DNA from: Granulosicoccus sp. | GTDB taxonomy: Bacteria; Pseudomonadota; Gammaproteobacteria; Granulosicoccales; Granulosicoccaceae | Direction: 5' to 3' | Assembly (NCBI GenBank): GCA_013002205.1 | Contig: JABDKN010000128.1 | Span: 2,824-66,823, forward strand | Length of the DNA stretch: 64,000 nt | Shown here: piece by piece, positions 1 through 64,000 of the stretch | How positions within the stretch are numbered: the first letter of the stretch is position 1 | Layout of the letters: every line of letters starts with the position of its first letter | Translations under genes and position numbers: made by a program | The notes under the pieces: generated by a model | What the model was told of the DNA's origin: nothing | Database searches by the model: none | Seen by the model: the letters and a program-made list of their open reading frames with translations, nothing else

Positions 1-1450
1 ATACCTGAACATCCATACCCAGGCCCCTGCACTGCAGCTCGCCACGATAGACGGCCATTGCCGGATTACCGAGTGCAAAGCACGAGAGTATGTCGGTACC
101 CCCGGACATGGATGACAGGCAGATATCCGTTGATACATGCTCATAGACATAGTCAAAACTCTCCGGCACGAGCGGTGACCCGGTGGACAACATGCTACGA
201 AGCTCGGTTAGATCATGAGTATGGCGCGGCGACAATCCAGCCTTGTTGCACGCATCGATGAACTTTGCAGAGGTGCCGAAGTGGGTCATGCCCGCGGACT
301 GTGCATAGTCGAACAAGGTGTTGCCATCGGGATGAAAAGGCGACCCATCGAAGAGCAGCACTGTTGCCCTGGTGGCCAGTGCCGAGACCAGCCAGTTCCA
401 CATCATCCAGCCACAGGTGGTAAAGAAGAACAGCCGGTCACCTGCTCTGACATCGGTATGCAGCAGATGCTCCTTGACGTGCTGCAGCAAGGTACCACCG
501 GCTCCGTGAACGATACACTTAGGCTTTCCCGTGGTACCGGAACTGAACATGATGTACAGCGGGTGATCGAACGGCAGGGGTGCAAAGTCGATCAGCTCCT
601 CACTGGAATGCGCAGCGGATTCCAGCGCATCGGCAGCTGCCGCACTGGCCGCCTCGGCGACGATCGATGCATCCTCCTCGAGCCATCGGCCATAGGGTAC
701 CGCGAGTCCAGCCGCCTCCCCGGTGAGTCGCGAACCGGAATCGATGAACGGCACGATCACGATAGCGCGCAGATCGGGAAGCGACCCTGCCAGCTCACTG
801 ACTACTGCGAGGGAATCGTGTTGCCTGCCGGCATAGCGGTAGCCATCCGCTGTAAACAGGACACGGGGCTCTATCTGCCCGAATCGATCGCGCACTCCAT
901 TGATACCGAAATCCGGTGAGCAGGACGACCAGACTGCACCGATACTGCTGCTGGCCAGCATGGCCACCACTGCCTCGGGAATGTTTGGCAGGAAACCCGC
1001 CACACGGTCGCCGGCCTGCACACCGGCTGAGCGTAATGCGCGAGCCACCGCCCGTACCTGCCCATACAACTGACCACGACTCAGGTCACGTGGGTCACCC
1101 TGCTCCCCTTGAAACCGTATGGCCAGCGTATCGACACCAGTATCTCCCGGCGCAGAATCACGCAGCAGATTCTCGGCAAAATTGAGTCTTGCCCCGGGGA
1201 ACCACCGCGCACCCGGCATGGCCTCGGGATTGTCCAGCACCCGGGAACCCCGGGTCTGCGCCACGATGCCGGCGTAATCCCAGACTTCACACCAGAACGT
1301 TTCTGCCTCGCGTACTGACCAGGCATGCAAGGCAGCATAATCGGGCAGATCGAGTGACAGCGTCCGATTGAGGTGTCGGCGAAAATCTTCCATCTGTGTG
1401 GCTGCAGCCCGTTCCGCGCTGGGCTTCCAACTGTATGCATCACTGTTCAT
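1..1450 (-). CDS. Acetoacetate--CoA ligase (acetoacetyl-CoA synthetase), 3' end beyond window
   Basis: Manual translation from ATG at 1450: MNSDAYSWKPSAERAAATQMEDF...DYAALHAWSV...FWCEVWDY...MPGARWFPGARLNFAENLL. The same frame at the window edge reads AMAVYRGELQCRGLGMDV. It is missing from the ORF track because it has no stop in the window. Confidence 0.92.
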   Translation of the reverse strand, partial: MNSDAYSWKPSAERAAATQMEDFRRHLNRTLSLDLPDYAALHAWSVREAETFWCEVWDYAGIVAQTRGSRVLDNPEAMPGARWFPGARLNFAENLLRDSAPGDTGVDTLAIRFQGEQGDPRDLSRGQLYGQVRAVARALRSAGVQAGDRVAGFLPNIPEAVVAMLASSSIGAVWSSCSPDFGINGVRDRFGQIEPRVLFTADGYRYAGRQHDSLAVVSELAGSLPDLRAIVIVPFIDSGSRLTGEAAGLAVPYGRWLEEDASIVAEAASAAAADALESAAHSSEELIDFAPLPFDHPLYIMFSSGTTGKPKCIVHGAGGTLLQHVKEHLLHTDVRAGDRLFFFTTCGWMMWNWLVSALATRATVLLFDGSPFHPDGNTLFDYAQSAGMTHFGTSAKFIDACNKAGLSPRHTHDLTELRSMLSTGSPLVPESFDYVYEHVSTDICLSSMSGGTDILSCFALGNPAMAVYRGELQCRGLGMDVQV

Positions 1451-1460
1451 GGTCGTAGAC

Positions 1461-1949
1461 TCAACGTTTCGACTGTCCGCGGGCATCTTGCGGACCGCAA
1501 GTACCTTGATCGTACCCGGGGGCATCGAAATCCCCCTCAGGTTCCCCTATCGGCCGTGGCTTTCCATGGCTGTCGATGGCTACGAACGTGAACAGTCCTT
1601 CGGTCACCTGTTCTTCAACCGCCAGCCGCCTGCGCCGGACCCAGGTCTCGACGTGCACGGTGACAGAGGTATTACCGATGACATGCGTGGCACAGTAACA
1701 ACTGACCTCGTCACCGACATTCACTGGCTTGTAGAATTTCATGCCGGTCACTGCAACGGTGGCTACCCTGCCCTGCGCCACATAGAAGGCATGCGTACCG
1801 CCGGCCAGATCCATTTGCGAGAGAATCCAGCCGCCAAATATGTCGCCGTTGGGGTTGGTGTCGGCCGGCATGGCAATCGTTCGCAGGGAAGCAGGCGTCT
1901 TATCCCGGTCGATATCCCTGGCGCGAGTACGCTGTTCACTATCGCTCAT
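1461..1949 (-). CDS. yciA: Acyl-CoA thioesterase, hot-dog fold (YciA family)
   Basis: AMPADTNPNGDIFGGWILSQMDLAGG motif. Confidence 0.9.
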   Translation of the reverse strand: MSDSEQRTRARDIDRDKTPASLRTIAMPADTNPNGDIFGGWILSQMDLAGGTHAFYVAQGRVATVAVTGMKFYKPVNVGDEVSCYCATHVIGNTSVTVHVETWVRRRRLAVEEQVTEGLFTFVAIDSHGKPRPIGEPEGDFDAPGYDQGTCGPQDARGQSKR

Positions 1950-3211
1950 CAGCCAGTCTCAATTTTGCGTTGGTCATCCACCACGACACCGTCGTCCGGC
2001 AGCGTATCGACGACGAGCACGTCGCCACTGAGGTTGGTGGCTCGCTTCAGGGTGTCTTCAAGCTGACCGGTCACGGCGCTCAGCCGTTCACGGCTCCGGG
2101 GGATCCCTGAATCCACGAGCGTGACGGACAGGGTCATGACATCCCGATCACCCTGACGCGTCACCACCAGGCGCCAGCGCGTCACGTCAGGATGTTCCTC
2201 GGGCAGTATGCGCAACTGCACCGGATCTACAAACATGCCGCGCACCTTGATGCGCTGATCTGCGCGTCCCATCCAGCCGCGCAACCGTCGCTGGGTTCTG
2301 CCACAGGGGCTTGGTTCGAGTATCTCTGCAGACAGATCTCCCGTGGCGAAGCGCAGCAGCGGATAGACAGGATGCAGACGGGTAACGAGCAGCTCGCCCA
2401 CCTCGCCCGGCGCGACAGCTCGCGAAGTACCGGGCACCACGATTTCGACGATCAGGCCTTCATTGACCACCATTCCCGGGTGAACCTGGTCATCGGTAGC
2501 CGTCTCGTAGGCAATGACCCCCAGGTCTGCCGTGGCATAGCACTGCTGCACATGAATACCCTGCTGTTCATATCTGCGGCGCATGGCAGGGTAAAGTGCG
2601 CCACCCGATACCATCGCACGTTCAAGACTGGCCAACGGCAGATGGTCTTCATGGGCATGATCGAGCAGTGTCTGCAGGTAATCCGGTGTGCCGACATACA
2701 CCTCACTGGCGAATTGCCTCAAGGCCTGGACCTGGGACTCCGTACCCCCGGATCCTGCAGGGAACACGACACAGCCCAATGACCGGGCAGCCTCATCCAG
2801 TATCAGGCCACCGGGCGTCAGGTGGTAGGAGAACGCATTGTGCACGCGATGACCGCGCCTGAGACCGGCAGCATGTAGAGCGCGAGCTCCGGCCCAGGGA
2901 TCGATACCGGGAAGCTGTGGTTCCCAGACCGGACCGGGCGACATGAAGACACGCTGTCCATGCAGTGCATTCTCATCCACGAACCCACCGAACGGTGGAT
3001 GACGCTGCTGTGCCTCCATGAGATCGCTCTTGCGCAATACAGGCATCCGTTGCAGTGCCGCACGATCGATGATCGACTCAAACTCGCATCCCGCAAGATG
3101 TCGCGCCAGCCCTTCGCAGCGTTGCACGCATTGCGGCAGCCTCTGCGCAAGATCGGTAAACAACCGGGCTTCACGTATTTCGGCCAATTGAGTGTCCAGG
3201 TCATCAAACAT
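1949..3211 (-). CDS. Phenylacetate--CoA ligase family (PaaK-like) adenylate-forming enzyme
   Basis: YATADLG, YPLLRFATGDLS, GWMGRADQRIKVRGMFV motifs; N-terminal VFMSPGPVWEP. Confidence 0.85.
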   Translation of the reverse strand: MFDDLDTQLAEIREARLFTDLAQRLPQCVQRCEGLARHLAGCEFESIIDRAALQRMPVLRKSDLMEAQQRHPPFGGFVDENALHGQRVFMSPGPVWEPQLPGIDPWAGARALHAAGLRRGHRVHNAFSYHLTPGGLILDEAARSLGCVVFPAGSGGTESQVQALRQFASEVYVGTPDYLQTLLDHAHEDHLPLASLERAMVSGGALYPAMRRRYEQQGIHVQQCYATADLGVIAYETATDDQVHPGMVVNEGLIVEIVVPGTSRAVAPGEVGELLVTRLHPVYPLLRFATGDLSAEILEPSPCGRTQRRLRGWMGRADQRIKVRGMFVDPVQLRILPEEHPDVTRWRLVVTRQGDRDVMTLSVTLVDSGIPRSRERLSAVTGQLEDTLKRATNLSGDVLVVDTLPDDGVVVDDQRKIETG

Positions 3212-3309
3212 CAGTTCAGGTGTTACCGTGGCAGAGATTGACTACGAACATTGGAGTTGCCGGGCCGACCATCCGCTGAAAGTATACGACGTCTCTTGAG
3301 CAGTCCGCG

Positions 3310-4137
3310 TCAGGCCAGCCATCGCTTGCGACGCTTGTAGTGTTTCACATTCTTGAAGCTGCGACGTCCCTCGCCCCCGGTACCCAGGTAGAATTCCTTG
3401 ACGTCCACGTTTTCGCGCAGGGTATCCCCGGTGCCATCCATCACGACCCGGCCCGATTCGAGGATGTAGCCATAAGTTGCGTAGTTAAGCGCGATATTGG
3501 TGTTCTGCTCGGCCAGCAGAAACGACACTCCCATGTCATGATTGAGCTGCCGGACGATATCGAAAATTTCCTCAACCAGCTGTGGTGCAAGTCCCATGGA
3601 CGGTTCATCGAGCAGAATCATGGATGGACGCGACATCAGCGCTCGGCCAATGGCACACATCTGCTGCTCACCTCCGGAGGTATAACCTGCCTGCGATGCA
3701 CGCCGTTCATGCAATCGCGGGAAATACTCGTAGACCATCTCCATGTCCTGGCGAATGGCAGCTGCCCCGTCTCTACGGGTGAAGGCGCCGGTCAGCAGAT
3801 TCTCCTCAATACTCAGGTGTCCAAAGCAATGCCGACCTTCCATCACCTGGATACATCCGCGCCGCACCAGCTCGCTGGGTGAGAGCGACTGCACCTGCTG
3901 GCCCTTGAATTCGATATTGCCTTTGGTCACGGCACCTCGCTCGGCGTGAAGCAGATTCGAGATGGCCCTGAGCGTTGTCGTCTTGCCAGCACCATTGGCA
4001 CCCAGAATCGCGACGATTCCACCCCTGGGCACATGCAGCGACACTCCCTTGAGCACGAGAATCACGTGATCATAGATGACCTCGATATTGTTCACGCTCA
4101 GGATGATTTCGCTGACAGAAGTTTCAGTATCGTGCAT
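3310..4137 (-). CDS. Liv-type ABC transporter ATP-binding protein (LivF-like)
   Basis: Walker A GANGAGKT, signature TSGGEQQM, Walker B ILLDEPSMGLAP; start chosen at ATG 4137. Confidence 0.92.
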   Translation of the reverse strand: MHDTETSVSEIILSVNNIEVIYDHVILVLKGVSLHVPRGGIVAILGANGAGKTTTLRAISNLLHAERGAVTKGNIEFKGQQVQSLSPSELVRRGCIQVMEGRHCFGHLSIEENLLTGAFTRRDGAAAIRQDMEMVYEYFPRLHERRASQAGYTSGGEQQMCAIGRALMSRPSMILLDEPSMGLAPQLVEEIFDIVRQLNHDMGVSFLLAEQNTNIALNYATYGYILESGRVVMDGTGDTLRENVDVKEFYLGTGGEGRRSFKNVKHYKRRKRWLA

Positions 4138-4206
4138 GTGCCGTTGGTCCCTCATTCGCCATAATCGAAGAAGCTTCTCCGACGAGTTCAAGCAATTACC
4201 AGGTAC

Positions 4207-4357
4207 CGGGCTGGAGCATTCATCAAACGCGTCAGCATCTCACGAATGCTCCGGGCCGGCGCAAGTATCCGGCATTAAACCCGGATCTGGCGTATCACGA
4301 TAAGTCCGCCTGCTCCCAGGCGTCTGCGCGGCAGAATTAAGTCCTGGCTGCGCAGAC
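4207..4357 (-). other. Two intercistronic stem-loops downstream of the substrate-binding protein gene
   Basis: Inverted repeats ccgggctggagcattc/gaatgctccgggccgg (4207-4259) and gtctgcgc/gcgcagac (4322-4357). Confidence 0.6.
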
Positions 4358-4359
4358 TA

Positions 4360-5661
4360 CTAGCTGCAGGTCTGAGACTGCCAGTCTGGCTTGTCGGAGA
4401 CGTAGGCCTCAGCCGCCTCCTCCAGCATGGGTCGCACGATATCGGACATTGGCGCGATCAGATCCGTCACCTTCTCCCAGTCAGAGCCATTCCATTGCTG
4501 AATGAAAATGGAACCACCCCCTTCGTGATCGGCGCAGGAACCTTTGAGCTCACCGGTAAAACCGGGCAGCCCCAGTTCGCTCAGGCGTTCCTCGCTGAGA
4601 TCAATGTTCTCCAGGCCCTCTCGCATATCTGCCCCGCTGATCACTTTTTTACCTGTCCTGTCCTGGGCAATGCGGACGGCCTCGGCCAGTACGACTGCAT
4701 TGAACAAACCGCGGTTGTACAGAACGTTACCGACATCCTCCCGTGCAGACACCTTGCTCAAGCCTTTGTCCACGACATGCGCAAGCACATCCTGCAGTGC
4801 TGGATATTCCTGTCCCAGGCCGGAAAAGTTGGCAGCCAGGTAGCCCTTACCTGCCTCACCGACACCTTTGAGGTCATTGTGTGAACCTGCCCACCAGTTG
4901 CCAATGAATCTGTCCAGCGGGAAGCGAATCTTCGCCGCTTCCCTGATCGCAGTGGGATTCATCGCGCCCCAGCCCCACATGATCATCCAGTCGGGGGATT
5001 CCTTCCGGACATTGAGCCACTGCGAAGACTGATTCTGCATCTCCTTGACCCCTACCGGAAATTTGGCAACGGTGAATCCCATGGATTCGGAGAGCTGATC
5101 CAGCAGCGGAATGGGTTCCAGGCCATAGGCCGCATCAAGATAAATGAAGCCGATTTTCTTGCCCCTGATGCCATCATTTGCATCGATGTATTTCAGAATC
5201 GAGGACATCTGGCTCCAGTAGGAGGCGGGATAAACGAAGGTCCAGGGGAATTTTTCACCGGCGGCCGCAGCGGATAATCCGTACCCCATGGAAAAGACGG
5301 GTATCTTGTCGATCGGTGCCTTTGGTACAAGGGCCAGAGTGATGCCGGTGGATAACGGGCTGTAGGCCAAAGCACCCTTGTCCTTGGTGGCCTCGTAGCA
5401 TTCAACACCCTTTTGGGAGTTGTAGGCCGTCTCGCATTCCTCGACGATGATCTTGACGCCATTGATGCCGCCATCGCGCTCATTGAGCATGTTCAGGTAG
5501 TCTGCATAACCATCGGCAAACGGCGTTCCACCTCCGGAAAAAGGTCCGGTGCGGTAGGTCAGCGACGGTATGTAAAGACTGTCCTGAGCCTGTGCTACGG
5601 GTATCCAGCAGCTGGCTACGACAAGCGCAGCCGCCAGTGCAGTAAACGTTCTGTTAGTCAT
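4360..5661 (-). CDS. ABC transporter periplasmic substrate-binding protein (Liv/PBP1 family)
   Basis: Signal peptide MTNRTFTALAAALVVASCWIPVAQA; YRTGPF...GYADYLNMLNERDGGING motif; GGAGA SD upstream of ATG 5661. Confidence 0.9.
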   Translation of the reverse strand: MTNRTFTALAAALVVASCWIPVAQAQDSLYIPSLTYRTGPFSGGGTPFADGYADYLNMLNERDGGINGVKIIVEECETAYNSQKGVECYEATKDKGALAYSPLSTGITLALVPKAPIDKIPVFSMGYGLSAAAAGEKFPWTFVYPASYWSQMSSILKYIDANDGIRGKKIGFIYLDAAYGLEPIPLLDQLSESMGFTVAKFPVGVKEMQNQSSQWLNVRKESPDWMIMWGWGAMNPTAIREAAKIRFPLDRFIGNWWAGSHNDLKGVGEAGKGYLAANFSGLGQEYPALQDVLAHVVDKGLSKVSAREDVGNVLYNRGLFNAVVLAEAVRIAQDRTGKKVISGADMREGLENIDLSEERLSELGLPGFTGELKGSCADHEGGGSIFIQQWNGSDWEKVTDLIAPMSDIVRPMLEEAAEAYVSDKPDWQSQTCS

Positions 5662-5797
5662 GATGTGTGTCTCTCCTTGGGTTTTTCCAGGTAATGCACT
5701 TGTGGTGCTCTCGGGTATCGAATGGAGCTTAGCGGATGAGTCGGGCCTGCTCGGGCCGGACGTATCGTCCGGTCGTGTGAGCTCGTTTGGAGGTGGG

Positions 5798-6883
5798 TTA
5801 GTTGCTGGCATAGGGAAACGGCCAGGTTCTGAGTTTTTCCTTGCCAAGCTGCCAGAGCCTGGCAAGACCGTGGGGCTCGACGATCAGAAAGAAGATGATG
5901 AGTACGCCGATGATGATATTGGTCAGGTGTTCTGTGGTGGCTGCCAGCAAGTCCAGGCCTATCAGTTGCGGTACGGCACGAATGATGATCGGCAGTACCC
6001 AGATGAATGCAGCTCCGAGAAAACAACCCAGCAAGGAGCCCATGCCACCGATGATCACCATGAACAGCACGAGAAAGGAATGATTGATGTCAAAGCTTTC
6101 GACTTCGGCAGAGCCGATCCACATGAAAACCATCAGCGCACCCGCCACGCCGCAGTAATAACTGGAAAACGCGAAGGCAGATAATTTTGCACGTAGCGGC
6201 CGAATCCCCATCAACTCGGCCGCGATATCCATGTCGCGGATCATCATCCAGCTTCGCCCGATGCGCCCGCGCAGAACATTGGCAGCCACCAGCGCCATCA
6301 GGGTCACCACTGAGATGATGACCAGGTAACGCACGACAGGGGTTGCCGATGCGCCGGTAATGGCAATATCCAGCAACTTGCGCGTCGGTACTTCGATGGC
6401 GCCTGAGTCATTGTAGTTGTATAACCAGGCGATTCTGATAAAGCACCATTCGAGAAAAAACTGTGCGGCCAGCGTCGTGATGGCCAGGTAGAGTCCCTTG
6501 ATGCGCAGGCTGGGTAATCCAAACAGGACACCTGCCGCTGCCGAGAACACGCCGGAGAACAGGATCAGCAGAATGATGTTGATATCGGGAAAATAGGTCG
6601 TGAGCTTGTAACAGGCATAGGCGCCAACCCCCATGAATGCACCGGTACCCAGCGAAAGCTGGCCTGCATAGCCCGTCAGTATGTTCAGACCTATGGCAGC
6701 CAGGGAAAACACCAGAAACGGGATCATGACAGAGCCGATGAAAAAGTCTGTCGCCAGAAGCGGTATTCCGACAAAAGCCACCAGCAGGATCAACGATAGC
6801 CCGATGCGGTCCTGCAATATGGGCAACAGTGCCTGATCGGCTGCATAGCTGGTCTTGAATTGTCCGGCTTCACGATACAGCAT
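5798..6883 (-). CDS. Liv-type ABC permease (LivM-like)
   Basis: MLYREAGQFKTSY start; GLNILTGYAGQLSLG and LRIKGLYLAITTLA motifs; multi-TM. Confidence 0.9.
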   Translation of the reverse strand: MLYREAGQFKTSYAADQALLPILQDRIGLSLILLVAFVGIPLLATDFFIGSVMIPFLVFSLAAIGLNILTGYAGQLSLGTGAFMGVGAYACYKLTTYFPDINIILLILFSGVFSAAAGVLFGLPSLRIKGLYLAITTLAAQFFLEWCFIRIAWLYNYNDSGAIEVPTRKLLDIAITGASATPVVRYLVIISVVTLMALVAANVLRGRIGRSWMMIRDMDIAAELMGIRPLRAKLSAFAFSSYYCGVAGALMVFMWIGSAEVESFDINHSFLVLFMVIIGGMGSLLGCFLGAAFIWVLPIIIRAVPQLIGLDLLAATTEHLTNIIIGVLIIFFLIVEPHGLARLWQLGKEKLRTWPFPYASN

Positions 6884-6996
6884 GCAGCTCTCCCCTGGTT
6901 GCACCCGGACAGGATGCGCTGGAGATCCTGTTGAGTTTCATGTGTCGGGTCGTCAAGCGATGTCGTCTCGGTATCCGGCACCTGGGCGCATTTGAA

Positions 6997-7953
6997 TCAC
7001 ACACGTTCAATGATCCTTTCGCCAAAGAGGCCCTGGGGTCGGAACAACAGGAAGATCAGCGCCAGTACATAGGCAAACCAGGCTTCCACGCCACTGCCGA
7101 ACAGCGCTCCCCAATACACTTCAAACAGTTTCTCACCAATGCCGATGACCAGCCCCCCGACGATGGCCCCGGGAATGGATGTGAAACCACCGAGAATCAG
7201 CACCGCCAGGGCTTTCAGGGCTATGATCTCGAGGGCAAAGGACACCTCCGAACGCGCGCCCCACATGATACCGGTCACCAGCGCCACGATACCGGCTGCA
7301 AACCACACGATGGCCCAGATCTGATGGAGTGAAATACCCACCGACAAGGCCGCCTGGTGATCATCTGCCACGGCTCTGAGTGCTCGGCCGATACGCGTCT
7401 TCGAAAAGAATACTGCCAGCGCCAGCACCATGAGCAGTGCCACCACCGTGGCCGCGATGTCGATATGCTGAAATATCACGACGCCGCCAAAGACCTCCCA
7501 GTCCGAGGCACCCGTCGGCAGGCCAAGTTCGCGTGTGATCATCGGCTTCGGCTCCCCCCCGAAGATCAATTGACCCGATCCTTTGAGCACCAGTGTGAGT
7601 CCGATGGTTGCCATCAGCAGAATGGCGTCGTGCTGGTTGACGAGCTTGCGCAGCACGAACCGTTCTACACCGATCGCCAACAATCCCATGACTACCACTG
7701 AGACCAGCACGGCGACCCACGCCGGCATGCCCATTTCATGCAGACTGACAAGCACCAGTGCCGCGAATACGACCATGATGCCCTGCGCAAAATTGAATAC
7801 ACCGGATGCCTTGTAAATCAGCACGAATCCGAGCGCAATCAACGAGTAGAGCACGCCTGCTACAAATCCTTCCCAGATCACCTGTAACAGAAAATCCGGG
7901 TAGGCACCCATATCGATAAACGGCGCGACGAATATCGAATGCAGGATATCCAT
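6997..7953 (-). CDS. Liv-type ABC permease (LivH-like)
   Basis: LIALGFVLIYKASGVFNFAQG and GRALRAVADD motifs. Confidence 0.9.
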   Translation of the reverse strand: MDILHSIFVAPFIDMGAYPDFLLQVIWEGFVAGVLYSLIALGFVLIYKASGVFNFAQGIMVVFAALVLVSLHEMGMPAWVAVLVSVVVMGLLAIGVERFVLRKLVNQHDAILLMATIGLTLVLKGSGQLIFGGEPKPMITRELGLPTGASDWEVFGGVVIFQHIDIAATVVALLMVLALAVFFSKTRIGRALRAVADDHQAALSVGISLHQIWAIVWFAAGIVALVTGIMWGARSEVSFALEIIALKALAVLILGGFTSIPGAIVGGLVIGIGEKLFEVYWGALFGSGVEAWFAYVLALIFLLFRPQGLFGERIIERV

Positions 7954-8777
7954 CAGTGGGCCACCCCGAGATACGCATCGATCACATCCTGGTTCGCCTG
8001 TACCTCTGCAGGGGTGCCGTCAGCAATCTTCCGCCCATAATCGAGTACGACCACGCGGTCAGCAAGGTCCATCACCACACCCATGTCGTGTTCGATCAGG
8101 GCGATGGTGGTACCGAATTCCGAGTTCAGATCGATAATGAACCGACTCATATCCTCTTTTTCTTCCAGGTTCATACCAGCCATCGGCTCGTCGAGCAGCA
8201 GCAACTCCGGCTCCATCGCCATGGCCCGGCCCAACTCCACCCGTTTCTGCAGACCGTAGGGCAACTTGCCGACGGGCTGCTTGCGAATATGCGCAATCTC
8301 CAGAAAATCGATGATCTCCTCGACGCGTCTGCGATGCCGAATCTCTTCGCTGCGCGCAGGCCCTATATGCACCACCTGCCAGAGAAAACCGCAATGCATT
8401 TTCAGTGAACGGCCCGACATGATGTTGTCCAGTGTACTCATGCCCTTGAACAGGGCAACATTCTGGAACGTCCGGGCGATACCCGACGCTGCAGCCTGGT
8501 AGGGTTTCATGCGTCGCCGCTGTTTACCACGAAAAGTGATGATGCCTTCCTGCGGATGATAGAAACCATTGATCACGTTGAGCATGGACGTCTTGCCTGC
8601 TCCGTTTGGACCGATGATGGCCCGCACCTCCCCCTTCAGGATATCGAAGGAGATATCGGCAATGGCCTTGACGCCACCAAACGACAGAGAGACGTTGTCA
8701 ACGCTCAACAATTCGGCAGATGCACCACTACCCAATTCCTCTGACAGTTGGTCTGACCAGCGCCGGGCATGATTCAT
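7953..8777 (-). CDS. Liv-type ABC transporter ATP-binding protein (LivG-like)
   Basis: GPNGAGKT, LPYGLQKRVELGRA, LLLDEPMAG, IEHDM. Confidence 0.92.
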   Translation of the reverse strand: MNHARRWSDQLSEELGSGASAELLSVDNVSLSFGGVKAIADISFDILKGEVRAIIGPNGAGKTSMLNVINGFYHPQEGIITFRGKQRRRMKPYQAAASGIARTFQNVALFKGMSTLDNIMSGRSLKMHCGFLWQVVHIGPARSEEIRHRRRVEEIIDFLEIAHIRKQPVGKLPYGLQKRVELGRAMAMEPELLLLDEPMAGMNLEEKEDMSRFIIDLNSEFGTTIALIEHDMGVVMDLADRVVVLDYGRKIADGTPAEVQANQDVIDAYLGVAH

Positions 8778-10732
8778 CAGGAAGCCATCTGCATATCCGG
8801 CACCTCACCCAGACTGCGAATAGTGACATCAGCCTCGATCTTACCCTTGCGCCCGTCTTCGAAAATGACCGTTGTGGACACGAACTGGGTGTCCCTGTCG
8901 GAATACAAAGCCTCGATCAGCGCCTGATAGCGCTCGTTGATGAATTTTCGGCGCACCTTCTGGGTGCGAGTGAGTTCACCATCATCGGCATCGAGTTCCT
9001 TGTGCAGTACAAGGAATCGCCGGATACAGGCACCTGCCACACGAGGCTCCGCAGCCAGGTCTCGATTGACTTCCTCGATGTGCCTTTCGATCATGTCGTA
9101 GACCAGTGGATGACCCGCCAGCTCCTGGTAGGAGGCATAGACGATATCGTTCCTTTCGGCCCAGTTGGATACGGCAGCCAGATCGATATTGACGAAGGCT
9201 GCCACATAGTCCCGCCCATCGCCAAAGGCCACCGCTTCCTTGATTGACGGAAAGAATTTCAACTTGTTCTCGATGTACTTGGGCGGGAACAGACTGTCAT
9301 CATTAAGCCTGCCGACATCCTTTGCACGATCGATGATTCGCAAATGGCCTTTTTCATCGATAAAGCCTGCATCACCGGTATAGACCCAACCGTCGGCTGT
9401 CCTGGTCGAAGCGGTCGCTTCATCGTCCCGGTAGTAGCCGAGGAATACGCCTGGAGAACGGTACAGCACTTCACCGTTATCGGCGATACGGATTTCCACA
9501 TCCAGCGAAGGGATACCGACAGTATCTGCATCGATCTGTCCATCGGGTTGGGCAGTTATGTAGACGCTCGCTTCAGTCTGACCGTACAGCTGCTTGAGAT
9601 TGATTCCCAGTGATCGGTAGAAACGGAAGATATCAGGCCCGATCGCCTCCCCGGCCGTGTAGGCCACCCTGACCCTCGACATGCCCAGACGGTTCTTCAG
9701 CGGCCCGTACACCAGCAACTCGCCAATGGCATAGTGTAATCGTGAGAACAGCGGCAGAGGCGCCCCGTTGAGTACATCTTCTCCATACCCTTTGGCAACG
9801 CGGATGAAATGATCGAACATGGCTCGCTTCGGTCGACTGGCATCCTCCATGGCGACGGTAATCGCTGTCAGCAGAGACTCGAACACACGCGGCGGTGCAA
9901 AGAAGTAGGTAGGTGCGATCTCGCGTCGATCCGCAGAAATCGTTTCCGGACTTTCGGGACAACAGACGCAGTAGCCTGCGGTCAGCGACTGGCCATAGCT
10001 GAATACATGATCTCCCACCCAGGCCAATGGCAGATAGGCAATGGTCTGTTCATCGACATCGAGCTTGTCGAAGGTGTTGGCGTTGATCGAGGTGATGATC
10101 AGATTGTCGTGTGAGAGCATCACGCCTTTCGGACGTCCTGTCGTCCCTGAGGTATACAGCATCACACACATGTCATTGCCAGACAGCGTGTCAATCTCCG
10201 TGCGCCATTGCACCGCCCGATGACTGTCACGTTCCAGCGCCCGTCGGCCGAGATTCTGTACGGCATCGATCGACAGGATCACCTGCACATCGTAGTCACG
10301 CATGCCTCTCGATTCATCGTAGAGAATATTCGATAGCCCCGGTAGCTGATCGTGTACCGAGACTACTTTGTCCACCTGCTCCTGGTCCTGGCATACGGCG
10401 AACCGGACACCGGCGTGTTCCAGGACATAGACCATCTCTTCGGCAACCGAGTCGGCATAGACGGGAACCGGAATGGCTCCAATGGACTGGATTGCAGAAA
10501 ACGACCAGTAGAGTCGCGGCCGGTTGCCGCCGATGATGGCCACCTTGTCGCCGTGGCAGAGCCCGAGCTCCTTCAGGCCCATTGCGTAGCTCTGGACCTC
10601 TCCACAGATCTCTGCCCAGGTCCACTCACGCCAGATTCCCAGGTCCTTGTGTCGCATGGCCACACGATTGGCGTATTGTTCGGCGTTGCGCAGCAGATAA
10701 TGCGGAAGGCTGGGTAACGATCTCATGGCCAC
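8777..10732 (-). CDS. Long-chain fatty acid--CoA ligase (AMP-binding protein)
   Basis: YTSGTTGRPKGVMLSH, YGQTE, TGDAG and IIDRAKD motifs; start GTG 10732 or ATG 10726. Confidence 0.9.
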   Translation of the reverse strand: MAMRSLPSLPHYLLRNAEQYANRVAMRHKDLGIWREWTWAEICGEVQSYAMGLKELGLCHGDKVAIIGGNRPRLYWSFSAIQSIGAIPVPVYADSVAEEMVYVLEHAGVRFAVCQDQEQVDKVVSVHDQLPGLSNILYDESRGMRDYDVQVILSIDAVQNLGRRALERDSHRAVQWRTEIDTLSGNDMCVMLYTSGTTGRPKGVMLSHDNLIITSINANTFDKLDVDEQTIAYLPLAWVGDHVFSYGQSLTAGYCVCCPESPETISADRREIAPTYFFAPPRVFESLLTAITVAMEDASRPKRAMFDHFIRVAKGYGEDVLNGAPLPLFSRLHYAIGELLVYGPLKNRLGMSRVRVAYTAGEAIGPDIFRFYRSLGINLKQLYGQTEASVYITAQPDGQIDADTVGIPSLDVEIRIADNGEVLYRSPGVFLGYYRDDEATASTRTADGWVYTGDAGFIDEKGHLRIIDRAKDVGRLNDDSLFPPKYIENKLKFFPSIKEAVAFGDGRDYVAAFVNIDLAAVSNWAERNDIVYASYQELAGHPLVYDMIERHIEEVNRDLAAEPRVAGACIRRFLVLHKELDADDGELTRTQKVRRKFINERYQALIEALYSDRDTQFVSTTVIFEDGRKGKIEADVTIRSLGEVPDMQMAS

Positions 10733-10734
10733 TC

Positions 10735-12078
<1,344 letters not shown>

Positions 12079-12123
12079 TCAGCAGGGTTGGTGCGAAGGC
12101 ATTCGGGCTTCCACACCTGACAG

Positions 12124-12132
12124 AGTATATCA
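12124..12132 (-). promoter_or_regulatory. Candidate extended -10 promoter for serS
   Basis: Minus strand TG-A-TATACT about 70 nt upstream of the serS ATG; no good -35. Confidence 0.4.
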
Positions 12133-12155
12133 GTGCACCCTGTCCCGATTACAGC

Positions 12156-12545
12156 TCAGCCCGGCCACAGACCACGCGCTATCAGCGCACCCGCGACCAC
12201 CGCCAGCATAGATCCGCCAACATTGGCGACGATATTCAACAGCGCCAGTGCCAGGTTGCCTGTTTCCAGCAATCTCAATGTCTCTACGGAAAACGCCGAG
12301 AAGGTCGTGAATCCCCCCAGAAATCCCACGACCAGCAACAACTGCATCGGGGTACCGAACAGGCCCCTGCTCCAGAACCACGTGGTGATGATACCGGCCA
12401 GCAGTGCACCCGTCAGATTCGCTGCGAGTGTGGCCAGCGGAAAACGCAATAGTTCTCTGGCCAGCAGAAGACTGAACGCGTAACGCATACAGGCACCCGT
12501 TGCCCCGCCCAGCCCCACGTAGAGAAAATTCAGTCCTGGATTCAT
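12156..12545 (-). CDS. crcB: Fluoride efflux channel CrcB/Fluc
   Basis: GLGGATGACMRY, FPLATLAAN, GFLGGFTTFSAFSVE; start at ATG 12545. Confidence 0.95.
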   Translation of the reverse strand: MNPGLNFLYVGLGGATGACMRYAFSLLLARELLRFPLATLAANLTGALLAGIITTWFWSRGLFGTPMQLLLVVGFLGGFTTFSAFSVETLRLLETGNLALALLNIVANVGGSMLAVVAGALIARGLWPG

Positions 12546-12596
12546 CGGCACCGACTTTGCATCACCCATCAAAGACTTTAGCGCAAATCCACGAAA

Positions 12597-13211
12597 ATGA
12601 TCCGTCGAATCAGCCTGCTGATATTGCTGACACAAGCCTCCCTGACCCTCGCACAACCTTTGTACAAGTGGACAGAGGCGGATGGTTCCATCACGTTCTC
12701 ACCCAGGATGCCACCTGCCGGTGTGGCCTATGAGACGGTAGATTCTGCGAAACCGACCGCCGAGCTGGTGATCAGGGAACGCGCTCAGCACAATAATGAC
12801 CCTGTCGAGCCCCCAGGGCAGTCGTTGGCGAACGATGGTGACAGTACCCCCGCCGCAAAGACGCTGCCGCGCTTGGAATACGCACCTGGCGGAACCCGCG
12901 ACCTGCCGGGCGCCATCAGTCGCAGTACCACATCCGGATCAACCACCCTGCCCTTGGCATCGATGCCGGGGGCCATTGCCGTCAGTGACAGTAACAGCAC
13001 CGGCACCCAGGCGCCTGGCACGGATAAATCCGGCTCTCAGAACCGCATCAGCGCGGCGAGCTACAAGCAGAGTCGCTGCCAGGACCTGCGCAAGCGCGTG
13101 ACGTCCCTGGAAAGACGCTTGAAATCACGCCTCACCCCTGAGGACATGGACAACACGATCATCCACATGGCTCGCTACCAGCGCAGCTTTGATCAACATT
13201 GCGTACAGTAG
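12597..13211 (+). CDS. DUF4124-domain exported protein
   Basis: Signal peptide, then LYKWTEADGSITFSPRMPP (DUF4124-type motif), Pro/Ser/Thr-rich linker and helical C-terminus. Confidence 0.75.
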   Translation: MIRRISLLILLTQASLTLAQPLYKWTEADGSITFSPRMPPAGVAYETVDSAKPTAELVIRERAQHNNDPVEPPGQSLANDGDSTPAAKTLPRLEYAPGGTRDLPGAISRSTTSGSTTLPLASMPGAIAVSDSNSTGTQAPGTDKSGSQNRISAASYKQSRCQDLRKRVTSLERRLKSRLTPEDMDNTIIHMARYQRSFDQHCVQ

Positions 13212-13678
13212 TCCACGGCCGGTTCCACCGGCTCAAGCTGTTTACCGAAGCCGTGCCCCTGTCGCAGGCAGTAACTCAACCACTTTTTCAGGAATCGATT
13301 CAAGTGCCTGCCTTCTTCGAGATCACGAGTGCGTCTCGATACCATGCGCTCTTCCGGCATCAGGCCACTCATGACTTCGCAGGATCTCGCGTCGTGATAC
13401 AGCCGGATGGCAAGGTCCGGCTCCCGCTCCCTGCGACCTCGTAAAGTGCGTTCAGAGAATCGATAGGTCAACCGGAAGGTCGACGTGTAACGGCTGTGTT
13501 CCAGCTCACTGAGCTCCAACGACATGGCACCGGGCAACCGGGAGACGTGCGTGCCAGGACCCATACGCTTGAGCTCAGGCGCCAGCAGACGCATGAGCAG
13601 GTAATTCTGCTCATACAGATCCATCAGTGAGGCGAAGCGCCCGCTGTTGATAGGCTTATGCAGGAGAGTGCTGTACAT
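13193..13678 (-). CDS. DUF1249 (YqiB-like) protein
   Basis: LMDLYEQNYLLMRLL, RYT, IRLYHDARSCEV, LNRFLKKWLSYCLRQGH. Confidence 0.85.
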   Translation of the reverse strand: MYSTLLHKPINSGRFASLMDLYEQNYLLMRLLAPELKRMGPGTHVSRLPGAMSLELSELEHSRYTSTFRLTYRFSERTLRGRREREPDLAIRLYHDARSCEVMSGLMPEERMVSRRTRDLEEGRHLNRFLKKWLSYCLRQGHGFGKQLEPVEPAVDYCTQC

Positions 13679-13939
13679 CCTGGCTATTATGTGTGGCTAC
13701 GGGCATCAGTTCAAACGAATATTTCTCACTGTGCAGAACTGACCGGGAATTTAACCATCCCGATCAGGTGCCAGCTCTTGTAATCGTCGTCCTCCAGCAC
13801 CATATTTTGCGCCTTGGACCGAGGTTGTCCGTCATCTATCTTCTCCTCACGCTTGCAGTGGGCGGCATTATGGTGATAATGGCCTCCAGAAACGCACCCT
13901 GATGCAGTACCTACCTGATCCAGGCAAACCAGAGATTTA

Positions 13940-14158
13940 ATGGCTAAAGAAGAACCCATAGAAATGGAGGGCGTGGTTGTTGACACCCTTCCCAATACCA
14001 TGTTCCGTGTGGAACTGGAAAACGGTCATGTCGTCACGGCGCACATCTCGGGAAAGATGCGCAAGCACTACATCCGCATTCTAACCGGCGATAAGGTGAC
14101 GGTTCAAATGACTCCCTACGACCTGAGCAAAGGTCGCATCACCTATCGTAGCCGTTGA
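13940..14158 (+). CDS. infA: Translation initiation factor IF-1
   Basis: [30 protein letters not shown]...GRITYRSR. Confidence 0.99.
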
Positions 14159-14286
14159 GCTGAAGTCACTGCCCTACCCGTTATCAGCGGCAGTGCGTAT
14201 CAATTATCGAGTTCATTGCGTGTCGGGTTGAACCCGTTCACCACCTCTCACCCACTCAACGATCGGCACCCGTTAACGGCGTTCAG

Positions 14287-14332
14287 CGCTCACACCAACG
14301 CTACTGCGCTGCAGCTGCGTTGGTTGTGAGCG
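14287..14332. terminator. Long stem-loop between convergent infA and clpA
   Basis: cgctcacaccaacgc / gcgttggttgtgagcg inverted repeat with one bulge; no U-tract. Confidence 0.5.
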
Positions 14333-14342
14333 TGTGACTGTC

Positions 14343-16625
14343 CTACTGTGGAACCGTGGCTTCCTTGTTCTCCTTGCTTTCGAACTCGAAAGCCAGGTCG
14401 CCTTTCTCGTCGAGGATCACGTTGACCCGACCGCCACGACTGAGCTTACCGAAGAGAATCTCGTCGGCCAGGTGTTTCTTGACGTTTTCACTGATTAATC
14501 GTGACATGGGACGTGCACCCATACGGGCATCGAATCCATGTTCAGCCAGCCAGGCCTTCGCTTCGTCATTGAAATCGATCGACACATTTTTCTCCTCAAG
14601 CTGCGCCTCGAGTTCGATGATGAACTTATCCACGACATTCAGGATGATGCTCTTGTCCAGCGGCTTGAACTGGATGATGGCGTCCAGTCGATTGCGGAAC
14701 TCCGGCGTGAACATCTTGTTGACCGCATCGGTGCCGTCAGTACTGTGATCCTGCTGGGTGAATCCCATCGTCGTGCGCGAAATTGATTCGGCACCGGCGT
14801 TGGTGGTCATGATCAGAATGATGTTCCTGAAATCCGCCTTACGACCGTTATTGTCGGTGAGCGTGCCGTGATCCATGACCTGCAACAGCAGGTTGAATAC
14901 GTCCGGATGCGCCTTTTCAATCTCATCCAGCAGAACCACCGCGTGCGGATTCTGTATGACCGCATCAGTCAGCAAGCCACCCTGATCGAAACCGACATAC
15001 CCGGGGGGTGCTCCAATAAGGCGGGATACGGTATGCCGCTCCATATACTCGGACATGTCGAAACGTATCAACTCGATACCCATGATATTGGCCAGCTGCT
15101 TGGTCACTTCCGTCTTGCCCACCCCGGTCGGGCCAGCAAACATGAAGCTGCCGATTGGCTTGTCTTCGGGTCCGAGTCCGGAGCGTGACATCTTGATCGC
15201 TGCACCCAATGTGTCGATGGCCTCGTCCTGCCCAAACACCAGCATACGAAGATCACGGGCCAGCGTCTTGAGTTTGTCGGTATCGGTCGATGACACACTC
15301 TTTTCAGGAATACGGGCAATCTTGGCCACGATGGCTTCGATATCCTTCACTGTGATCTGTTTCTTACCTTTGGTCGTCGCCCCTTTCACACGGTGATTGG
15401 CACCGGCCTCGTCGATCACATCGATGGCCTTGTCGGGCAGGAATCGATCATTGATATAACGCCCTGAGAGTTCTGCTGCAGTCTTCAGCGCATTATTCGA
15501 GTACTTGACTTCATGGAATTCTTCGTAACGTGACTTGAGACCTTTCAGAATCTCGAAGGTCTGATCGACCGAAGGTTCCACCACATCTATCTTCTGGAAG
15601 CGGCGAGACAGGGCACGGTCCTTCTCGAAAATACCTCGATATTCCTGATAGGTCGTAGAGCCTATGCACTTTAGCTCACCCGTCGCCAGCATCGGCTTGA
15701 TCAGGTTGGAGGCATCCATGACACCGCCCGATGCAGCGCCGGCACCGATGATGGTATGAATCTCATCGATGAACAGTATGGCACTTGGCTCCTTCTTCAG
15801 CTGATTCAGAATACCCTTGAGTCGTTTCTCGAAATCCCCGCGATACTTCGTACCGGCAACCAGTGCACCGAGATCCAGTGAATAGATGACCGCATCGGCG
15901 AGTACTTCGGGGACCTCTCCATCGACGATTCGCTTGGCCAGCCCTTCAGCGATCGCTGTTTTGCCGACGCCTGCCTCGCCCACGAGCAGCGGGTTATTCT
16001 TGCGCCGGCGACAGAGTACCTGCGATGCGCGCTCGACTTCATGGTCGCGACCGATCAGCGGGTCGATCTCTCCGGCAAGTGCCCGCGCATTGAGGTTACT
16101 TGCATACTTGTCCAGCGGCTTGGCATCCGTTTCGCCCTCCTCACCCGAATACTCGGTCGCGGCATCATCTGCCTCCTCCGGCTCTTCCTGTGAATTCTTG
16201 GCAATACCGTGTGAAATATAGTTGACGACATCCAGGCGAGTGATGTTCTGCTTGTTGAGCAGGAACACGGTCTGGGAGTCCTGTTCGCCAAAGATGGCGA
16301 CCAGTACATTGGCACCAGTGACCTCTTTCTTGCCGGAGCTCTGTACGTGAAAAACGGCACGCTGGAGTACCCGCTGGAAGCCTAGTGTAGGCTGGGTCTC
16401 GCGAGTATCGTTCTCATCGAGCAGCGGCGTGTTCTCATCGACGAAACTGTCCAGTTCATCACGAAGGGTCTCGAGGTCACCGCCACAGGCACGCAATACC
16501 TGGGCGGCTGTCGGATTATCGATCAGGGCAAGCAGAAGATGCTCAACCGTCATGAATTCGAAGCGGCGCGTGCGTGCCTCCTTGAACGCATTGTTAAGGG
16601 TGAATTCGAGCTCTTTACTTAGCAT
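14343..16625 (-). CDS. clpA: ATP-dependent Clp protease ATP-binding subunit ClpA
   Basis: [11 protein letters not shown], two AAA modules ([16 protein letters not shown]), APPGYVG. Confidence 0.98.
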
Positions 16626-16700
16626 GGTTTGATCATCCGCTCTAGTTACATCATTTTATTGCTGCAGCGCCCGGAGCCAGATCCACTACGCTGCTCATAT

Positions 16701-17018
16701 TTACACCTTTTCCATCTCACACAACAATGGGTGCTTACGTTCCCTGGCCAGTTGCGTAACCTGAGCAACCTTGGTTTCGGCAATCTCCCTGGTAAACACC
16801 CCGCACACACCCTTGCCCTTCTGGTGGACATGCAGCATGACCCGCGTGGCCTGCTCCCTGTCCAGTTTGAAAAATACCTGCAACACCTCGACGACGAATT
16901 CCATCGGCGTGTAATCGTCGTTCAACAACACCACTTTCCACAGTGGTGGCTTGGCAAGCTTCGGCCGTGCTTTCTCGACTGCCAGACCGCCCGCCCTGTT
17001 TGTGTCTTCTTCACTCAT
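16701..17018 (-). CDS. clpS: Clp protease adaptor ClpS
   Basis: [28 protein letters not shown]. Confidence 0.98.
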
Positions 17019-17148
17019 TTACTGTTTCCACGAGATCGATTGATCTGACTCCAGATCAGCTGCCACAGTTCCGGAATACCTCTTATATCAGGGACTGACT
17101 CTGCGATCACGCTTGGCGGTTGGATCGCAATTTTCATACCCCTTCAAC

Positions 17149-17173
17149 ATGGTGCCTGAAATACCGAACTCAA
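17149..17173 (-). promoter_or_regulatory. Possible sigma-32-type promoter for clpS-clpA
   Basis: Minus strand TTGAG-N14-CACCAT versus consensus TTGAA-N13-14-CCCCAT (two mismatches). Confidence 0.3.
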
Positions 17174-17764
17174 TTGCTGGCGTGTTCACGTTTACCACGC
17201 ACACAACTTACTCTGCCAGCCAACAAAAGTGTAGTCCTGCAAGCCGTGCAATAGGGTGACAGATGACACGCTTTTGCTGCCATGGCCAATAACGCATGGC
17301 CAGTGTCACCCGGGTGGCGCCAATGGCAGATGAGCTCGAGCTCCAGGGCCGATGGCGGTACACTCCGAGTCAGCATTTTCAGCGTTTCCGGCGCCTTTTC
17401 CACTCATTTGCCTGGTGAGGGAAAACAGCTGGACAGCCGGCAGAGAGGCCCATGGCTGACCAAACAGCCGGGGCGTACCAGAATGATCCGAGGCCGGGCG
17501 CCGACGCCCCGAAATCCGCCGCACAGCGACTGACCCCCTCGACCGCCACCGTCGCTGCCACTGCCACTGCCACCGTTACTGGCACATAGGGCCCGGGTTT
17601 ACCACCATACGGACACCGGGCCATCGGTCAGTCTCGGACAGATCGGTTGTCCATAGTTAGTAAGTTACTGCAAATTGTACTTATAAACTCATGATATATC
17701 TATCGAGCCCCGAAAGAATGCAATGGTGATCAAACAATCATTCCAGTGACTCCGCGCGTCCGGG

Positions 17765-19177
17765 CTAGCGAGAGCCTCTACCGAACAGCACCACTTCAGC
17801 GGCCTGGAAAAGGATCAGCAGGTCCAGGAAAATCGTGTGATTCTTGACGTAGAAGAGGTCGAATTCCTGGGTCTGTACCGAATCATTGAATGAGGCATCG
17901 TAGGGGTAGCAAACCTGCGCCCACCCGGTCATTCCAGGCTTGACGGCATGCCTTTCCCTGTAATAGGGAATGGCCTCGCCGAGTCTCTCGACAAATTGTG
18001 GACTTTCAGGTCGCGGACCCACGAGACTCATCGTGCCAGTCAGCACATTCAGAATCTGCGGGAGTGTGTCGATTCGTGTCTTGCGGATGAACTTCCCCAC
18101 TCTGGAACGTCCATGGTCCATTTCCGTTCGCCACCGGGCCTGGCCACCACTCGTCGAATCGACCGGCATGCTGCGAAATCTCAGTACCTCGAACGGCTTT
18201 CCCAGAAACCCTACCCGGACCTGCCGGCAAAGCAGCGGTGCATCCGGACCATCTTCAAGCCAGATCGCCAGTGCAGTGAGCAGCAGGACCGGCCAGCCAC
18301 AGGCCAGGATGAGGCCGCTGGCGAGTAGATCGAAAGCTCGTTTACCAATATCCCTGAACGTGCCGCGTCCGAACCTGTCTGAATAGATGAGCCACTCGGG
18401 GCGCAAGAGCTCCAGCGGAAGCTTGCCTTGCTCGCGCTCGAAAAAACTGAGCAGGTCGATAACATCCAGGCCATGAAGTTTACATTCCAGCAACTCGTCC
18501 AGTGGCAGGCCACCACGCCGCTCATCCGCTGCCACGACGATCTCATCGACATCACTGGCCACGGCAAGTTCCAGCAATGAGCGTCCGGCCGTGTTTACCA
18601 CTGATTTCCGGTCGACCGCAACCACGGGATCGGTGGACAGCGCTGCATAGCTGACGATGTGAAATCCGCGTCGATCGACATGTCGTCGCAAGCGTCGGGC
18701 TATGGACGCCGCCTTCTCACCAGCGCCCAGCACGAGCACCCGGACTTTCAGGATGTCCCTGTCCAGATAGTGGAAGTACATCGGGCGAATCGTACCGATC
18801 AACAGAAACGCGATGAGTACGGCCAGGCCAAACACCCCGCGCTGCAGTTGTAAAGTTGGAAAAAAATAATAGAGCACGGCGAGAATGACCACACCGCAGG
18901 CAAAACCGATCACGGAGCGCAGGAAGACGCCCAGTACACCGCCCCGAATACGGCTCTGGTACAAGCCCATCACCATGATCGTCACCGGCACGACGAGACC
19001 AAACAGCATCGCTGTGGCAACGGATGACTGAATGCCTGCGTCCTGGGCCAGGTACGATCCATCGACGCTTACGTACGCCGCCACGAACACGGCCGCAACA
19101 CAAATGCAGAACTCCAGCAGAGCCAGCAGCAGGAACGGCATCTGAAGATGCATCTTGAAGTATCGGAACGTACCCAA
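17765..19177 (-). CDS. TIGR03013-like (XrtA/PEP-CTERM-associated) sugar/phosphoglycosyl transferase with degenerate active site
   Basis: N-terminal 4 TM, CoA-binding-like middle domain, C-terminal Bac_transf domain ([32 protein letters not shown]); likely TTG start at 19177. Confidence 0.85.
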
Positions 19178-19444
19178 ATCCGGTTGCAACCCGTTCGTTT
19201 GGAGCAAGCTGCGGCCATTGTAAGGCAGGTGTCCCGATCTGGTGGCCGGAAAACCCACGATTTTCCAGCCAGACCAGGCAATGGTAACCGCCGGTTTTTG
19301 ATTCAGTTCTCAGCCAGGAGAACAATGTCCGGTCAGGCTCGCCACCGGACCCAGAGGCCGCCTGCAAACACGTATAATCTGCCGGACTGTGTGCCATGCC
19401 TCACTGTTCGCAGCCAGTCAACCAGGATTTCACCGGTTAATTCC

Positions 19445-20725
19445 ATGTTTACGATCAGTGACAACGACACGATTGCCGTCATCGGCCTGGGCTACGTAGG
19501 TCTTCCGCTGGCCGTGGAATTCGGCAGGAAAATGACCACCATCGGGTTTGACATCGATGATGAGCGTATCAGGGAGTTGAAATCAGGCCATGATCGGACA
19601 CTGGAGGTGTCATCCACGGAAATGAGGGCAGCAGCCAGCTTGCAGTTCACCAGTCGTCTGGACGATCTGGCCGGCTGCAAGGTATTCATCGTCACTGTCC
19701 CCACCCCTATCAATCGTCACAAGCAGCCTGATTTGTCACCATTGACTGGAGCCAGCGTAGCGATTGGCAGCATCATGCAGGCAGGTTCAGTGGTCATCTA
19801 CGAATCCACCGTGTATCCCGGCGCCACTGAAGAGGTCTGCGTTCCCATTCTGGAAAAGGAGTCAGGTCTGAGGTTCAACCTCGATTTCTTTGCCGGATAC
19901 AGTCCGGAACGAATCAATCCCGGCGACAAGGAACACCGGGTCAGTACGATCATGAAAGTCACCTCCGGGTCCACGCCGGCGGTGGCCGACGCAATCGACC
20001 TGCTCTATCGACGAATCGTTACGGCTGGAACCCACAAGGCAAGCTCCATAAAGGTCGCCGAGGCGGCAAAAGTCATCGAAAACACACAGCGTGACCTGAA
20101 CATTGCGCTGATCAACGAACTTGCCCTGATATTCGATCGCCTGGAAATCGACACGCTGGAAGTACTCGAGGCCGCCGGCACGAAATGGAACTTTCTCAAT
20201 TTCCGGCCCGGGCTCGTGGGTGGACACTGCATCAGTGTTGATCCCTACTATCTGACGCACAAGGCACAGGAAATCGGCTATTACCCCCAGGTCATTCTCT
20301 CCGGTCGCCAGATCAATGACGGGATGGGAGCCTACGTCGCGGCCCGAGTGGTCAAAATGCTGACGCGTCGGCGCATCCATGTCGTGGGGGCCAATATCCT
20401 CATCCTCGGTTTGGCCTTCAAGGAAAACTGCCCCGATCTGCGCAATACACGTGTGGTGGATATCGTTCAGGAACTCATGCACTACCACGCCAATGTCGAT
20501 GTCTACGACCCCTGGGTCGATCCTGACGAAGCGGAGCACGAGTACGGTATCACCCCGATAGATGCTCCAGTGGACGGGCACTACGACGCCATCATTCTTG
20601 CTGTTGCTCATGAACAGTTCGTGCACCTGGGCAGCGAGCGTATACGTCGGCTTGGTAAAGCACAGAACATTCTCTACGATATTAAAAGCGTTCTACCCAA
20701 ACAATCGGTCGACGCTCGACTCTAG
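19445..20725 (+). CDS. tviB: UDP-N-acetylhexosamine C-6 dehydrogenase (TviB/WbpO family)
   Basis: [52 protein letters not shown]. Confidence 0.9.
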
Positions 20726-20757
20726 CCCTTTCGCACCTGCGCCACACTCCAAGCAAC

Positions 20758-21765
20758 ATGAAAATACTCATTACCGGTACCGCCGGATTCATCGGCTCAA
20801 CGCTGGCTTTGAAACTGCTGGAGCGTGGTGACGAAGTAATCGGCGTGGACAACGTCAACGACTATTACGATGTGAATCTCAAACTGGCCAGGCTGGAGCG
20901 CCTTAAGGCGCGCGACGGTTTCACTGACGTGCGGGGCAGTATCGAGGATCGGGCACTGATGGAGGAGACGTTTCGCAACTATCAGCCACAGAGAGTCGTG
21001 AATCTCGCAGCCCAGGCAGGTGTCCGCTACTCACTGGAAAACCCGCACGCCTATATCGACGCGAACATCGTCGGGTTCACCAACATTCTCGAAAATTGCC
21101 GCCATTCCGGTGTGGAGCACCTGGTCTATGCATCGACCAGCTCGGTCTATGGCAACCACACCAACATGCCGTTTTCGGTACACGAATCCGTAGATCATCC
21201 CGTCAGCCTCTACGCTGCCACCAAGAAGGCCAATGAGCTGATGGCGCACACCTATAGCCACCTTTTTCAACTTCCGACAACCGGACTGCGCTTTTTCACG
21301 GTGTATGGACCCTGGGGAAGGCCGGACATGGCCTTGTTCCTGTTCACCCGGAACATTCTGGCGGGTCTGCCGATTGATGTCTTCAACTACGGCAGGCACA
21401 AACGTGACTTCACGTTCGTGGACGATATCGTGGAAGGCGTCGTGCGTACGCTGGACAAGGTGGCGACGGCTGACGAATCCTGGGACAGCAACAAACCCGA
21501 CCCGGCCACCAGCTCTGCACCATTCCGCATATACAACATCGGTAACAACCAGCCGATCGAACTGGAACACTATATCAGCACATTGGAGAGCTGCCTGAAC
21601 CGTACGGCAATCAAGAACCTGCTGCCACTTCAACCCGGCGATGTGCCGGACACCTACGCTGATGTGAGCGACCTGGTCAGGGATGTGAACTACAAGCCTG
21701 ACACCAGTGTGGAAGAAGGCATCGGTCGTTTCGTCGACTGGTACCGGGATTACTACAAGGTCTAG
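20758..21765 (+). CDS. NAD-dependent UDP-uronate 4-epimerase (CapI/Uge-like)
   Basis: [48 protein letters not shown]. Confidence 0.92.
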
Positions 21766-21868
21766 GATTCTGCGCGGCAGAAAAAGTACTGGCTGGCCTG
21801 CGGGTTCCGCTCAACTGCAGCCATGCTGCAACGCAAAAAAAATTCTACCGGAAACCATCATTGTGCAA

Positions 21869-21887
21869 TATAATAATAATCATTATT
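21869..21887 (+). promoter_or_regulatory. Fur-box-like AT-rich site overlapping a TATAAT hexamer upstream of the LysR gene
   Basis: TATAATAATAATCATTATT matches 16/19 of GATAATGATAATCATTATC. Confidence 0.55.
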
Positions 21888-21916
21888 AGCATAGCCTCAA
21901 TGAATAAGTCTCGATC

Positions 21917-22894
21917 ATGGCCAGTCCGGATAATGCCAACCTCAATCAGCACCGCCAGCTTCGTGCCTTCTGCCACGCGGCCCAGACAGGCAGCATCTCC
22001 AAGGCTGCCCAGCGACTCGGGCTCAGCCAGCCGTCCGTATCTCTGCAGATTCAAGCCCTGGAGAAAGAGCTTGACACATTGCTGTTCGAACGCTGTGGCC
22101 CGAAGATTCGCCTGACACCGGCTGGTGACCTTCTTCTGGAAATGGCGCAACCCCTGGTCGACGGTTTCGCCCGGCTTGCGGACAGTTTTTCCGCCAGATT
22201 GGGAGACGTGCATTCCGGCCCGCTGGACATTGCCTCGGGAGAAGCCACACTGCTGTATATATTGCCCGATGTCATCAAATCGTTTTCCGACGAGTACCCG
22301 CAAATCGATGTGCGGTTGCACAATGTCACCGGACACGACGGCATGGCGCTGATCCGGGCCGACGAGGTGGATTTCGCTGTCGGGTCGATGATCGATGTGC
22401 CTGATGACATGGTCTACCACCCGATCTATGACTACAGACCGGCCCTGATCATGTGCAAGGGACACCCACTCGAGAACAAGGACCGGATCACGCTGGAAGA
22501 TATAAGCCCTTATGGACTGATCCTCCCGCCTCGTCACCTGAGCACCTGGAGCGTCGTCGACCTGGTTTTCCAGCAACACGGCGTGCCCTACAACGTAGTG
22601 CTCGAGGCGGGTGGATGGGAAGTCATCAAACGCTATGTGGAAATCGGCACAGGCATCAGTATTGTGACCAGCATCTGCTTGCGTGGATTCGAGAACCTCA
22701 TCGTCAAGCCGATGGATGAATATTTTCCAAACCGCAGCTATGGCGTGGTGGTCAGACGCGGCAAGTTTCTGTCCCCGCAGGCCAAACAGTTTCTGGAGAA
22801 GATGGATGATGGCTTCTTTGCCCGTCAGACTGCCCCGCCGCCCAAGCGCAAGAAAATTCAGCGCAGCAACGAAGCACTGATCACCAATTTCTAG
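21917..22894 (+). CDS. LysR-family transcriptional regulator
   Basis: HTH SISKAAQRLGLSQPSVSLQIQALE, LFER; C-terminal LEAGGWEVIKRYVEIGTGISIV. Confidence 0.95.
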   Translation: MASPDNANLNQHRQLRAFCHAAQTGSISKAAQRLGLSQPSVSLQIQALEKELDTLLFERCGPKIRLTPAGDLLLEMAQPLVDGFARLADSFSARLGDVHSGPLDIASGEATLLYILPDVIKSFSDEYPQIDVRLHNVTGHDGMALIRADEVDFAVGSMIDVPDDMVYHPIYDYRPALIMCKGHPLENKDRITLEDISPYGLILPPRHLSTWSVVDLVFQQHGVPYNVVLEAGGWEVIKRYVEIGTGISIVTSICLRGFENLIVKPMDEYFPNRSYGVVVRRGKFLSPQAKQFLEKMDDGFFARQTAPPPKRKKIQRSNEALITNF

Positions 22895-22999
22895 TGTTCT
22901 GGGTCCTTCGATGCATTCATTGTGCGCATTGTATGATCCAGGCCACGTACCAGCTTCCTTCCAGCCACACCGACCCGAACCCACGACTCTGCCCGCGGC

Positions 23000-24133
23000 A
23001 TGAACGATTCTGCACATTCGGTTTCATTGCCTGCCCGGTTGCGGGAGGATCGGCAGTCCATGCACGTCATCGTGGGCATGTCCGGGGGCGTTGATTCCTC
23101 GGTAGCCGCCTGGTTGTTGAAACGACAGGGATACCAGGTATCAGGTATTTTCATGCAGAACTGGGAGGACGACGATGAACAGTGTACTGCCCGACAGGAT
23201 TATCGTGATGCAGCGTCGGTGGCATCAAGACTCGGGATAGAACTGACCACGGTCAATTTCGCCGATGCGTACTGGGAGCGTGTATTCGCGCATTTTCTGC
23301 AGGAGTATGGTGCAGGACGTACGCCTAATCCAGACATCCTGTGCAACAAGGAGATCAAGTTCAGTGCCTTTCTGGATCACGCGCGTCGTCAGGGAGCAGA
23401 CGCCATTGCCACCGGACACTATGTCCGTAGCGCCCGATCGGATGAGGCAGTTACCCTGCTTAGAGGACTGGATGAGAAAAAGGACCAGAGTTATTTTCTC
23501 TACACCTTGAATCAGCAGCAACTCAGACCCAGTCTCTTCCCGGTGGGTGAGCTGGAAAAAACCACGGTTCGCAAACTGGCGCAGCAAGCAGGTTTCCACG
23601 TGCACAGTAAAAAAGACAGCACCGGCATCTGTTTCATCGGGGAACGCAAGTTCAGCACATTTCTGGCGGAGTACCTGCCCGCCCAACCGGGTGAGATCGT
23701 CGATGACAGCGGAGCACGTCTGGGCTACCACAACGGACTGATGTTCTATACGCTTGGACAAAGACAGGGTCTGGGCATTGGCGGTCAGAGTGAGGCGCAG
23801 GAAGCGCCCTGGTACGTCCTGGATAAGGACCTGGCAGACAATCGACTGATCGTTGGCCAGGGACACGACCATCCTGCCCTGTTTCGAACCTCACTTCAGG
23901 CTCACGATGTTCACTGGGTACAGGGGCAGGCACCGGCGCAACACTTTAGATGTACCGCCAAAGTACGCTACCGGCAGCTGGATCAGCATGCCACGGTGAG
24001 GCTGGACACGCATGAAACTCTGCAGATTGAATTTGACAGACCGGTGAGGGCGGCCACTCCAGGGCAATCCCTGGTGCTCTACGATCAGGACGTCTGCCTT
24101 GGCGGCGCCATCATCAGTGACCTTGCACGATAG
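23000..24133 (+). CDS. mnmA: tRNA 2-thiouridine(34) synthase MnmA (alternative start 23060)
   Basis: [49 protein letters not shown]. Confidence 0.98.
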
Positions 24134-24152
24134 CGCAGACTATACTGAGCCC

Positions 24153-24779
24153 ATGACATCTCTATCCACCATCGAAAACCAGACCCTCGCGCTTTCCGGT
24201 ATCTTCCAGTCCGTGCATCTCTGCAAGACGCTGGCAACCACGGGATCCGCCGACAAGGATGAATTGAGAGGGACACTGCGATCCATTCTCACCTTGAATA
24301 CCGACCGCGTCATCGACGCCTATGGAGGCAGCACGAAGAGCATAGCCACGGGTCTGCGTGTGCTGAAGAGCCAGCTTGGCGGCAACAGCGAATCACGCGA
24401 CCTGGATGTCGCACGCTATGCGCTGGCCCTGATCCAGTTGGGAACCAACATCTTGTCAGATGAAGCCACTGTGGAACAGTTGCGAATCGGCATCAGTCGA
24501 AGCCAGTCGATGGATACGGACATCGACGACCCGGCCATGATCAGTAACTTTGCCAACCTGTATCGAAGCAGTATCAGTCACCTGAGTCCTCGCATCATGG
24601 TCAGTGGAGACCCGGACTACCTGAACGACAACACTGTCGCCTCGACCATTCGCGCCGCGCTGCTGGGCGGGCTGCGTTCGGTAGTACTGTGGAGACAATG
24701 TGGCGGCACGCGACCCAGGTTACTGTTCAGTCGGGCTCAGTATCTGAGACAGGCCGACATTCTGCTCCAACGAATATAG
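24153..24779 (+). CDS. hflD: High-frequency lysogenization protein HflD
   Basis: TLALSGIFQ, ISHLSPRIMVSGDPDYL, IRAALLGGLRSVVLWRQCGG; follows mnmA. Confidence 0.92.
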   Translation: MTSLSTIENQTLALSGIFQSVHLCKTLATTGSADKDELRGTLRSILTLNTDRVIDAYGGSTKSIATGLRVLKSQLGGNSESRDLDVARYALALIQLGTNILSDEATVEQLRIGISRSQSMDTDIDDPAMISNFANLYRSSISHLSPRIMVSGDPDYLNDNTVASTIRAALLGGLRSVVLWRQCGGTRPRLLFSRAQYLRQADILLQRI

Positions 24780-24788
24780 GGCCGGCCC

Positions 24789-24809
24789 CCGGTGAAGCCC
24801 CTTCACCGG
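24789..24809. terminator. Stem-loop between convergent hflD and acnB
   Basis: Perfect 9-bp stem ccggtgaag-ccc-cttcaccgg. Confidence 0.5.
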
Positions 24810-24850
24810 AAGCCTGCGTGCAACGCCCTACCCGTCACCTGGCTACAGGG

Positions 24851-27457
24851 TTAACTGGCCATCTGGATTGACACGGGAATGTCCTTGAACTTTACCTTGG
24901 CATCATCGGCAGAGTGCTGGAACTCGGCAATCTCGTTGAAATTGAGATAGCGATAGATTTCCTCACTCATCGCATCCAGATCATTCACGTAACTCATGTA
25001 TTCATCGACCGTGGGCAGCTTGCCCAGCAGGGCAGCTACCGCCGCCAGCTCGGCCGAGCTGAGGTACACGAAAGCACCCGCTCCCAGGCGATTGGGAAAA
25101 TTGCGGGTAGAGGTGGACACGACACGTGCTCCCGGCTTCACCCGCGCCTGGTTACCCATACACAGGGAACATCCGGGTATTTCCAGGCGGGCGCCCGCCG
25201 CACCGAAAATATTGTAATAACCCTCTTCCTTGAGTTGATGTTCGTCCATGCGCGTGGGTGGTGCAATCCACAGGACGGTGTTGACGTACTCGCCGGATTT
25301 CTGTATCAGCTTACCCGCGGCACGATAGTGACCGATATTCGTCATGCACGAACCGATGAACACCTCGTCGATCTCCTCGCCCTGAATTTCCGACAGCGGC
25401 TTTACATCATCCGGATCATTGGGACAGGCCAATAACGGTTCTTTGATCTCGTTCAGATCGATGTCGATGATCTCGGCATACTCGGCGTCCGCATCCGCTT
25501 CCAGAAGAGTCGGATTCTCGAGCCATTCTTCCATTTTACGGGCACGACGTTCCAGCGTACGTGCATCCTCGTATCCTTCGTCCATCATCCAGCGCAACAG
25601 AGTGACATTGGAGGTGATGTACTCCTTCAGCGGCTCGATATCGAGCTTGACGGTACACCCACCGGCTGAACGCTCTGCCGTGGCATCTGCCAGTTCGAAG
25701 GCCTGTTCCAGCTTGAGGTCCTTCAATCCTTCGATCTCCACACACCGGCCGGAGAACACATTCTTCTTGCCCTTCTTCTCCACGGTCAGCAGGCCCCGCT
25801 TCAAGGCAGCATAGGGAATCGCATTGACAAGATCGCGCAAGGTGATACCCGGCTGCATGGTGCCCTTGAAACGGACAAGCACGGACTCGGGCATGTTGAG
25901 GGGCATGACGCCGACAGCCGAGGCAAATGCAACCAGACCCGAGCCTGCGGGAAACGATATACCCATGGGGAAACGGGTGTGTGAATCGCCGCCGGTGCCC
26001 ACGGTATCCGGCAACAACATGCGGTTCAGCCAGGAGTGGATGATGCCATCTCCAGGGCGCAGTGACACACCGCCGCGAGTCGACATGAAGTCCGGCAGCG
26101 TATGATGGGTGCTGACATCGATAGGCTTGGGATAAGCCGCTGTATGACAGAACGATTGCATCACCAGATCAGCGGTGAAGCCCAGGCAGGCAAGATCCTT
26201 CAGTTCATCGCGCGTCATCGGACCCGTCGTGTCCTGTGATCCGACCGTGGTCATCTTCGGCTCGCAATACTGGCCAGGCCGAATTCCATCAACACCACAG
26301 GCTTTACCGACAATCTTCTGGGCCAGCGTGTACCCCTTGGTATTGGCGTCCATGGCACCAGGTCGCTTGAACACCGTACTTACATCCAGACCCAGCGATT
26401 CCCGCGCACGGTCGGTCAGGCCTCGACCTATGATCAAAGGAATCCTGCCGCCAGCTCGAACTTCATCCAGCAGAACTTCGTTGCCGTATTCGAATGTACT
26501 CAGAATCTCATCACTGTCATGCCGGGTAACCTTCCGTGCATGGGGGTAGATATCGATGACATCGCCCATCTCCATGTCGTTGACGTCACATTCGATCGGC
26601 AGGGCCCCGGCATCTTCGAGCGTGTTGTAGAAGATCGGGGCAATTTTTCCACCGAGCACGAAACCTCCGTCTCGCCGATTGGGGATATAGGGAATATCAT
26701 CGCCCATATGCCACAACACGGAGTTGGTTGCAGATTTTCGCGATGACCCGGTGCCAACCACATCGCCGACGTAAGCCAGTGGATGGCCCTTGCCCTTGAG
26801 CTCTTCGATGCTCTGCAGGGGCTTGTCGGTGAATCCTTCCCGTTCGAACTTGAGCATGGCCGTAGCATGCAGGGGAATATCCGGCCGACTCCAGGCATCG
26901 ACGGCGGGTGACAGATCGTCGGTATTGGTCTCGCCGGGTACCTTGAACACCGTGACCGTGATTTTTTCGGGCACTTCTTCCCTGGCCAGAAACCATTCGG
27001 CGTCTGCCCATGACTGCAGGACGCGCCTGGCCGCATCGATACCGGACCTGGCCTTTTCCTCGACGTCATGGAAGGCATCGAACATCAGCAATGTATGCGA
27101 CAGGGCCTTGACCGCTGCTTCTGCAATTTCCGCATCATCGAGCGCCGAAATAAGAGGCTGGATGTTATAACCGCCCAACATCGTGCCAAGCAGTTCGACT
27201 GCCCTGACCCGGCTGATCAATGGTGATTCTGCCTCGCCCTTTGCCACGGCCGCCAGAAAACCCGCCTTGACATAGGCGGCCTCGTCAACACCTGCCGGGA
27301 TACGCTGCGTGAGCAGCTCCAGCAGGAATTCCTCTTCACCTTGCGGAGGAGACTTCAACAGCTCCACAAGAGCGGCTGTCTGTTGGGCATCCAGCGGCTT
27401 GGCCACGATGCCTTCTGCTTCACGCTCTGCAACGTGTTGACGATAGGCTTCTAGCAT
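24851..27457 (-). CDS. acnB: Aconitate hydratase 2 / 2-methylisocitrate dehydratase
   Basis: [46 protein letters not shown]. Confidence 0.98.
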
Positions 27458-27584
27458 TTTTTCGATCTCCTCACTCTGAAAATGACGGTGCAAGCACCGT
27501 GATTGAATAGCACATCCGGCAACCCGGCACTGCCCGTCCGGCACTGGCCTTCCCGGATTGCCCGGTCGTCGGCGACACTGTGCC

Positions 27585-29666
27585 TCATGATGCCACTGAT
27601 CTTTTCCGGGCGCGTGCCGGTATCGGATGCGCGGCCGTGTCTCCGCCCTTGAATATCATAGCCCGGACCTGTTCCAGTTCATCACGCAAAGACGCCGCCC
27701 GCTCGAACTCGAGATTCCTGGCACATTCGTACATCTGCTTCTCCAGTTCCTTCATGCGCCTGGCAGCGTCAGTGGCCGACAGGTTTTCCACCCCTGGCCG
27801 GGCGCCCTTGCCAGTGTCCGCCTTGCCGCTGCCACGCCTGCCGCGACGCGACCCTGTCGCCTGCGATCCACCTGCCTCCATGACATCGTTGACAGACTTC
27901 TCGATCCCCTTGGGAGTAATCCCGTGCTCCTCGTTGAAATCCATCTGCACTTCCCGTCGCCGGTTGGTCTCCTCGATGGCGCGCTGCATGGAGCCTGTCA
28001 AGGTATCCGCGTACAGTATCGCCTTACCGTGAAGATTGCGCGCGGCCCGGCCTATTGTCTGTATAAGTGAACGATCCGAGCGCAGAAACCCTTCCTTGTC
28101 AGCATCCAGTATGGCTACCAGCGAAACTTCGGGCATGTCCAGCCCCTCGCGCAACAGATTGATGCCGACGATCACGTCGAACACACCAAGCCGCAAGTCC
28201 CTTATTATTTCGCTCCTCTCGACCGTATCGATATCCGAATGAAGGTACCGCACCTTCACGCCATGATCACTCAGGTAATCGGTGAGATCTTCCGACATGC
28301 GCTTCGTCAGCGTGGTTATCAGCACCCGCTCATTGCGTGACGCCCGGTCTGTAATCTCGGAAAGCACATCATCCACCTGCGTTCGCGCAGGTCGTACCTC
28401 CACGTCCGGATCGACAAGACCGGTAGGTCGGACCACTTGTTCCACTGTCTGGTCCGCGTGAGACTTCTCGTAATTTCCAGGCGTGGCAGAGACAAACACA
28501 GTTTGCGGTGACAGCAATTCCCATTCCTCGAATTTCAACGGCCGGTTATCCAGTGCAGAGGGCAGGCGGAAGCCGTAGTTGACCAGATTCTCCTTGCGCG
28601 AACGATCTCCCTTGTACATCGCACCCAGTTGAGGGACTGTCACGTGGCTTTCATCGATGAACAGCAGACTGTCCTCCGGCAGATAATCGAACAGACACGG
28701 GGGAGGCTCGCCGGGTTGTCGACCGGACAGGTAACGCGAGTAATTCTCGATACCAGAGCAGTAACCGAGTTCGTGAATCATTTCCAGGTCGAATTGGGTC
28801 CGCTGCTGCAATCGCTGTGCTTCGACCAGCTTGCCTGCACCGGTCAGCTGCTCCAGTCGGTCACGCAGCTCTTCCTTGATGTGCTCCGTTGCATCCAGCA
28901 GGCGTTGCCGCGGCGTCACGTAGTGTGTCTTAGGATAAATGGTTAGCCTGGGTACCTTCTGCCTCACTTCGCCGGTGAGTGGATCGAAAAAGCTCAACGT
29001 CTCGATCTCGTCGTCGAACAGTTCGACACGAATGGCATCACGCTCGGAATCTGCCGGGTATATATCGATGATCTCGCCGCGCACCCTATAGGTACCCCGC
29101 TTCAACTCCATGTCGTTGCGTGTGTACTGCAACTCGGCAAGTCGGCGCAACACATCGCGCTGATTGACGGTCTCGCCACGTTTCAGGTGCAGTACCATCT
29201 TGTGGTATTGCTCAGGATCACCCAGGCCGTATATGGATGATACCGTTGCAACGATGATGGTATCCCGTCGCTCGAACAGCGCCTTGGTGGCGGACAGGCG
29301 CATCTGTTCGATGTGTTCATTGATGGAAGAATCCTTTTCAATGAACAGGTCACTGGCCGGTACGTAGGCTTCCGGCTGGTAGTAGTCGTAATACGAGACG
29401 AAATACTCAACGGCATTGCCGGGAAAGAATTCCTTGAACTCGCCGTATAGCTGAGCCGCCAGTGTCTTGTTGGGTGCCAGCACGATGGCAGGGCGTTGCT
29501 GACGCTGCAGAATATTGGCAATCGTGAACGTCTTGCCCGATCCTGTGACTCCCAGTAAAGTCTGGTAGGCCAGACCGTCATCAATGCCCGCCGCCAGCTT
29601 GTCTATGGCCTGCGGTTGATGCCCAGCTGGCTGGAAGCCCGTATGCAGATCGAATAAATTGGGCAT
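27585..29666 (-). CDS. uvrB: Excinuclease ABC subunit B
   Basis: [32 protein letters not shown]-terminal UVR domain; start ATG 29666 (alternative 29711). Confidence 0.98.
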
Positions 29667-29803
29667 GTCGTTCGGATACGCTTTTGAGGACAGCGATTGT
29701 ACATCCATCATGACGGCAGACCTGCTTTTTGCAAGCTCACCTCAAGCAGACGACAGGGGCTGTGTGAAAAAGGGCCTTTTATTATCTCATCGAGGCTAAC
29801 AGA

Positions 29804-29832
29804 TTGACGGAACGTGTTGAGCGCACTACACT
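29804..29832 (+). promoter_or_regulatory. Sigma-70 promoter of tRNA-Asn
   Basis: TTGACG-N17-TACACT, 10 nt upstream of the tRNA. Confidence 0.75.
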
Positions 29833-29842
29833 TCGTGCCCAT

Positions 29843-29918
29843 TCCCTGGTAGCTCAGTTGGTAGAGCAAATGACTGTTAATCATTGGGTCGGCGGTTCGA
29901 GCCCGTCCCAGGGAGCCA
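29843..29918 (+). tRNA. tRNA-Asn (GTT)
   Basis: TCCCTGG/CCAGGGA acceptor stem, AATGA-CTGTTAA-TCATT anticodon arm, GGTTCGA T-loop, encoded CCA. Confidence 0.97.
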
Positions 29919-29927
29919 AGACAATAC

Positions 29928-29954
29928 AAAAAGCCCTGTAAATCAGGGCTTTTT
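29928..29954 (+). terminator. Intrinsic (bidirectional-looking) terminator after tRNA-Asn
   Basis: aaaaagccctg-taaat-cagggcttttt. Confidence 0.85.
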
Positions 29955-30132
29955 CTTTGGTTTGACAGACAGTGAAGCGGCGCCTGCAGTCTCAGGCTGC
30001 GCGGACGCACCGGATAAACCGTCTGGCAGCGGGCGTGGCCAGGCGAACTGGAATCTCCAGGCCCGGGGGAAATGGCGAGTTTATAGCGCTCCCGGGGCGC
30101 ACAGATACGTCAGAAACCGCGTGAGGGCAGCG

Positions 30133-31347
30133 TCAGGAATTACGTGACTGCTCCAGAGACCTCAACAACTCCTCCACCGCATCACGTCGCAATTCGTCGT
30201 CCGTGCCAGACCCACCGGTACCTGGTGAGACATCGCGAGCGGGCATCGAATGACCGTTGATCCCGGTGCTGGACACGGTGGCAGCATGCTGTTGCAGCAT
30301 GGCTTCGCGCTCGCGCAGATACCGGTCGTAATGTTCGTCACGTTCAGCGGCGCTGAGAGCGTCATCGCCCGGCGATCGAGTTTCCGAGTCCATGGCAGCG
30401 GATTCACGCACTGCAGACTCGACATCGGCGTCACTGACAGTCGGTGTTGGCGCAGGTCTCTGGTGAATATTTGCATCCATCGCCTGCGAATCTATCAGTA
30501 TCACGCCACTCTCCAGTGCCAGCAGGGCTCCCTGATGCATCGTATCGCTGATGTCCTTGAGATCGTTGCCGGAGAAGGTACCCAGCGAGGCCAGCGTGTT
30601 GAGATCCTCAAAGATCGGCAGAGACCGTACGACGGCATCCAGGTCGATATCCTGGTCCGGATTGATATCCGCCAGGGCCGCAGGTATGGAGTCGATCACG
30701 GCAGACACGGCAGACATGCTGTCGTGCTCACCAGTGAATTGAATATCCCGATCCCGGTTCTGCCTGCTGACAATCGCCTCCAGTCGCAGATCCATGGCAG
30801 GCTTGCGCGCAATACTGGCACAGGCCGAATACAGCATATCGATGCCGTCTATGGCGCGTGCCACGCGGTCGGGGTCTGATGCACGTTCGCCTGCGTCGGT
30901 CAGCCGAATGCACAGATGCGCCTCGCTCTCGTCCAGTGCCAGGGTGTCAGCGGCCTGTGACGGTGTTGAATCGACCGTCTCCAATAAACCAATCATGCCG
31001 GGAAGGTGGCTGCTGGCAAACATCACGCGACTCGCCAGACGTACGACCTCAGCCTGGTGCTCGCGTGAATTGTCAGAGTTTTCAAGCAGATTCTGCCAAT
31101 ACTCTGCAGATCCCAGAGATTCCAGATGCAGCCATTTGACGATTTGCCGCTCAGGCGCCGACATCGCATCGATGCTTTCCATCATGACAGCACCGGCGTG
31201 ACCGAGCCGTGCTGCTGCTGCTGTGCGCTGGTCACCTTTTGCCGCACGATACTGATCAACCGCAGACCTGATATTGGCCCTGCTGAGACTATCGACGATT
31301 TTAGTGACGGCCATGCGCAGCGCGTCTGCGTGCATGTTGGACTCCAT
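30133..31347 (-). CDS. Hypothetical protein (~400 aa, no recognised domain)
   Basis: Long ORF with host-like codon usage; start ATG 31347 or 31335. The ORF-track N-terminus is spurious because it overlaps tRNA-Pro. Confidence 0.8.
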   Translation of the reverse strand: MESNMHADALRMAVTKIVDSLSRANIRSAVDQYRAAKGDQRTAAAARLGHAGAVMMESIDAMSAPERQIVKWLHLESLGSAEYWQNLLENSDNSREHQAEVVRLASRVMFASSHLPGMIGLLETVDSTPSQAADTLALDESEAHLCIRLTDAGERASDPDRVARAIDGIDMLYSACASIARKPAMDLRLEAIVSRQNRDRDIQFTGEHDSMSAVSAVIDSIPAALADINPDQDIDLDAVVRSLPIFEDLNTLASLGTFSGNDLKDISDTMHQGALLALESGVILIDSQAMDANIHQRPAPTPTVSDADVESAVRESAAMDSETRSPGDDALSAAERDEHYDRYLREREAMLQQHAATVSSTGINGHSMPARDVSPGTGGSGTDDELRRDAVEELLRSLEQSRNS

Positions 31348-31397
31348 TGACACCTGACTACAGATAGTAATCGGCCGACTGTACAACTCCTGAAGAC

Positions 31398-31474
<77 letters not shown>

Positions 31475-31599
31475 CCAGAGCGACGAAGCTTAACGTAAGC
31501 GCCGGGTTATTTGTAGAAACTGTATGAAAAAAACGGGCCAGAACGGGAAATCCTGCCGGGTTGACTAAACGGTGATCAGTTCACACTGGAAACAGACTA

Positions 31600-31962
31600 T
31601 CACCCCGTGGTCCGCAAGATGCGAAGCAAATCTTCCAGCTCGGATCTCAGCTGCCTGATCATCTGTTGTGACTGCGCATTGTCGTCCTTGACTGAATCTC
31701 CGGCCAGATGCTGGCGGGCTCCGCCAATGGTGTAGCCATCCTGGTACAGCAGGCTGCGAATCTGCCTGATCAACATGACGTCGTGTCGCTGATAGTATCG
31801 ACGATTGCCACGGCGCTTGACGGGTTCCAGTCCCGGGAATTCCTGCTCCCAGTAGCGCAGAACATGTGGTTTGACCAGACACAACTCGCTCACCTCACCG
31901 ATGGTGAAGTAACGCTTGTTGGGTATAGTTGGAAGTTCGTTGTTATTGCTGATTTCCAGCAT
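31600..31962 (-). CDS. MerR-family HTH regulator (ihfA-associated)
   Basis: [34 protein letters not shown]. Confidence 0.93.
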
Positions 31963-32242
31963 AAGCCTCTACGCGCGCCTTCAGTTTTTGCCCTGGCCGG
32001 AATGTCACCACACGCCTCGCCGATATTGGTATTTCTTCACCTGTCTTGGGATTCCGCCCCGGTCGCTGGTTTTTGTTACGCAGGACGAAATTGCCGAAAC
32101 CCGACAATTTCACATCGTGCCCACTTTCCAGTGCAACCCTGACTTCCTCGAAAAAGTGTTCAACGAACTCCTTGGCCTCACGCTTGTTGAGACCCAGCTC
32201 ATCGAACAGCATTTCCGCCATCGCCGCCTTAGTTAGCGCCAT
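31943..32242 (-). CDS. ihfA: Integration host factor alpha
   Basis: [47 protein letters not shown]. Confidence 0.98.
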
Positions 32243-32243
32243 C

Positions 32244-34688
32244 TCATATCCTTAGAACCGCCCCATGCGCAACCTCCAGTGCCGCCACGATCGCGGTGAT
32301 CACCTGGTCCACTTCGCTGTCTTCTAGGGTGCGCGAAAACTCTTGTAGAATCAAGCCTAAGGCCATGCTTTTCTTGCCTTCAGGCAACTTGTCACCCTGG
32401 TACACATCGAACAGTCTGATGTCCTGGAGCATGGCCGGAGCCTGCGCGCGGATGACATCGACGATTGCCTGGTAACTGACCGCCTCATCCACCAGCAATG
32501 CGATATCGCGCCGAACCTGCGGAAAGCGCGACATGGGTATGGCACGCGGAACCCGTGACCCACTCAGTGCCGCCAGTGACAGTTCGAATACAAAGGGCAG
32601 GAGTGGCAGATCCAGTGCCTGCTGCAGCGATGGATTCAGGGCGCCCACATAGCCAACGGGTTTGCCATCCAGGAGTATGCCGGCTCGCTGACCGGGATGC
32701 AGCAACGCCAGCTGGACCGGCACATAGGTGACCGGGAGTTCATTGGCCTGTGAGAACAGGGATTCGATGTCTGATTTGATCGTATAGAAATCTGCCTCCT
32801 GCGCAGAGGCATTCCAGTTTTCCGGCTGTCGCCTGCCCGCGACCAGCCCGGCAATCATGTTCTGCTGCTGTACCCCGGGATCACTTTGGAGATCGCCACC
32901 GTGATCTGCCGCAATGCAGGAATCGAGACTGGCAACAGGCTGCCCCGATTCATTGGCCAGGAATCTGAGACCGGTCTCGAAGAGCGACATGGATGTCGAC
33001 TGGCGCGCCAGATTGCGCTGCAGCGTGGTGATCAGTCCACCCACCAGCGTCGTGCGCATGACCGCCAGCTCGGATGAAATCGGATTGGCCAGCTTCAACG
33101 CAGGCAGATCAGGGCGCAGCACGGACTGTCGGGATTCATCGACGAAACTGTAGGTTATGACTTCCTGGTATCCACGCTGGGCCAGCAGGCGTTTGCTGGC
33201 CATTGACGGCAAACGGTTTTCAGGAACGGGCCGGAGTACAGGCCGGTGCACTGGAGAGGTTCGTGGAATGGCGTCGTAGCCCAGAATACGCGCTACCTCC
33301 TCGATATAGTCCTCCTCGATCGCCAGATCATAACGATAGCTTGGTGCGACAACCTGCCAGCCATCATCAACCGCCACGGTGGAGATACCTAGTCGGGTGA
33401 ACAATGTGGACACACTCTGCACGTCCGGATCGATGCCCAGGATACGCATCAGTCGCGATCGACGCACCAGCACCGTACCGCGCTGCGGCAGGCGAGCGGA
33501 ATCCTGCCAATCCCCAACCGGGCCAGCCTGGCCTCCGGCAATACCGAGCAATAGCTCGGTAGCGTATTCCAGTGCCTCGACCTGCCCAGCCGGATCCACT
33601 CCCCGTTCGAATCGGTGTGCCGATTCAGAATGACTGGCGTAGCGTCGCGGCTTTCCGGCAATCCGCTCCGGCAGAAACAGCGCACTTTCGAAGAATATAT
33701 TGACCGTGCGCTGGTCAACTGCGGTCGATTCTCCACCCATGATTCCGGCGATACCAATGGCACCGCGTTCATCCGCGATGACCGTGGTGTCCTGATCCAG
33801 CGTCATTTCCCGCCCGTCCAGCAGCACCAACTGCTCCCCTGCTGTCGCCTGTCTGACCAGAATCGAGCCACGAAGCTTGTCCGCATCGAAGGCGTGCATG
33901 GGTTGCCCCAGTTCAAGCATCACGTAGTTCGTGACGTCCACCACCGGATTGATCGCCCGCACGCCTGCACGACGGAGGCGTTCAACCATCCACGCGGGAC
34001 TGGCTCTATCCAGCGACAATTGGCTTACCAGTCGGCCTGTGTATCGTACGCAGGCGGTATCCTTCTCGACCCGCACCGGCCACTGCCTGACCATCCGGGT
34101 TGGTACGCTGGCAGCCTCGTGCCTCAGCAGGGGCAGATCATTGCGGGCACTCAGGTCACGAGCGATGCCACGAACGCTCAGGCAATCGCCACGATCCGGC
34201 GTCAGTTCTATGTCGATGATCGAGTCATCCAGCGCCATATACTGGATCAGGTCAAGACCTGCCGGGGCGTCTTCCGGCAGTTCCATGATGCCGCTGGCGT
34301 CATCCGAGAGCCCCAGTTCGGCGCCGGAACACAGCATGCCCATCGATACCTGGCCGCGTAGCTTTGCTTTTTTCAGCACCGTACCGTCGGGTAATCTGCC
34401 ACCCACCTGTGCCAGTACCGTGACCAGCCCTGCGCGAGCGTTGGGCGCCCCGCAGACGACCTGTAAAGGCTCATCAGCCCCGCAATCCACATCACAGACC
34501 CGCAACCTGTCAGCGTCGGGATGCGGTCGGATACCGAGAATGCGGGCCACCACCACGCCTGCGAACTCAGGTGCAGCAGACACGACCTCATCGACTTCCA
34601 GGCCCATGGCAGTCAGCTGGGCGCTTAGCCCGGCGGTGTCCACGGGCGGATCAATCCACTCGCGCAGCCATTTTTCACTGAGTTTCAT
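32244..34688 (-). CDS. pheT: Phenylalanine--tRNA ligase beta subunit
   Basis: [53 protein letters not shown]. Confidence 0.98.
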
Positions 34689-34700
34689 GTGAATTCTCGC

Positions 34701-35690
34701 TTAATGGAACTGTGACAGGAAGCGCAGGTCGTTCTCGAAGAACAGACGCAGGTCGGTCACGCCATAACGCAGCATGGCCAGGCGTTCCACCCCGATACCG
34801 AAGGCATAACCGGTAAATTCCTCGGTATCGATACCCACCGACTGGAAGACCGATGGATGCACGATGCCCGAGCCCAGTACCTCAATCCAGGGACCCTTGT
34901 TGATCCGGATATCCACCTCGGCAGACGGTTCGGTAAACGGAAAATAGGAAGGCCGATAGCGAATCTCGCAATCGTCCTGGTCGAAAAACGAGGTCAGAAA
35001 CGCATCCAGATGCCCCATCAGGTCACTCAGTGCAATGTCCCGATCCACCAGCAGGCCTTCTATCTGGTGAAACATGGGAGAGTGTGTCATATCGGAATCG
35101 CAACGATAAACACGACCAGGAGCAATGACACGCATTGGCGGTTCGATGGTCTTCATGTAGCGAATCTGTACCGACGAGGTGTGGGTGCGCAGCAGGCGAT
35201 TGACGTCGAAATAGAATGTGTCGTGCATGGCGCGCGCCGGATGATGAGCCGGAATATTCAGGGCTTCGAAGTTGTGATAGTCATCTTCGACTTCCGGGCC
35301 GATGGCCGTCTCGAAGCCCAGTTGTGCAAACAACGCCGAAACCCGCTCGATGGTCAAGGTCAGCGGATGCAGTCCTCCGGTCGGGGTACCACTGCCCGGC
35401 AGCGTGATATCCAGTGCATCGGCAGTAAGTTTTTCGGCCAGCGCCGCATCGTCGAGCACATGCCGACGTTGATCAATCAGTGTCTGTACACGCTGTTTCG
35501 CCTTGTTGACAGCCTGTCCGGCAGCAGGTTTCTGCTCCGCCGGCAGCTGTCCGATGGACTTGAGCGCCGCTGTCAGGCGGCCTTTTTTACCGAGCAACTC
35601 CACCCGGACATTCTCCAGCGCATCCAGGGATGCAGCATCACTGACCATGCGGCCAGCCTCGTCAATCAATCTATCTAGGTCCATTGACAT
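34701..35690 (-). CDS. pheS: Phenylalanine--tRNA ligase alpha subunit
   Basis: [30 protein letters not shown]-like [11 protein letters not shown]. Confidence 0.98.
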
Positions 35691-35789
35691 CGGTCATTCA
35701 TCCCCTGTCATCTCGTTGGATTGGCTCGGACCAGTATCAATTGGTGCACGGCATCCGGAGAAAAACCGGCGGACCCTGGAATCCGCCAT

Positions 35790-35824
35790 AAAAAAGGGGA
35801 ATACCGCACATGGCGGCATTCCCC
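35790..35824 (-). terminator. Intrinsic terminator between rplT and pheS
   Basis: Minus strand GGGGAATGCCGC-CATGT-GCGGTATTCCCC-TTTTTT. Confidence 0.85.
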
Positions 35825-35888
35825 TGGTCGATAAAGCAACGCTGTCGAACGCAGCCGGATCAGCCGCGCAGCAGTGCCGGATTCCTGC

Positions 35889-36248
35889 TCAGGCCGGCAA
35901 ACTGGCCTTTGCTTTATCGACAATCGCTACAAATGCAGCTTCATCGGCAATGGCAAGGTCCGCAAGCATCTTGCGATCGATGTCTATTCCGGCGATCTTC
36001 AGGCCCTGCATCAGACGGCTGTAGGTGATGTCGTTGGCGCGGGCTGCAGCATTGATACGGGCAATCCACAGACGTCGGAATACGCGTTTTTTGGTTTTGC
36101 GGTCACGATAGGCATATTGACCTGCTTTGGTAACCGCCTGCTTCGCAACCCGAAAAACACGACTGCGTGCACCCCGGTAGCCTTTTGCCTGCTTGAGAAC
36201 TTTCTTGTGACTGGCGCGCGCAGTGACGCCACGTTTTACTCTTGGCAT
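35889..36248 (-). CDS. rplT: 50S ribosomal protein L20
   Basis: [29 protein letters not shown]. Confidence 0.99.
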
Positions 36249-36257
36249 GGCAGGCTC

Positions 36258-36461
36258 CTAGCGAAGATTGGGCAGCATTCGTTTGATCAGTACGACATCG
36301 TTCTCATGAACCATGTCTCCACCACGCAGGTGACGCTTACGCTTGGTGCTCTTCTTGGTCAGGATATGGCGCATGTGTGAACTCTTGCGCTTGTACCCGC
36401 CTGAACCGGTGCGCTTGAAGCGCTTCGCCGCTCCGGACACGGATTTTTGCTTGTTGGACAC
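36258..36461 (-). CDS. rpmI: 50S ribosomal protein L35
   Basis: [25 protein letters not shown]; GTG start at 36461 with AGGAG SD. Confidence 0.95.
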
Positions 36462-36607
36462 TGTTGGACTCCTGATGGTTAGGGGTATCCCCCGAGTGAT
36501 AAACACCGGTGACGTCGTAGTGTCGGTACGTCATCGCGGCGAAAATGGCCGGATCAACACGATGCAGAGGTCAATAATCTGATCCGTGCTTGATCCAGCC
36601 GCACATC

Positions 36608-37126
36608 TTAATGCTTTTTGGGCGCCATTACCATGACCATTTGCCTGCCTTCGAGCTTCGGGAACTGCTCCACGGTGCCCAGCTCCGACAAATCCTGCTC
36701 GACACGCTTCAGCAGCTTGGCTCCCAACTCCCGATGAGCCATTTCCCGGCCCCTGAACCGCAGGGTAATCTTGGTCTTGTCGCCCTGCTCCAGGAATTTC
36801 ACCAGACTGCGCAGTTTGACCTGGTAATCACCATCCTCGGTGCCGGGTCGAAACTTGATTTCCTTCAGCTGCGCGGTCTTCTGTTTCTTGCGACCAGCAT
36901 TCTGCTTCTTGTTGGCCTCGAACTTGAACCTGCCATGGTCCATGATCTTGCACACGGGGGGCGAGACATTCGGTGATATCTCAACCAGATCGAGGCTGGC
37001 TTCCCGTGCTGTTTCCAGCGCTTCATCCAGAGGAACCACACCAATCTGTTCTCCGTCAGCAGATATCAGTCGCACCTCGGGGACATCGATCTCGTCATTC
37101 TTCCGATTTACCTTTTTAGCAGAAAT
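36608..37126 (-). CDS. infC: Translation initiation factor IF-3 (ATT start)
   Basis: In-frame ATT at 37126 gives [21 protein letters not shown]; AGGAGG SD in the thrS 3' end; [17 protein letters not shown]. Confidence 0.97.
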
Positions 37127-37129
37127 ACG

Positions 37130-39067
37130 TCATCCCTCCTGCACGGCTGTATTTACAGCTCGGCCGCGGTTTGCGACCTCTTGTTCAAGCATCAAATTAA
37201 GTTCTTCCAAAGTTAAAACACCCAGGTCCCTGCCGCTGCGAGTTCTCACGGCAATGGACCGATTCTGTACTTCACGATCTCCAGCAACCAGCAGATAGGG
37301 CACTCGTTGGAGCGTCCATTCGCGGATCTTGAAGCCGATCTTCTCGTTACGCACGTCAGTTTGTACACGTAACCCATTATTCTGCAACACTTCGGCCACT
37401 TCTTCAACGAATTGTGACTGCTTGTCGGTAATATTCATGACGACAGCCTGTATTGGAGAGAGCCACAGTGGTAATTTGCCTTCGAAGTGTTCCAGCAGAA
37501 TGCCGATGAAGCGCTCGAATGATCCGAGAATAGCCCGGTGCAGCATGACCGGCACCTGCCGTTCGCCGTGCTCATCGACATAACTGGCGTCCAGACGTCC
37601 GGGCATGGAGAAATCCACTTGCATGGTGCCGCACTGCCATACCCGGCCGATGCAATCCTTGAGCGAGAATTCTATCTTGGGCCCGTAGAACGCGCCCTCG
37701 CCAGGTAGTTCTTCCCAGGGCAGGCCCTTGGCATCCAGAGCTTCCGCCAGGGCTTTTTCGGCCTTGTCCCAGGCCTCGTCACTGCCAACCCGACTGGGCG
37801 GCCGTGTTGAGAGTCGATAGATGACATCGGTGAAACCGAAGTCCTCGTAGACGGTGTGCAGAAAGTCGATGAAGTTGCTGACCTCGGTCTGTACCTGCGC
37901 CTCGGTGCAGAATACGTGAGCGTCATCCTGGGTGAATGCACGCACGCGCATGATGCCGTGCAGAGCACCGGACATCTCGTTGCGGTGGCAGGAACCGAAC
38001 TCCGCCAGACGCAGTGGCAGGTCGCGGTAACTCTTGAGACCCTGATTGAATACCTGGACGTGACAGGGACAGTTCATTGGCTTGACGGCGTACTGCCGAT
38101 CGTCGGTCTGTACGGTAAACATGTCATCACCGAACTTGTCGGCGTGTCCGCTGCGCTGCCACAGCGAGAAATCGACCACCTGCGGGGTGCGGATTTCCTC
38201 ATAGCCGTGGATCTTCTGTTGACGGCGCATGTAGTCTTCGACAGCGAGATACACGGCCCAACCCTTTGGGTGCCAGAACACCATGCCCGGGGCCTCATCC
38301 TGCAGGTGAAACAGATCCTGCTGCTTGCCCAGCCTTCGATGATCGCGTTTTTCCGCCTCGGCCAGATTATGCAGATAGGTCTTGAGCTCCTTGGGATTGG
38401 CAAAGGCCGTTCCGTAGATTCGCTGCAACATGGTGTTGTTGGAGTCGCCACGCCAGTATGCCCCTGCCAGCTTGGTCAGTTTGAAGGCCTTGAGATGTCC
38501 GGTATTGGGTACGTGCGGGCCACGGCATAGATCGGTGAAATCTCCCTGCCTGTATAACGACAGGGTTTCACCGGCCGGGATGCTGTCGATGATCTCCGCC
38601 TTGTAGTGCTCACCAAGCCCTTTGAAATACTCGATGGCCGCATCGCGTTCCACGGTAGACCGGGTGATCGGTATTGCCTGATCGGCCAGCTCCTTCATGC
38701 GCTGTTCGATGGCGACGAGATCTTCGGGAGTGAATGATCGTTCGTAATCGAAGTCGTAGTAGAAGCCGTCTTCAATGACTGGCCCTATCGACACCTGTGC
38801 CGAGGGAAACAACTGCTTGACTGCCTGCGCGAGCAAATGGGCACTGCTGTGTCGCAATAACGGCAGAGCTTCATCGCTTCTGGCGGTGACGACTGACAGG
38901 TTTGCATCCGAGTCGATCGGGTAAGTGGCATCCACCAGCTGACCATCCACGATACCCGCCAGAGTGGCCTTGGCCAGGCCTGCGCCTATGTCCGCGGCGA
39001 CATCCATGACGGCTACGGCTTCAGGGTACTGACGTGTACTGCCGTCCGGCAGAGTAATGACAGGCAT
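37130..39067 (-). CDS. thrS: Threonine--tRNA ligase
   Basis: [41 protein letters not shown]. Confidence 0.99.
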
Positions 39068-39076
39068 GTTGATCTC

Positions 39077-39139
39077 CAGTGGTGACCGGTACGAGAGGTC
39101 ACTTAAGTGTGGTCAGTGGTGACCCCTACGCAAGGCCAC
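39077..39139 (-). promoter_or_regulatory. thrS translational operator: two tRNA-Thr anticodon-mimic hairpins
   Basis: mRNA sense GTGGCC-TTGCGTAGG-GGTCAC and GTGACC-TCTCGTACC-GGTCAC; both loops carry CGT. Confidence 0.75.
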
Positions 39140-39250
39140 GTGTGATCGTCAAAGGCAATGTTACTGCAAATCTCAGGCCTGGTGGCCCGCATCCGTGTAC
39201 ACCACGCAAGCTCATCGGATAACCGGACTGGCGATTGACCGACAACCTTG

Positions 39251-39279
39251 TTGACCGCGGCGAATCACTTCCCTACACT
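39251..39279 (+). promoter_or_regulatory. Sigma-70 promoter of tRNA-Val
   Basis: TTGACC-N17-TACACT followed by GC-rich discriminator ACCGCCC. Confidence 0.75.
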
Positions 39280-39292
39280 ACCGCCCAACGGC

Positions 39293-39369
39293 AGGCGCGT
39301 AGCTCAGTTGGTTAGAGCATCACCTTGACATGGTGGGGGTCGTTGGTTCGAATCCAATCGCGCCTACCA
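39293..39369 (+). tRNA. tRNA-Val (GAC)
   Basis: AGGCGCG/CGCGCCT acceptor stem, anticodon loop TTGACAT, GGTTCGAATCC, encoded CCA. Confidence 0.97.
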
Positions 39370-39390
39370 CTATCTCTCCCGGCGTCGTGA

Positions 39391-40788
<1,398 letters not shown>

Positions 40789-40874
40789 GCCGACCCGGAA
40801 ACATCCGCCTGGCTGCTGCAGAAGCAGCCAGGACCACTCGATGTTTTCCAGGCATTCACACACGACACCTGCCC

Positions 40875-42044
40875 ATGCCCCCAAGCTCTATCAACTGGCC
40901 GGATGGACTGGACGAGGCCGGATTCCTGGCTCGCTACTGGCAGAAGCAACCGTTGCTGATCCGGCAGGCCCTGCCGGATTTCCAGACACCTCTACCTGCC
41001 GAGGAACTGGCCGGATTGTCTGTCGAGCCCGATACGACGCCACGACTGATTACCCGGGACGAGGCGGGTGCCTATCACCTCGAACATGGCCCCTTCACGG
41101 AAGAGCGATTCGCAACACTGACCGGCAATGACTGGTCTCTACTGGTTACCGATGTGGAGAAGCACCTGCCGGAACTGGCAGCCTACCTGAGGCCATTTTC
41201 CTTTGTACCCACCTGGCGAATGGATGACCTGATGATCAGCTACGCGCCAGTGGGCGCATCGGTCGGCGCTCACGTCGATGAGTATGATGTGTTTCTGCTG
41301 CAGGCCAGTGGTTCGCGCCAATGGTCGATCAACAGCCGGGAAGCTGCCCACGATACATACATGACGAACTCCGAATTGAAGCTGTTGAGTTCATTTGAGG
41401 CAAAGGAGAGCTGGAACCTGCATCCCGGCGATCTGCTGTACCTGCCACCTGGAGTACCACATCACGGCGTGGCCAGTGCTGAACCATGCACTACCTGGTC
41501 CATCGGCTGCCGAGCACCGGCCCTGCCGGATTTCGTCATGCGCGTGGCGGAAATGATCTGTGAGCAACTTCCTCAGGCACGCTACACCGATGCAACGCTG
41601 AAGCCGGCAAGTCCGGGAGAGATCGATGCTGCCGCCCTGTCGCGGTTTGCGACCGTCTGGCGAAATGCGGTCAATCTGGACACCGATGAGCTGGCGACAC
41701 TGACGGGCCGATTCCTGACTGAGTCGTTTGCTACGGCAACCGGTGACCAAGACGCAGTCTCGGGCGTTGCACCCCGTGACAGCAAGCTCAGCTTCAGGGT
41801 GGCCCCATTCAGCCGGCTCGCCTGGTGTTCGCTTGCCAATGGTCAACCGGGCAATGAGCGGGTCCGCCTGTTTGTCGACGGACACACGCATGACTGCAGC
41901 CGTGCTCTGGCCATGCACTTGTGCAGTGTCGGTCAGCCTCTCGGTGATCTGGGAAAATTCGACTCGGCCGGAGATCGCAGCCTGGTGCAGACTCTACTCA
42001 GCGACGGCGCGCTCATCGTGGAGGACAGCGAGACGCCGGGTTAG
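40875..42044 (+). CDS. roxA: JmjC/cupin ribosomal oxygenase (RoxA/YcfD family)
   Basis: FLARYWQKQPLLIR, WRMDDLMIS, HVDEYDVFLLQ, PGDLLYLPPGVPHHG; follows purB. Confidence 0.88.
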   Translation: MPPSSINWPDGLDEAGFLARYWQKQPLLIRQALPDFQTPLPAEELAGLSVEPDTTPRLITRDEAGAYHLEHGPFTEERFATLTGNDWSLLVTDVEKHLPELAAYLRPFSFVPTWRMDDLMISYAPVGASVGAHVDEYDVFLLQASGSRQWSINSREAAHDTYMTNSELKLLSSFEAKESWNLHPGDLLYLPPGVPHHGVASAEPCTTWSIGCRAPALPDFVMRVAEMICEQLPQARYTDATLKPASPGEIDAAALSRFATVWRNAVNLDTDELATLTGRFLTESFATATGDQDAVSGVAPRDSKLSFRVAPFSRLAWCSLANGQPGNERVRLFVDGHTHDCSRALAMHLCSVGQPLGDLGKFDSAGDRSLVQTLLSDGALIVEDSETPG

Positions 42045-42054
42045 CCAGGTGCCC

Positions 42055-42393
42055 TCAGCCCTGCCCCTGCTCATTGCTCCGGCTTTTGCCTGTCTCCTTC
42101 ACCAGCCTGGCCAGCAAAACCGACACCTTATCGGAGGACAGCTTCAACATCGGCAGACACACGTCCAGGTCTTCCCGGAATATCTCATCGATCTGTGCAG
42201 TGACTGCCTCGCAGCCGTGAGTCGGTCTGCATGTCACTGCGCCAGAAGCATCTGCATTTGCAGGCCCATTCGCCTGCAGGATTTCGGTCAATCGCTGCAG
42301 GGACTCATGTACTTCGCGGTGCAGGCCGGCGTAGTTGACCACCGCAGCTCGAATATCGTGCAGCAGTATGGCGTCGTGATCATCAGGCATCAT
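42055..42393 (-). CDS. Small protein resembling a stand-alone HisKA/DHp domain
   Basis: LLHDIRAAVVNYAGLHREVHESL ... EDLDVCLPMLKLSSDKVSVLLARL; predicted helical hairpin; no HATPase motifs. Confidence 0.6.
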   Translation of the reverse strand: MMPDDHDAILLHDIRAAVVNYAGLHREVHESLQRLTEILQANGPANADASGAVTCRPTHGCEAVTAQIDEIFREDLDVCLPMLKLSSDKVSVLLARLVKETGKSRSNEQGQG

Positions 42394-42402
42394 TACTTCC
42401 CG

Positions 42403-42768
42403 TCAAGCGGCGAAACGGTCTAACAGATCGGACAGTTGAGCGGCCTGAAACGGTTTCTCCAGAAAGGCGCTCGATGCGTAGCTGCTCGCTTTCTGCTGCA
42501 GGGCGGGATCCTTGCTGGCAGTAGTGAAAATGATGGGCGTGGTGCAGAGCTGACTCGATGCCCGCAACCTGTCAGCAACGACGAAGCCACTTCCGCCCGG
42601 CAGATTGATATCCAGCAATATAACGGCCGGCTGGCAACGTACGGCTGCATTCATGGCATAGACGGCATCAGCGGCAGAGTCCACGTGATAACCCATTGAT
42701 TGCAGGCGCAGTGAAAGCGCCATTGAAATCTTCTTGTCGTCTTCCACGAGCAGGATGGTGTGCGTCAT
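42403..42768 (-). CDS. Single-domain response regulator (receiver)
   Basis: ILLVEDD, LLDINLPG (phosphoacceptor Asp), IIFTTA, FLEKPF. Confidence 0.93.
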   Translation of the reverse strand: MTHTILLVEDDKKISMALSLRLQSMGYHVDSAADAVYAMNAAVRCQPAVILLDINLPGGSGFVVADRLRASSQLCTTPIIFTTASKDPALQQKASSYASSAFLEKPFQAAQLSDLLDRFAA

Positions 42769-42934
42769 TTTTATGGTTATTGTCCGCCGAACTGTTGGGA
42801 GTCATGAGACTCTGGGCCAGATAACGGCGAGAGTGCTCCCGCCCTGAGCCAACAGTCCGGCCACGTCACGTTATCCGTGAATCAGTTTGGGGAATTGCGA
42901 GCTGGCTCTCCGCGAGGATGTGCGTCGCAGCAGA

Positions 42935-43546
42935 CTATCCGGCAGACATGCCACGCTTCATCTTCAGCCATTGCAGGGCGATGATGCTCAGGGCGTTTCT
43001 GATTTCCCGGGTATCGAGCATTGCAATGGCTTTCTCGGCCGGTACCACACACGCCAGAATATCCTCATCCTCTTCGCACAGTCCGTGTACACCACCGATG
43101 CACTCCAGGTTCGTTTCGGCATGGAACACGAAAACCTCCTCAGTACTGGAGCCCGGACTGGCCAGATAGTGTGAAATCAGCTCTACATGACTCAATTCCA
43201 CCCCCGCCTCTTCCCGTGCTTCGCGGATGGCCACGTCGGCCGGCGATTCATCGGTATCGATCATGCCTGCAATTATTTCAGTCATCCACGGGTCAGGTTT
43301 CTGGTACATCGCACCTATGCGGAACTGCTCCACCAGCACCACGGTATCGTTGACCGGATCGTAAGGGAGGACTCCGACGACATTGCCGCGGACGAACAAC
43401 TCCCGTTCAAGACTCAAGTTGCTTTCACCGTCATGTTGCGCATGGCTGAAACTGACCGAATCGATACGGTAGAAGCCGTCATGCAAGGTTGTGCGAGCCT
43501 CGAGCTGCCATTGTCGGTTCGCACCATGTTTCCGTTTGCGCATCAA
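42935..43546 (-). CDS. nudF: ADP-ribose pyrophosphatase (Nudix, NudF family)
   Basis: VLPYDP, LVEQFR, Nudix box GMIDTDESPADVAIREAREEAG. Confidence 0.9.
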   Translation of the reverse strand: MMRKRKHGANRQWQLEARTTLHDGFYRIDSVSFSHAQHDGESNLSLERELFVRGNVVGVLPYDPVNDTVVLVEQFRIGAMYQKPDPWMTEIIAGMIDTDESPADVAIREAREEAGVELSHVELISHYLASPGSSTEEVFVFHAETNLECIGGVHGLCEEDEDILACVVPAEKAIAMLDTREIRNALSIIALQWLKMKRGMSAG

Positions 43547-43564
43547 CTGATTTCCGCTGGTGGT

Positions 43565-44383
43565 TTACCCTGAACCGCTGCCTGCCCAGGGCGAGTTGAA
43601 TTGTGCAGCCAGAACCGCTTCCAGCACCGGCACATCGTCCGGATGATCGATTCCCCGTGTTCTACTGGCCTCCACCTGGCCGACGTGAATTCTGCCTCCA
43701 TGGTAGAGCACACGAAGTTGCTCAAGCTGCTCCTCCTGTTCCAGCGCACATGCCCGTAGTTCGTGATAGTCCAGAAGGTAGCCGCAACGGTAGGCATACA
43801 GCCCGATATGCAGTAATGAGTCCGGGAAATCCAGGGCATCACTGCCCGCCTGGGACTGCGAGTCGCGACGATGCGGAATGGATGCCCGGCTGAAGTACAA
43901 CGCCATGTCGCGATGGTCACGAACGACCTTCACCCGGTTTGTATCCCGGTAATCCACCAGGTTCTGGATCGGCATGCACAGGGTCGCCATGTCCGCATCG
44001 ACGACGGCAGCGAGATTGTCGGCCAGCAGGTCCAGATGATGTGCCGGTGTGGCCGGCTCGTCACCCTGAAGTCCGACGATGACCCTGTCCTGTTCCCAGT
44101 GTCGAGTCCGGGCGACCTCGGCAATGCGATCCGTACCGCTCGGGTGCGCCGGGTCTGTCATCTGTACATCGACGCCGGCAGCCTCACACACCGCCTTGAT
44201 TCTCTCGTCATCGGTAGCGACGATCACGCTCCGGGCGGAAGACTCCCTGGCCCGTGCCACCGTATGCAGAATCATGGCCTGCCCATTGAGAGGATGTAAC
44301 GGTTTACCCGGAAATCGACTCGACGCATAACGCGCAGGTATAACGATGGTATAGGCCTGGTTACTCACAGGAGGCTGCTCCAT
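43565..44383 (-). CDS. kdsB: 3-deoxy-manno-octulosonate cytidylyltransferase
   Basis: IPARYASSRFPGKPL, HPSGTDRIAE, QGDEP, ALYFSRA, EQLEQLRVL. Confidence 0.97.
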   Translation of the reverse strand: MEQPPVSNQAYTIVIPARYASSRFPGKPLHPLNGQAMILHTVARARESSARSVIVATDDERIKAVCEAAGVDVQMTDPAHPSGTDRIAEVARTRHWEQDRVIVGLQGDEPATPAHHLDLLADNLAAVVDADMATLCMPIQNLVDYRDTNRVKVVRDHRDMALYFSRASIPHRRDSQSQAGSDALDFPDSLLHIGLYAYRCGYLLDYHELRACALEQEEQLEQLRVLYHGGRIHVGQVEASRTRGIDHPDDVPVLEAVLAAQFNSPWAGSGSG

Positions 44384-44438
44384 CGACGGGCTCTTTCCAA
44401 TGTTTTCAAATCAGACTCCAGTTCCGAACGCGTCGGGT

Positions 44439-45563
44439 TCACAGATTCTCCACCTCTCTGGCGCCTGTGCCTTCGGACACCGGGTGTTGATGGAATCGTT
44501 GACGCAATGATCGCTCCAGGTCGTCTATGGCCAGTTCGAGTGCAGAGCTGAGGCGAACCCTCGTGCCGACCTCATGCACCGTAGAGGGCAGGCCGACCAG
44601 GCTGGCCAGCTTGACAGCATCCTTGGCGGTCACCAGAACCGGCGCCTCTCCCGGAAAAGACACGTCCTGCAGCGTGAATACGTGATGATCCGGCAGTGCA
44701 TGCGGCTCCACCAGAATACCCATGGCCTGCAGCGCGTCGAAGAATCGTTGAGGGTGACCGATACCGGCCACGGCGTGCACCCGCCGTCCGACAAAACTCG
44801 CCAGTTCCGTGCTTCGACCTGTCGCCAGATTGACGGCCAGGGTTGGCACGAGCTCGAAGGTCTGATCCTGACTCGGTGCAAGCAGTTTCCACGTGGCCGA
44901 GTGCAGCAGTGAGTGGTGCAGTTTTCGCGTCTGCACCTGCGCCTCATCTGTGCTTTCGCGGTACGGCAACTGGATGGCCACGAGTTCGGCAGCGGCCAGG
45001 TGCCTTGTGGGCTGACGAAGCGGGCCTGCAGGCAACAGCCATAGATTTCCCAGTCCGCGCTTCCCGTCGATGACGATAATCTCGGCGACCCGGCCCATGG
45101 ACAAATGCTGCACTCCGTCATCGGAAAAGACGATATCGGCGTCCGAGTACCTGGCGATGTGCGCAACTGCAGCGGCCCGATCGATGCAGACGCAGACGGG
45201 CACCCCGGTTTGCCTGTACAGCATCACGGGTTCATCACCGGCCGTGGTGGCGGTGTCGTCTGCACTCAGCCGATGCGGCGTTTGCCGGCGCTTGCCACCG
45301 TAACCTCGACTGACGATTGCAGGTCGCCAGCCAGCCTGTTGAAAACGCTTTACCAGCTCTGCACACAGCGGAGTCTTGCCGGTACCACCCACTGACAGAT
45401 TACCGATAACGACGACCGGCAGCTCCGACGAATTCACCCTGCAGATCCCGGACCGGTAGGCCAGTTGCCGGACACCCAGCAACAGGCCGTAGATCATCGA
45501 GACAGGCCACAACAGGCAGCTCAACCAGTTGCGCGTCTGCCAACTGCGTTCGATGCGCCTCAT
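44439..45563 (-). CDS. lpxK: Tetraacyldisaccharide 4'-kinase
   Basis: GNLSVGGTGKTP, SRGYG, DEP, DDGVQH, LPAGPLR, AGIGHPQRFF. Confidence 0.96.
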   Translation of the reverse strand: MRRIERSWQTRNWLSCLLWPVSMIYGLLLGVRQLAYRSGICRVNSSELPVVVIGNLSVGGTGKTPLCAELVKRFQQAGWRPAIVSRGYGGKRRQTPHRLSADDTATTAGDEPVMLYRQTGVPVCVCIDRAAAVAHIARYSDADIVFSDDGVQHLSMGRVAEIIVIDGKRGLGNLWLLPAGPLRQPTRHLAAAELVAIQLPYRESTDEAQVQTRKLHHSLLHSATWKLLAPSQDQTFELVPTLAVNLATGRSTELASFVGRRVHAVAGIGHPQRFFDALQAMGILVEPHALPDHHVFTLQDVSFPGEAPVLVTAKDAVKLASLVGLPSTVHEVGTRVRLSSALELAIDDLERSLRQRFHQHPVSEGTGAREVENL

Positions 45564-45624
45564 ATGAACCTGATCCGCCAGCGGAACTCCGCGGTGAATT
45601 TATCAAGACGACGATTGGCAGCCA

Positions 45625-47367
45625 CTATCTGAATTGCAGCTGGTGCAGTTTGTAGTAATGCGCCCTGCGTTCAAGCAGTTCCCGGTGGGTGCCAACTTCC
45701 ACGATCTCGCCACGGTCCATCACGACAATCCGGTCCGCTTGCTCAATGGTGGACAGGCGATGGGCAATGACCAGTGTGGTCCTGCCCTTCATCAGGGCCT
45801 CCAGACCCTGCTGAACCTTCCTCTCAGACTCGGTATCCAGCGCTGAGGTGGCTTCATCGAGAATCAATATCGGTGCGTTCTTGAGCAGTGCCCGGGCGAT
45901 GGCGACGCGCTGCTTCTGTCCACCTGACAGCATCACTCCATTTTCACCCACCAGAGTTTCATAACCATCAGGTAGAAGCGAGATGAAATCGTGTGCATGG
46001 GCGGCCTTGCAGGCCTCATGCAGTGTCTGCTCGTCAATGGAGTCACGACTGCCATAGGCAATGTTACTGGCAATGGTGTCATTGAACAGCATGACATCCT
46101 GGCTGACCGTGGCAATCTGCCCACGCAGTGATTGCAGCGTGTAGCCCTGCACACTGTGGCCGTTGATCAGGACCATACCACTGTCGAGCTCATACAGCCG
46201 CGGAAGCAGATTGACCAGGGAGGTCTTGCCACTGCCGGATTCGCCAACGAACGCCACGGTCTCACCACGTGCAATGTGCAGGTCTATCTGTTTGAGTACG
46301 GTAGGTTTGTCTTCATCATAACGAAGATGCACTCCCCGGTACTCGATATGCTCGATGTCATCATCCAGAGTCCTGGTACCCAGATCGCGTTCGGATTCCA
46401 TGTCGAGAATGGCAAACAGGCTTTCTCCCGCAGCGATGCCTTTCTGTATCTGGCTGTTGAGTGTGGTCATACGCTTCAGCGGTGCAAACAGCAGTAGCAT
46501 GGCCGTGATGAAAGACATGAAGCTACCCACTGAAATACGATCGGCAACTTCTCCACTGGATGCGACATAGACAATGACGGCCAGCGCCATGGCGACCAGT
46601 AACTGGATGATCGGTTCGTTCAGCGCCTTGATCATGGTCTCTTTCATGTTGAACGCACGATTGCGCTCATTGACCATTTCGAATTCGTGCATTTCCTCCT
46701 GCTGCCCACCGAATATCTTGATGACTCGAGCACCTTCCACCGCTTCCTGGATGACATGACTCACGTCACCCATGGAGCCCTGGATGCTACGACTGATCGC
46801 ACGAAACTGGCGACTGACCCGTGCCACGATGAGTCCAATGACCGGCCCGATGACCAGAAAGGTCAGTGACAACTGCCAGCTCTGGTAGAACATCAATGCA
46901 AACAGGCCAATCGCGGTCAACGTATCGCGCACCAGTACCGTCAGTGAGCTGCTGGCAGCATTGGCCACCATCTGGCTGTTGAAGGTGATACGGGATATCA
47001 GTTCTCCCGAGGATGCCTGGTCGTAGAACGAGGTAGGCAGGGTCAGGTACTTTTCGAATATCTCGCCGCGTAACTGCTTGATCACCCGCCAGCCGATCCA
47101 CGCAATATAGTAGGTGGAGGCAAAACCGGCGACACCACGTACCAGGAAGATCCCGATGATCATCAACGGCACCAGCAGTATGGCCTGTCGGTCCTGTTCG
47201 ACGAAACTACCGTCCAGCATCGGTTTCATCAATGCCGCAAACGCCGTATCGGTCAGTGCATACCCGATCATGCCTATCACGGCAATGCTGAACTCGCGAC
47301 GGTACGGTTTTACATAGGACAGCAGGCGTCTGTAGGTCAGTCTCCCGGAAACCGGCTCCACGGCCAT
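45625..47367 (-). CDS. msbA: Lipid A export ABC transporter MsbA
   Basis: 6-TM domain plus NBD (GESGSGKT, LSGGQKQR, ILDEATSALD); upstream of lpxK. Confidence 0.96.
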   Translation of the reverse strand: MAVEPVSGRLTYRRLLSYVKPYRREFSIAVIGMIGYALTDTAFAALMKPMLDGSFVEQDRQAILLVPLMIIGIFLVRGVAGFASTYYIAWIGWRVIKQLRGEIFEKYLTLPTSFYDQASSGELISRITFNSQMVANAASSSLTVLVRDTLTAIGLFALMFYQSWQLSLTFLVIGPVIGLIVARVSRQFRAISRSIQGSMGDVSHVIQEAVEGARVIKIFGGQQEEMHEFEMVNERNRAFNMKETMIKALNEPIIQLLVAMALAVIVYVASSGEVADRISVGSFMSFITAMLLLFAPLKRMTTLNSQIQKGIAAGESLFAILDMESERDLGTRTLDDDIEHIEYRGVHLRYDEDKPTVLKQIDLHIARGETVAFVGESGSGKTSLVNLLPRLYELDSGMVLINGHSVQGYTLQSLRGQIATVSQDVMLFNDTIASNIAYGSRDSIDEQTLHEACKAAHAHDFISLLPDGYETLVGENGVMLSGGQKQRVAIARALLKNAPILILDEATSALDTESERKVQQGLEALMKGRTTLVIAHRLSTIEQADRIVVMDRGEIVEVGTHRELLERRAHYYKLHQLQFR

Positions 47368-47398
47368 CAGTTAACTCTGGGCATCTTCTTAGTGCAAC

Positions 47399-47815
47399 CT
47401 ATTGTGTACTTCGAGAGGTGGCAATGGACATCCTGAGCATGCCCAGCTGCCCTGCTGCATCCATGGCCGTAACCACCGCCTGGTGAGGTGCCTGAGCATC
47501 CGCACGAATCGTCAGCGGTGTGTCGCGCCGACCATCGGATACCTTGTAGAGCGCATTCTGCAAGCTGGCCACATCGGATTTCACCAGCTCCTGGTCGTTG
47601 ATGAAATACCGCCCGGCCGCGTTGATCACGACTTCGATGCGCTCCTCGGAACTCGGCATGTCCGTATCGGTAGCCCGTGGCAACTGCAGGGAAATCTCAG
47701 ATTCCTTCTGAAACGTCGTCGATACCATGAAAAATATCAGGAGTAGAAATACCACGTCGATCAGGGGTGTCAGGTTGAGCTCAAGCTCTTCACGCGGCTC
47801 ACGCTTGAATTTCAT
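47399..47815 (-). CDS. exbD: ExbD/TolR family protein
   Basis: LNLTPLIDVVFLLLIFFMV, IRADA. Confidence 0.93.
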   Translation of the reverse strand: MKFKREPREELELNLTPLIDVVFLLLIFFMVSTTFQKESEISLQLPRATDTDMPSSEERIEVVINAAGRYFINDQELVKSDVASLQNALYKVSDGRRDTPLTIRADAQAPHQAVVTAMDAAGQLGMLRMSIATSRSTQ

Positions 47816-47855
47816 GGCTGGGAGCTGTCCGTCACAGGATTATCCTTCCGCTCCA

Positions 47856-48479
47856 TCAGGCCACCCGGGCCCTGGACTGCCGCTTCTGCAACACGTCCAC
47901 CAGTTTCAGGGACTCCTTTTCCATGTCCACGACCAGTGCATCTACCCTGCCGCGAAAATAGCGATAGAACATCAGCGCGGGAATGGCCACCATCAGTCCG
48001 CCGGCAGTCGTGATCAATGCCTGGGAAATACCACCGGCAAGCTGCGCCGGGTTCCCGACACCGACCGTCGTTATATTGGTGAACACGCTGATCATGCCAA
48101 TGACAGTCCCCAGCAGGCCCAGTAGCGGCGTGACCGCGGCAATGGTACCCAACGCATTGAGATAACGCTCCAGTTCGTGCGCCACGTGTCCACCGACTTC
48201 CTCGATCGACGCCTTCATTATTTCGCGATCCTGACTGCGATTGTGCAGACCGGCGGCGAGAATTCGCCCCAAAGGGGATGCGTGCTGAATTTCGCGTATC
48301 TTGTCTTCAGTCAATTGACGGGTACTGGCCAATCGCCAGACATCGGCAACCAGGTTGGTCGGCAGAACCTTTTCATTGCGCAGGGAGTAGAAACGCTCCC
48401 CGACGATGGCCAGTGCGACTACTGAACACGCAACGATGGGCAGCATCAACCATCCGCCCGCTGTGACTATTTCCCACAC
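47856..48479 (-). CDS. exbB: MotA/TolQ/ExbB proton channel protein
   Basis: GGWLMLPI, TPLLGLLGTVIGMI, GISQALITTAGGL. Confidence 0.93.
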   Translation of the reverse strand: MWEIVTAGGWLMLPIVACSVVALAIVGERFYSLRNEKVLPTNLVADVWRLASTRQLTEDKIREIQHASPLGRILAAGLHNRSQDREIMKASIEEVGGHVAHELERYLNALGTIAAVTPLLGLLGTVIGMISVFTNITTVGVGNPAQLAGGISQALITTAGGLMVAIPALMFYRYFRGRVDALVVDMEKESLKLVDVLQKRQSRARVA

Positions 48480-51016
48480 AGTGTCTGTCCTTTTTGCGCA
48501 ATGGATATCAGGCGCAACACGATAGATTGCTCTGAAAAACGCTCAGTACAATCTGGATTTACGATTCCGTGCCAGAAGCGACGGTGTGAATGCCACCAGC
48601 TCTGTGGCGGCTGGCCGAGACCCGACCGGTTGATGCGAAAAGATACTGCACCCTCCATACCAGTAATGTAGGGCATTGCGCCAATTTGTGCATACCGGGA
48701 TTGTACATCGACATCAGGGAAACCATAGCGATTGGAATTACCTGCTGCGAAAACCACGTGTTCGGGTGGCAGGGTTTCCAGCAGCTCTGCGCTTGAGGAC
48801 GTACGGCTGCCGTGATGCGGGGCAACGAGAACGTCAACCGGTAGAACAGGCGGACCCCCATGTGCCGATGCAGACATCGCTCCACCGAGCCGATCGACCA
48901 GTCGTTTCTCGGCGTACGCTTCGATATCGCCCGTCAGCAGCACGCGACCGGCGCCCTGATGAATCAACAGCACACAGGACAGATCGTTATCCGATCCTGT
49001 GTCCGCTGCAGCAGGGTGCAGGAAGCTGAATACCGTCTCACCGTCCTGCCATTCATCACCAGCCTGGCAGGGTTTCGAACGCACTGCCCCGGCTCCGGCT
49101 CCGGCTCCGGCAGTGGCCGCCTCCTCAACTGACAGCTCCAGTGCGACGCTGCTGAATACACGTGCGTCAGGATATCGGCGCAATACATCAGGCAGGCCGA
49201 AGGCATGGTCTTCATCAGTATGCGAGATGACAACAGTGTCAATGCGTCGCCTCCCCTGCGCATGCAGGAACGGCACGACTACCGCTTCGAACATGCTGAG
49301 GCGGGGAGACACTTTGCCGCCGGTATCGAACAACAGAGTCTGGTGCCCGCTGAATACCAGCACGGCCAGGCCCTGGCCCACATCCATTACATGAACCTGA
49401 AATCCGTCCACGGGTGCGCGTGCGAGATTGAACACCAGGGCTGGCATCAGTAATGGCAAACCGAGCCAGCGCAATCCAAGCCCACGCGGGGACAGTAGCA
49501 GCAATATCGAGCATAGCGACAGACCCGCCACACTGGCCGAGGGCAGCGTCAGTGTGATTGAACCTGCCAGCGCGCTGGCCATCCATTCGAGCGTGTCAGT
49601 CAGCGCCCGCAATTGCCATTGTGTTACCTGCAGCAGCACGTCGGCGACAGCCGGCGCGATGACGCTGGCAATCAGTGTCAGGAAACACAGCGGCACCACA
49701 ATCAGCCCTACCCAGGGTATCGCCAGCAGATTGGCCAGAGGGGCAATCAGCGATCCGCTCTGGAAGAACCAGGCTGTCACCGGCAATAACAAGAGGCCGA
49801 GTAGCAGATGCATGCGTGCAACACCTGACAGACGATCGAGAAGACGGGACGGTGTGGCAGCATCGCCGGCAGTGGATTTACGCCCGGCCTCACCGGTACG
49901 CGGAGCCGATCTCTGGTGTCCGTGATGCAGGTAGAACAGCGCTGCAACGGTGCCGAAAGAGAGCCAGAATCCCGCCGACAGTACTGCTGGTGGATTCTGC
50001 ACCAGCACCGCAACCACCGCCAGGGATAGCCCCTGGCTGGCACCCAGAACCCGATGCCGCATGGCGGCCAGGGCCCAGACTGACAGCATGATCACGGCTC
50101 GCTGGGTGGGCAACGCGAATCCTGCCAGCAGGGCATACACCAGAGCCACGACCAGACCGAGCAACAGGCCGACCATCCCCGGATCGATAGTGAACACTGC
50201 CGCTCCGGTTGCCGGTTGTCGATAGAGCACACAGCCCGCCAGCCATCGCCCGGTCACATAAGCCCAGCCCGCCAGCAGAGAAATGTGCAGTCCGGATATG
50301 GCCAGGAGATGGGCGGTTCCGGTATCCCGCAGTGCGGCGCGAATCTCCGGTGCCACCGAGTGCCTCACCCCCAGGGTCAGAGCCTGCACCAGGCTGACGT
50401 ACTCGTTCGCCGACGCCAGCGCAGCCAGTCCGTTTGCCAGTTCTTCACGCAGCGAGGCAATGTCCGTGACAGCCGGCGGACTGATGCGCACGGGCTCTGG
50501 CGAATTTCTGACATACCCTCTGGCATGTATGCGTGAAGCAATTGCCCAGCGGACCCGATCGAAGCCTCCTGGGTTGCGCAGTCCCGTCATGGGCCGCAGC
50601 CGGGCCGTCAGCTCCCAGGTTTCCCCGGCGTGCAATGTCTGCCTGGAGCCATACCAGCTCAGCAGCAGTCGGCGCGGACCCAGGTTCCCTTTGCACGAAG
50701 AACAACGCAGCACAATTGCTTCGATGCGCACACGTTGCGGGTCACGCTGAGGTACGCTAGTGATGCGCACGACGAGGCGGTGCTCTGCCCCGACCTGTTC
50801 ACCGCGCAATTGACGGGCAGAAAGTTCAATGAAGCTGATACTGAGCATGAGTATTGCAGTCAGACATCCGTATACGACTGCTCGGGAACCGGTGTAGAAG
50901 ACAGAGATGGTAATCAGCGCCAGCGTGGCACACAGGATCAGCATTGGCGCAGGAATCGAATCGAGCTGCAGTATGATGACTACGCTCACCAGTAGACTGA
51001 CGGCAAACCGGCGCAT
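48467..51016 (-). CDS. comEC: DNA-uptake competence protein ComEC/Rec2
   Basis: NPGGFD, HLLAISGLHI, DVGQG, SHTDEDH, PHHGS; start ATG 51016. Confidence 0.93.
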   Translation of the reverse strand: MRRFAVSLLVSVVIILQLDSIPAPMLILCATLALITISVFYTGSRAVVYGCLTAILMLSISFIELSARQLRGEQVGAEHRLVVRITSVPQRDPQRVRIEAIVLRCSSCKGNLGPRRLLLSWYGSRQTLHAGETWELTARLRPMTGLRNPGGFDRVRWAIASRIHARGYVRNSPEPVRISPPAVTDIASLREELANGLAALASANEYVSLVQALTLGVRHSVAPEIRAALRDTGTAHLLAISGLHISLLAGWAYVTGRWLAGCVLYRQPATGAAVFTIDPGMVGLLLGLVVALVYALLAGFALPTQRAVIMLSVWALAAMRHRVLGASQGLSLAVVAVLVQNPPAVLSAGFWLSFGTVAALFYLHHGHQRSAPRTGEAGRKSTAGDAATPSRLLDRLSGVARMHLLLGLLLLPVTAWFFQSGSLIAPLANLLAIPWVGLIVVPLCFLTLIASVIAPAVADVLLQVTQWQLRALTDTLEWMASALAGSITLTLPSASVAGLSLCSILLLLSPRGLGLRWLGLPLLMPALVFNLARAPVDGFQVHVMDVGQGLAVLVFSGHQTLLFDTGGKVSPRLSMFEAVVVPFLHAQGRRRIDTVVISHTDEDHAFGLPDVLRRYPDARVFSSVALELSVEEAATAGAGAGAGAVRSKPCQAGDEWQDGETVFSFLHPAAADTGSDNDLSCVLLIHQGAGRVLLTGDIEAYAEKRLVDRLGGAMSASAHGGPPVLPVDVLVAPHHGSRTSSSAELLETLPPEHVVFAAGNSNRYGFPDVDVQSRYAQIGAMPYITGMEGAVSFRINRSGLGQPPQSWWHSHRRFWHGIVNPDCTERFSEQSIVLRLISIAQKGQTLCGK

Positions 51017-51135
51017 CAGCGTTACGGCAATGGCTGTGTGGGCTGTGTCTCTGTCGATTTTACGCCGCTCAACCGATGCCCGGCATCGCCTGTACGGCAT
51101 GGGATTGCGACAGACCTTTCACGGGCACATCCGAC

Positions 51136-51684
51136 GTGGCTGCTAACTGGCTGCGCGATCATCTGCCTGACGCCCACACCGTACGGCGCAAATTGCACCT
51201 CCAGCTTGGAGGCTCTGAATCCCATCCCGATGGCATCCGCACCTGGGTCAGAAATACCTTTGCCCAACCCATGGTCTGGCATCTCAACCGCCGTTCGGTA
51301 GCGGGCGGGGTGGCGGTGGGCCTGTTCATCAGCTGGGTGCCGGTGCCATTGCAGATGCTGCTGGCAGCAGTCGTGGCTGCAGTATTGCGCGTCCATGTGC
51401 CTGTCTCCGTGGTCATGGTGTGGTTCACCAATCCTTTGACCTTTGCCCCCCTACTGTATGCAGCATGGCGCAGTGGGTCAATGATTCTGGGTAAACCCGT
51501 ATTGGCTGAGCCACTGACCTTCTCACCCCACAGCCTGTTGACCAATGCCGGCTACGCGTGGCCGACGCTTCTGACCGGCATGCTGTTCTGCGCATCCGTA
51601 TCGGCGGTGCTCGGCTTTGTCGCAACCATGCTGCTGTGGCGCATTCACGCGCTCAGACGCTGGCGCCAAAGACGCCACCGTTGA
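51136..51684 (+). CDS. DUF2062 membrane protein
   Basis: WHLNRRSVAGGVAVGLF, PVPLQM, WFTNPLT; likely GTG start 51136. Confidence 0.85.
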   Translation: MAANWLRDHLPDAHTVRRKLHLQLGGSESHPDGIRTWVRNTFAQPMVWHLNRRSVAGGVAVGLFISWVPVPLQMLLAAVVAAVLRVHVPVSVVMVWFTNPLTFAPLLYAAWRSGSMILGKPVLAEPLTFSPHSLLTNAGYAWPTLLTGMLFCASVSAVLGFVATMLLWRIHALRRWRQRRHR

Positions 51685-51711
51685 CAAGGATCACACCGGC
51701 GCTGGCCTGGC

Positions 51712-52413
51712 TCAGGAGGGCAGCTCGAAGCTCTGCAGGACTCCGTGAGTCAGCTGTAAGACCCGGTCCATCCGTGATGCCAGACGCGTATCGTGCGTCA
51801 CGACCAGAAAACTGGTGCCCAGCTCGCGATTCAAACTGAGCATCAGCTCGTACACCCGGTCAGCCGTATCCTCATCCAGATTGCCGGTCGGTTCATCTGC
51901 CAGCACGACGTCCGGCTGATTGACCAGCGCTCTGGCGATGGCGGCGCGCTGCCGTTCGCCTCCGGACAACTCGGCCGGCTTATGCCGCAATCGCTCACCC
52001 AACCCGACCCGTTCGAGTAGCTCGGCAGCCTGCCGCGCTGCCTGTACGTTTGATTCACCACGAATCAGCAGCGGCATGCTGACATTCTCCACTGCACTGA
52101 ATTCCGGCAGCAGGTGATGAAACTGATAGACGAACCCGACCGCCTGATTGCGCAGGCGTCCACGTGCCGCCTGATTCAGGCGAGATACGTCCTGGCCGGC
52201 AAGATGCACGGTGCCGGAAGTTGGTGTATCCAGCCCCCCCAGCAGATGCAGTAAAGTGCTTTTCCCACTGCCCGAACTGCCAATGATCGCCACGCGCTCA
52301 CCCGGCCGGATTTCCAGTGACACGTCGCGCAGCACGTCCACTGACAGATCGCCCTGCCTGTAGCTGCGACTCAGGTGCTGCGCCTGGAGTACAGCGTTCA
52401 CCGGATCATTCAT
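51712..52413 (-). CDS. lolD: Lipoprotein-releasing ABC ATPase LolD
   Basis: [40 protein letters not shown]. Confidence 0.96.
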
Positions 52414-53656
52414 ATGCCAGCGCCCTGGCAGGATCCGTCCGGGATGCACGCCACGCCGGATACAGCGTGGCCAGCAATGACAGCCCAAAGGACATGATGC
52501 CGACCTTGACCACATCGGCACTGCGCAGATCGGACGGCATCTCGTCGATGTAGTACACCTCGGGGTTGAGAACCGGCCCGGTAAATCGCTCGATGAACGG
52601 AACGACCACGTCGATGTTACTGGCCAGCAGAATGCCGCCAACCAGTCCTGCCACTGTGCCCAGAACCCCGATCAGCGTCCCCTGCACCACGAAAATGGAC
52701 AGGATACTGCCTGGTGAGGCGCCCTGGGTGCGCAGGATGGCGATGTCGGCCTGCTTGTCCTGAACGAGCATGACGAGCGTCGAGATGATGTTGAACGCAG
52801 CCACCGCGACGATCATCGACAGAATGATGAACATCATGGTCTTCTCCATCTTCACCGCCAGAAAATAGTTGGCGTTCTGCTGTGTCCAGTCGCTGACGAA
52901 GTAATCGAACCCAAGCTGTTGCCGAAGATCATTCGCTATCAGCGGCGCTCGTGCCGTATCGGACAGCTTGAGCCGTACGCCGGAATAACCGTCACCCATC
53001 TTGAACAAACGGGCACTGTCGGCAGCATGCATCACGGCTAGATTTCGATCGAACTGGAACATGCCGAAGCGGAACACGCCAGTGACGGTGAAGCGTTTGA
53101 CCCGCGGTACAAACCCCATGGGTGTAACGCTGGCCTCCGGCGTGATGACCATGATCCTGTCCCCGACAATGGCTCCCAGGTAGGCTGCCAGGTCCACTCC
53201 CAGCAGCAGTTCGAACTCACCAGGCTGCAACGCGGCAGCCAGTGATTCGACCTGCTCGAGATTATCTCCCAGCTCCGAAACCGCACCTTCCTGTTCGGGC
53301 AGCACACCGCGTACCAGAGCGCCGGTAGACCGTCCGCCGTGTACCAGCATGACCTGTCCCTCAACATAGGGTGCGGCACCGATGACCTCGGTGTGGGCCG
53401 TGGTGATTCCAGCGACTTTCTGCCAGTCAAGCATCGGCTCACCCAATCCGGTAACCGTGGCGTGCGATGAGGCACCGATGATGCGCTCACGCATCTCTTT
53501 TTCAAAACCGTTCATCACCGAAGTCACCGTGATCAGCGCAGTGACCCCCAGCATTATCCCCAGTATGGATACCAGTGAAATGAAGGAAATGAAGTGGTTG
53601 CGACGTTTGGCTCGCGTGTAGCGCAATCCAACGAACAATTCATAGGGTTGAAACAT
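52406..53656 (-). CDS. Lipoprotein-releasing ABC permease (LolC/E/F type)
   Basis: [47 protein letters not shown]. Confidence 0.95.
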
Positions 53657-53823
53657 GGTCCGGTAGAGTCGCAGATGAAGACAAGGTTCGCGGGTAGTGT
53701 AGTGAATCAGGCGCGTACGGGCCCACAGTTTCACCAAATAGGGCTGCGGAATCCCGATCCGGATAAATATGGGACAATTACCCCTGCAACGTTCCAGCCA
53801 GACGGATACATTCCCAAGCCTTC

Positions 53824-56800
53824 ATGAGCGCTACTGAAGAAACGGCCCTGCTGCTGCCTCCGGAGGCCGCATCGAAATCACGCTGGGGCCAGCTGTATGG
53901 CGCCTCGGAATCACTGGCCATTGCCGAACAGGCGGCAAGTTCCAACCAGCTGGTGGTGGTCATCGCACCCAACACCACCGAGTTACTGCATCTGGAGGTG
54001 GAGCTGCGATTCTTTGCAGGCGCAGACCTTCCAGTGCACGTGCTTGGTGATTGGGAAACCCTGACCTACGACCGGGTGTCGCCGCATCAGGACACTATCT
54101 CCCAGCGCATCCGGACCCTGTATTCGCTGCGCAAGGCACACCACGGTATTCTGTTGCTGACTGCCGCCGCGCTCATGCAGCGTCTGCCGCCGCAGAATTT
54201 CCTCGACCAGCATGCGCTGATCATCAATCAGGGCGACACGCTGCCGCTGGATGATTTTCGTACCCGACTGGTCGATGCCGGGTACCGGCTTGTCACACAG
54301 GTTGAGGAACATGGCGAATTTGCTGTGCGTGGCTCCATCCTCGACCTGTTTCCGATGAGCAGCAATTACCCGTATCGCGTTGAATTCTTCGATGACGACA
54401 TCGATACCATCCGAACTTTCGATGTCGACACCCAGCGTGGTCTCGAGCAGGCAGCAAAAATCGAGCTGTTGCCCGCTCACGAATTTCCGCTCAATGAAGC
54501 AGGTATCAGTCTGTTCAGGCGGCAGTATCGAAACGCTTTTGCCGCCGAAAGCAAGAATACGCCCATCTATCAATCGATCAGTGACGGCAACGCGCCGGCG
54601 GGTATCGAGTACTACATGCCGCTGTTCTTCGAAAGCACATCCCAGCTGTTCCATTACCTGCCGACATCCGCACGGTTCATTCTGGTTGATGGTGCCCAGC
54701 ATGCGTTTCAGAGTTTCGAGGACAACACGCTGGATCGCTACGAACAGCGCAGGCATGACGTGGAAAGGCCAATTCTGCCACCTGCCGAGATATACCTGAG
54801 CGCTGCCGAAGTCGGTCAGCTACTCGATGAGCGCGTTTGTACCAGCACCCAGCGTTTCGAAATCGAGAACACCGGCGAGGACGGGTTGAATCTGCAGACC
54901 GAGGCACCCGGCCTGTATCCACCAGAACCACGCAGTGAGCGGCCCCTGGGACTGTTGCAGGATTTCCTCGGCAGGTTTCCCGGCCGGGTGCTGTTCGTTG
55001 CCGAATCCACCGGACGACGGGAGGTATTGCTTGACCAGTTGGTGGGTAACCGGCTGGTTCCGGAAACCGTAGACAGCTGGGCGGATTTTCTGCGCAGTGA
55101 GCGCAACCTGTGCCTGACGACGGCAGCTCTGGATCGGGGCCTGCTGTTGCCGGAAGCACAGGTTGCCATGATTACCGAATCCCAACTCGGTTCGGGACGT
55201 ATCAAACGGCGGGAAAGGCGCAGACCCGCGCGTGATTCCGAAGCCATCATTTCCAACCTGACCGATCTGAGTATCGGTGCCCCGGTCGTGCACATCGACC
55301 ATGGTGTCGGACGCTACCAGGGCCTGAACTCACTGAGCGTTGGCGATGTCACCAACGAATACCTGACGATCCACTATGCCGGTGATGACAAACTTTACGT
55401 GCCGGTCTCCTCGCTACACCTGATCAGCCGGTATGCCGGTGCGAGTGAGGACAGCGCACCCCTGCACAAACTGGGCACCGATACCTGGCAGAAGGTTCGC
55501 AGAAAGGCTGCCGAAAAGGCCTACGATGTCGCAGCAGAACTGCTGGAGATTCATGCCAGGCGGGCGGCTCGCGAAGGTTTTGCATTTCCGGCAAGGTCGG
55601 ACAACTACACGCTCTTCAGCGATGCATTCCCGTTCGAGGAAACACCCGATCAGCTGGCCGCCATCGATGCGGTAGTAGCGGATCTGCGCTCGCCCCAGCC
55701 AACTGATCGCGTCGTCTGCGGAGATGTCGGTTTCGGCAAGACCGAAGTGGCCATGCGCGCCGCCTTCGTCGCCGTGGATGGGGGCAAGCAGGTCGCGGTG
55801 CTGGTGCCTACCACGCTGCTTGCACGACAGCATCACCAGAATTTCATGGACCGATTCGCCGACTGGCCGGTGCAGATCCAATCGCTTTCGCGTTTTGAAA
55901 CCGCCAGGGAGCAGAAAGAAATCCTGCAGCGACTGGCCAGCGGTGGTATCGACATCATCATCGGTACGCACAAACTGCTGAGCAGGGATATCAAGTACCG
56001 CAATCTCGGCCTGGTGATCATCGACGAGGAACATCGCTTCGGCGTCCGCCACAAGGAGCACATGAAGGCACTTCGCTCAGAAGTCGATATCGTTACACTG
56101 ACGGCGACGCCCATCCCGAGAACGCTGAACATGGGTCTGGCAGGCATGCGCGACCTGTCCATCATCGCCACGCCCCCGCAACATCGCCATGCGATCAAGA
56201 CCTTTGTCGGCGAGTGGTCTGATGTACAGATCCGCGAGGCCTGCGAGCGTGAGTTGTCACGTGGCGGCCAGGTTTATTTCCTGCATAACGAGGTGCAGAC
56301 CATCGAGCGCATCGTCGAGGATCTCGAACGCATCGTCCCGCACGCGCAGATCAATTACGCGCACGGCCAGATGCGCGAGACAGACCTCGAGCAGGTCATG
56401 AGCGATTTCTACCACCAGCGCTTCAATATCCTGGTCAGCACCACGATCATAGAAAGCGGCATCGACATACCAACTGCCAATACCATCATCATCAACCGCG
56501 CCGACAAACTCGGGCTGGCGCAGCTGCACCAGCTGCGTGGTCGAGTCGGGCGCTCGCACCATCGGGCCTACGCCTACCTGTTGACACCGCCCCGGGGTTC
56601 GATGACCGCTGATGCCGAAAAACGCCTGCAGGCCATAGAGTCGCTGGAAGACCTGGGAGTCGGATTCACCCTGGCAACTCACGACCTGGAAATTCGCGGT
56701 GCCGGTGAATTGCTTGGAGAAGGTCAAAGTGGTCAGATCCAGGAGATCGGCTTCACCCTGTACAGCGAGTTGCTGACCCGGGCGGTCAGGGCGCTGAAAA

Positions 56801-57285
56801 GTGGAAAACTGCCGGACTATGACAAGCCGCTGGCACAGGGTACCGAAGTCGATCTTGGTGTGCCTGCCCTGCTGCCGGAAGATTATGTGCCGGATGTGCA
56901 CCAGCGACTGATCCTGTACAAACGTATCTCAAATGCTCCGGACAGCGAGGCTTTGCGTGAGATGAAAATCGAACTCATCGACCGCTTCGGCCTGTTACCG
57001 GAGCAGACGGAGCGGCTTTTCGATGTGATGCGCCTGCGAATCCGCTGCGAGCACCTGGGTATCGAACGGCTCGAGCTCAATGCCGTTGGTGGGCGTATCG
57101 TGTTCTCCACCGACCCCAACATCGATCCCATGGCACTGATCCAGTTGATCCAGCGCAACAGCAGCACCTATCGATTTGATGGCAAGCAGATTCTGAGAAT
57201 CGCCAAGTCGTTTGAAGATTCCGCAGAGGCGCAGGAATTCATTGAACGACTGCTGGATTCACTGACCATACCTGAAGCCGCGTAG
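53824..57285 (+). CDS. mfd: Transcription-repair coupling factor
   Basis: YDRVSPH, VHIDHGVGRY, CGDVGFGKTEVA, DEEHRFGV, HQLRGRVGR, DLEIRGAG. Confidence 0.99.
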   Translation: MSATEETALLLPPEAASKSRWGQLYGASESLAIAEQAASSNQLVVVIAPNTTELLHLEVELRFFAGADLPVHVLGDWETLTYDRVSPHQDTISQRIRTLYSLRKAHHGILLLTAAALMQRLPPQNFLDQHALIINQGDTLPLDDFRTRLVDAGYRLVTQVEEHGEFAVRGSILDLFPMSSNYPYRVEFFDDDIDTIRTFDVDTQRGLEQAAKIELLPAHEFPLNEAGISLFRRQYRNAFAAESKNTPIYQSISDGNAPAGIEYYMPLFFESTSQLFHYLPTSARFILVDGAQHAFQSFEDNTLDRYEQRRHDVERPILPPAEIYLSAAEVGQLLDERVCTSTQRFEIENTGEDGLNLQTEAPGLYPPEPRSERPLGLLQDFLGRFPGRVLFVAESTGRREVLLDQLVGNRLVPETVDSWADFLRSERNLCLTTAALDRGLLLPEAQVAMITESQLGSGRIKRRERRRPARDSEAIISNLTDLSIGAPVVHIDHGVGRYQGLNSLSVGDVTNEYLTIHYAGDDKLYVPVSSLHLISRYAGASEDSAPLHKLGTDTWQKVRRKAAEKAYDVAAELLEIHARRAAREGFAFPARSDNYTLFSDAFPFEETPDQLAAIDAVVADLRSPQPTDRVVCGDVGFGKTEVAMRAAFVAVDGGKQVAVLVPTTLLARQHHQNFMDRFADWPVQIQSLSRFETAREQKEILQRLASGGIDIIIGTHKLLSRDIKYRNLGLVIIDEEHRFGVRHKEHMKALRSEVDIVTLTATPIPRTLNMGLAGMRDLSIIATPPQHRHAIKTFVGEWSDVQIREACERELSRGGQVYFLHNEVQTIERIVEDLERIVPHAQINYAHGQMRETDLEQVMSDFYHQRFNILVSTTIIESGIDIPTANTIIINRADKLGLAQLHQLRGRVGRSHHRAYAYLLTPPRGSMTADAEKRLQAIESLEDLGVGFTLATHDLEIRGAGELLGEGQSGQIQEIGFTLYSELLTRAVRALKSGKLPDYDKPLAQGTEVDLGVPALLPEDYVPDVHQRLILYKRISNAPDSEALREMKIELIDRFGLLPEQTERLFDVMRLRIRCEHLGIERLELNAVGGRIVFSTDPNIDPMALIQLIQRNSSTYRFDGKQILRIAKSFEDSAEAQEFIERLLDSLTIPEAA

Positions 57286-57347
57286 TGCCAATGATGCGGA
57301 ATCTGCAAGCGGAATCTGCAAACCGACCGGTTACACCGAGAACATCC

Positions 57348-58100
57348 ATGAACAAACCAATCATCCGACGAACTCTCCAGATACTGGCCATCTGCACACT
57401 GGGACTGGCAGGCAGCGTGCAAGCCAGGGACTATCTGGTCGAGGTCGTGCTGTTCGAGACACTCGAAGGTCGCGAGATGACCGCAGGAGGGCTCTATTAC
57501 CCAAAACTGGAGCGCGGTCTGAGACTGGCGACAGAGGCAGCCGATGCAGCCGGATTCGTGCAGGTCGAACTCGGTCTGAGCCTGACGGAGAACGCCGCAT
57601 CCATAGCCAACTCACGTCGCTACAGGCTGATACGTCATCTTGCCTGGCGACAACCGGGGCTGGACGACGACAGCGCCATACCCGTGAGCATCAGTCTGGG
57701 CAATACCATCCCTCTGTACATTCCGGATGATGTCGGTGAATTCGACGAATTCATACCGGCCTCCTCGAGCGCCTCGCCGGAACGTACTCGCCAGATCACT
57801 ACAAGCACCGTCAACGGCAGCATCAAAGTTCGGCTGGGCAGATTCCTGCACATGGATACGCTGCTGGTCTACACCGATCCGGACTCCCAACAGAGTTTTC
57901 GCCTGTCACAGAGTCGCAAGATGCGCAGTCGTGAATTGCACTACATCGATAATCCGCGCTTCGGGTTACTGACCCGCATACTGCCCATCGAAGAGGCGGA
58001 TGGGTCGACCGACGATGTAACGCTTGATGATTCAGCCATCGAACCCGACAATGCCAGTGATGGCACAGGCGATGAGGGTCCGGATGCACCTGCCAACTAG
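57348..58100 (+). CDS. CsiV-like periplasmic peptidoglycan-binding protein
   Basis: Signal peptide, YLVEVVLF, RLIRHLAWRQP, SRKMRSRELHYIDNPRFGLL; typical position after mfd. Confidence 0.8.
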   Translation: MNKPIIRRTLQILAICTLGLAGSVQARDYLVEVVLFETLEGREMTAGGLYYPKLERGLRLATEAADAAGFVQVELGLSLTENAASIANSRRYRLIRHLAWRQPGLDDDSAIPVSISLGNTIPLYIPDDVGEFDEFIPASSSASPERTRQITTSTVNGSIKVRLGRFLHMDTLLVYTDPDSQQSFRLSQSRKMRSRELHYIDNPRFGLLTRILPIEEADGSTDDVTLDDSAIEPDNASDGTGDEGPDAPAN

Positions 58101-58155
58101 CCTCTTTGTGAAGCTGCCTGCAGTTTCCGGATGTCGAACAACTCATTACCGGCAA

Positions 58156-58182
58156 CTTCACCGCTATTCAGTATAGGTTCAG
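58156..58182 (+). promoter_or_regulatory. PhoP-box-like direct repeat
   Basis: ATTCAG-N5-GTTCAG (58166-58182) with a third half-site CTTCAC (58156-58161), upstream of the glycine-zipper/PepSY/RR/HK run. Confidence 0.55.
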
Positions 58183-58253
58183 GGCTCGGACCCTATCGTT
58201 GGCCCCAGGCGTGACATTGGTGTCCCGCGATTAGCAGCCGTCAGGAGTACGAT

Positions 58254-58958
58254 ATGAAACAGCAATTGAACACGGAGTCCGTTGGCAGAACTGTGGCAGG
58301 CAAGCCCGGACTAACTCACCGACGATCCCTCCTGGGCGTCGCTCTGCTTGTCAGCAGTCTAGCAATGATATCCGCGCAGGCAGGCGCTACCGAGCGCCGC
58401 GTCGCGACTGAACGATTCACCGAATACGCACCGGTGATCGATGTACAACCGGTTTACCGGGAAGTCCGTTTGCGTGAACCTCGCCAGGAATGCTGGACGG
58501 AAGAACAGCAAGTCATTGTCGGCTACCAGGACACGGTGCGACGCGACCGCTATCCAAGGCGTGGCCGTGAGACACATGGCCCATCCGGCAATGCCATCGT
58601 CGGCGGGCTTATCGGCGGGGTAATCGGCAATCAACTGGGCCGTGGGCACAGTAGTCAGTCGCGCGCCGGAGCCACAGTTGCCGGCGCCATCATCGGTGGC
58701 GCCATTGCCAATGAAGCCGGCGGCGAAGTCTCGCGGCACCGTCGGCCGCAACGTTCACCTCGAGTGGAGTCCAGACCCATCTACGAGACAAGGCAGGTCG
58801 AGCGCTGCAAACGTGTGGTGGAATCACGCAGTGAACGACAACTGCAGCACTACAACGTGACCTACCGGTACAAGGGCCGCAAGTTCGTGACGCAGTTGCC
58901 CAGAGATCCGGGAAATAGAATTGAGCTGCAGGTGTCCGTTTCACCTGCTCGCCGATAA
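58254..58958 (+). CDS. Glycine-zipper 2TM domain protein (YcfJ-like)
   Basis: YAPVIDVQP, PRQECW, IVGGLIGGVIGNQLGRG, GAIIGGAIA, YNVTYRYKG. Confidence 0.85.
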   Translation: MKQQLNTESVGRTVAGKPGLTHRRSLLGVALLVSSLAMISAQAGATERRVATERFTEYAPVIDVQPVYREVRLREPRQECWTEEQQVIVGYQDTVRRDRYPRRGRETHGPSGNAIVGGLIGGVIGNQLGRGHSSQSRAGATVAGAIIGGAIANEAGGEVSRHRRPQRSPRVESRPIYETRQVERCKRVVESRSERQLQHYNVTYRYKGRKFVTQLPRDPGNRIELQVSVSPARR

Positions 58959-58999
58959 CCATAGCAGTTGCGCCGCATCATCAACACAAGCTGTCATCC

Positions 59000-59296
59000 A
59001 TGAGCGCAAGAGCGCCAGCACCGGCAATGATCAACGCCTCCGTAAATCGACGGACGGCGTTGATTTCTGTGCTGCTGCTGGCGCTACTGTGCCTGGGCAC
59101 GATGGCTTTACCGGTCAGCGCTGCCGATGCAGCCAACCGTCAGCAGGCCATCGACATGGCGTTGGATCAAAACGGCGGTGACGGAAAGGTACTGGGGGTC
59201 AAGGTGGAAAACGACAGGAATGGCCAGACAGTCTATGCCATAAAGATTCTGAGCAATGGACGCATTCGCGTGATTCGTATTCCACAGGCTGAATGA
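59000..59296 (+). CDS. Small exported PepSY-like protein
   Basis: Signal peptide, RQQAIDMAL, GKVLGV, VYAIKILSNGRIRVIRI. Confidence 0.7.
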   Translation: MSARAPAPAMINASVNRRTALISVLLLALLCLGTMALPVSAADAANRQQAIDMALDQNGGDGKVLGVKVENDRNGQTVYAIKILSNGRIRVIRIPQAE

Positions 59297-59297
59297 G

Positions 59298-60062
59298 ATG
59301 CGCGCACTGCTCGTAGAAGATGAATCAACCCTGCGCCGCCAGCTGGTGAGCGCATTGCGGGAGCAAGGCTTTGCCATAGACGAAACCGGCGAAGGCGAGG
59401 AAGGGTTGTACCTGGCCCTGAACATGCCGATAGACATTGCCATCATCGATCTGGGACTTCCAGGGCGCGATGGACTGTCGTTGATCAAGGCGTTGCGCAA
59501 GCAGGACAAACGCTATCCGGTACTGATTCTTACGGCACGTGATCGTTGGCAGGACAAGGTTGACGGCCTGGAAGCCGGGGCGGATGACTATCTGACCAAA
59601 CCATTCCATATGGAGGAACTGCTTGCGCGGACTCGCGCACTGTTGCGACGAACCGGCGGCTGGACCGATTCGACCATGCAGTTCGAACGGTTGAGTATCG
59701 ACACACGAGCGCAGCAAGTCACCGTGGATGGACGGCCGATCGAGCTGACGGCCTATGAATACCGCGTACTCGTGTACCTGGCCACTCAGGATGGTCAAGT
59801 GATCAGCAAGGGCACTTTGCTGGATCACCTGTACGACGAAGCCACCGACCGTGACCCCAATGTGCTCGAAGTATTCATCAGGCGACTTAGACAGAAACTG
59901 GATCCGGACAAGAGCCTGAATCCCATCGAAACTCTGCGCGGGCGCGGCTATCGCCTGGCGCTGGCTCGTCAGGCGCCGGATACGACTGCCGGCCCTGCGG
60001 AAGGTAACACGGCGAATGAATCATCTACGGCGCCGTCTCCGGCGGACCCTGCCCGTCGGTAG
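59298..60062 (+). CDS. phoP: OmpR-family response regulator (PhoP-like)
   Basis: MRALLVEDE, IDLGLP, LTARDRWQDKVDGLEAGADDYLTKPF, IETLRGRGY. Confidence 0.8.
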   Translation: MRALLVEDESTLRRQLVSALREQGFAIDETGEGEEGLYLALNMPIDIAIIDLGLPGRDGLSLIKALRKQDKRYPVLILTARDRWQDKVDGLEAGADDYLTKPFHMEELLARTRALLRRTGGWTDSTMQFERLSIDTRAQQVTVDGRPIELTAYEYRVLVYLATQDGQVISKGTLLDHLYDEATDRDPNVLEVFIRRLRQKLDPDKSLNPIETLRGRGYRLALARQAPDTTAGPAEGNTANESSTAPSPADPARR

Positions 60063-60093
60063 CCTGGCCTATGCATGAAGCAGCGACACCCTA

Positions 60094-61431
60094 TTGCGGC
60101 AGACCTCGATGAAATCCATCTCGACGAGACTGGTCGTCGGCACCAGTCTGGTGCTGTCCGTCTTCGTCATACTCGTTGCCCTGTCTGTGTCCTGGTCAGT
60201 CCACGAACGCGCGAAAACTGCCCGTTTCGATCGCCTGCAGGGGCTGGTTTACGGCATTCTGGGTGCCACCGACATCGCCTCAAGCAACCGCCTGACAGTC
60301 AATGCCATGGCCTTGCCCGATCCCCGGCTCGCACACAGCACCAGCGGGTTGTACGCAGAACTGGTTGGCAGTGACGGCCAGCGACTGTGGCAGAGTGATT
60401 CGACGGCAAGCTGGCTGCCGGAGACCACGGTACGGCCAATTGGCGACTGGCTGTTCGAGACGGTCGAGAGCGACGGACGCCCTCCCCTGCACCGGCTTCA
60501 GCTCGCCACTGCCTGGCAATTCGACAACGGCGAGGAGCTGCCATTCATCGTCCAGGTTGTAGACGAAGCGGACAGCCTGACACGCCAGTTGCAACGCTTT
60601 GACCGTACACTGTGGGCTACTCTGCTGGCCTCGGCGGCGGCTCTGTTGATCCTGCAGCTGGTGGTGCTGAGACAGTCGCTGAAACCACTGCGCATCCTCG
60701 GTGACGAAGTGGCTGCCATCGAACGTGGCGAACTCGATTCGCTGACCGAGGAGGTGCCTGGCGAACTCTACCCCATGGCTTCCGGTCTGAACGCGCTGAT
60801 ACGCTCAGAGCGTGAACGGCATGCACAGTACCGCCATCTGCTGGATGACCTTGCTCACAGTCTCAAGACTCCACTGTCGGTTCTGCAGAACCTTGCCAGA
60901 GCCGAACATCGCAATGGCGAAACCATCCGGGAACAGACCCGGCTGATGCAGGCCTCGATCGATCGTTATGTTCAGCGCGCGAATCTGCGCAGTCCTCGGT
61001 ACCTGGCACCGATGATCAACGTCCGGCCGGTGATAGATCGCCTGGCGGAATCACTCGGCAAACTCTATGAGCACCCCGACGTCCGGTTCAATGTACAGGT
61101 CGATGAAGATTTTCAGGTACGGATGGATGAGGCCGACCTTTTCGAAGTACTGGGCAATGTGATGGAGAACGCATGCAAATACGGCGCTCGCAACATCACC
61201 GTCAGCCAGGCTTCAGATCAGCGTTGCCTGAGCATATGCGACGATGGTCCCGGTTTTCCTGACGTAGAACTCGAACAGCTTGTACAAAGGGGCGTGCGGG
61301 CCGACAGCCAGACACCAGGCACTGGCATGGGGCTGGCCGTCGCTCGGCAATTGATGGCAAGTTACGGTGGAAGACTGGAACCGGGTCATGCCTTGGGTGG
61401 AGGCGCACAGGTGAGTCTGTGGTTTGTTTGA
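60094..61431 (+). CDS. phoQ: Sensor histidine kinase (PhoQ-like)
   Basis: Two TM, HAMP, H-box LDDLAHSLKTPL, GNVMENACKY, DDGPG, GTGMGLA. Confidence 0.8.
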   Translation: MRQTSMKSISTRLVVGTSLVLSVFVILVALSVSWSVHERAKTARFDRLQGLVYGILGATDIASSNRLTVNAMALPDPRLAHSTSGLYAELVGSDGQRLWQSDSTASWLPETTVRPIGDWLFETVESDGRPPLHRLQLATAWQFDNGEELPFIVQVVDEADSLTRQLQRFDRTLWATLLASAAALLILQLVVLRQSLKPLRILGDEVAAIERGELDSLTEEVPGELYPMASGLNALIRSERERHAQYRHLLDDLAHSLKTPLSVLQNLARAEHRNGETIREQTRLMQASIDRYVQRANLRSPRYLAPMINVRPVIDRLAESLGKLYEHPDVRFNVQVDEDFQVRMDEADLFEVLGNVMENACKYGARNITVSQASDQRCLSICDDGPGFPDVELEQLVQRGVRADSQTPGTGMGLAVARQLMASYGGRLEPGHALGGGAQVSLWFV

Positions 61432-61432
61432 G

Positions 61433-62260
61433 CTATGGCTTGGCGACGATGTATCCCAGCCAGCAGGCATAATCTTCCGCCTCGTCGGTGGCGATATACT
61501 CGTCCAGAGCTTCGTCGGTCTTCGGGTCGAATTTCTGCCTGTAGACGATGCTCTCGCTGAATCCCGCCTCTGCCAGTATCTCTCTGAGCTCACGGGCTCC
61601 CCAGACACGCCAGGTATAACTGAATGCTTTCTTGAGCTTTGATTTATCAGGAAAGTGAAAATGGATATGACACTTGAGTTCATTGGTGATGGCGTTGAAT
61701 TCAGCCTGTTCCCAGACGTACTTGAAGCCGTCTACCTTGCGTTTTTCCTTCTGCGTCTGATAACACTCGGATCCACCGAACACATCGAGAAACAACAGGC
61801 CGTCGTCGACCAGCGCTTCGCGGGTTCGTTTGAAATATTCAAGCATGGTAGTCCGCTCCTGGAAGAACCAGTAACTGAAATTATAGGCCTGCAGAACGTC
61901 CACCCTGGGTGTTTCAACATTCAGCACATCATCGAGCAACAGTTCGATCCGTTGCTGCTGCTCTATGGTGAGCTTCGCCACGTTGTATCGTCGACTCCAG
62001 TCCAGAACTTCCGCATCGATGTCGACTGCAACCGCTTTGTTCGTTCGTCGGCGCTTCACCCACTGGCAGGAGGAAATCGCGGTACCGGCAAAATCCTCGC
62101 GCATGGTCCTGGGTTTTCGACCACGCAGCTTCTTGAAGGTCTTGTCGATAAAATCCAGCTCAAAGTCCGGGTTCTGCACCGATGCCTGATATAGAAGATG
62201 GCGATCAGCTTGTTCCGCCATCGTCATCGGTTGTATTTTTTCTGCCGTAGACATGAACAA
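61433..62260 (-). CDS. Class I SAM-dependent methyltransferase of unknown substrate
   Basis: LYQASVQ, REDFAGTA, VAVDID, DVL, YNFSYW, LFLDVFGG. Confidence 0.8.
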   Translation of the reverse strand: MFMSTAEKIQPMTMAEQADRHLLYQASVQNPDFELDFIDKTFKKLRGRKPRTMREDFAGTAISSCQWVKRRRTNKAVAVDIDAEVLDWSRRYNVAKLTIEQQQRIELLLDDVLNVETPRVDVLQAYNFSYWFFQERTTMLEYFKRTREALVDDGLLFLDVFGGSECYQTQKEKRKVDGFKYVWEQAEFNAITNELKCHIHFHFPDKSKLKKAFSYTWRVWGARELREILAEAGFSESIVYRQKFDPKTDEALDEYIATDEAEDYACWLGYIVAKP

Positions 62261-62299
62261 TTTCCAAAGTATCCCAAGGTAGAGGCTTGCGCTGCCCGA

Positions 62300-63181
62300 T
62301 CAGTGTTTAATACCGACGCCACGGTTCAGCAGCATCATGGCAATGGTTCCCAGACCAACGATGAACACCAATATCACGAGAAAACTCGTCCAGATCGGTA
62401 TGTCGCTGGCGCCCAGTATGCCAAAACGGAATCCGTTAATCATATAGAGCATCGGATTGAACAATGACACCTGCTGCCAGAACTGGGGCAGCATGCTGAT
62501 GGAATAGAAGACCCCGCCCAGATAAGTCAATGGTGTCAGGATGAAATTGGGCACGATAGAGATGTCGTCAAACGATTTGGCAAACACTGCATTGATCAGG
62601 CCACCCAGCGAGAACATCATCGACGTCAACACGGCCACCAGGATCGTGACCAGCGGATGAACCGGGCGGATATCGGAGAATAACAGTGAGACGATGGCAA
62701 CCAGTACGCCCACCAGCAGACCACGTGTCATGCCACCTGTCACATAGCCGATCAGTATGGTCAGGTTGCTCACTGGCGACACCAGCAGCTCCTCGATATA
62801 GTTCTGCATCTTTGAACTGAAGAATGAACTGACCACATTGGAATATGAATTGATGATGACCGCCATCATGATGATGCCGGGTACGATGAAATCTATGTAA
62901 CGAAACCCGCCCATTTCGCTGATACGGGAACCGATCAGGCTGCCGAATATCAGCATGTAAAGCACGGCATTGATCGACGGTGGCACGATCGTCTGTACCC
63001 AGATACGCGTAAAGCGCCGGATCTCCTTCCTGACGATGGTCTGGAAGGCAATGCGATTGACTGCGATCAGATCAAGCTGCTGACGGGGGCTTGCGGATGC
63101 GGCTCGGGGCGATGCCTGATTCGCATCGACCACTGAGGGCTTGGTGCTTGCCACGTGCCCGGACCTGCCTGTTGTACTCAT
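62300..63181 (-). CDS. yadH: ABC-2 type permease (YadH-like)
   Basis: IVRKEIRRFTRIWVQT, YIDFIVPG, NSYSNVVSSFF, LTPLTYLGGVFYS; ATG overlaps the yadG TGA. Confidence 0.92.
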   Translation of the reverse strand: MSTTGRSGHVASTKPSVVDANQASPRAASASPRQQLDLIAVNRIAFQTIVRKEIRRFTRIWVQTIVPPSINAVLYMLIFGSLIGSRISEMGGFRYIDFIVPGIIMMAVIINSYSNVVSSFFSSKMQNYIEELLVSPVSNLTILIGYVTGGMTRGLLVGVLVAIVSLLFSDIRPVHPLVTILVAVLTSMMFSLGGLINAVFAKSFDDISIVPNFILTPLTYLGGVFYSISMLPQFWQQVSLFNPMLYMINGFRFGILGASDIPIWTSFLVILVFIVGLGTIAMMLLNRGVGIKH

Positions 63182-64000
63182 GCGACAGACTCCGCTTTTC
63201 GATGCACTAGCCTTAGAAAGAATTCCTCGAGCCTGTTGGTCTTGTTCCGCAGGCTGGTGACCTCGATCCCGGCTTCGCTCAATCCGCGAAACAAGGCGTT
63301 GAGAGTATGTCCATGAGGTACATCGACCTCCAGTCTGTTCTCGTCTCGAAAGCGCAACGTGTAGGGCGTCATTGCAGGCAGGGTCGATGGGTTGCCACGA
63401 GTATCCAGTACGAAGGTCTCCATCATCGAACGGCTGAGAAGCTGAGACACTGCACCGCGCTCCACTATTTCGCCGTCGTCGATGATGGCGACATTGCGGC
63501 AGAGTGCTTCTGCCTCTTCCAGATAATGGGTTGTCAGGATGATGGTAGTACCGTGCTGTTCGTTCAACTCGGTCAGAAACGCCCACATCGAGCGACGGAT
63601 TTCCAGGTCCACACCGGCCGTCGGCTCATCCAGAATCAACAGACGGGGTTCATGAACCAGCGCACGGGCAATCATCAGGCGTCGTTTCATACCACCGGAC
63701 AACTGTCGCGCGGCGGCTTTACGCTTGTCCCACAGATCCAGTTTCTTCAGATAGTACTCAGCACGCTTCAGCGCGACCTGCCGCCGGATACCGTTGTAGC
63801 CTGCCACATTGAGGACGGTGGGCAGGACGGGTTCGAAAACATTGAAATTGAATTCCTGGGGCACCAGGCCAATACTGGCCTTGGCAGCCTCAGGCTCTCG
63901 ATCGATGTCATGGCCGAACACTTCGACTGATCCTGAGGTTTTGTTGACCAATGAGCAGGTAATGCCGATAGCCGTGGATTTCCCGGCACCATTGGGGCCG
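63178..64000 (-). CDS. yadG: ABC transporter ATP-binding protein (YadG-like), 5' end beyond window
   Basis: GPNGAGKST at the window edge, LSGGMKRR, ILDEPTAGVD, TTHYLEEAE, NRLEEFF. Confidence 0.93.
   Translation of the reverse strand, partial: GPNGAGKSTAIGITCSLVNKTSGSVEVFGHDIDREPEAAKASIGLVPQEFNFNVFEPVLPTVLNVAGYNGIRRQVALKRAEYYLKKLDLWDKRKAAARQLSGGMKRRLMIARALVHEPRLLILDEPTAGVDLEIRRSMWAFLTELNEQHGTTIILTTHYLEEAEALCRNVAIIDDGEIVERGAVSQLLSRSMMETFVLDTRGNPSTLPAMTPYTLRFRDENRLEVDVPHGHTLNALFRGLSEAGIEVTSLRNKTNRLEEFFLRLVHRKAESVA

Follow-up and report, generated by a model that had tools for sequence, protein, structure and literature searches.

Introduction

Monotopic phosphoglycosyl transferases (PGTs) use an Asp-Glu pair as their catalytic dyad (PMC10186338, PMC10942596), and the large members of the group are laid out as a four-helix transmembrane bundle, a middle domain of unknown function and a C-terminal catalytic domain (PMC10942596). 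In PglC, Arg88 binds undecaprenyl phosphate (PMC10519829). Blocks at late steps are known to select suppressors in the initiating enzyme, as described for the initiating transferases wecA, wbaP and cpsE in connection with sequestration of undecaprenyl phosphate (Und-P) (PMC12826051).

Here we analyse a PGT gene in a 64,000-nucleotide stretch of Granulosicoccus DNA (the window). The source genome, referred to as G000, is a single draft metagenome-assembled genome (MAG) of 4.46 Mb in 316 contigs with a completeness of 98.7%. The gene represents a degenerate form within a known family. Like WbaP (PDB 8T53) and E. coli WcaJ, the encoded protein has a three-part architecture with a re-entrant helix in the C-terminal catalytic domain, but where WbaP reads KFRSM, DPRIT, LDELPQ and KGDMS, the protein studied here reads RFRSM, DHGRS, IDTLPQ and TGTMS. 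The TIGR03013 (EpsB-type) orthologues of Granulosicoccus are 63-73% identical to it and share the same head-to-head synteny; in contrast to these, the G000 protein lacks the dyad Glu together with nine other family invariants, and its cognate cassette is deleted. The first-pass annotation had described a probable pseudoenzyme on the basis of motif changes. The main addition to that reading is that the PGT's own pathway has been deleted. The case resembles the wecA, wbaP and cpsE suppressors in that the initiating transferase would likewise have been inactivated by missense changes, not by deletion, with the downstream steps missing. While those suppressors are laboratory events, the present case is natural and old enough for about 60 extra replacements.

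Results

Gene structure and domain architecture

The gene and its parts map to the following positions of the window:

17765-19177, minus strand: large PGT gene of the TIGR03013 type, 470 aa from a TTG start, defined by the open reading frame and profile matches
18749-19153, minus strand: N-terminal four-helix transmembrane bundle, residues 1-135
18359-18748, minus strand: middle domain, residues 136-265, in the position of the WbaP domain of unknown function (annotated 'CoA-binding')
17768-18358, minus strand: catalytic (Bac_transf) domain, residues 266-462, in which ten family invariants are replaced
18065-18070, minus strand: codons of the catalytic dyad, GAC for Asp362 (18068-18070) and ACA for Thr363 (18065-18067)

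The first-pass annotation had placed the protein at 17765-18400, an interval that spans the catalytic domain only, while the whole gene extends over 17765-19177 of the minus strand. The longest form of the open reading frame covers 17765-19258 on the minus strand. The start is assigned to the TTG at 19177-19175, which is common to the orthologues (conserved in five genomes); a degraded start codon was ruled out, the same TTG being used in the orthologues. The database form of the protein, P0001, comprises 462 aa and begins at the internal ATG at 19153 (17765-19153), and all residue numbers given here follow P0001.

The protein matches the NCBIfam profile TIGR03013 "XrtA/PEP-CTERM system glycosyltransferase" with 487.1 bits (cut-off 393.35) over profile positions 6-443 of 443, and Pfam PF02397 Bac_transf with 177.9 bits over profile positions 1-178 of 179. 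Residues 91-459 align to S. enterica WbaP (PDB 8T53) with E = 7e-28, and PglC chains align as well. The full-length TIGR03013 match, the Bac_transf match and the WbaP alignment identify the product as a large monotopic PGT of three parts. Within Granulosicoccus, the gene is the orthologue of the large PGT by which PEP-CTERM-type exopolysaccharide (EPS) is primed. The re-entrant helix with its helix-breaking proline is present, with the Trp-Pro retained in the segment ...ACGWPVLLL....

Substitutions in the catalytic domain

Across the dyad the minus strand reads ATC GAC ACA CTC CCG CAG (I-D-T-L-P-Q), with the Thr codon at 18065-18067, as the first-pass annotation had reported; an Asp-Thr pair stands at 18065-18070 in place of the Asp-Glu dyad. 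Relatives encode Glu363 by GAG or GAA, and its replacement by Thr requires two base changes. The other motif changes listed in that annotation are equally present, namely KFRSM to RFRSM (K325R), D(P)R(I/V)T to HGRS, where D-S-R-V-T now reads D-H-G-R-S (R348G, T350S), FYRQ to LCRQ (Y309C) and YGAS to YDAS (G419D). Its description of a full-length protein that keeps the fold motifs also agrees with our analysis, as GPRPE and KPG(M)TGWAQV are retained, the latter with I408M.

We compared the protein with two sets of sequences, an orthologue set of its 119 closest homologues (63-73% identical, mostly Granulosicoccus) and a diverse set of 150 representatives of 50%-identity clusters (36-61% identical). 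Glu363 is found in 119 of 119 closest homologues and in all 148 diverse representatives that have no gap at this position (267/267 together). Likewise, Lys325 and Arg348 each occur in all 119 closest homologues and in 149 of 149 diverse representatives. Four active-site residues besides the dyad Glu are replaced, the Lys of KFR(S/T)M (K325R), the Arg of D-x-R-x-T (R348G), the Arg following GPRPE (R384S) and Lys428 (K428T), and each of Lys325, Arg348, Arg384 and Lys428 is 98-100% conserved in the 150 diverse representatives. Asp362, Arg357, GPRP, KPGxTGWAQ and the Trp-Pro of the re-entrant helix are retained, as is the arginine equivalent to PglC Arg88.

At columns that are at least 95% conserved throughout the family the PGT deviates at 10 of 54, compared with a median of 0 and a maximum of 5 in the other sequences. 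The ten replacements (K325R, A333S, E334T, A342R, R348G, T350S, E363T, R384S, K428T and T451A) all lie within the catalytic domain, where they affect 10 of its 50 columns with at least 95% conservation. At near-invariant columns of the orthologue set 27 of 228 are altered, while typical orthologues show at most 3. Thirteen residues of the PGT are never seen elsewhere in the family, and 12 of these fall in the catalytic domain; the transmembrane bundle evolves rapidly, with 15 of 81 genus-conserved columns changed, but a residue never seen elsewhere occurs at only 1 of 129 positions. Judged from these alignments, the motif deviations far exceed chance. P0056, the only other sequence that deviates at many positions, proved to be truncated at a contig end. 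A compensated frameshift behind the scrambled stretch at residues 330-350 was rejected, since alternative frames of the relatives do not yield the PGT peptide.

Distribution of the Asp-Thr allele

That Asp-Thr might be a fixed feature of the orthologues, a point which the first-pass annotation proposed to check, is not borne out: the pair occurs in one genome only, with Glu in 119/119 and 148/148 relatives. The orthologues share no dead site that would define a conserved family of pseudo-PGTs, the Asp-Thr form being a singleton. A search of 15 billion proteins yielded no conspecific sequence, and the exact 23-mer around the Asp-Thr codon has no match in metagenome contigs or genome contigs. 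A search of metagenome contigs with the degenerate pattern IDTLPQ(I/L)(L/I)NV returned one match, which lies in an unrelated gene (chance). Among the genomes sampled, the predicted dead active site is lineage-specific and confined to a single one. A single-base sequencing error is excluded as the whole explanation of the changes, because the replacement of Glu by Thr takes two base changes and the approximately 60 excess replacements are spread across the gene.

Accelerated evolution on the terminal branch

G000 is sister to G016 (SH-aLRT 96), inside the clade that carries the cassette described below. In the maximum-likelihood tree of the PGT the terminal branch of G000 has a length of 0.44 compared to 0.068 for G016, whereas in the tree of concatenated flanking genes the corresponding values are 0.14 and 0.086. 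Three-point distances assign about 97 amino-acid changes in the PGT to the G000 branch versus 28 to the G016 branch, while the four flanking genes together give 123 changes (G000) versus 92 (G016), i.e. an approximately 1.3-fold ratio. Protein change in the PGT is thus about 2.6-fold above the genome background, and from the branch counts for the PGT and its flanks there are about 60 excess replacements on the G000 branch. Compared with 13 genomes, the identity of the PGT lies 10-15 points under the regression on flanking genes, corresponding to 5-6 SD (residual SD of 0.021 from other pairs). The acceleration is specific to the PGT gene and to the G000 lineage.

A signature of hypermutation or damage was ruled out by the broad mutation spectrum with 54% transitions. 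Recent recombination was also ruled out as the reason for the well-kept middle domain described below: synonymous differences are equally high throughout the gene, and this even divergence leaves no recent recombination patch.

Evidence for continued selection

As synonymous divergence has reached saturation even with respect to the nearest relative (dS of 1.4-2.5 or undefined), relative-rate and substitution-quality tests were used instead. Pairwise dN/dS is about 0.11 for the PGT compared to 0.01-0.08 for its neighbours, values that are to be read with the saturation of dS (1.4-2.5) in mind. The reading frame has no stop codon and no insertion or deletion relative to 18 orthologues. In bacterial mutation spectra, indels amount to about 3-10% of substitutions. 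In simulations of neutral mutation that produce 55-67 amino-acid changes, 5-10% of runs remain free of stops, before indels are counted. The approximately 60 excess replacements correspond to about 85-140 neutral substitutions, for which the probability that no stop arises is about 2-10%. With indels assumed at 3-10% of substitutions, several would be expected under neutrality, and the chance of finding none is at most about 7%; the claim that neutral drift would not have left the gene so intact assumes this ratio and takes all excess changes as neutral.

The quality of the replacements points in the same direction. The 94 polarised replacements in the PGT have a mean BLOSUM62 score of +0.14, compared with -0.05 in orthologues and -0.47 for random missense changes (p = 0.0002 versus neutral), and the same conservatism is seen in the 27 changes at invariant columns (p = 0.03). 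Conserved columns are altered at 2 of 63 positions in the middle domain versus 38 of 210 elsewhere (Fisher p = 0.002, for a domain contrast chosen post hoc), the latter comprising 15 of 81 in the membrane bundle and 23 of 129 in the catalytic domain. Outside the middle domain the alteration rate is about 15-20%, alike for genus-conserved, genus-invariant and family-invariant columns, and since this rate is uniform irrespective of conservation, the constraint tied to catalysis seems to be gone altogether and not merely weakened. The absence of stops and indels, the conservative replacements and the spared core of the middle domain support the view that the PGT is not drifting freely and that purifying selection on the whole protein probably continues.

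The adjacent polysaccharide cassette is deleted

The neighbourhood of the PGT gene comprises the following features:

14343-16625: clpA, which follows clpS, on the far side of the deleted cassette
16701-17018, minus strand: clpS, on the far side of the deleted cassette
17019-17764: spacer of 746 bp between the PGT stop and clpS, where relatives carry the 13-14 kb cassette
19445-20725, plus strand: TviB-type UDP-N-acetylglucosamine C-6 dehydrogenase (NF011729, 615 bits, cut-off 592), divergent from the PGT
20758-21765, plus strand: NAD-dependent sugar-nucleotide epimerase of the SDR family, 90% identical to that of G016

In the four nearest relatives (G016, G011, G022 and G004) the interval between the PGT and clpS is occupied by a cassette of 13-14 kb. 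It contains a DnaJ-domain gene, a TIGR03027 export protein, a TIGR03007 chain-length determinant, a TIGR03018 tyrosine autokinase, a probable outer-membrane protein, GT4 and GT2 glycosyltransferases, a flippase-like protein and deacetylase-like proteins. Orthologues of twelve cassette proteins were found nowhere in the G000 assembly (98.7% complete), and the PGT does not co-occur with the TIGR03027/TIGR03007/TIGR03018 cassette in this genome. As G000 nests inside the cassette-bearing clade, the cassette was lost on the same terminal branch on which the PGT is accelerated. Given the deletion of the cassette, the primary event is therefore a loss of the original function and not the gain of a new one.

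Within the spacer, similarity to G016 is confined to 17026-17237, the 212 bp adjoining clpS, which correspond to the region upstream of clpS in that genome; the remaining approximately 530 bp are unique. Neither blastn nor tblastx detected cassette remnants in the 746-bp spacer. No counterpart of 17238-17764, the approximately 530 bp that follow the PGT, was found in G016 or elsewhere in G000; this stretch includes an AT-rich part at about 17640-17740 and, at about 17545-17580, GCCACT-like hexamers in a short run. It may be a deletion scar.

On the other side of the PGT the tviB-like dehydrogenase gene (19445-20725) is intact and evolves at a normal rate. The enzyme is of the TviB type and not a UDP-glucose dehydrogenase, so the locus would make an N-acetylated hexuronate; the divergent tviB-like and epimerase genes would supply a UDP-GalNAcA/GlcNAcA pool. 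The head-to-head arrangement with UDP-uronate genes, to which the first-pass annotation drew attention, does exist, but it is ancestral and genus-wide and not special to the Asp-Thr copy, and the product is N-acetylated. The synteny of PGT, tviB-like gene, epimerase gene, lysR and mnmA is conserved across the genus.

Four further members of the genus, G018 (L030), G020 (L032), G015 (L036) and G023 (L040), also have the PGT directly beside clpS with no cassette in between. Their PGTs retain the Asp-Glu dyad and evolve at a normal rate, and the only chain-length determinant of each of these genomes is a distant one (25-29% identical) at another locus, which may be served by the PGT. As all four keep a canonical PGT, loss of the neighbouring cassette alone does not force decay. 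In G008, which also belongs to the genus (C46:47090-48611), the cassette chain-length determinant is split in two by an in-frame TGA, which may represent an independent decay of the same pathway.

A second polysaccharide locus

A further polysaccharide locus of G000, which appears to be complete, lies on contig C301 (14600-23400; L001 covers part of it). This locus encodes a Wzc-like kinase (755 aa), a canonical small PGT (291 aa, WcaJ-like catalytic domain), a WecB/TagA-family transferase, a flippase-like protein, two GT2 proteins and an epimerase. The small PGT reads KFRTM, DPRITRVG and LDELPQ, i.e. the canonical motifs.

Discussion

The explanation that we favour, with about as much to be said for it as against it, is that the PGT is catalytically dead, was orphaned by the deletion of the cassette and is still kept as a folded membrane protein. 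The 13-14 kb cassette beside the PGT was deleted on the terminal branch of G000; the initiating PGT would have lost catalysis once the downstream pathway was gone, and it would thereafter have been maintained as an intact, foldable membrane protein; we infer the causal order of cassette deletion and PGT inactivation. Transfer of sugar phosphate to undecaprenyl phosphate would thus no longer take place. By analogy, selection would favour inactivation of the PGT after loss of the downstream pathway, because an initiating PGT that has lost its pathway ties up the carrier lipid in dead-end intermediates. The protein would then be a pseudoenzyme, young and specific to this lineage, and not a pseudogene in free drift. 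The notion of a preserved but catalytically altered protein, put forward in the first-pass annotation, stands as far as the full length, the fold motifs, the loss of the dyad Glu and the signs of selection are concerned, but not as a state shared by the orthologues.

Several observations weigh against a dead but retained protein. The allele is known from one genome without a near sister, four genus members that lack an adjacent cassette keep a canonical PGT, and the uniform alteration rate of 15-20% is what plain neutral decay predicts, the middle domain excepted. The same uniform rate, together with the absence of the cassette from the G000 genome and the singleton nature of the Asp-Thr allele, would also suit a relic, i.e. 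a PGT that became useless after cassette loss and decays neutrally, having so far been spared a stop or a frameshift. The C301 locus adds to this, as its own canonical small PGT makes the large PGT dispensable for priming. Such a relic would, however, be expected only rarely to lack stops (about 2-10%) and indels (at most about 7%, with none seen), and neither replacements more conservative than random missense (p = 0.0002) nor a spared middle-domain core (p = 0.002) fit neutral decay. We regard the relic as possible, if not the outcome to be expected, and keep it in play because our estimates under neutrality depend on the indel rates assumed, on a domain split made post hoc and on one genome only. 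It is unlikely, in our view, that the PGT is still active after recruitment to another pathway, with an adaptive burst of changes that retuned the enzyme and with Thr and the other replacements tolerated or compensated. The nucleophile Asp362, Arg357, GPRP, KPGxTGWAQ, the re-entrant helix and the reading frame are all maintained; the hydroxyl group of Thr could in principle ligate Mg2+; and conservation of the adjacent TviB-type dehydrogenase and epimerase indicates that their product still finds a use somewhere. Against this, Glu is found in 267 of 267 sampled family members, ten invariant residues (at least 95% conserved), including the Lys of KFRSM and the Arg of D-x-R-x-T, were lost together, and the cognate pathway is absent. 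An assembly or consensus error is very improbable, even though the allele comes from a single MAG of 316 contigs and is found nowhere else. The changes are scattered over all 1.4 kb, their substitution spectrum is broad and indels are absent, the flanking genes on the same 118-kb contig are normal, strain mixing cannot produce residues that occur in no relative, and the adjacency of PGT and clpS recurs in four other genomes.

Within the reading of a dead but retained protein, a more specific version may be considered, which we put forward tentatively and with more doubt than conviction. It regards the PGT as a pseudoenzyme caught at birth, which lost both pathway and catalysis on one terminal branch and whose intact middle domain, face for binding undecaprenyl phosphate and membrane bundle would serve a non-catalytic job. 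This job may be to bind the carrier lipid or a partner protein and thereby tune the use of the UDP-GalNAcA/GlcNAcA pool. Such binding is conceivable because Asp362, the equivalent of PglC Arg88, GPRP and the Trp-Pro of the re-entrant helix are retained. The sensor or scaffold role suggested in the first-pass annotation is purely conjectural.

If the PGT is dead but retained, it offers a natural, recently formed pseudoenzyme of the monotopic PGT type with very close active comparators, which would help to tell residues required for catalysis from those on which folding, membrane insertion and partner binding depend, and it provides a natural counterpart of the laboratory rule that late-step loss selects against the initiating enzyme. 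If it was indeed caught at birth, the protein and its 119 active orthologues form a dated natural series for the origin of regulators derived from dead PGTs. If it is merely decaying, it represents ordinary gene loss after an operon deletion, and automatic annotation would still label it an active glycosyltransferase. The value is modest either way, because the evidence comes from one metagenome-assembled genome.

Additional features of the genome and locus

The profile of exosortase XrtA (TIGR03109) finds nothing in G000, and of 31 genus genomes only 4 exceed the family cut-off. Loss of the exosortase was ruled out as an explanation of the PGT change, since most members of the genus lack XrtA in any case. 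The TIGR03027/TIGR03007/TIGR03018/TIGR03013 'XrtA/PEP-CTERM system' cassette is present in most genus genomes. Judged by these profile matches, the polysaccharide machinery of the genus appears to be largely uncoupled from its namesake sorting enzyme.

Searches for RNA families, promoters and terminators in 16900-19500 gave nothing above chance. A TACAAT motif upstream of the PGT is conserved. The sequence CCTGCCTTACAATGG at 19215-19229 (minus strand), upstream of the PGT start, is common to G016 and in part to G004, within an intergenic region that is otherwise poorly conserved, and could represent a -10 element preserved intact in G000.

What the first reader, a model, noticed from the sequence alone, without database searches (positions are those of the whole stretch)
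42055..42768. Candidate novel phosphorelay module: stand-alone HisKA(DHp)-like protein plus single-domain receiver
Seen: a two-gene unit with a 9-nt gap. The receiver has all catalytic residues (ED, D in LLDINLP, T, K in EKPF). The 112-aa partner reads LLHDIRAAVVNYAGLHREVHESL, then a linker of about 35 aa, then EDLDVCLPMLKLSSDKVSVLLARL; the His codon is at 42358-42360. Known: this matches the H-box pattern SHDLRxPLVNIxGFxxEL...EDIxExLxFIxxSxxKMxxLLxxL of a class of histidine-kinase DHp domains with a long inter-helix insert. There is no ATPase domain, sensor or TM, and the ORF ends cleanly. Stand-alone DHp-like phosphotransferases (Spo0B, ChpT) and DHp-mimic kinase inhibitors are known but rare. 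Inference: a His-phosphotransferase, phosphate sink or kinase decoy working with the receiver. It is the most system-like unexplained element in the window.
Basis: partly seen in the sequence, partly recalled or inferred. Interest (0 to 1): 0.7.

Follow-up and report, generated by a model that had tools for sequence, protein, structure and literature searches.

The report
Stand-alone kinase phospho-acceptor hairpin with receiver
A 112-residue protein next to a single-domain receiver is the bare phospho-accepting helical hairpin (DHp) of a histidine kinase with nothing else attached, and it belongs to a small family seen only in the marine genus Granulosicoccus that probably passes phosphate between receiver proteins.

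Summary
A 121-aa receiver (42403-42768, -) and a 112-aa ORF "X" (42055-42393, -) lie 9 nt apart, and the His codon is at 42358-42360.

X has no Pfam or NCBIfam hit. A profile of its relatives matches the DHp domains of full-length histidine kinases over both helices, His on His (E 2e-15; hhalign 98%). AlphaFold2 gives a two-helix hairpin. His12 is invariant in 22/22 close relatives and 34/35 wider ones.

All relatives are 84-133 aa, so X is not a recent truncation. The family appears only in Granulosicoccus (19 of 48 genomes). X nearly always follows a single-domain receiver. A REC-HisKA-HATPase kinase often precedes that receiver, and a second receiver sometimes follows X. Receiver and X diverge together (r 0.94). 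The kinase family is present in 19/19 X-positive genomes and 5/29 X-negative ones. X is under purifying selection (dN/dS about 0.2).

This genome's window copy has lost the second receiver and has no adjacent kinase. An orphan kinase of that family lies elsewhere in the genome.

Best reading: a minimal Spo0B/ChpT-like His-phosphotransferase without the pseudo-ATPase domain. The domain identity is solid. The function is inferred and untested.

The parts
42403..42768 (-). RR1: single-domain response-regulator receiver, 121 aa. Acidic pocket E9/D10/D11, phospho-acceptor D53 (codon 42610-42612), T83, K105.
   Evidence: Pfam Response_reg 5.3e-20 over residues 5-115. AF2 gives a canonical (beta-alpha)5 fold in the fusion model. 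Orthologs at 77-79% identity sit next to X orthologs.
42394..42405 (-). RR1 stop codon TGA (42403-42405) plus the 9-nt spacer, which holds a GGGAAG ribosome-binding-like word. RR1 and X are in the same reading frame.
   Evidence: Sequence and junction translation. In other module types the two genes overlap by 1-16 nt, which is typical of translational coupling.
42055..42393 (-). X: stand-alone DHp (HisKA-derived) protein, 112 aa (111 if it starts at 42390), including the stop at 42055-42057.
   Evidence: No Pfam or NCBIfam hit. Family profile against kinase DHp domains. AF2 hairpin. dN/dS 0.15-0.30.
42268..42387 (-). Helix 1 (residues 3-42) carrying the H-box LLHDIRAAVVNYAGLHRE. H12 is at 42358-42360. 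D13, R15, N20, G23 and E27 are conserved.
   Evidence: AF2 secondary structure. Invariant and nearly invariant columns. hhalign places His on His against 38 DHp regions of this genome's own kinases: prob 93%, score 39.5, versus at most 13.4 in 21 reversed or shuffled controls.
42220..42267 (-). Inter-helix loop (residues 43-58). It is low-confidence and carries an insertion of about 14 aa specific to the window-type subclade.
   Evidence: pLDDT 58-68. Alignment gaps. All four non-synonymous population variants fall in residues 45-64.
42067..42219 (-). Helix 2 (residues 59-109) with EDLDVCLPMLKLSSDKVSVLL. D75 is invariant; S86 and L90 are nearly invariant.
   Evidence: AF2. Alignments. It aligns with helix 2 of the G437 kinase DHp.
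40875..42044 (+). Convergent JmjC-cupin gene whose stop lies 10 nt from X's stop. It marks the place where relatives carry a second receiver (RR2), which is absent here.
   Evidence: Pfam JmjC_2 5e-31. Synteny kdsB-RR1-X-RR2-JmjC in G031, G033, G016, G068 and G061. No RR2 ortholog anywhere in this genome. The junction is confirmed in independent contigs.

Best explanation
X is a minimal, stand-alone DHp domain: the dimerisation and histidine-phosphotransfer hairpin of a HisKA-type histidine kinase. It was cut loose from its ATPase and sensor domains early in the genus Granulosicoccus and has been kept since as the partner of a dedicated single-domain receiver, RR1.

Shown here:
- homology to kinase DHp domains over both helices
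- a hairpin fold
- an invariant His with the catalytic neighbours D(+1) and R(+3)
- purifying selection
- obligate linkage and co-divergence with RR1
- phyletic dependence on one REC-HisKA-HATPase kinase family

Inferred:
- X forms a four-helix-bundle homodimer.
- X works as a His-phosphotransferase, accepting phosphate on His12 from RR1~P and passing it to another receiver domain. That receiver would be RR2 where present, or the N-terminal REC of the REC-kinase, or another regulator. In this role X is a Spo0B/ChpT or Hpt analogue in a kinase -> RR1 -> X -> REC relay.
- In this genome the module is reduced to RR1-X. The likely phosphodonor is the orphan REC-kinase at G000:C301:27336-28562, and the final acceptor is unknown.
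For: Homology to kinase DHp domains:
- The family profile hits DHp regions inside full-length kinases of other genera. The best are G437, a dCache-HAMP-HisKA-HATPase kinase of 697 aa (E 2.3e-15, profile positions 15-91), and G121, a PAS kinase (E 4.8e-10).
- hhalign of A2 against the G437 DHp gives prob 98%, E 1.7e-13 over 77 columns, His on His.
- hhalign against 38 DHp regions of this genome gives prob 93%, with all 21 controls at or below 1.2%.
- A relative (L005) hits Pfam HisKA at E 0.003.

Fold and conservation:
- The AF2 hairpin has pLDDT 84.8 and pTM 0.68.
- H12, D13, N20, E27 and D75 are invariant in 22 sequences.
- dN/dS is 0.15-0.30.
- Population SNPs are synonymous in the helices and non-synonymous only in residues 45-64.

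Genomic context:
- REC-kinase -> RR1 -> X in types b and c.
- RR1 -> X -> RR2 in type a.
- PAS-HK -> REC-HK -> RR1 -> X -> RR2 in G009.
- The genes overlap or abut.
- RR1 and X identity matrices correlate at r 0.94, Mantel 0/5000.
- The REC-kinase family is present in 19/19 X-positive and 5/29 X-negative genomes, Fisher p 7e-9.
- All six type-a genomes have an orphan REC-kinase at least 70% identical to C301.

Against a phosphatase role (established knowledge, Willett and Kirby 2012, recalled rather than retrieved): HisKA phosphatase activity needs T or N at H+4. X has A, and its relatives have G or A, which argues against a DHp-type phosphatase.
Against: - There is no biochemical evidence that His12 is ever phosphorylated.
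- This genome lacks RR2, and the window locus has no kinase, so source and sink here are guesses.
- Several relatives sit in kinase -> X loci with no separate RR1 (L005, L006, L025), so the relay order is not fixed.
- The window-type subclade has lost the H+5 proline typical of HisKA (HDIRAA versus HDLRGP).
- One family member (L029, G010) has Arg in place of His.
- The AF2 model of the read-through RR1-X fusion folds both domains (pLDDT 91) but gives pTM of only 0.58, so docking is not confident.
- Foldseek against PDB gave nothing significant, as expected for a bare hairpin.
- The co-divergence and phyletic statistics are inflated by shared ancestry.
Confidence: 0.5

Rival explanations
1. 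X is a receiver-binding modulator rather than a relay step. As a DHp mimic it docks RR1 (or the REC of the REC-kinase). It then either drains RR1's phosphate (phosphate sink or phosphatase) or sequesters it from its kinase or target, tuning the output of a single-domain regulator.
For: Linkage and co-divergence with RR1 fit binding as well as they fit transfer. This genome and all type-c loci have no RR2, so there is no obvious downstream acceptor. 'HisKA, no HATPase' proteins have been proposed to be phosphatases (PMC5847659).
Against: The H+4 position is G or A, not the T or N needed for HisKA phosphatase chemistry (sequence; established knowledge). A pure binder would not need an invariant His-Asp pair, yet H12 and D13 are invariant in 22/22.
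Confidence: 0.22
2. X is a kinase subunit or decoy. It either heterodimerises with the DHp of the REC-kinase or of the CHASE-kinase found nearby, poisoning or re-targeting it, or it is phosphorylated in trans by that kinase's ATPase domain as a split kinase substrate.
For: X depends on the REC-kinase family in its distribution (19/19 versus 5/29). Kinase -> X loci exist without RR1. A CHASE-HisKA-HATPase kinase whose H-box is of the same SHDLKTP type follows X in four loci.
Against: X is only distantly related to the DHp of the neighbouring REC-kinase (SHEVKTPLTAI type), so heterodimer packing is not expected. The window-type module has been kept for a long time far from any kinase. RR1, not the kinase, is the tightest-linked partner.
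Confidence: 0.15
3. In this particular genome the RR1-X pair is a decaying leftover of the larger module. RR2 is deleted, the kinase is elsewhere, and the pair no longer signals.
For: RR2 is lost here but present in five of six type-a loci. Window X is only 39-47% identical to its orthologs, whereas RR1 is 77-79% identical.
Against: Both ORFs are intact with all catalytic residues. G061, which has kept RR2, is just as divergent in X (44-49%), so the divergence is the family's normal pace. Strain variants in independent metagenomes are synonymous in the helices and non-synonymous only in residues 45-64. The orphan REC-kinase is retained.
Confidence: 0.08

Closest known systems
Spo0B (Bacillus sporulation phosphorelay) and ChpT (Caulobacter CckA-ChpT-CtrA/CpdR relay); also PhyT of Sphingomonas
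   Same: All are kinase-derived proteins that have lost kinase activity. They use the His of a DHp-type helical hairpin, in a dimeric four-helix bundle, to shuttle phosphate between receiver domains (PMC3433190, PMC5898713). X has the same hairpin and H-box, and sits between receivers in the operon.
   Different: Spo0B, ChpT and PhyT keep a C-terminal alpha/beta pseudo-ATPase domain and are about 190-250 aa. X is 112 aa and is hairpin only. X gives no Pfam SPOB_a or HPTransfase hit. X descends from a different HisKA subclass with a long inter-helix insert. Phosphotransfer by X is untested.
HisKA (PF00512) DHp domains of kinases of the SHDLRxPLVNIxGF type, e.g. the dCache-HAMP kinase in G437 and the PAS kinase in G121
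   Same: Clear homology over both helices, with the same H-box and the same helix-2 motif (D/E-D-I/L ... S ... L).
   Different: Those are domains inside 400-700-aa kinases with sensor and HATPase_c domains. X is free-standing, has no ATPase partner domain, and (in the window type) has lost the H+5 proline.
'HisKA, no HATPase' proteins, listed as 'possible incomplete histidine kinases' in genome censuses (Galperin et al. 2018, PMC5847659; P2CS category)
   Same: They have a conserved phospho-acceptor His in a HisKA-like domain without an ATPase domain. Their function is uncharacterised, and phosphotransfer or phosphatase roles have been proposed.
   Different: The described ones are mostly archaeal and carry N-terminal sensor (PAS/GAF) or REC domains. 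X has no other domain, is invisible to Pfam, and forms a fixed operon with a single-domain receiver.
Hpt domains (PF01627; ArcB-Hpt, Ypd1, LuxU, ShpA)
   Same: The proposed role is the same: a small His-carrying helical protein passing phosphate from one receiver to another.
   Different: Hpt is a monomeric four-helix bundle unrelated to DHp, with the His on an inner helix. X has no Hpt hit, is a two-helix hairpin, and is homologous to DHp.

Membership tests
HisKA / DHp domain (PF00512) | H-box with a phospho-acceptor His followed by an acidic residue and a basic residue at +3 | tested here: met
   H12-D13-I-R15. H and D are invariant in 22/22, R nearly so. His aligns on the kinase His.
HisKA / DHp domain (PF00512) | Antiparallel two-helix hairpin | tested here: met
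   AF2 gives H3-42 and H59-109, pLDDT 84.8. The same hairpin appears in the fusion model.
HisKA / DHp domain (PF00512) | Reaches Pfam's gathering score | tested here: not met
   No hit at E<=1 for the window protein. The relative L005 scores 18.0 bits against a cut-off of 26.9. The parent kinase subclass is itself sub-threshold (G437: 23.1 bits).
HisKA / DHp domain (PF00512) | Statistically supported homology to DHp domains of bona fide kinases | tested here: met
   Genome search E 2.3e-15 and 4.8e-10 inside full-length kinases. hhalign 98%, E 1.7e-13. Shuffled controls at or below 1.2%.
Histidine kinase (functional) | HATPase_c catalytic domain in the same protein | tested here: not met
   The protein is 112 aa. 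Its stop is 10 nt from the neighbouring gene. All relatives are 84-133 aa.
Spo0B / ChpT-type His-phosphotransferases | DHp-like hairpin plus a C-terminal alpha/beta pseudo-ATPase domain | tested here: not met
   Only the hairpin is present. No SPOB_a or HPTransfase Pfam hit.
Spo0B / ChpT-type His-phosphotransferases | Reversible phosphotransfer between two receiver domains via the His | not testable with these tools
   Only context speaks for it: RR1-X-RR2 and kinase-RR1-X operons.
Spo0B / ChpT-type His-phosphotransferases | Homodimeric four-helix bundle | not testable with these tools
   No multimer prediction is available. The monomer model is a hairpin compatible with such a dimer.
Hpt domain (PF01627) | Pfam Hpt match; monomeric four-helix bundle with the HxxKG motif on an inner helix | tested here: not met
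   No Hpt hit at E<=1 or E<=10. The model has two helices, with His near the N-terminus.
Response regulator receiver (PF00072), for RR1 | Receiver fold with the acidic pocket, phospho-Asp, T/S and K | tested here: met
   Response_reg 5.3e-20. E9/D10/D11, D53, T83 and K105 are in the sequence. AF2 gives a (beta-alpha)5 fold.
'HisKA, no HATPase' / incomplete HK category (census class) | HisKA-like domain with a conserved His and no HATPase domain | tested here: met
   See the rows above. X differs from the described examples in having no sensor or REC domain.

The most novel reading that the evidence does not exclude
X defines a new class of phosphorelay component: a bare, roughly 100-residue DHp dimer that acts as a His-phosphotransferase without any pseudo-ATPase domain. 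It may close a loop from the kinase's product (RR1~P) back onto the kinase's own N-terminal receiver, or pass phosphate on to RR2. In the window-type subclade the conserved in-frame TGA between RR1 and X could additionally allow an occasional RR1-X fusion by read-through.
Probability: 0.4. Interest if true: 0.7.

Novelty: new variant of a known kind. Interest (0 to 1): 0.58.

Why it matters
Phosphorelays are thought to use two kinds of His carrier. One is the Hpt domain. The other is the rare kinase-derived Spo0B/ChpT/PhyT proteins, which keep a dead ATPase domain.

A free-standing DHp hairpin that works with a dedicated receiver would be the smallest such carrier known. It would show that the pseudo-ATPase domain is dispensable. 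It would also give a very simple natural system for studying DHp-receiver recognition and the insulation of paralogous modules, because three module types coexist in single genomes.

The case also exposes an annotation blind spot. Neither Pfam nor NCBIfam sees the family, and the parent kinase subclass falls below Pfam's HisKA threshold, so similar orphan DHp proteins may be hidden elsewhere.

The limits are that the family is confined to one genus of seaweed- and sediment-associated bacteria, and that its function is so far only inferred.

Tried and rejected
- **Single-sequence searches.** Pfam and NCBIfam gave no hit for X. PDB phmmer and the profile search returned only designed helical proteins and coiled coils at E of about 0.015 or worse, plus one sensor kinase at E 0.28. 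The word-indexed search found only X itself. The exhaustive representative search found only two true relatives, plus one spurious hit: P0002, an 1836-aa repeat protein that matches only the low-complexity loop and helix 2 of X (residues 49-97) and was rejected.
- **Foldseek of the AF2 hairpin against PDB.** No match at E<=0.001. A bare hairpin is not discriminating.
- **AF2 of the TGA-read-through RR1-X fusion as a stand-in for a complex.** Both domains fold, but pTM is 0.58, so nothing can be said about docking.
- **Hpt reading** (HxxKG-like 'HDIRAA...G'). Considered and rejected: there is no Hpt hit, the fold has two helices, and homology to DHp is strong.
- **Recent-truncation reading.** Rejected on the lengths and contexts of all relatives.
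- **L007 and L008 hits** (an MCP and others). Judged chance coiled-coil matches.
- **Promoter and terminator scan.** At chance level.
- **RNA evidence.** No usable RNA run was found.
- **Earlier findings of this scan.** None for this sequence.

Full report
**1. What is in the window**

Two ORFs lie on the minus strand, 9 nt apart and in the same frame.
- RR1 is at 42403-42768 (121 aa).
- X is at 42055-42393 (112 aa, or 111 from the second ATG, which has the better-placed GGGAAG).

RR1 is a plain receiver. It matches Pfam Response_reg at 5e-20 and has E9/D10/D11, D53, T83 and K105. X reads LLHDIRAAVVNYAGLHREVHESL, then a loop, then EDLDVCLPMLKLSSDKVSVLLARL, with His12 at 42358-42360, exactly as reported. 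X's stop lies 10 nt from the stop of a convergent JmjC-cupin gene, so no ATPase remnant can follow.

Contigs from beach-sand metagenomes of two studies cover JmjC-X-RR1 with a handful of SNPs.

**2. X is invisible to the standard libraries but has relatives**

- Pfam and NCBIfam gave nothing.
- PDB sequence searches gave nothing meaningful.
- The word-indexed protein search found only X itself.
- The exhaustive HMMER search of 1.84 billion representatives found two true relatives of 102-111 aa and one spurious repeat protein.
- Six-frame searches of related genomes found orthologs at 39-47% amino-acid identity in five other species. All are syntenic as kdsB - RR1 - X - RR2 - JmjC.
- More distant relatives of about 95-130 aa were also found.
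- Profile searches of 5.8 billion proteins added about 30 clusters, all 84-114 aa. The only organism names given were Granulosicoccus.

Within the genus, 19 of 48 species genomes have at least one copy. In 400 genomes sampled across the class, no stand-alone copy was found outside the genus.

**3. X is a DHp domain**

- In the class-wide search, every hit outside the genus lies inside a long ORF. The best hits, checked directly, are full-length histidine kinases, and the weaker matches fall on profile positions about 15-66, the H-box region.
- The best is a dCache-HAMP-HisKA-HATPase kinase (G437, E 2.3e-15, profile positions 15-91). Next is a PAS kinase (G121, E 4.8e-10).
- hhalign of the X family against the G437 DHp gives 98% probability and E 1.7e-13 over 77 columns covering both helices, His on His.
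- Against an alignment of 38 DHp regions from this genome's own kinases, the H-box helix aligns at 93% (score 39.5). One reversed and 20 column-shuffled controls score at most 13.4.
- One relative reaches E 0.003 on Pfam HisKA. The parent kinase subclass is itself below Pfam's threshold because of its long inter-helix insert, which explains the blind spot.
- AlphaFold2 predicts a hairpin with helices 3-42 and 59-109 and a floppy loop (pLDDT 84.8, pTM 0.68).
- Foldseek was uninformative.
- There is no Hpt, Spo0B or ChpT signal.

**4. It is a real, constrained gene with a conserved His**

- H12, D13, N20, E27 and D75 are invariant in 22 sequences. R15, G23, S86 and L90 are nearly so.
- Across 35 sequences including paralog types, the His is kept in 34. 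L029 has Arg.
- dN/dS for X is 0.15-0.30, against 0.015-0.03 for RR1. X is fast-evolving but under purifying selection.
- Strain variants in the metagenomes are synonymous in the helices (H25, V92). The non-synonymous ones fall only in residues 45-64, that is, the loop and the first turns of helix 2.

**5. Context: a module, of which the window holds a reduced form**

Three module types recur.
- Type b (H-box HDLRGP): REC-HisKA-HATPase kinase -> RR1 -> X. In some genomes RR2 follows, and in some a PAS kinase precedes or a CHASE kinase follows. In some loci the order is kinase -> X with no separate RR1.
- Type c (HDLTGP): REC-kinase -> RR1' -> X'. This genome has one at C9.
- Type a (HDIRAA, the window's type): RR1 -> X -> RR2 between kdsB and the JmjC gene, with no kinase nearby.

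Further points on the modules:
- RR1 and X overlap or abut in all types.
- RR1 and X pairwise identities correlate at r 0.94 (Mantel 0/5000), so the pairs duplicated and diverged as units. Shared ancestry contributes to this figure.
- The REC-kinase family is present in 19/19 X-positive genomes and in 5/29 X-negative ones (p 7e-9).
- All six type-a genomes carry, far from the module, an orphan REC-kinase at least 70% identical to G000:C301:27336-28562. These species are close relatives, so this is suggestive only.
- In this genome RR2 is missing from the locus and from the whole assembly, and a nudF gene sits between RR1 and kdsB.

**6. Mechanism**

Shown: X is a free DHp hairpin that keeps the catalytic H-box residues (His, Asp +1, Arg +3) and is tied genetically to a single-domain receiver and to one kinase family.

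Inferred:
- X dimerises into a four-helix bundle.
- X takes phosphate from RR1~P on His12 and hands it to another receiver: RR2 where present, possibly the kinase's own N-terminal REC, or an unlinked regulator.

Position H+4 is G or A rather than the T or N required for HisKA phosphatase activity. That requirement is established knowledge recalled from memory, not tested here. It disfavours a phosphatase role.

The read-through fusion model folds both domains but does not dock them confidently (pTM 0.58), so it neither supports nor refutes contact.

The rivals, with my odds, are a receiver-binding sink or sequestrator (0.22), a kinase subunit or decoy (0.15), and a decaying remnant in this genome (0.08).

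**7. Comparison and novelty**

- Spo0B, ChpT and PhyT are the known kinase-derived His-phosphotransferases. All keep a pseudo-ATPase domain.
- Genome censuses list 'HisKA, no HATPase' proteins as uncharacterised possible phosphoacceptors or phosphatases, but those carry sensor or REC domains.
- I found no paper describing bare DHp-only proteins of about 100 aa. The library is incomplete, so this is not proof of absence.

I rate X as a new variant of a known kind. The identity as a stand-alone DHp has a confidence of about 0.9. The phosphotransferase function has a confidence of about 0.5.

Noticed in passing
window 42403-42405; L002, L003, L004, L022, L024 RR1/X junctions: In all six type-a loci the RR1 stop codon is TGA and X is in the same frame, although the gap varies (0, 9 or 12 nt). 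In the other module types the frames differ and the genes overlap. With about three independent cases this could be chance (roughly 1 in 9), or it could allow an RR1-X read-through fusion.
   Followed up: partly
window 42045-42054 and 42935-43546: Compared with five related species, this genome has lost the second receiver (RR2) between X and the JmjC gene. It also carries an ADP-ribose pyrophosphatase (nudF-like, NCBIfam 2e-51) between RR1 and kdsB. No RR2 ortholog exists elsewhere in the assembly.
   Followed up: yes
G000:C65:1743-2129 (+), followed by C65:2129-2560 and C65:2673-5636: A third, more distant X-like small protein (128 aa, 'TYHDLHASLAIINGY'; E 4e-10 to profile A3) lies directly upstream of a 143-aa receiver and a CheA-like kinase with two Hpt-type P1 domains. 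Similar 127-163-aa proteins occur in G016, G031, G033 and G036 (L039-L042).
   Followed up: partly
L029 (G010:C88), 1468-1797 (-): One family member has Arg-Glu in place of the His-Asp of the H-box ('LLRELKAPLINARNF') and has no receiver or kinase within 1.5 kb. It may be a degenerate or repurposed copy. The genome is only 68% complete.
   Followed up: no
L010, L016, L026, L027: A CHASE-HisKA-HATPase sensor kinase (about 600 aa, H-box SHDLKTPIRGI) directly follows X in four species. The system may therefore take input from an extracytoplasmic CHASE sensor.
   Followed up: partly
G000:C301:27336-28562 (+): An orphan REC-HisKA-HATPase kinase sits between hemC and pntA. It belongs to the kinase family that neighbours X in other species, and it is the best candidate phosphodonor for the window's RR1-X pair.
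   Followed up: partly
window 42120-42134 (-) and 42379-42406 (-): One terminator-like hairpin lies inside X, and one promoter-like site straddles the RR1/X junction. Both are at the number expected by chance in shuffles.
   Followed up: yes
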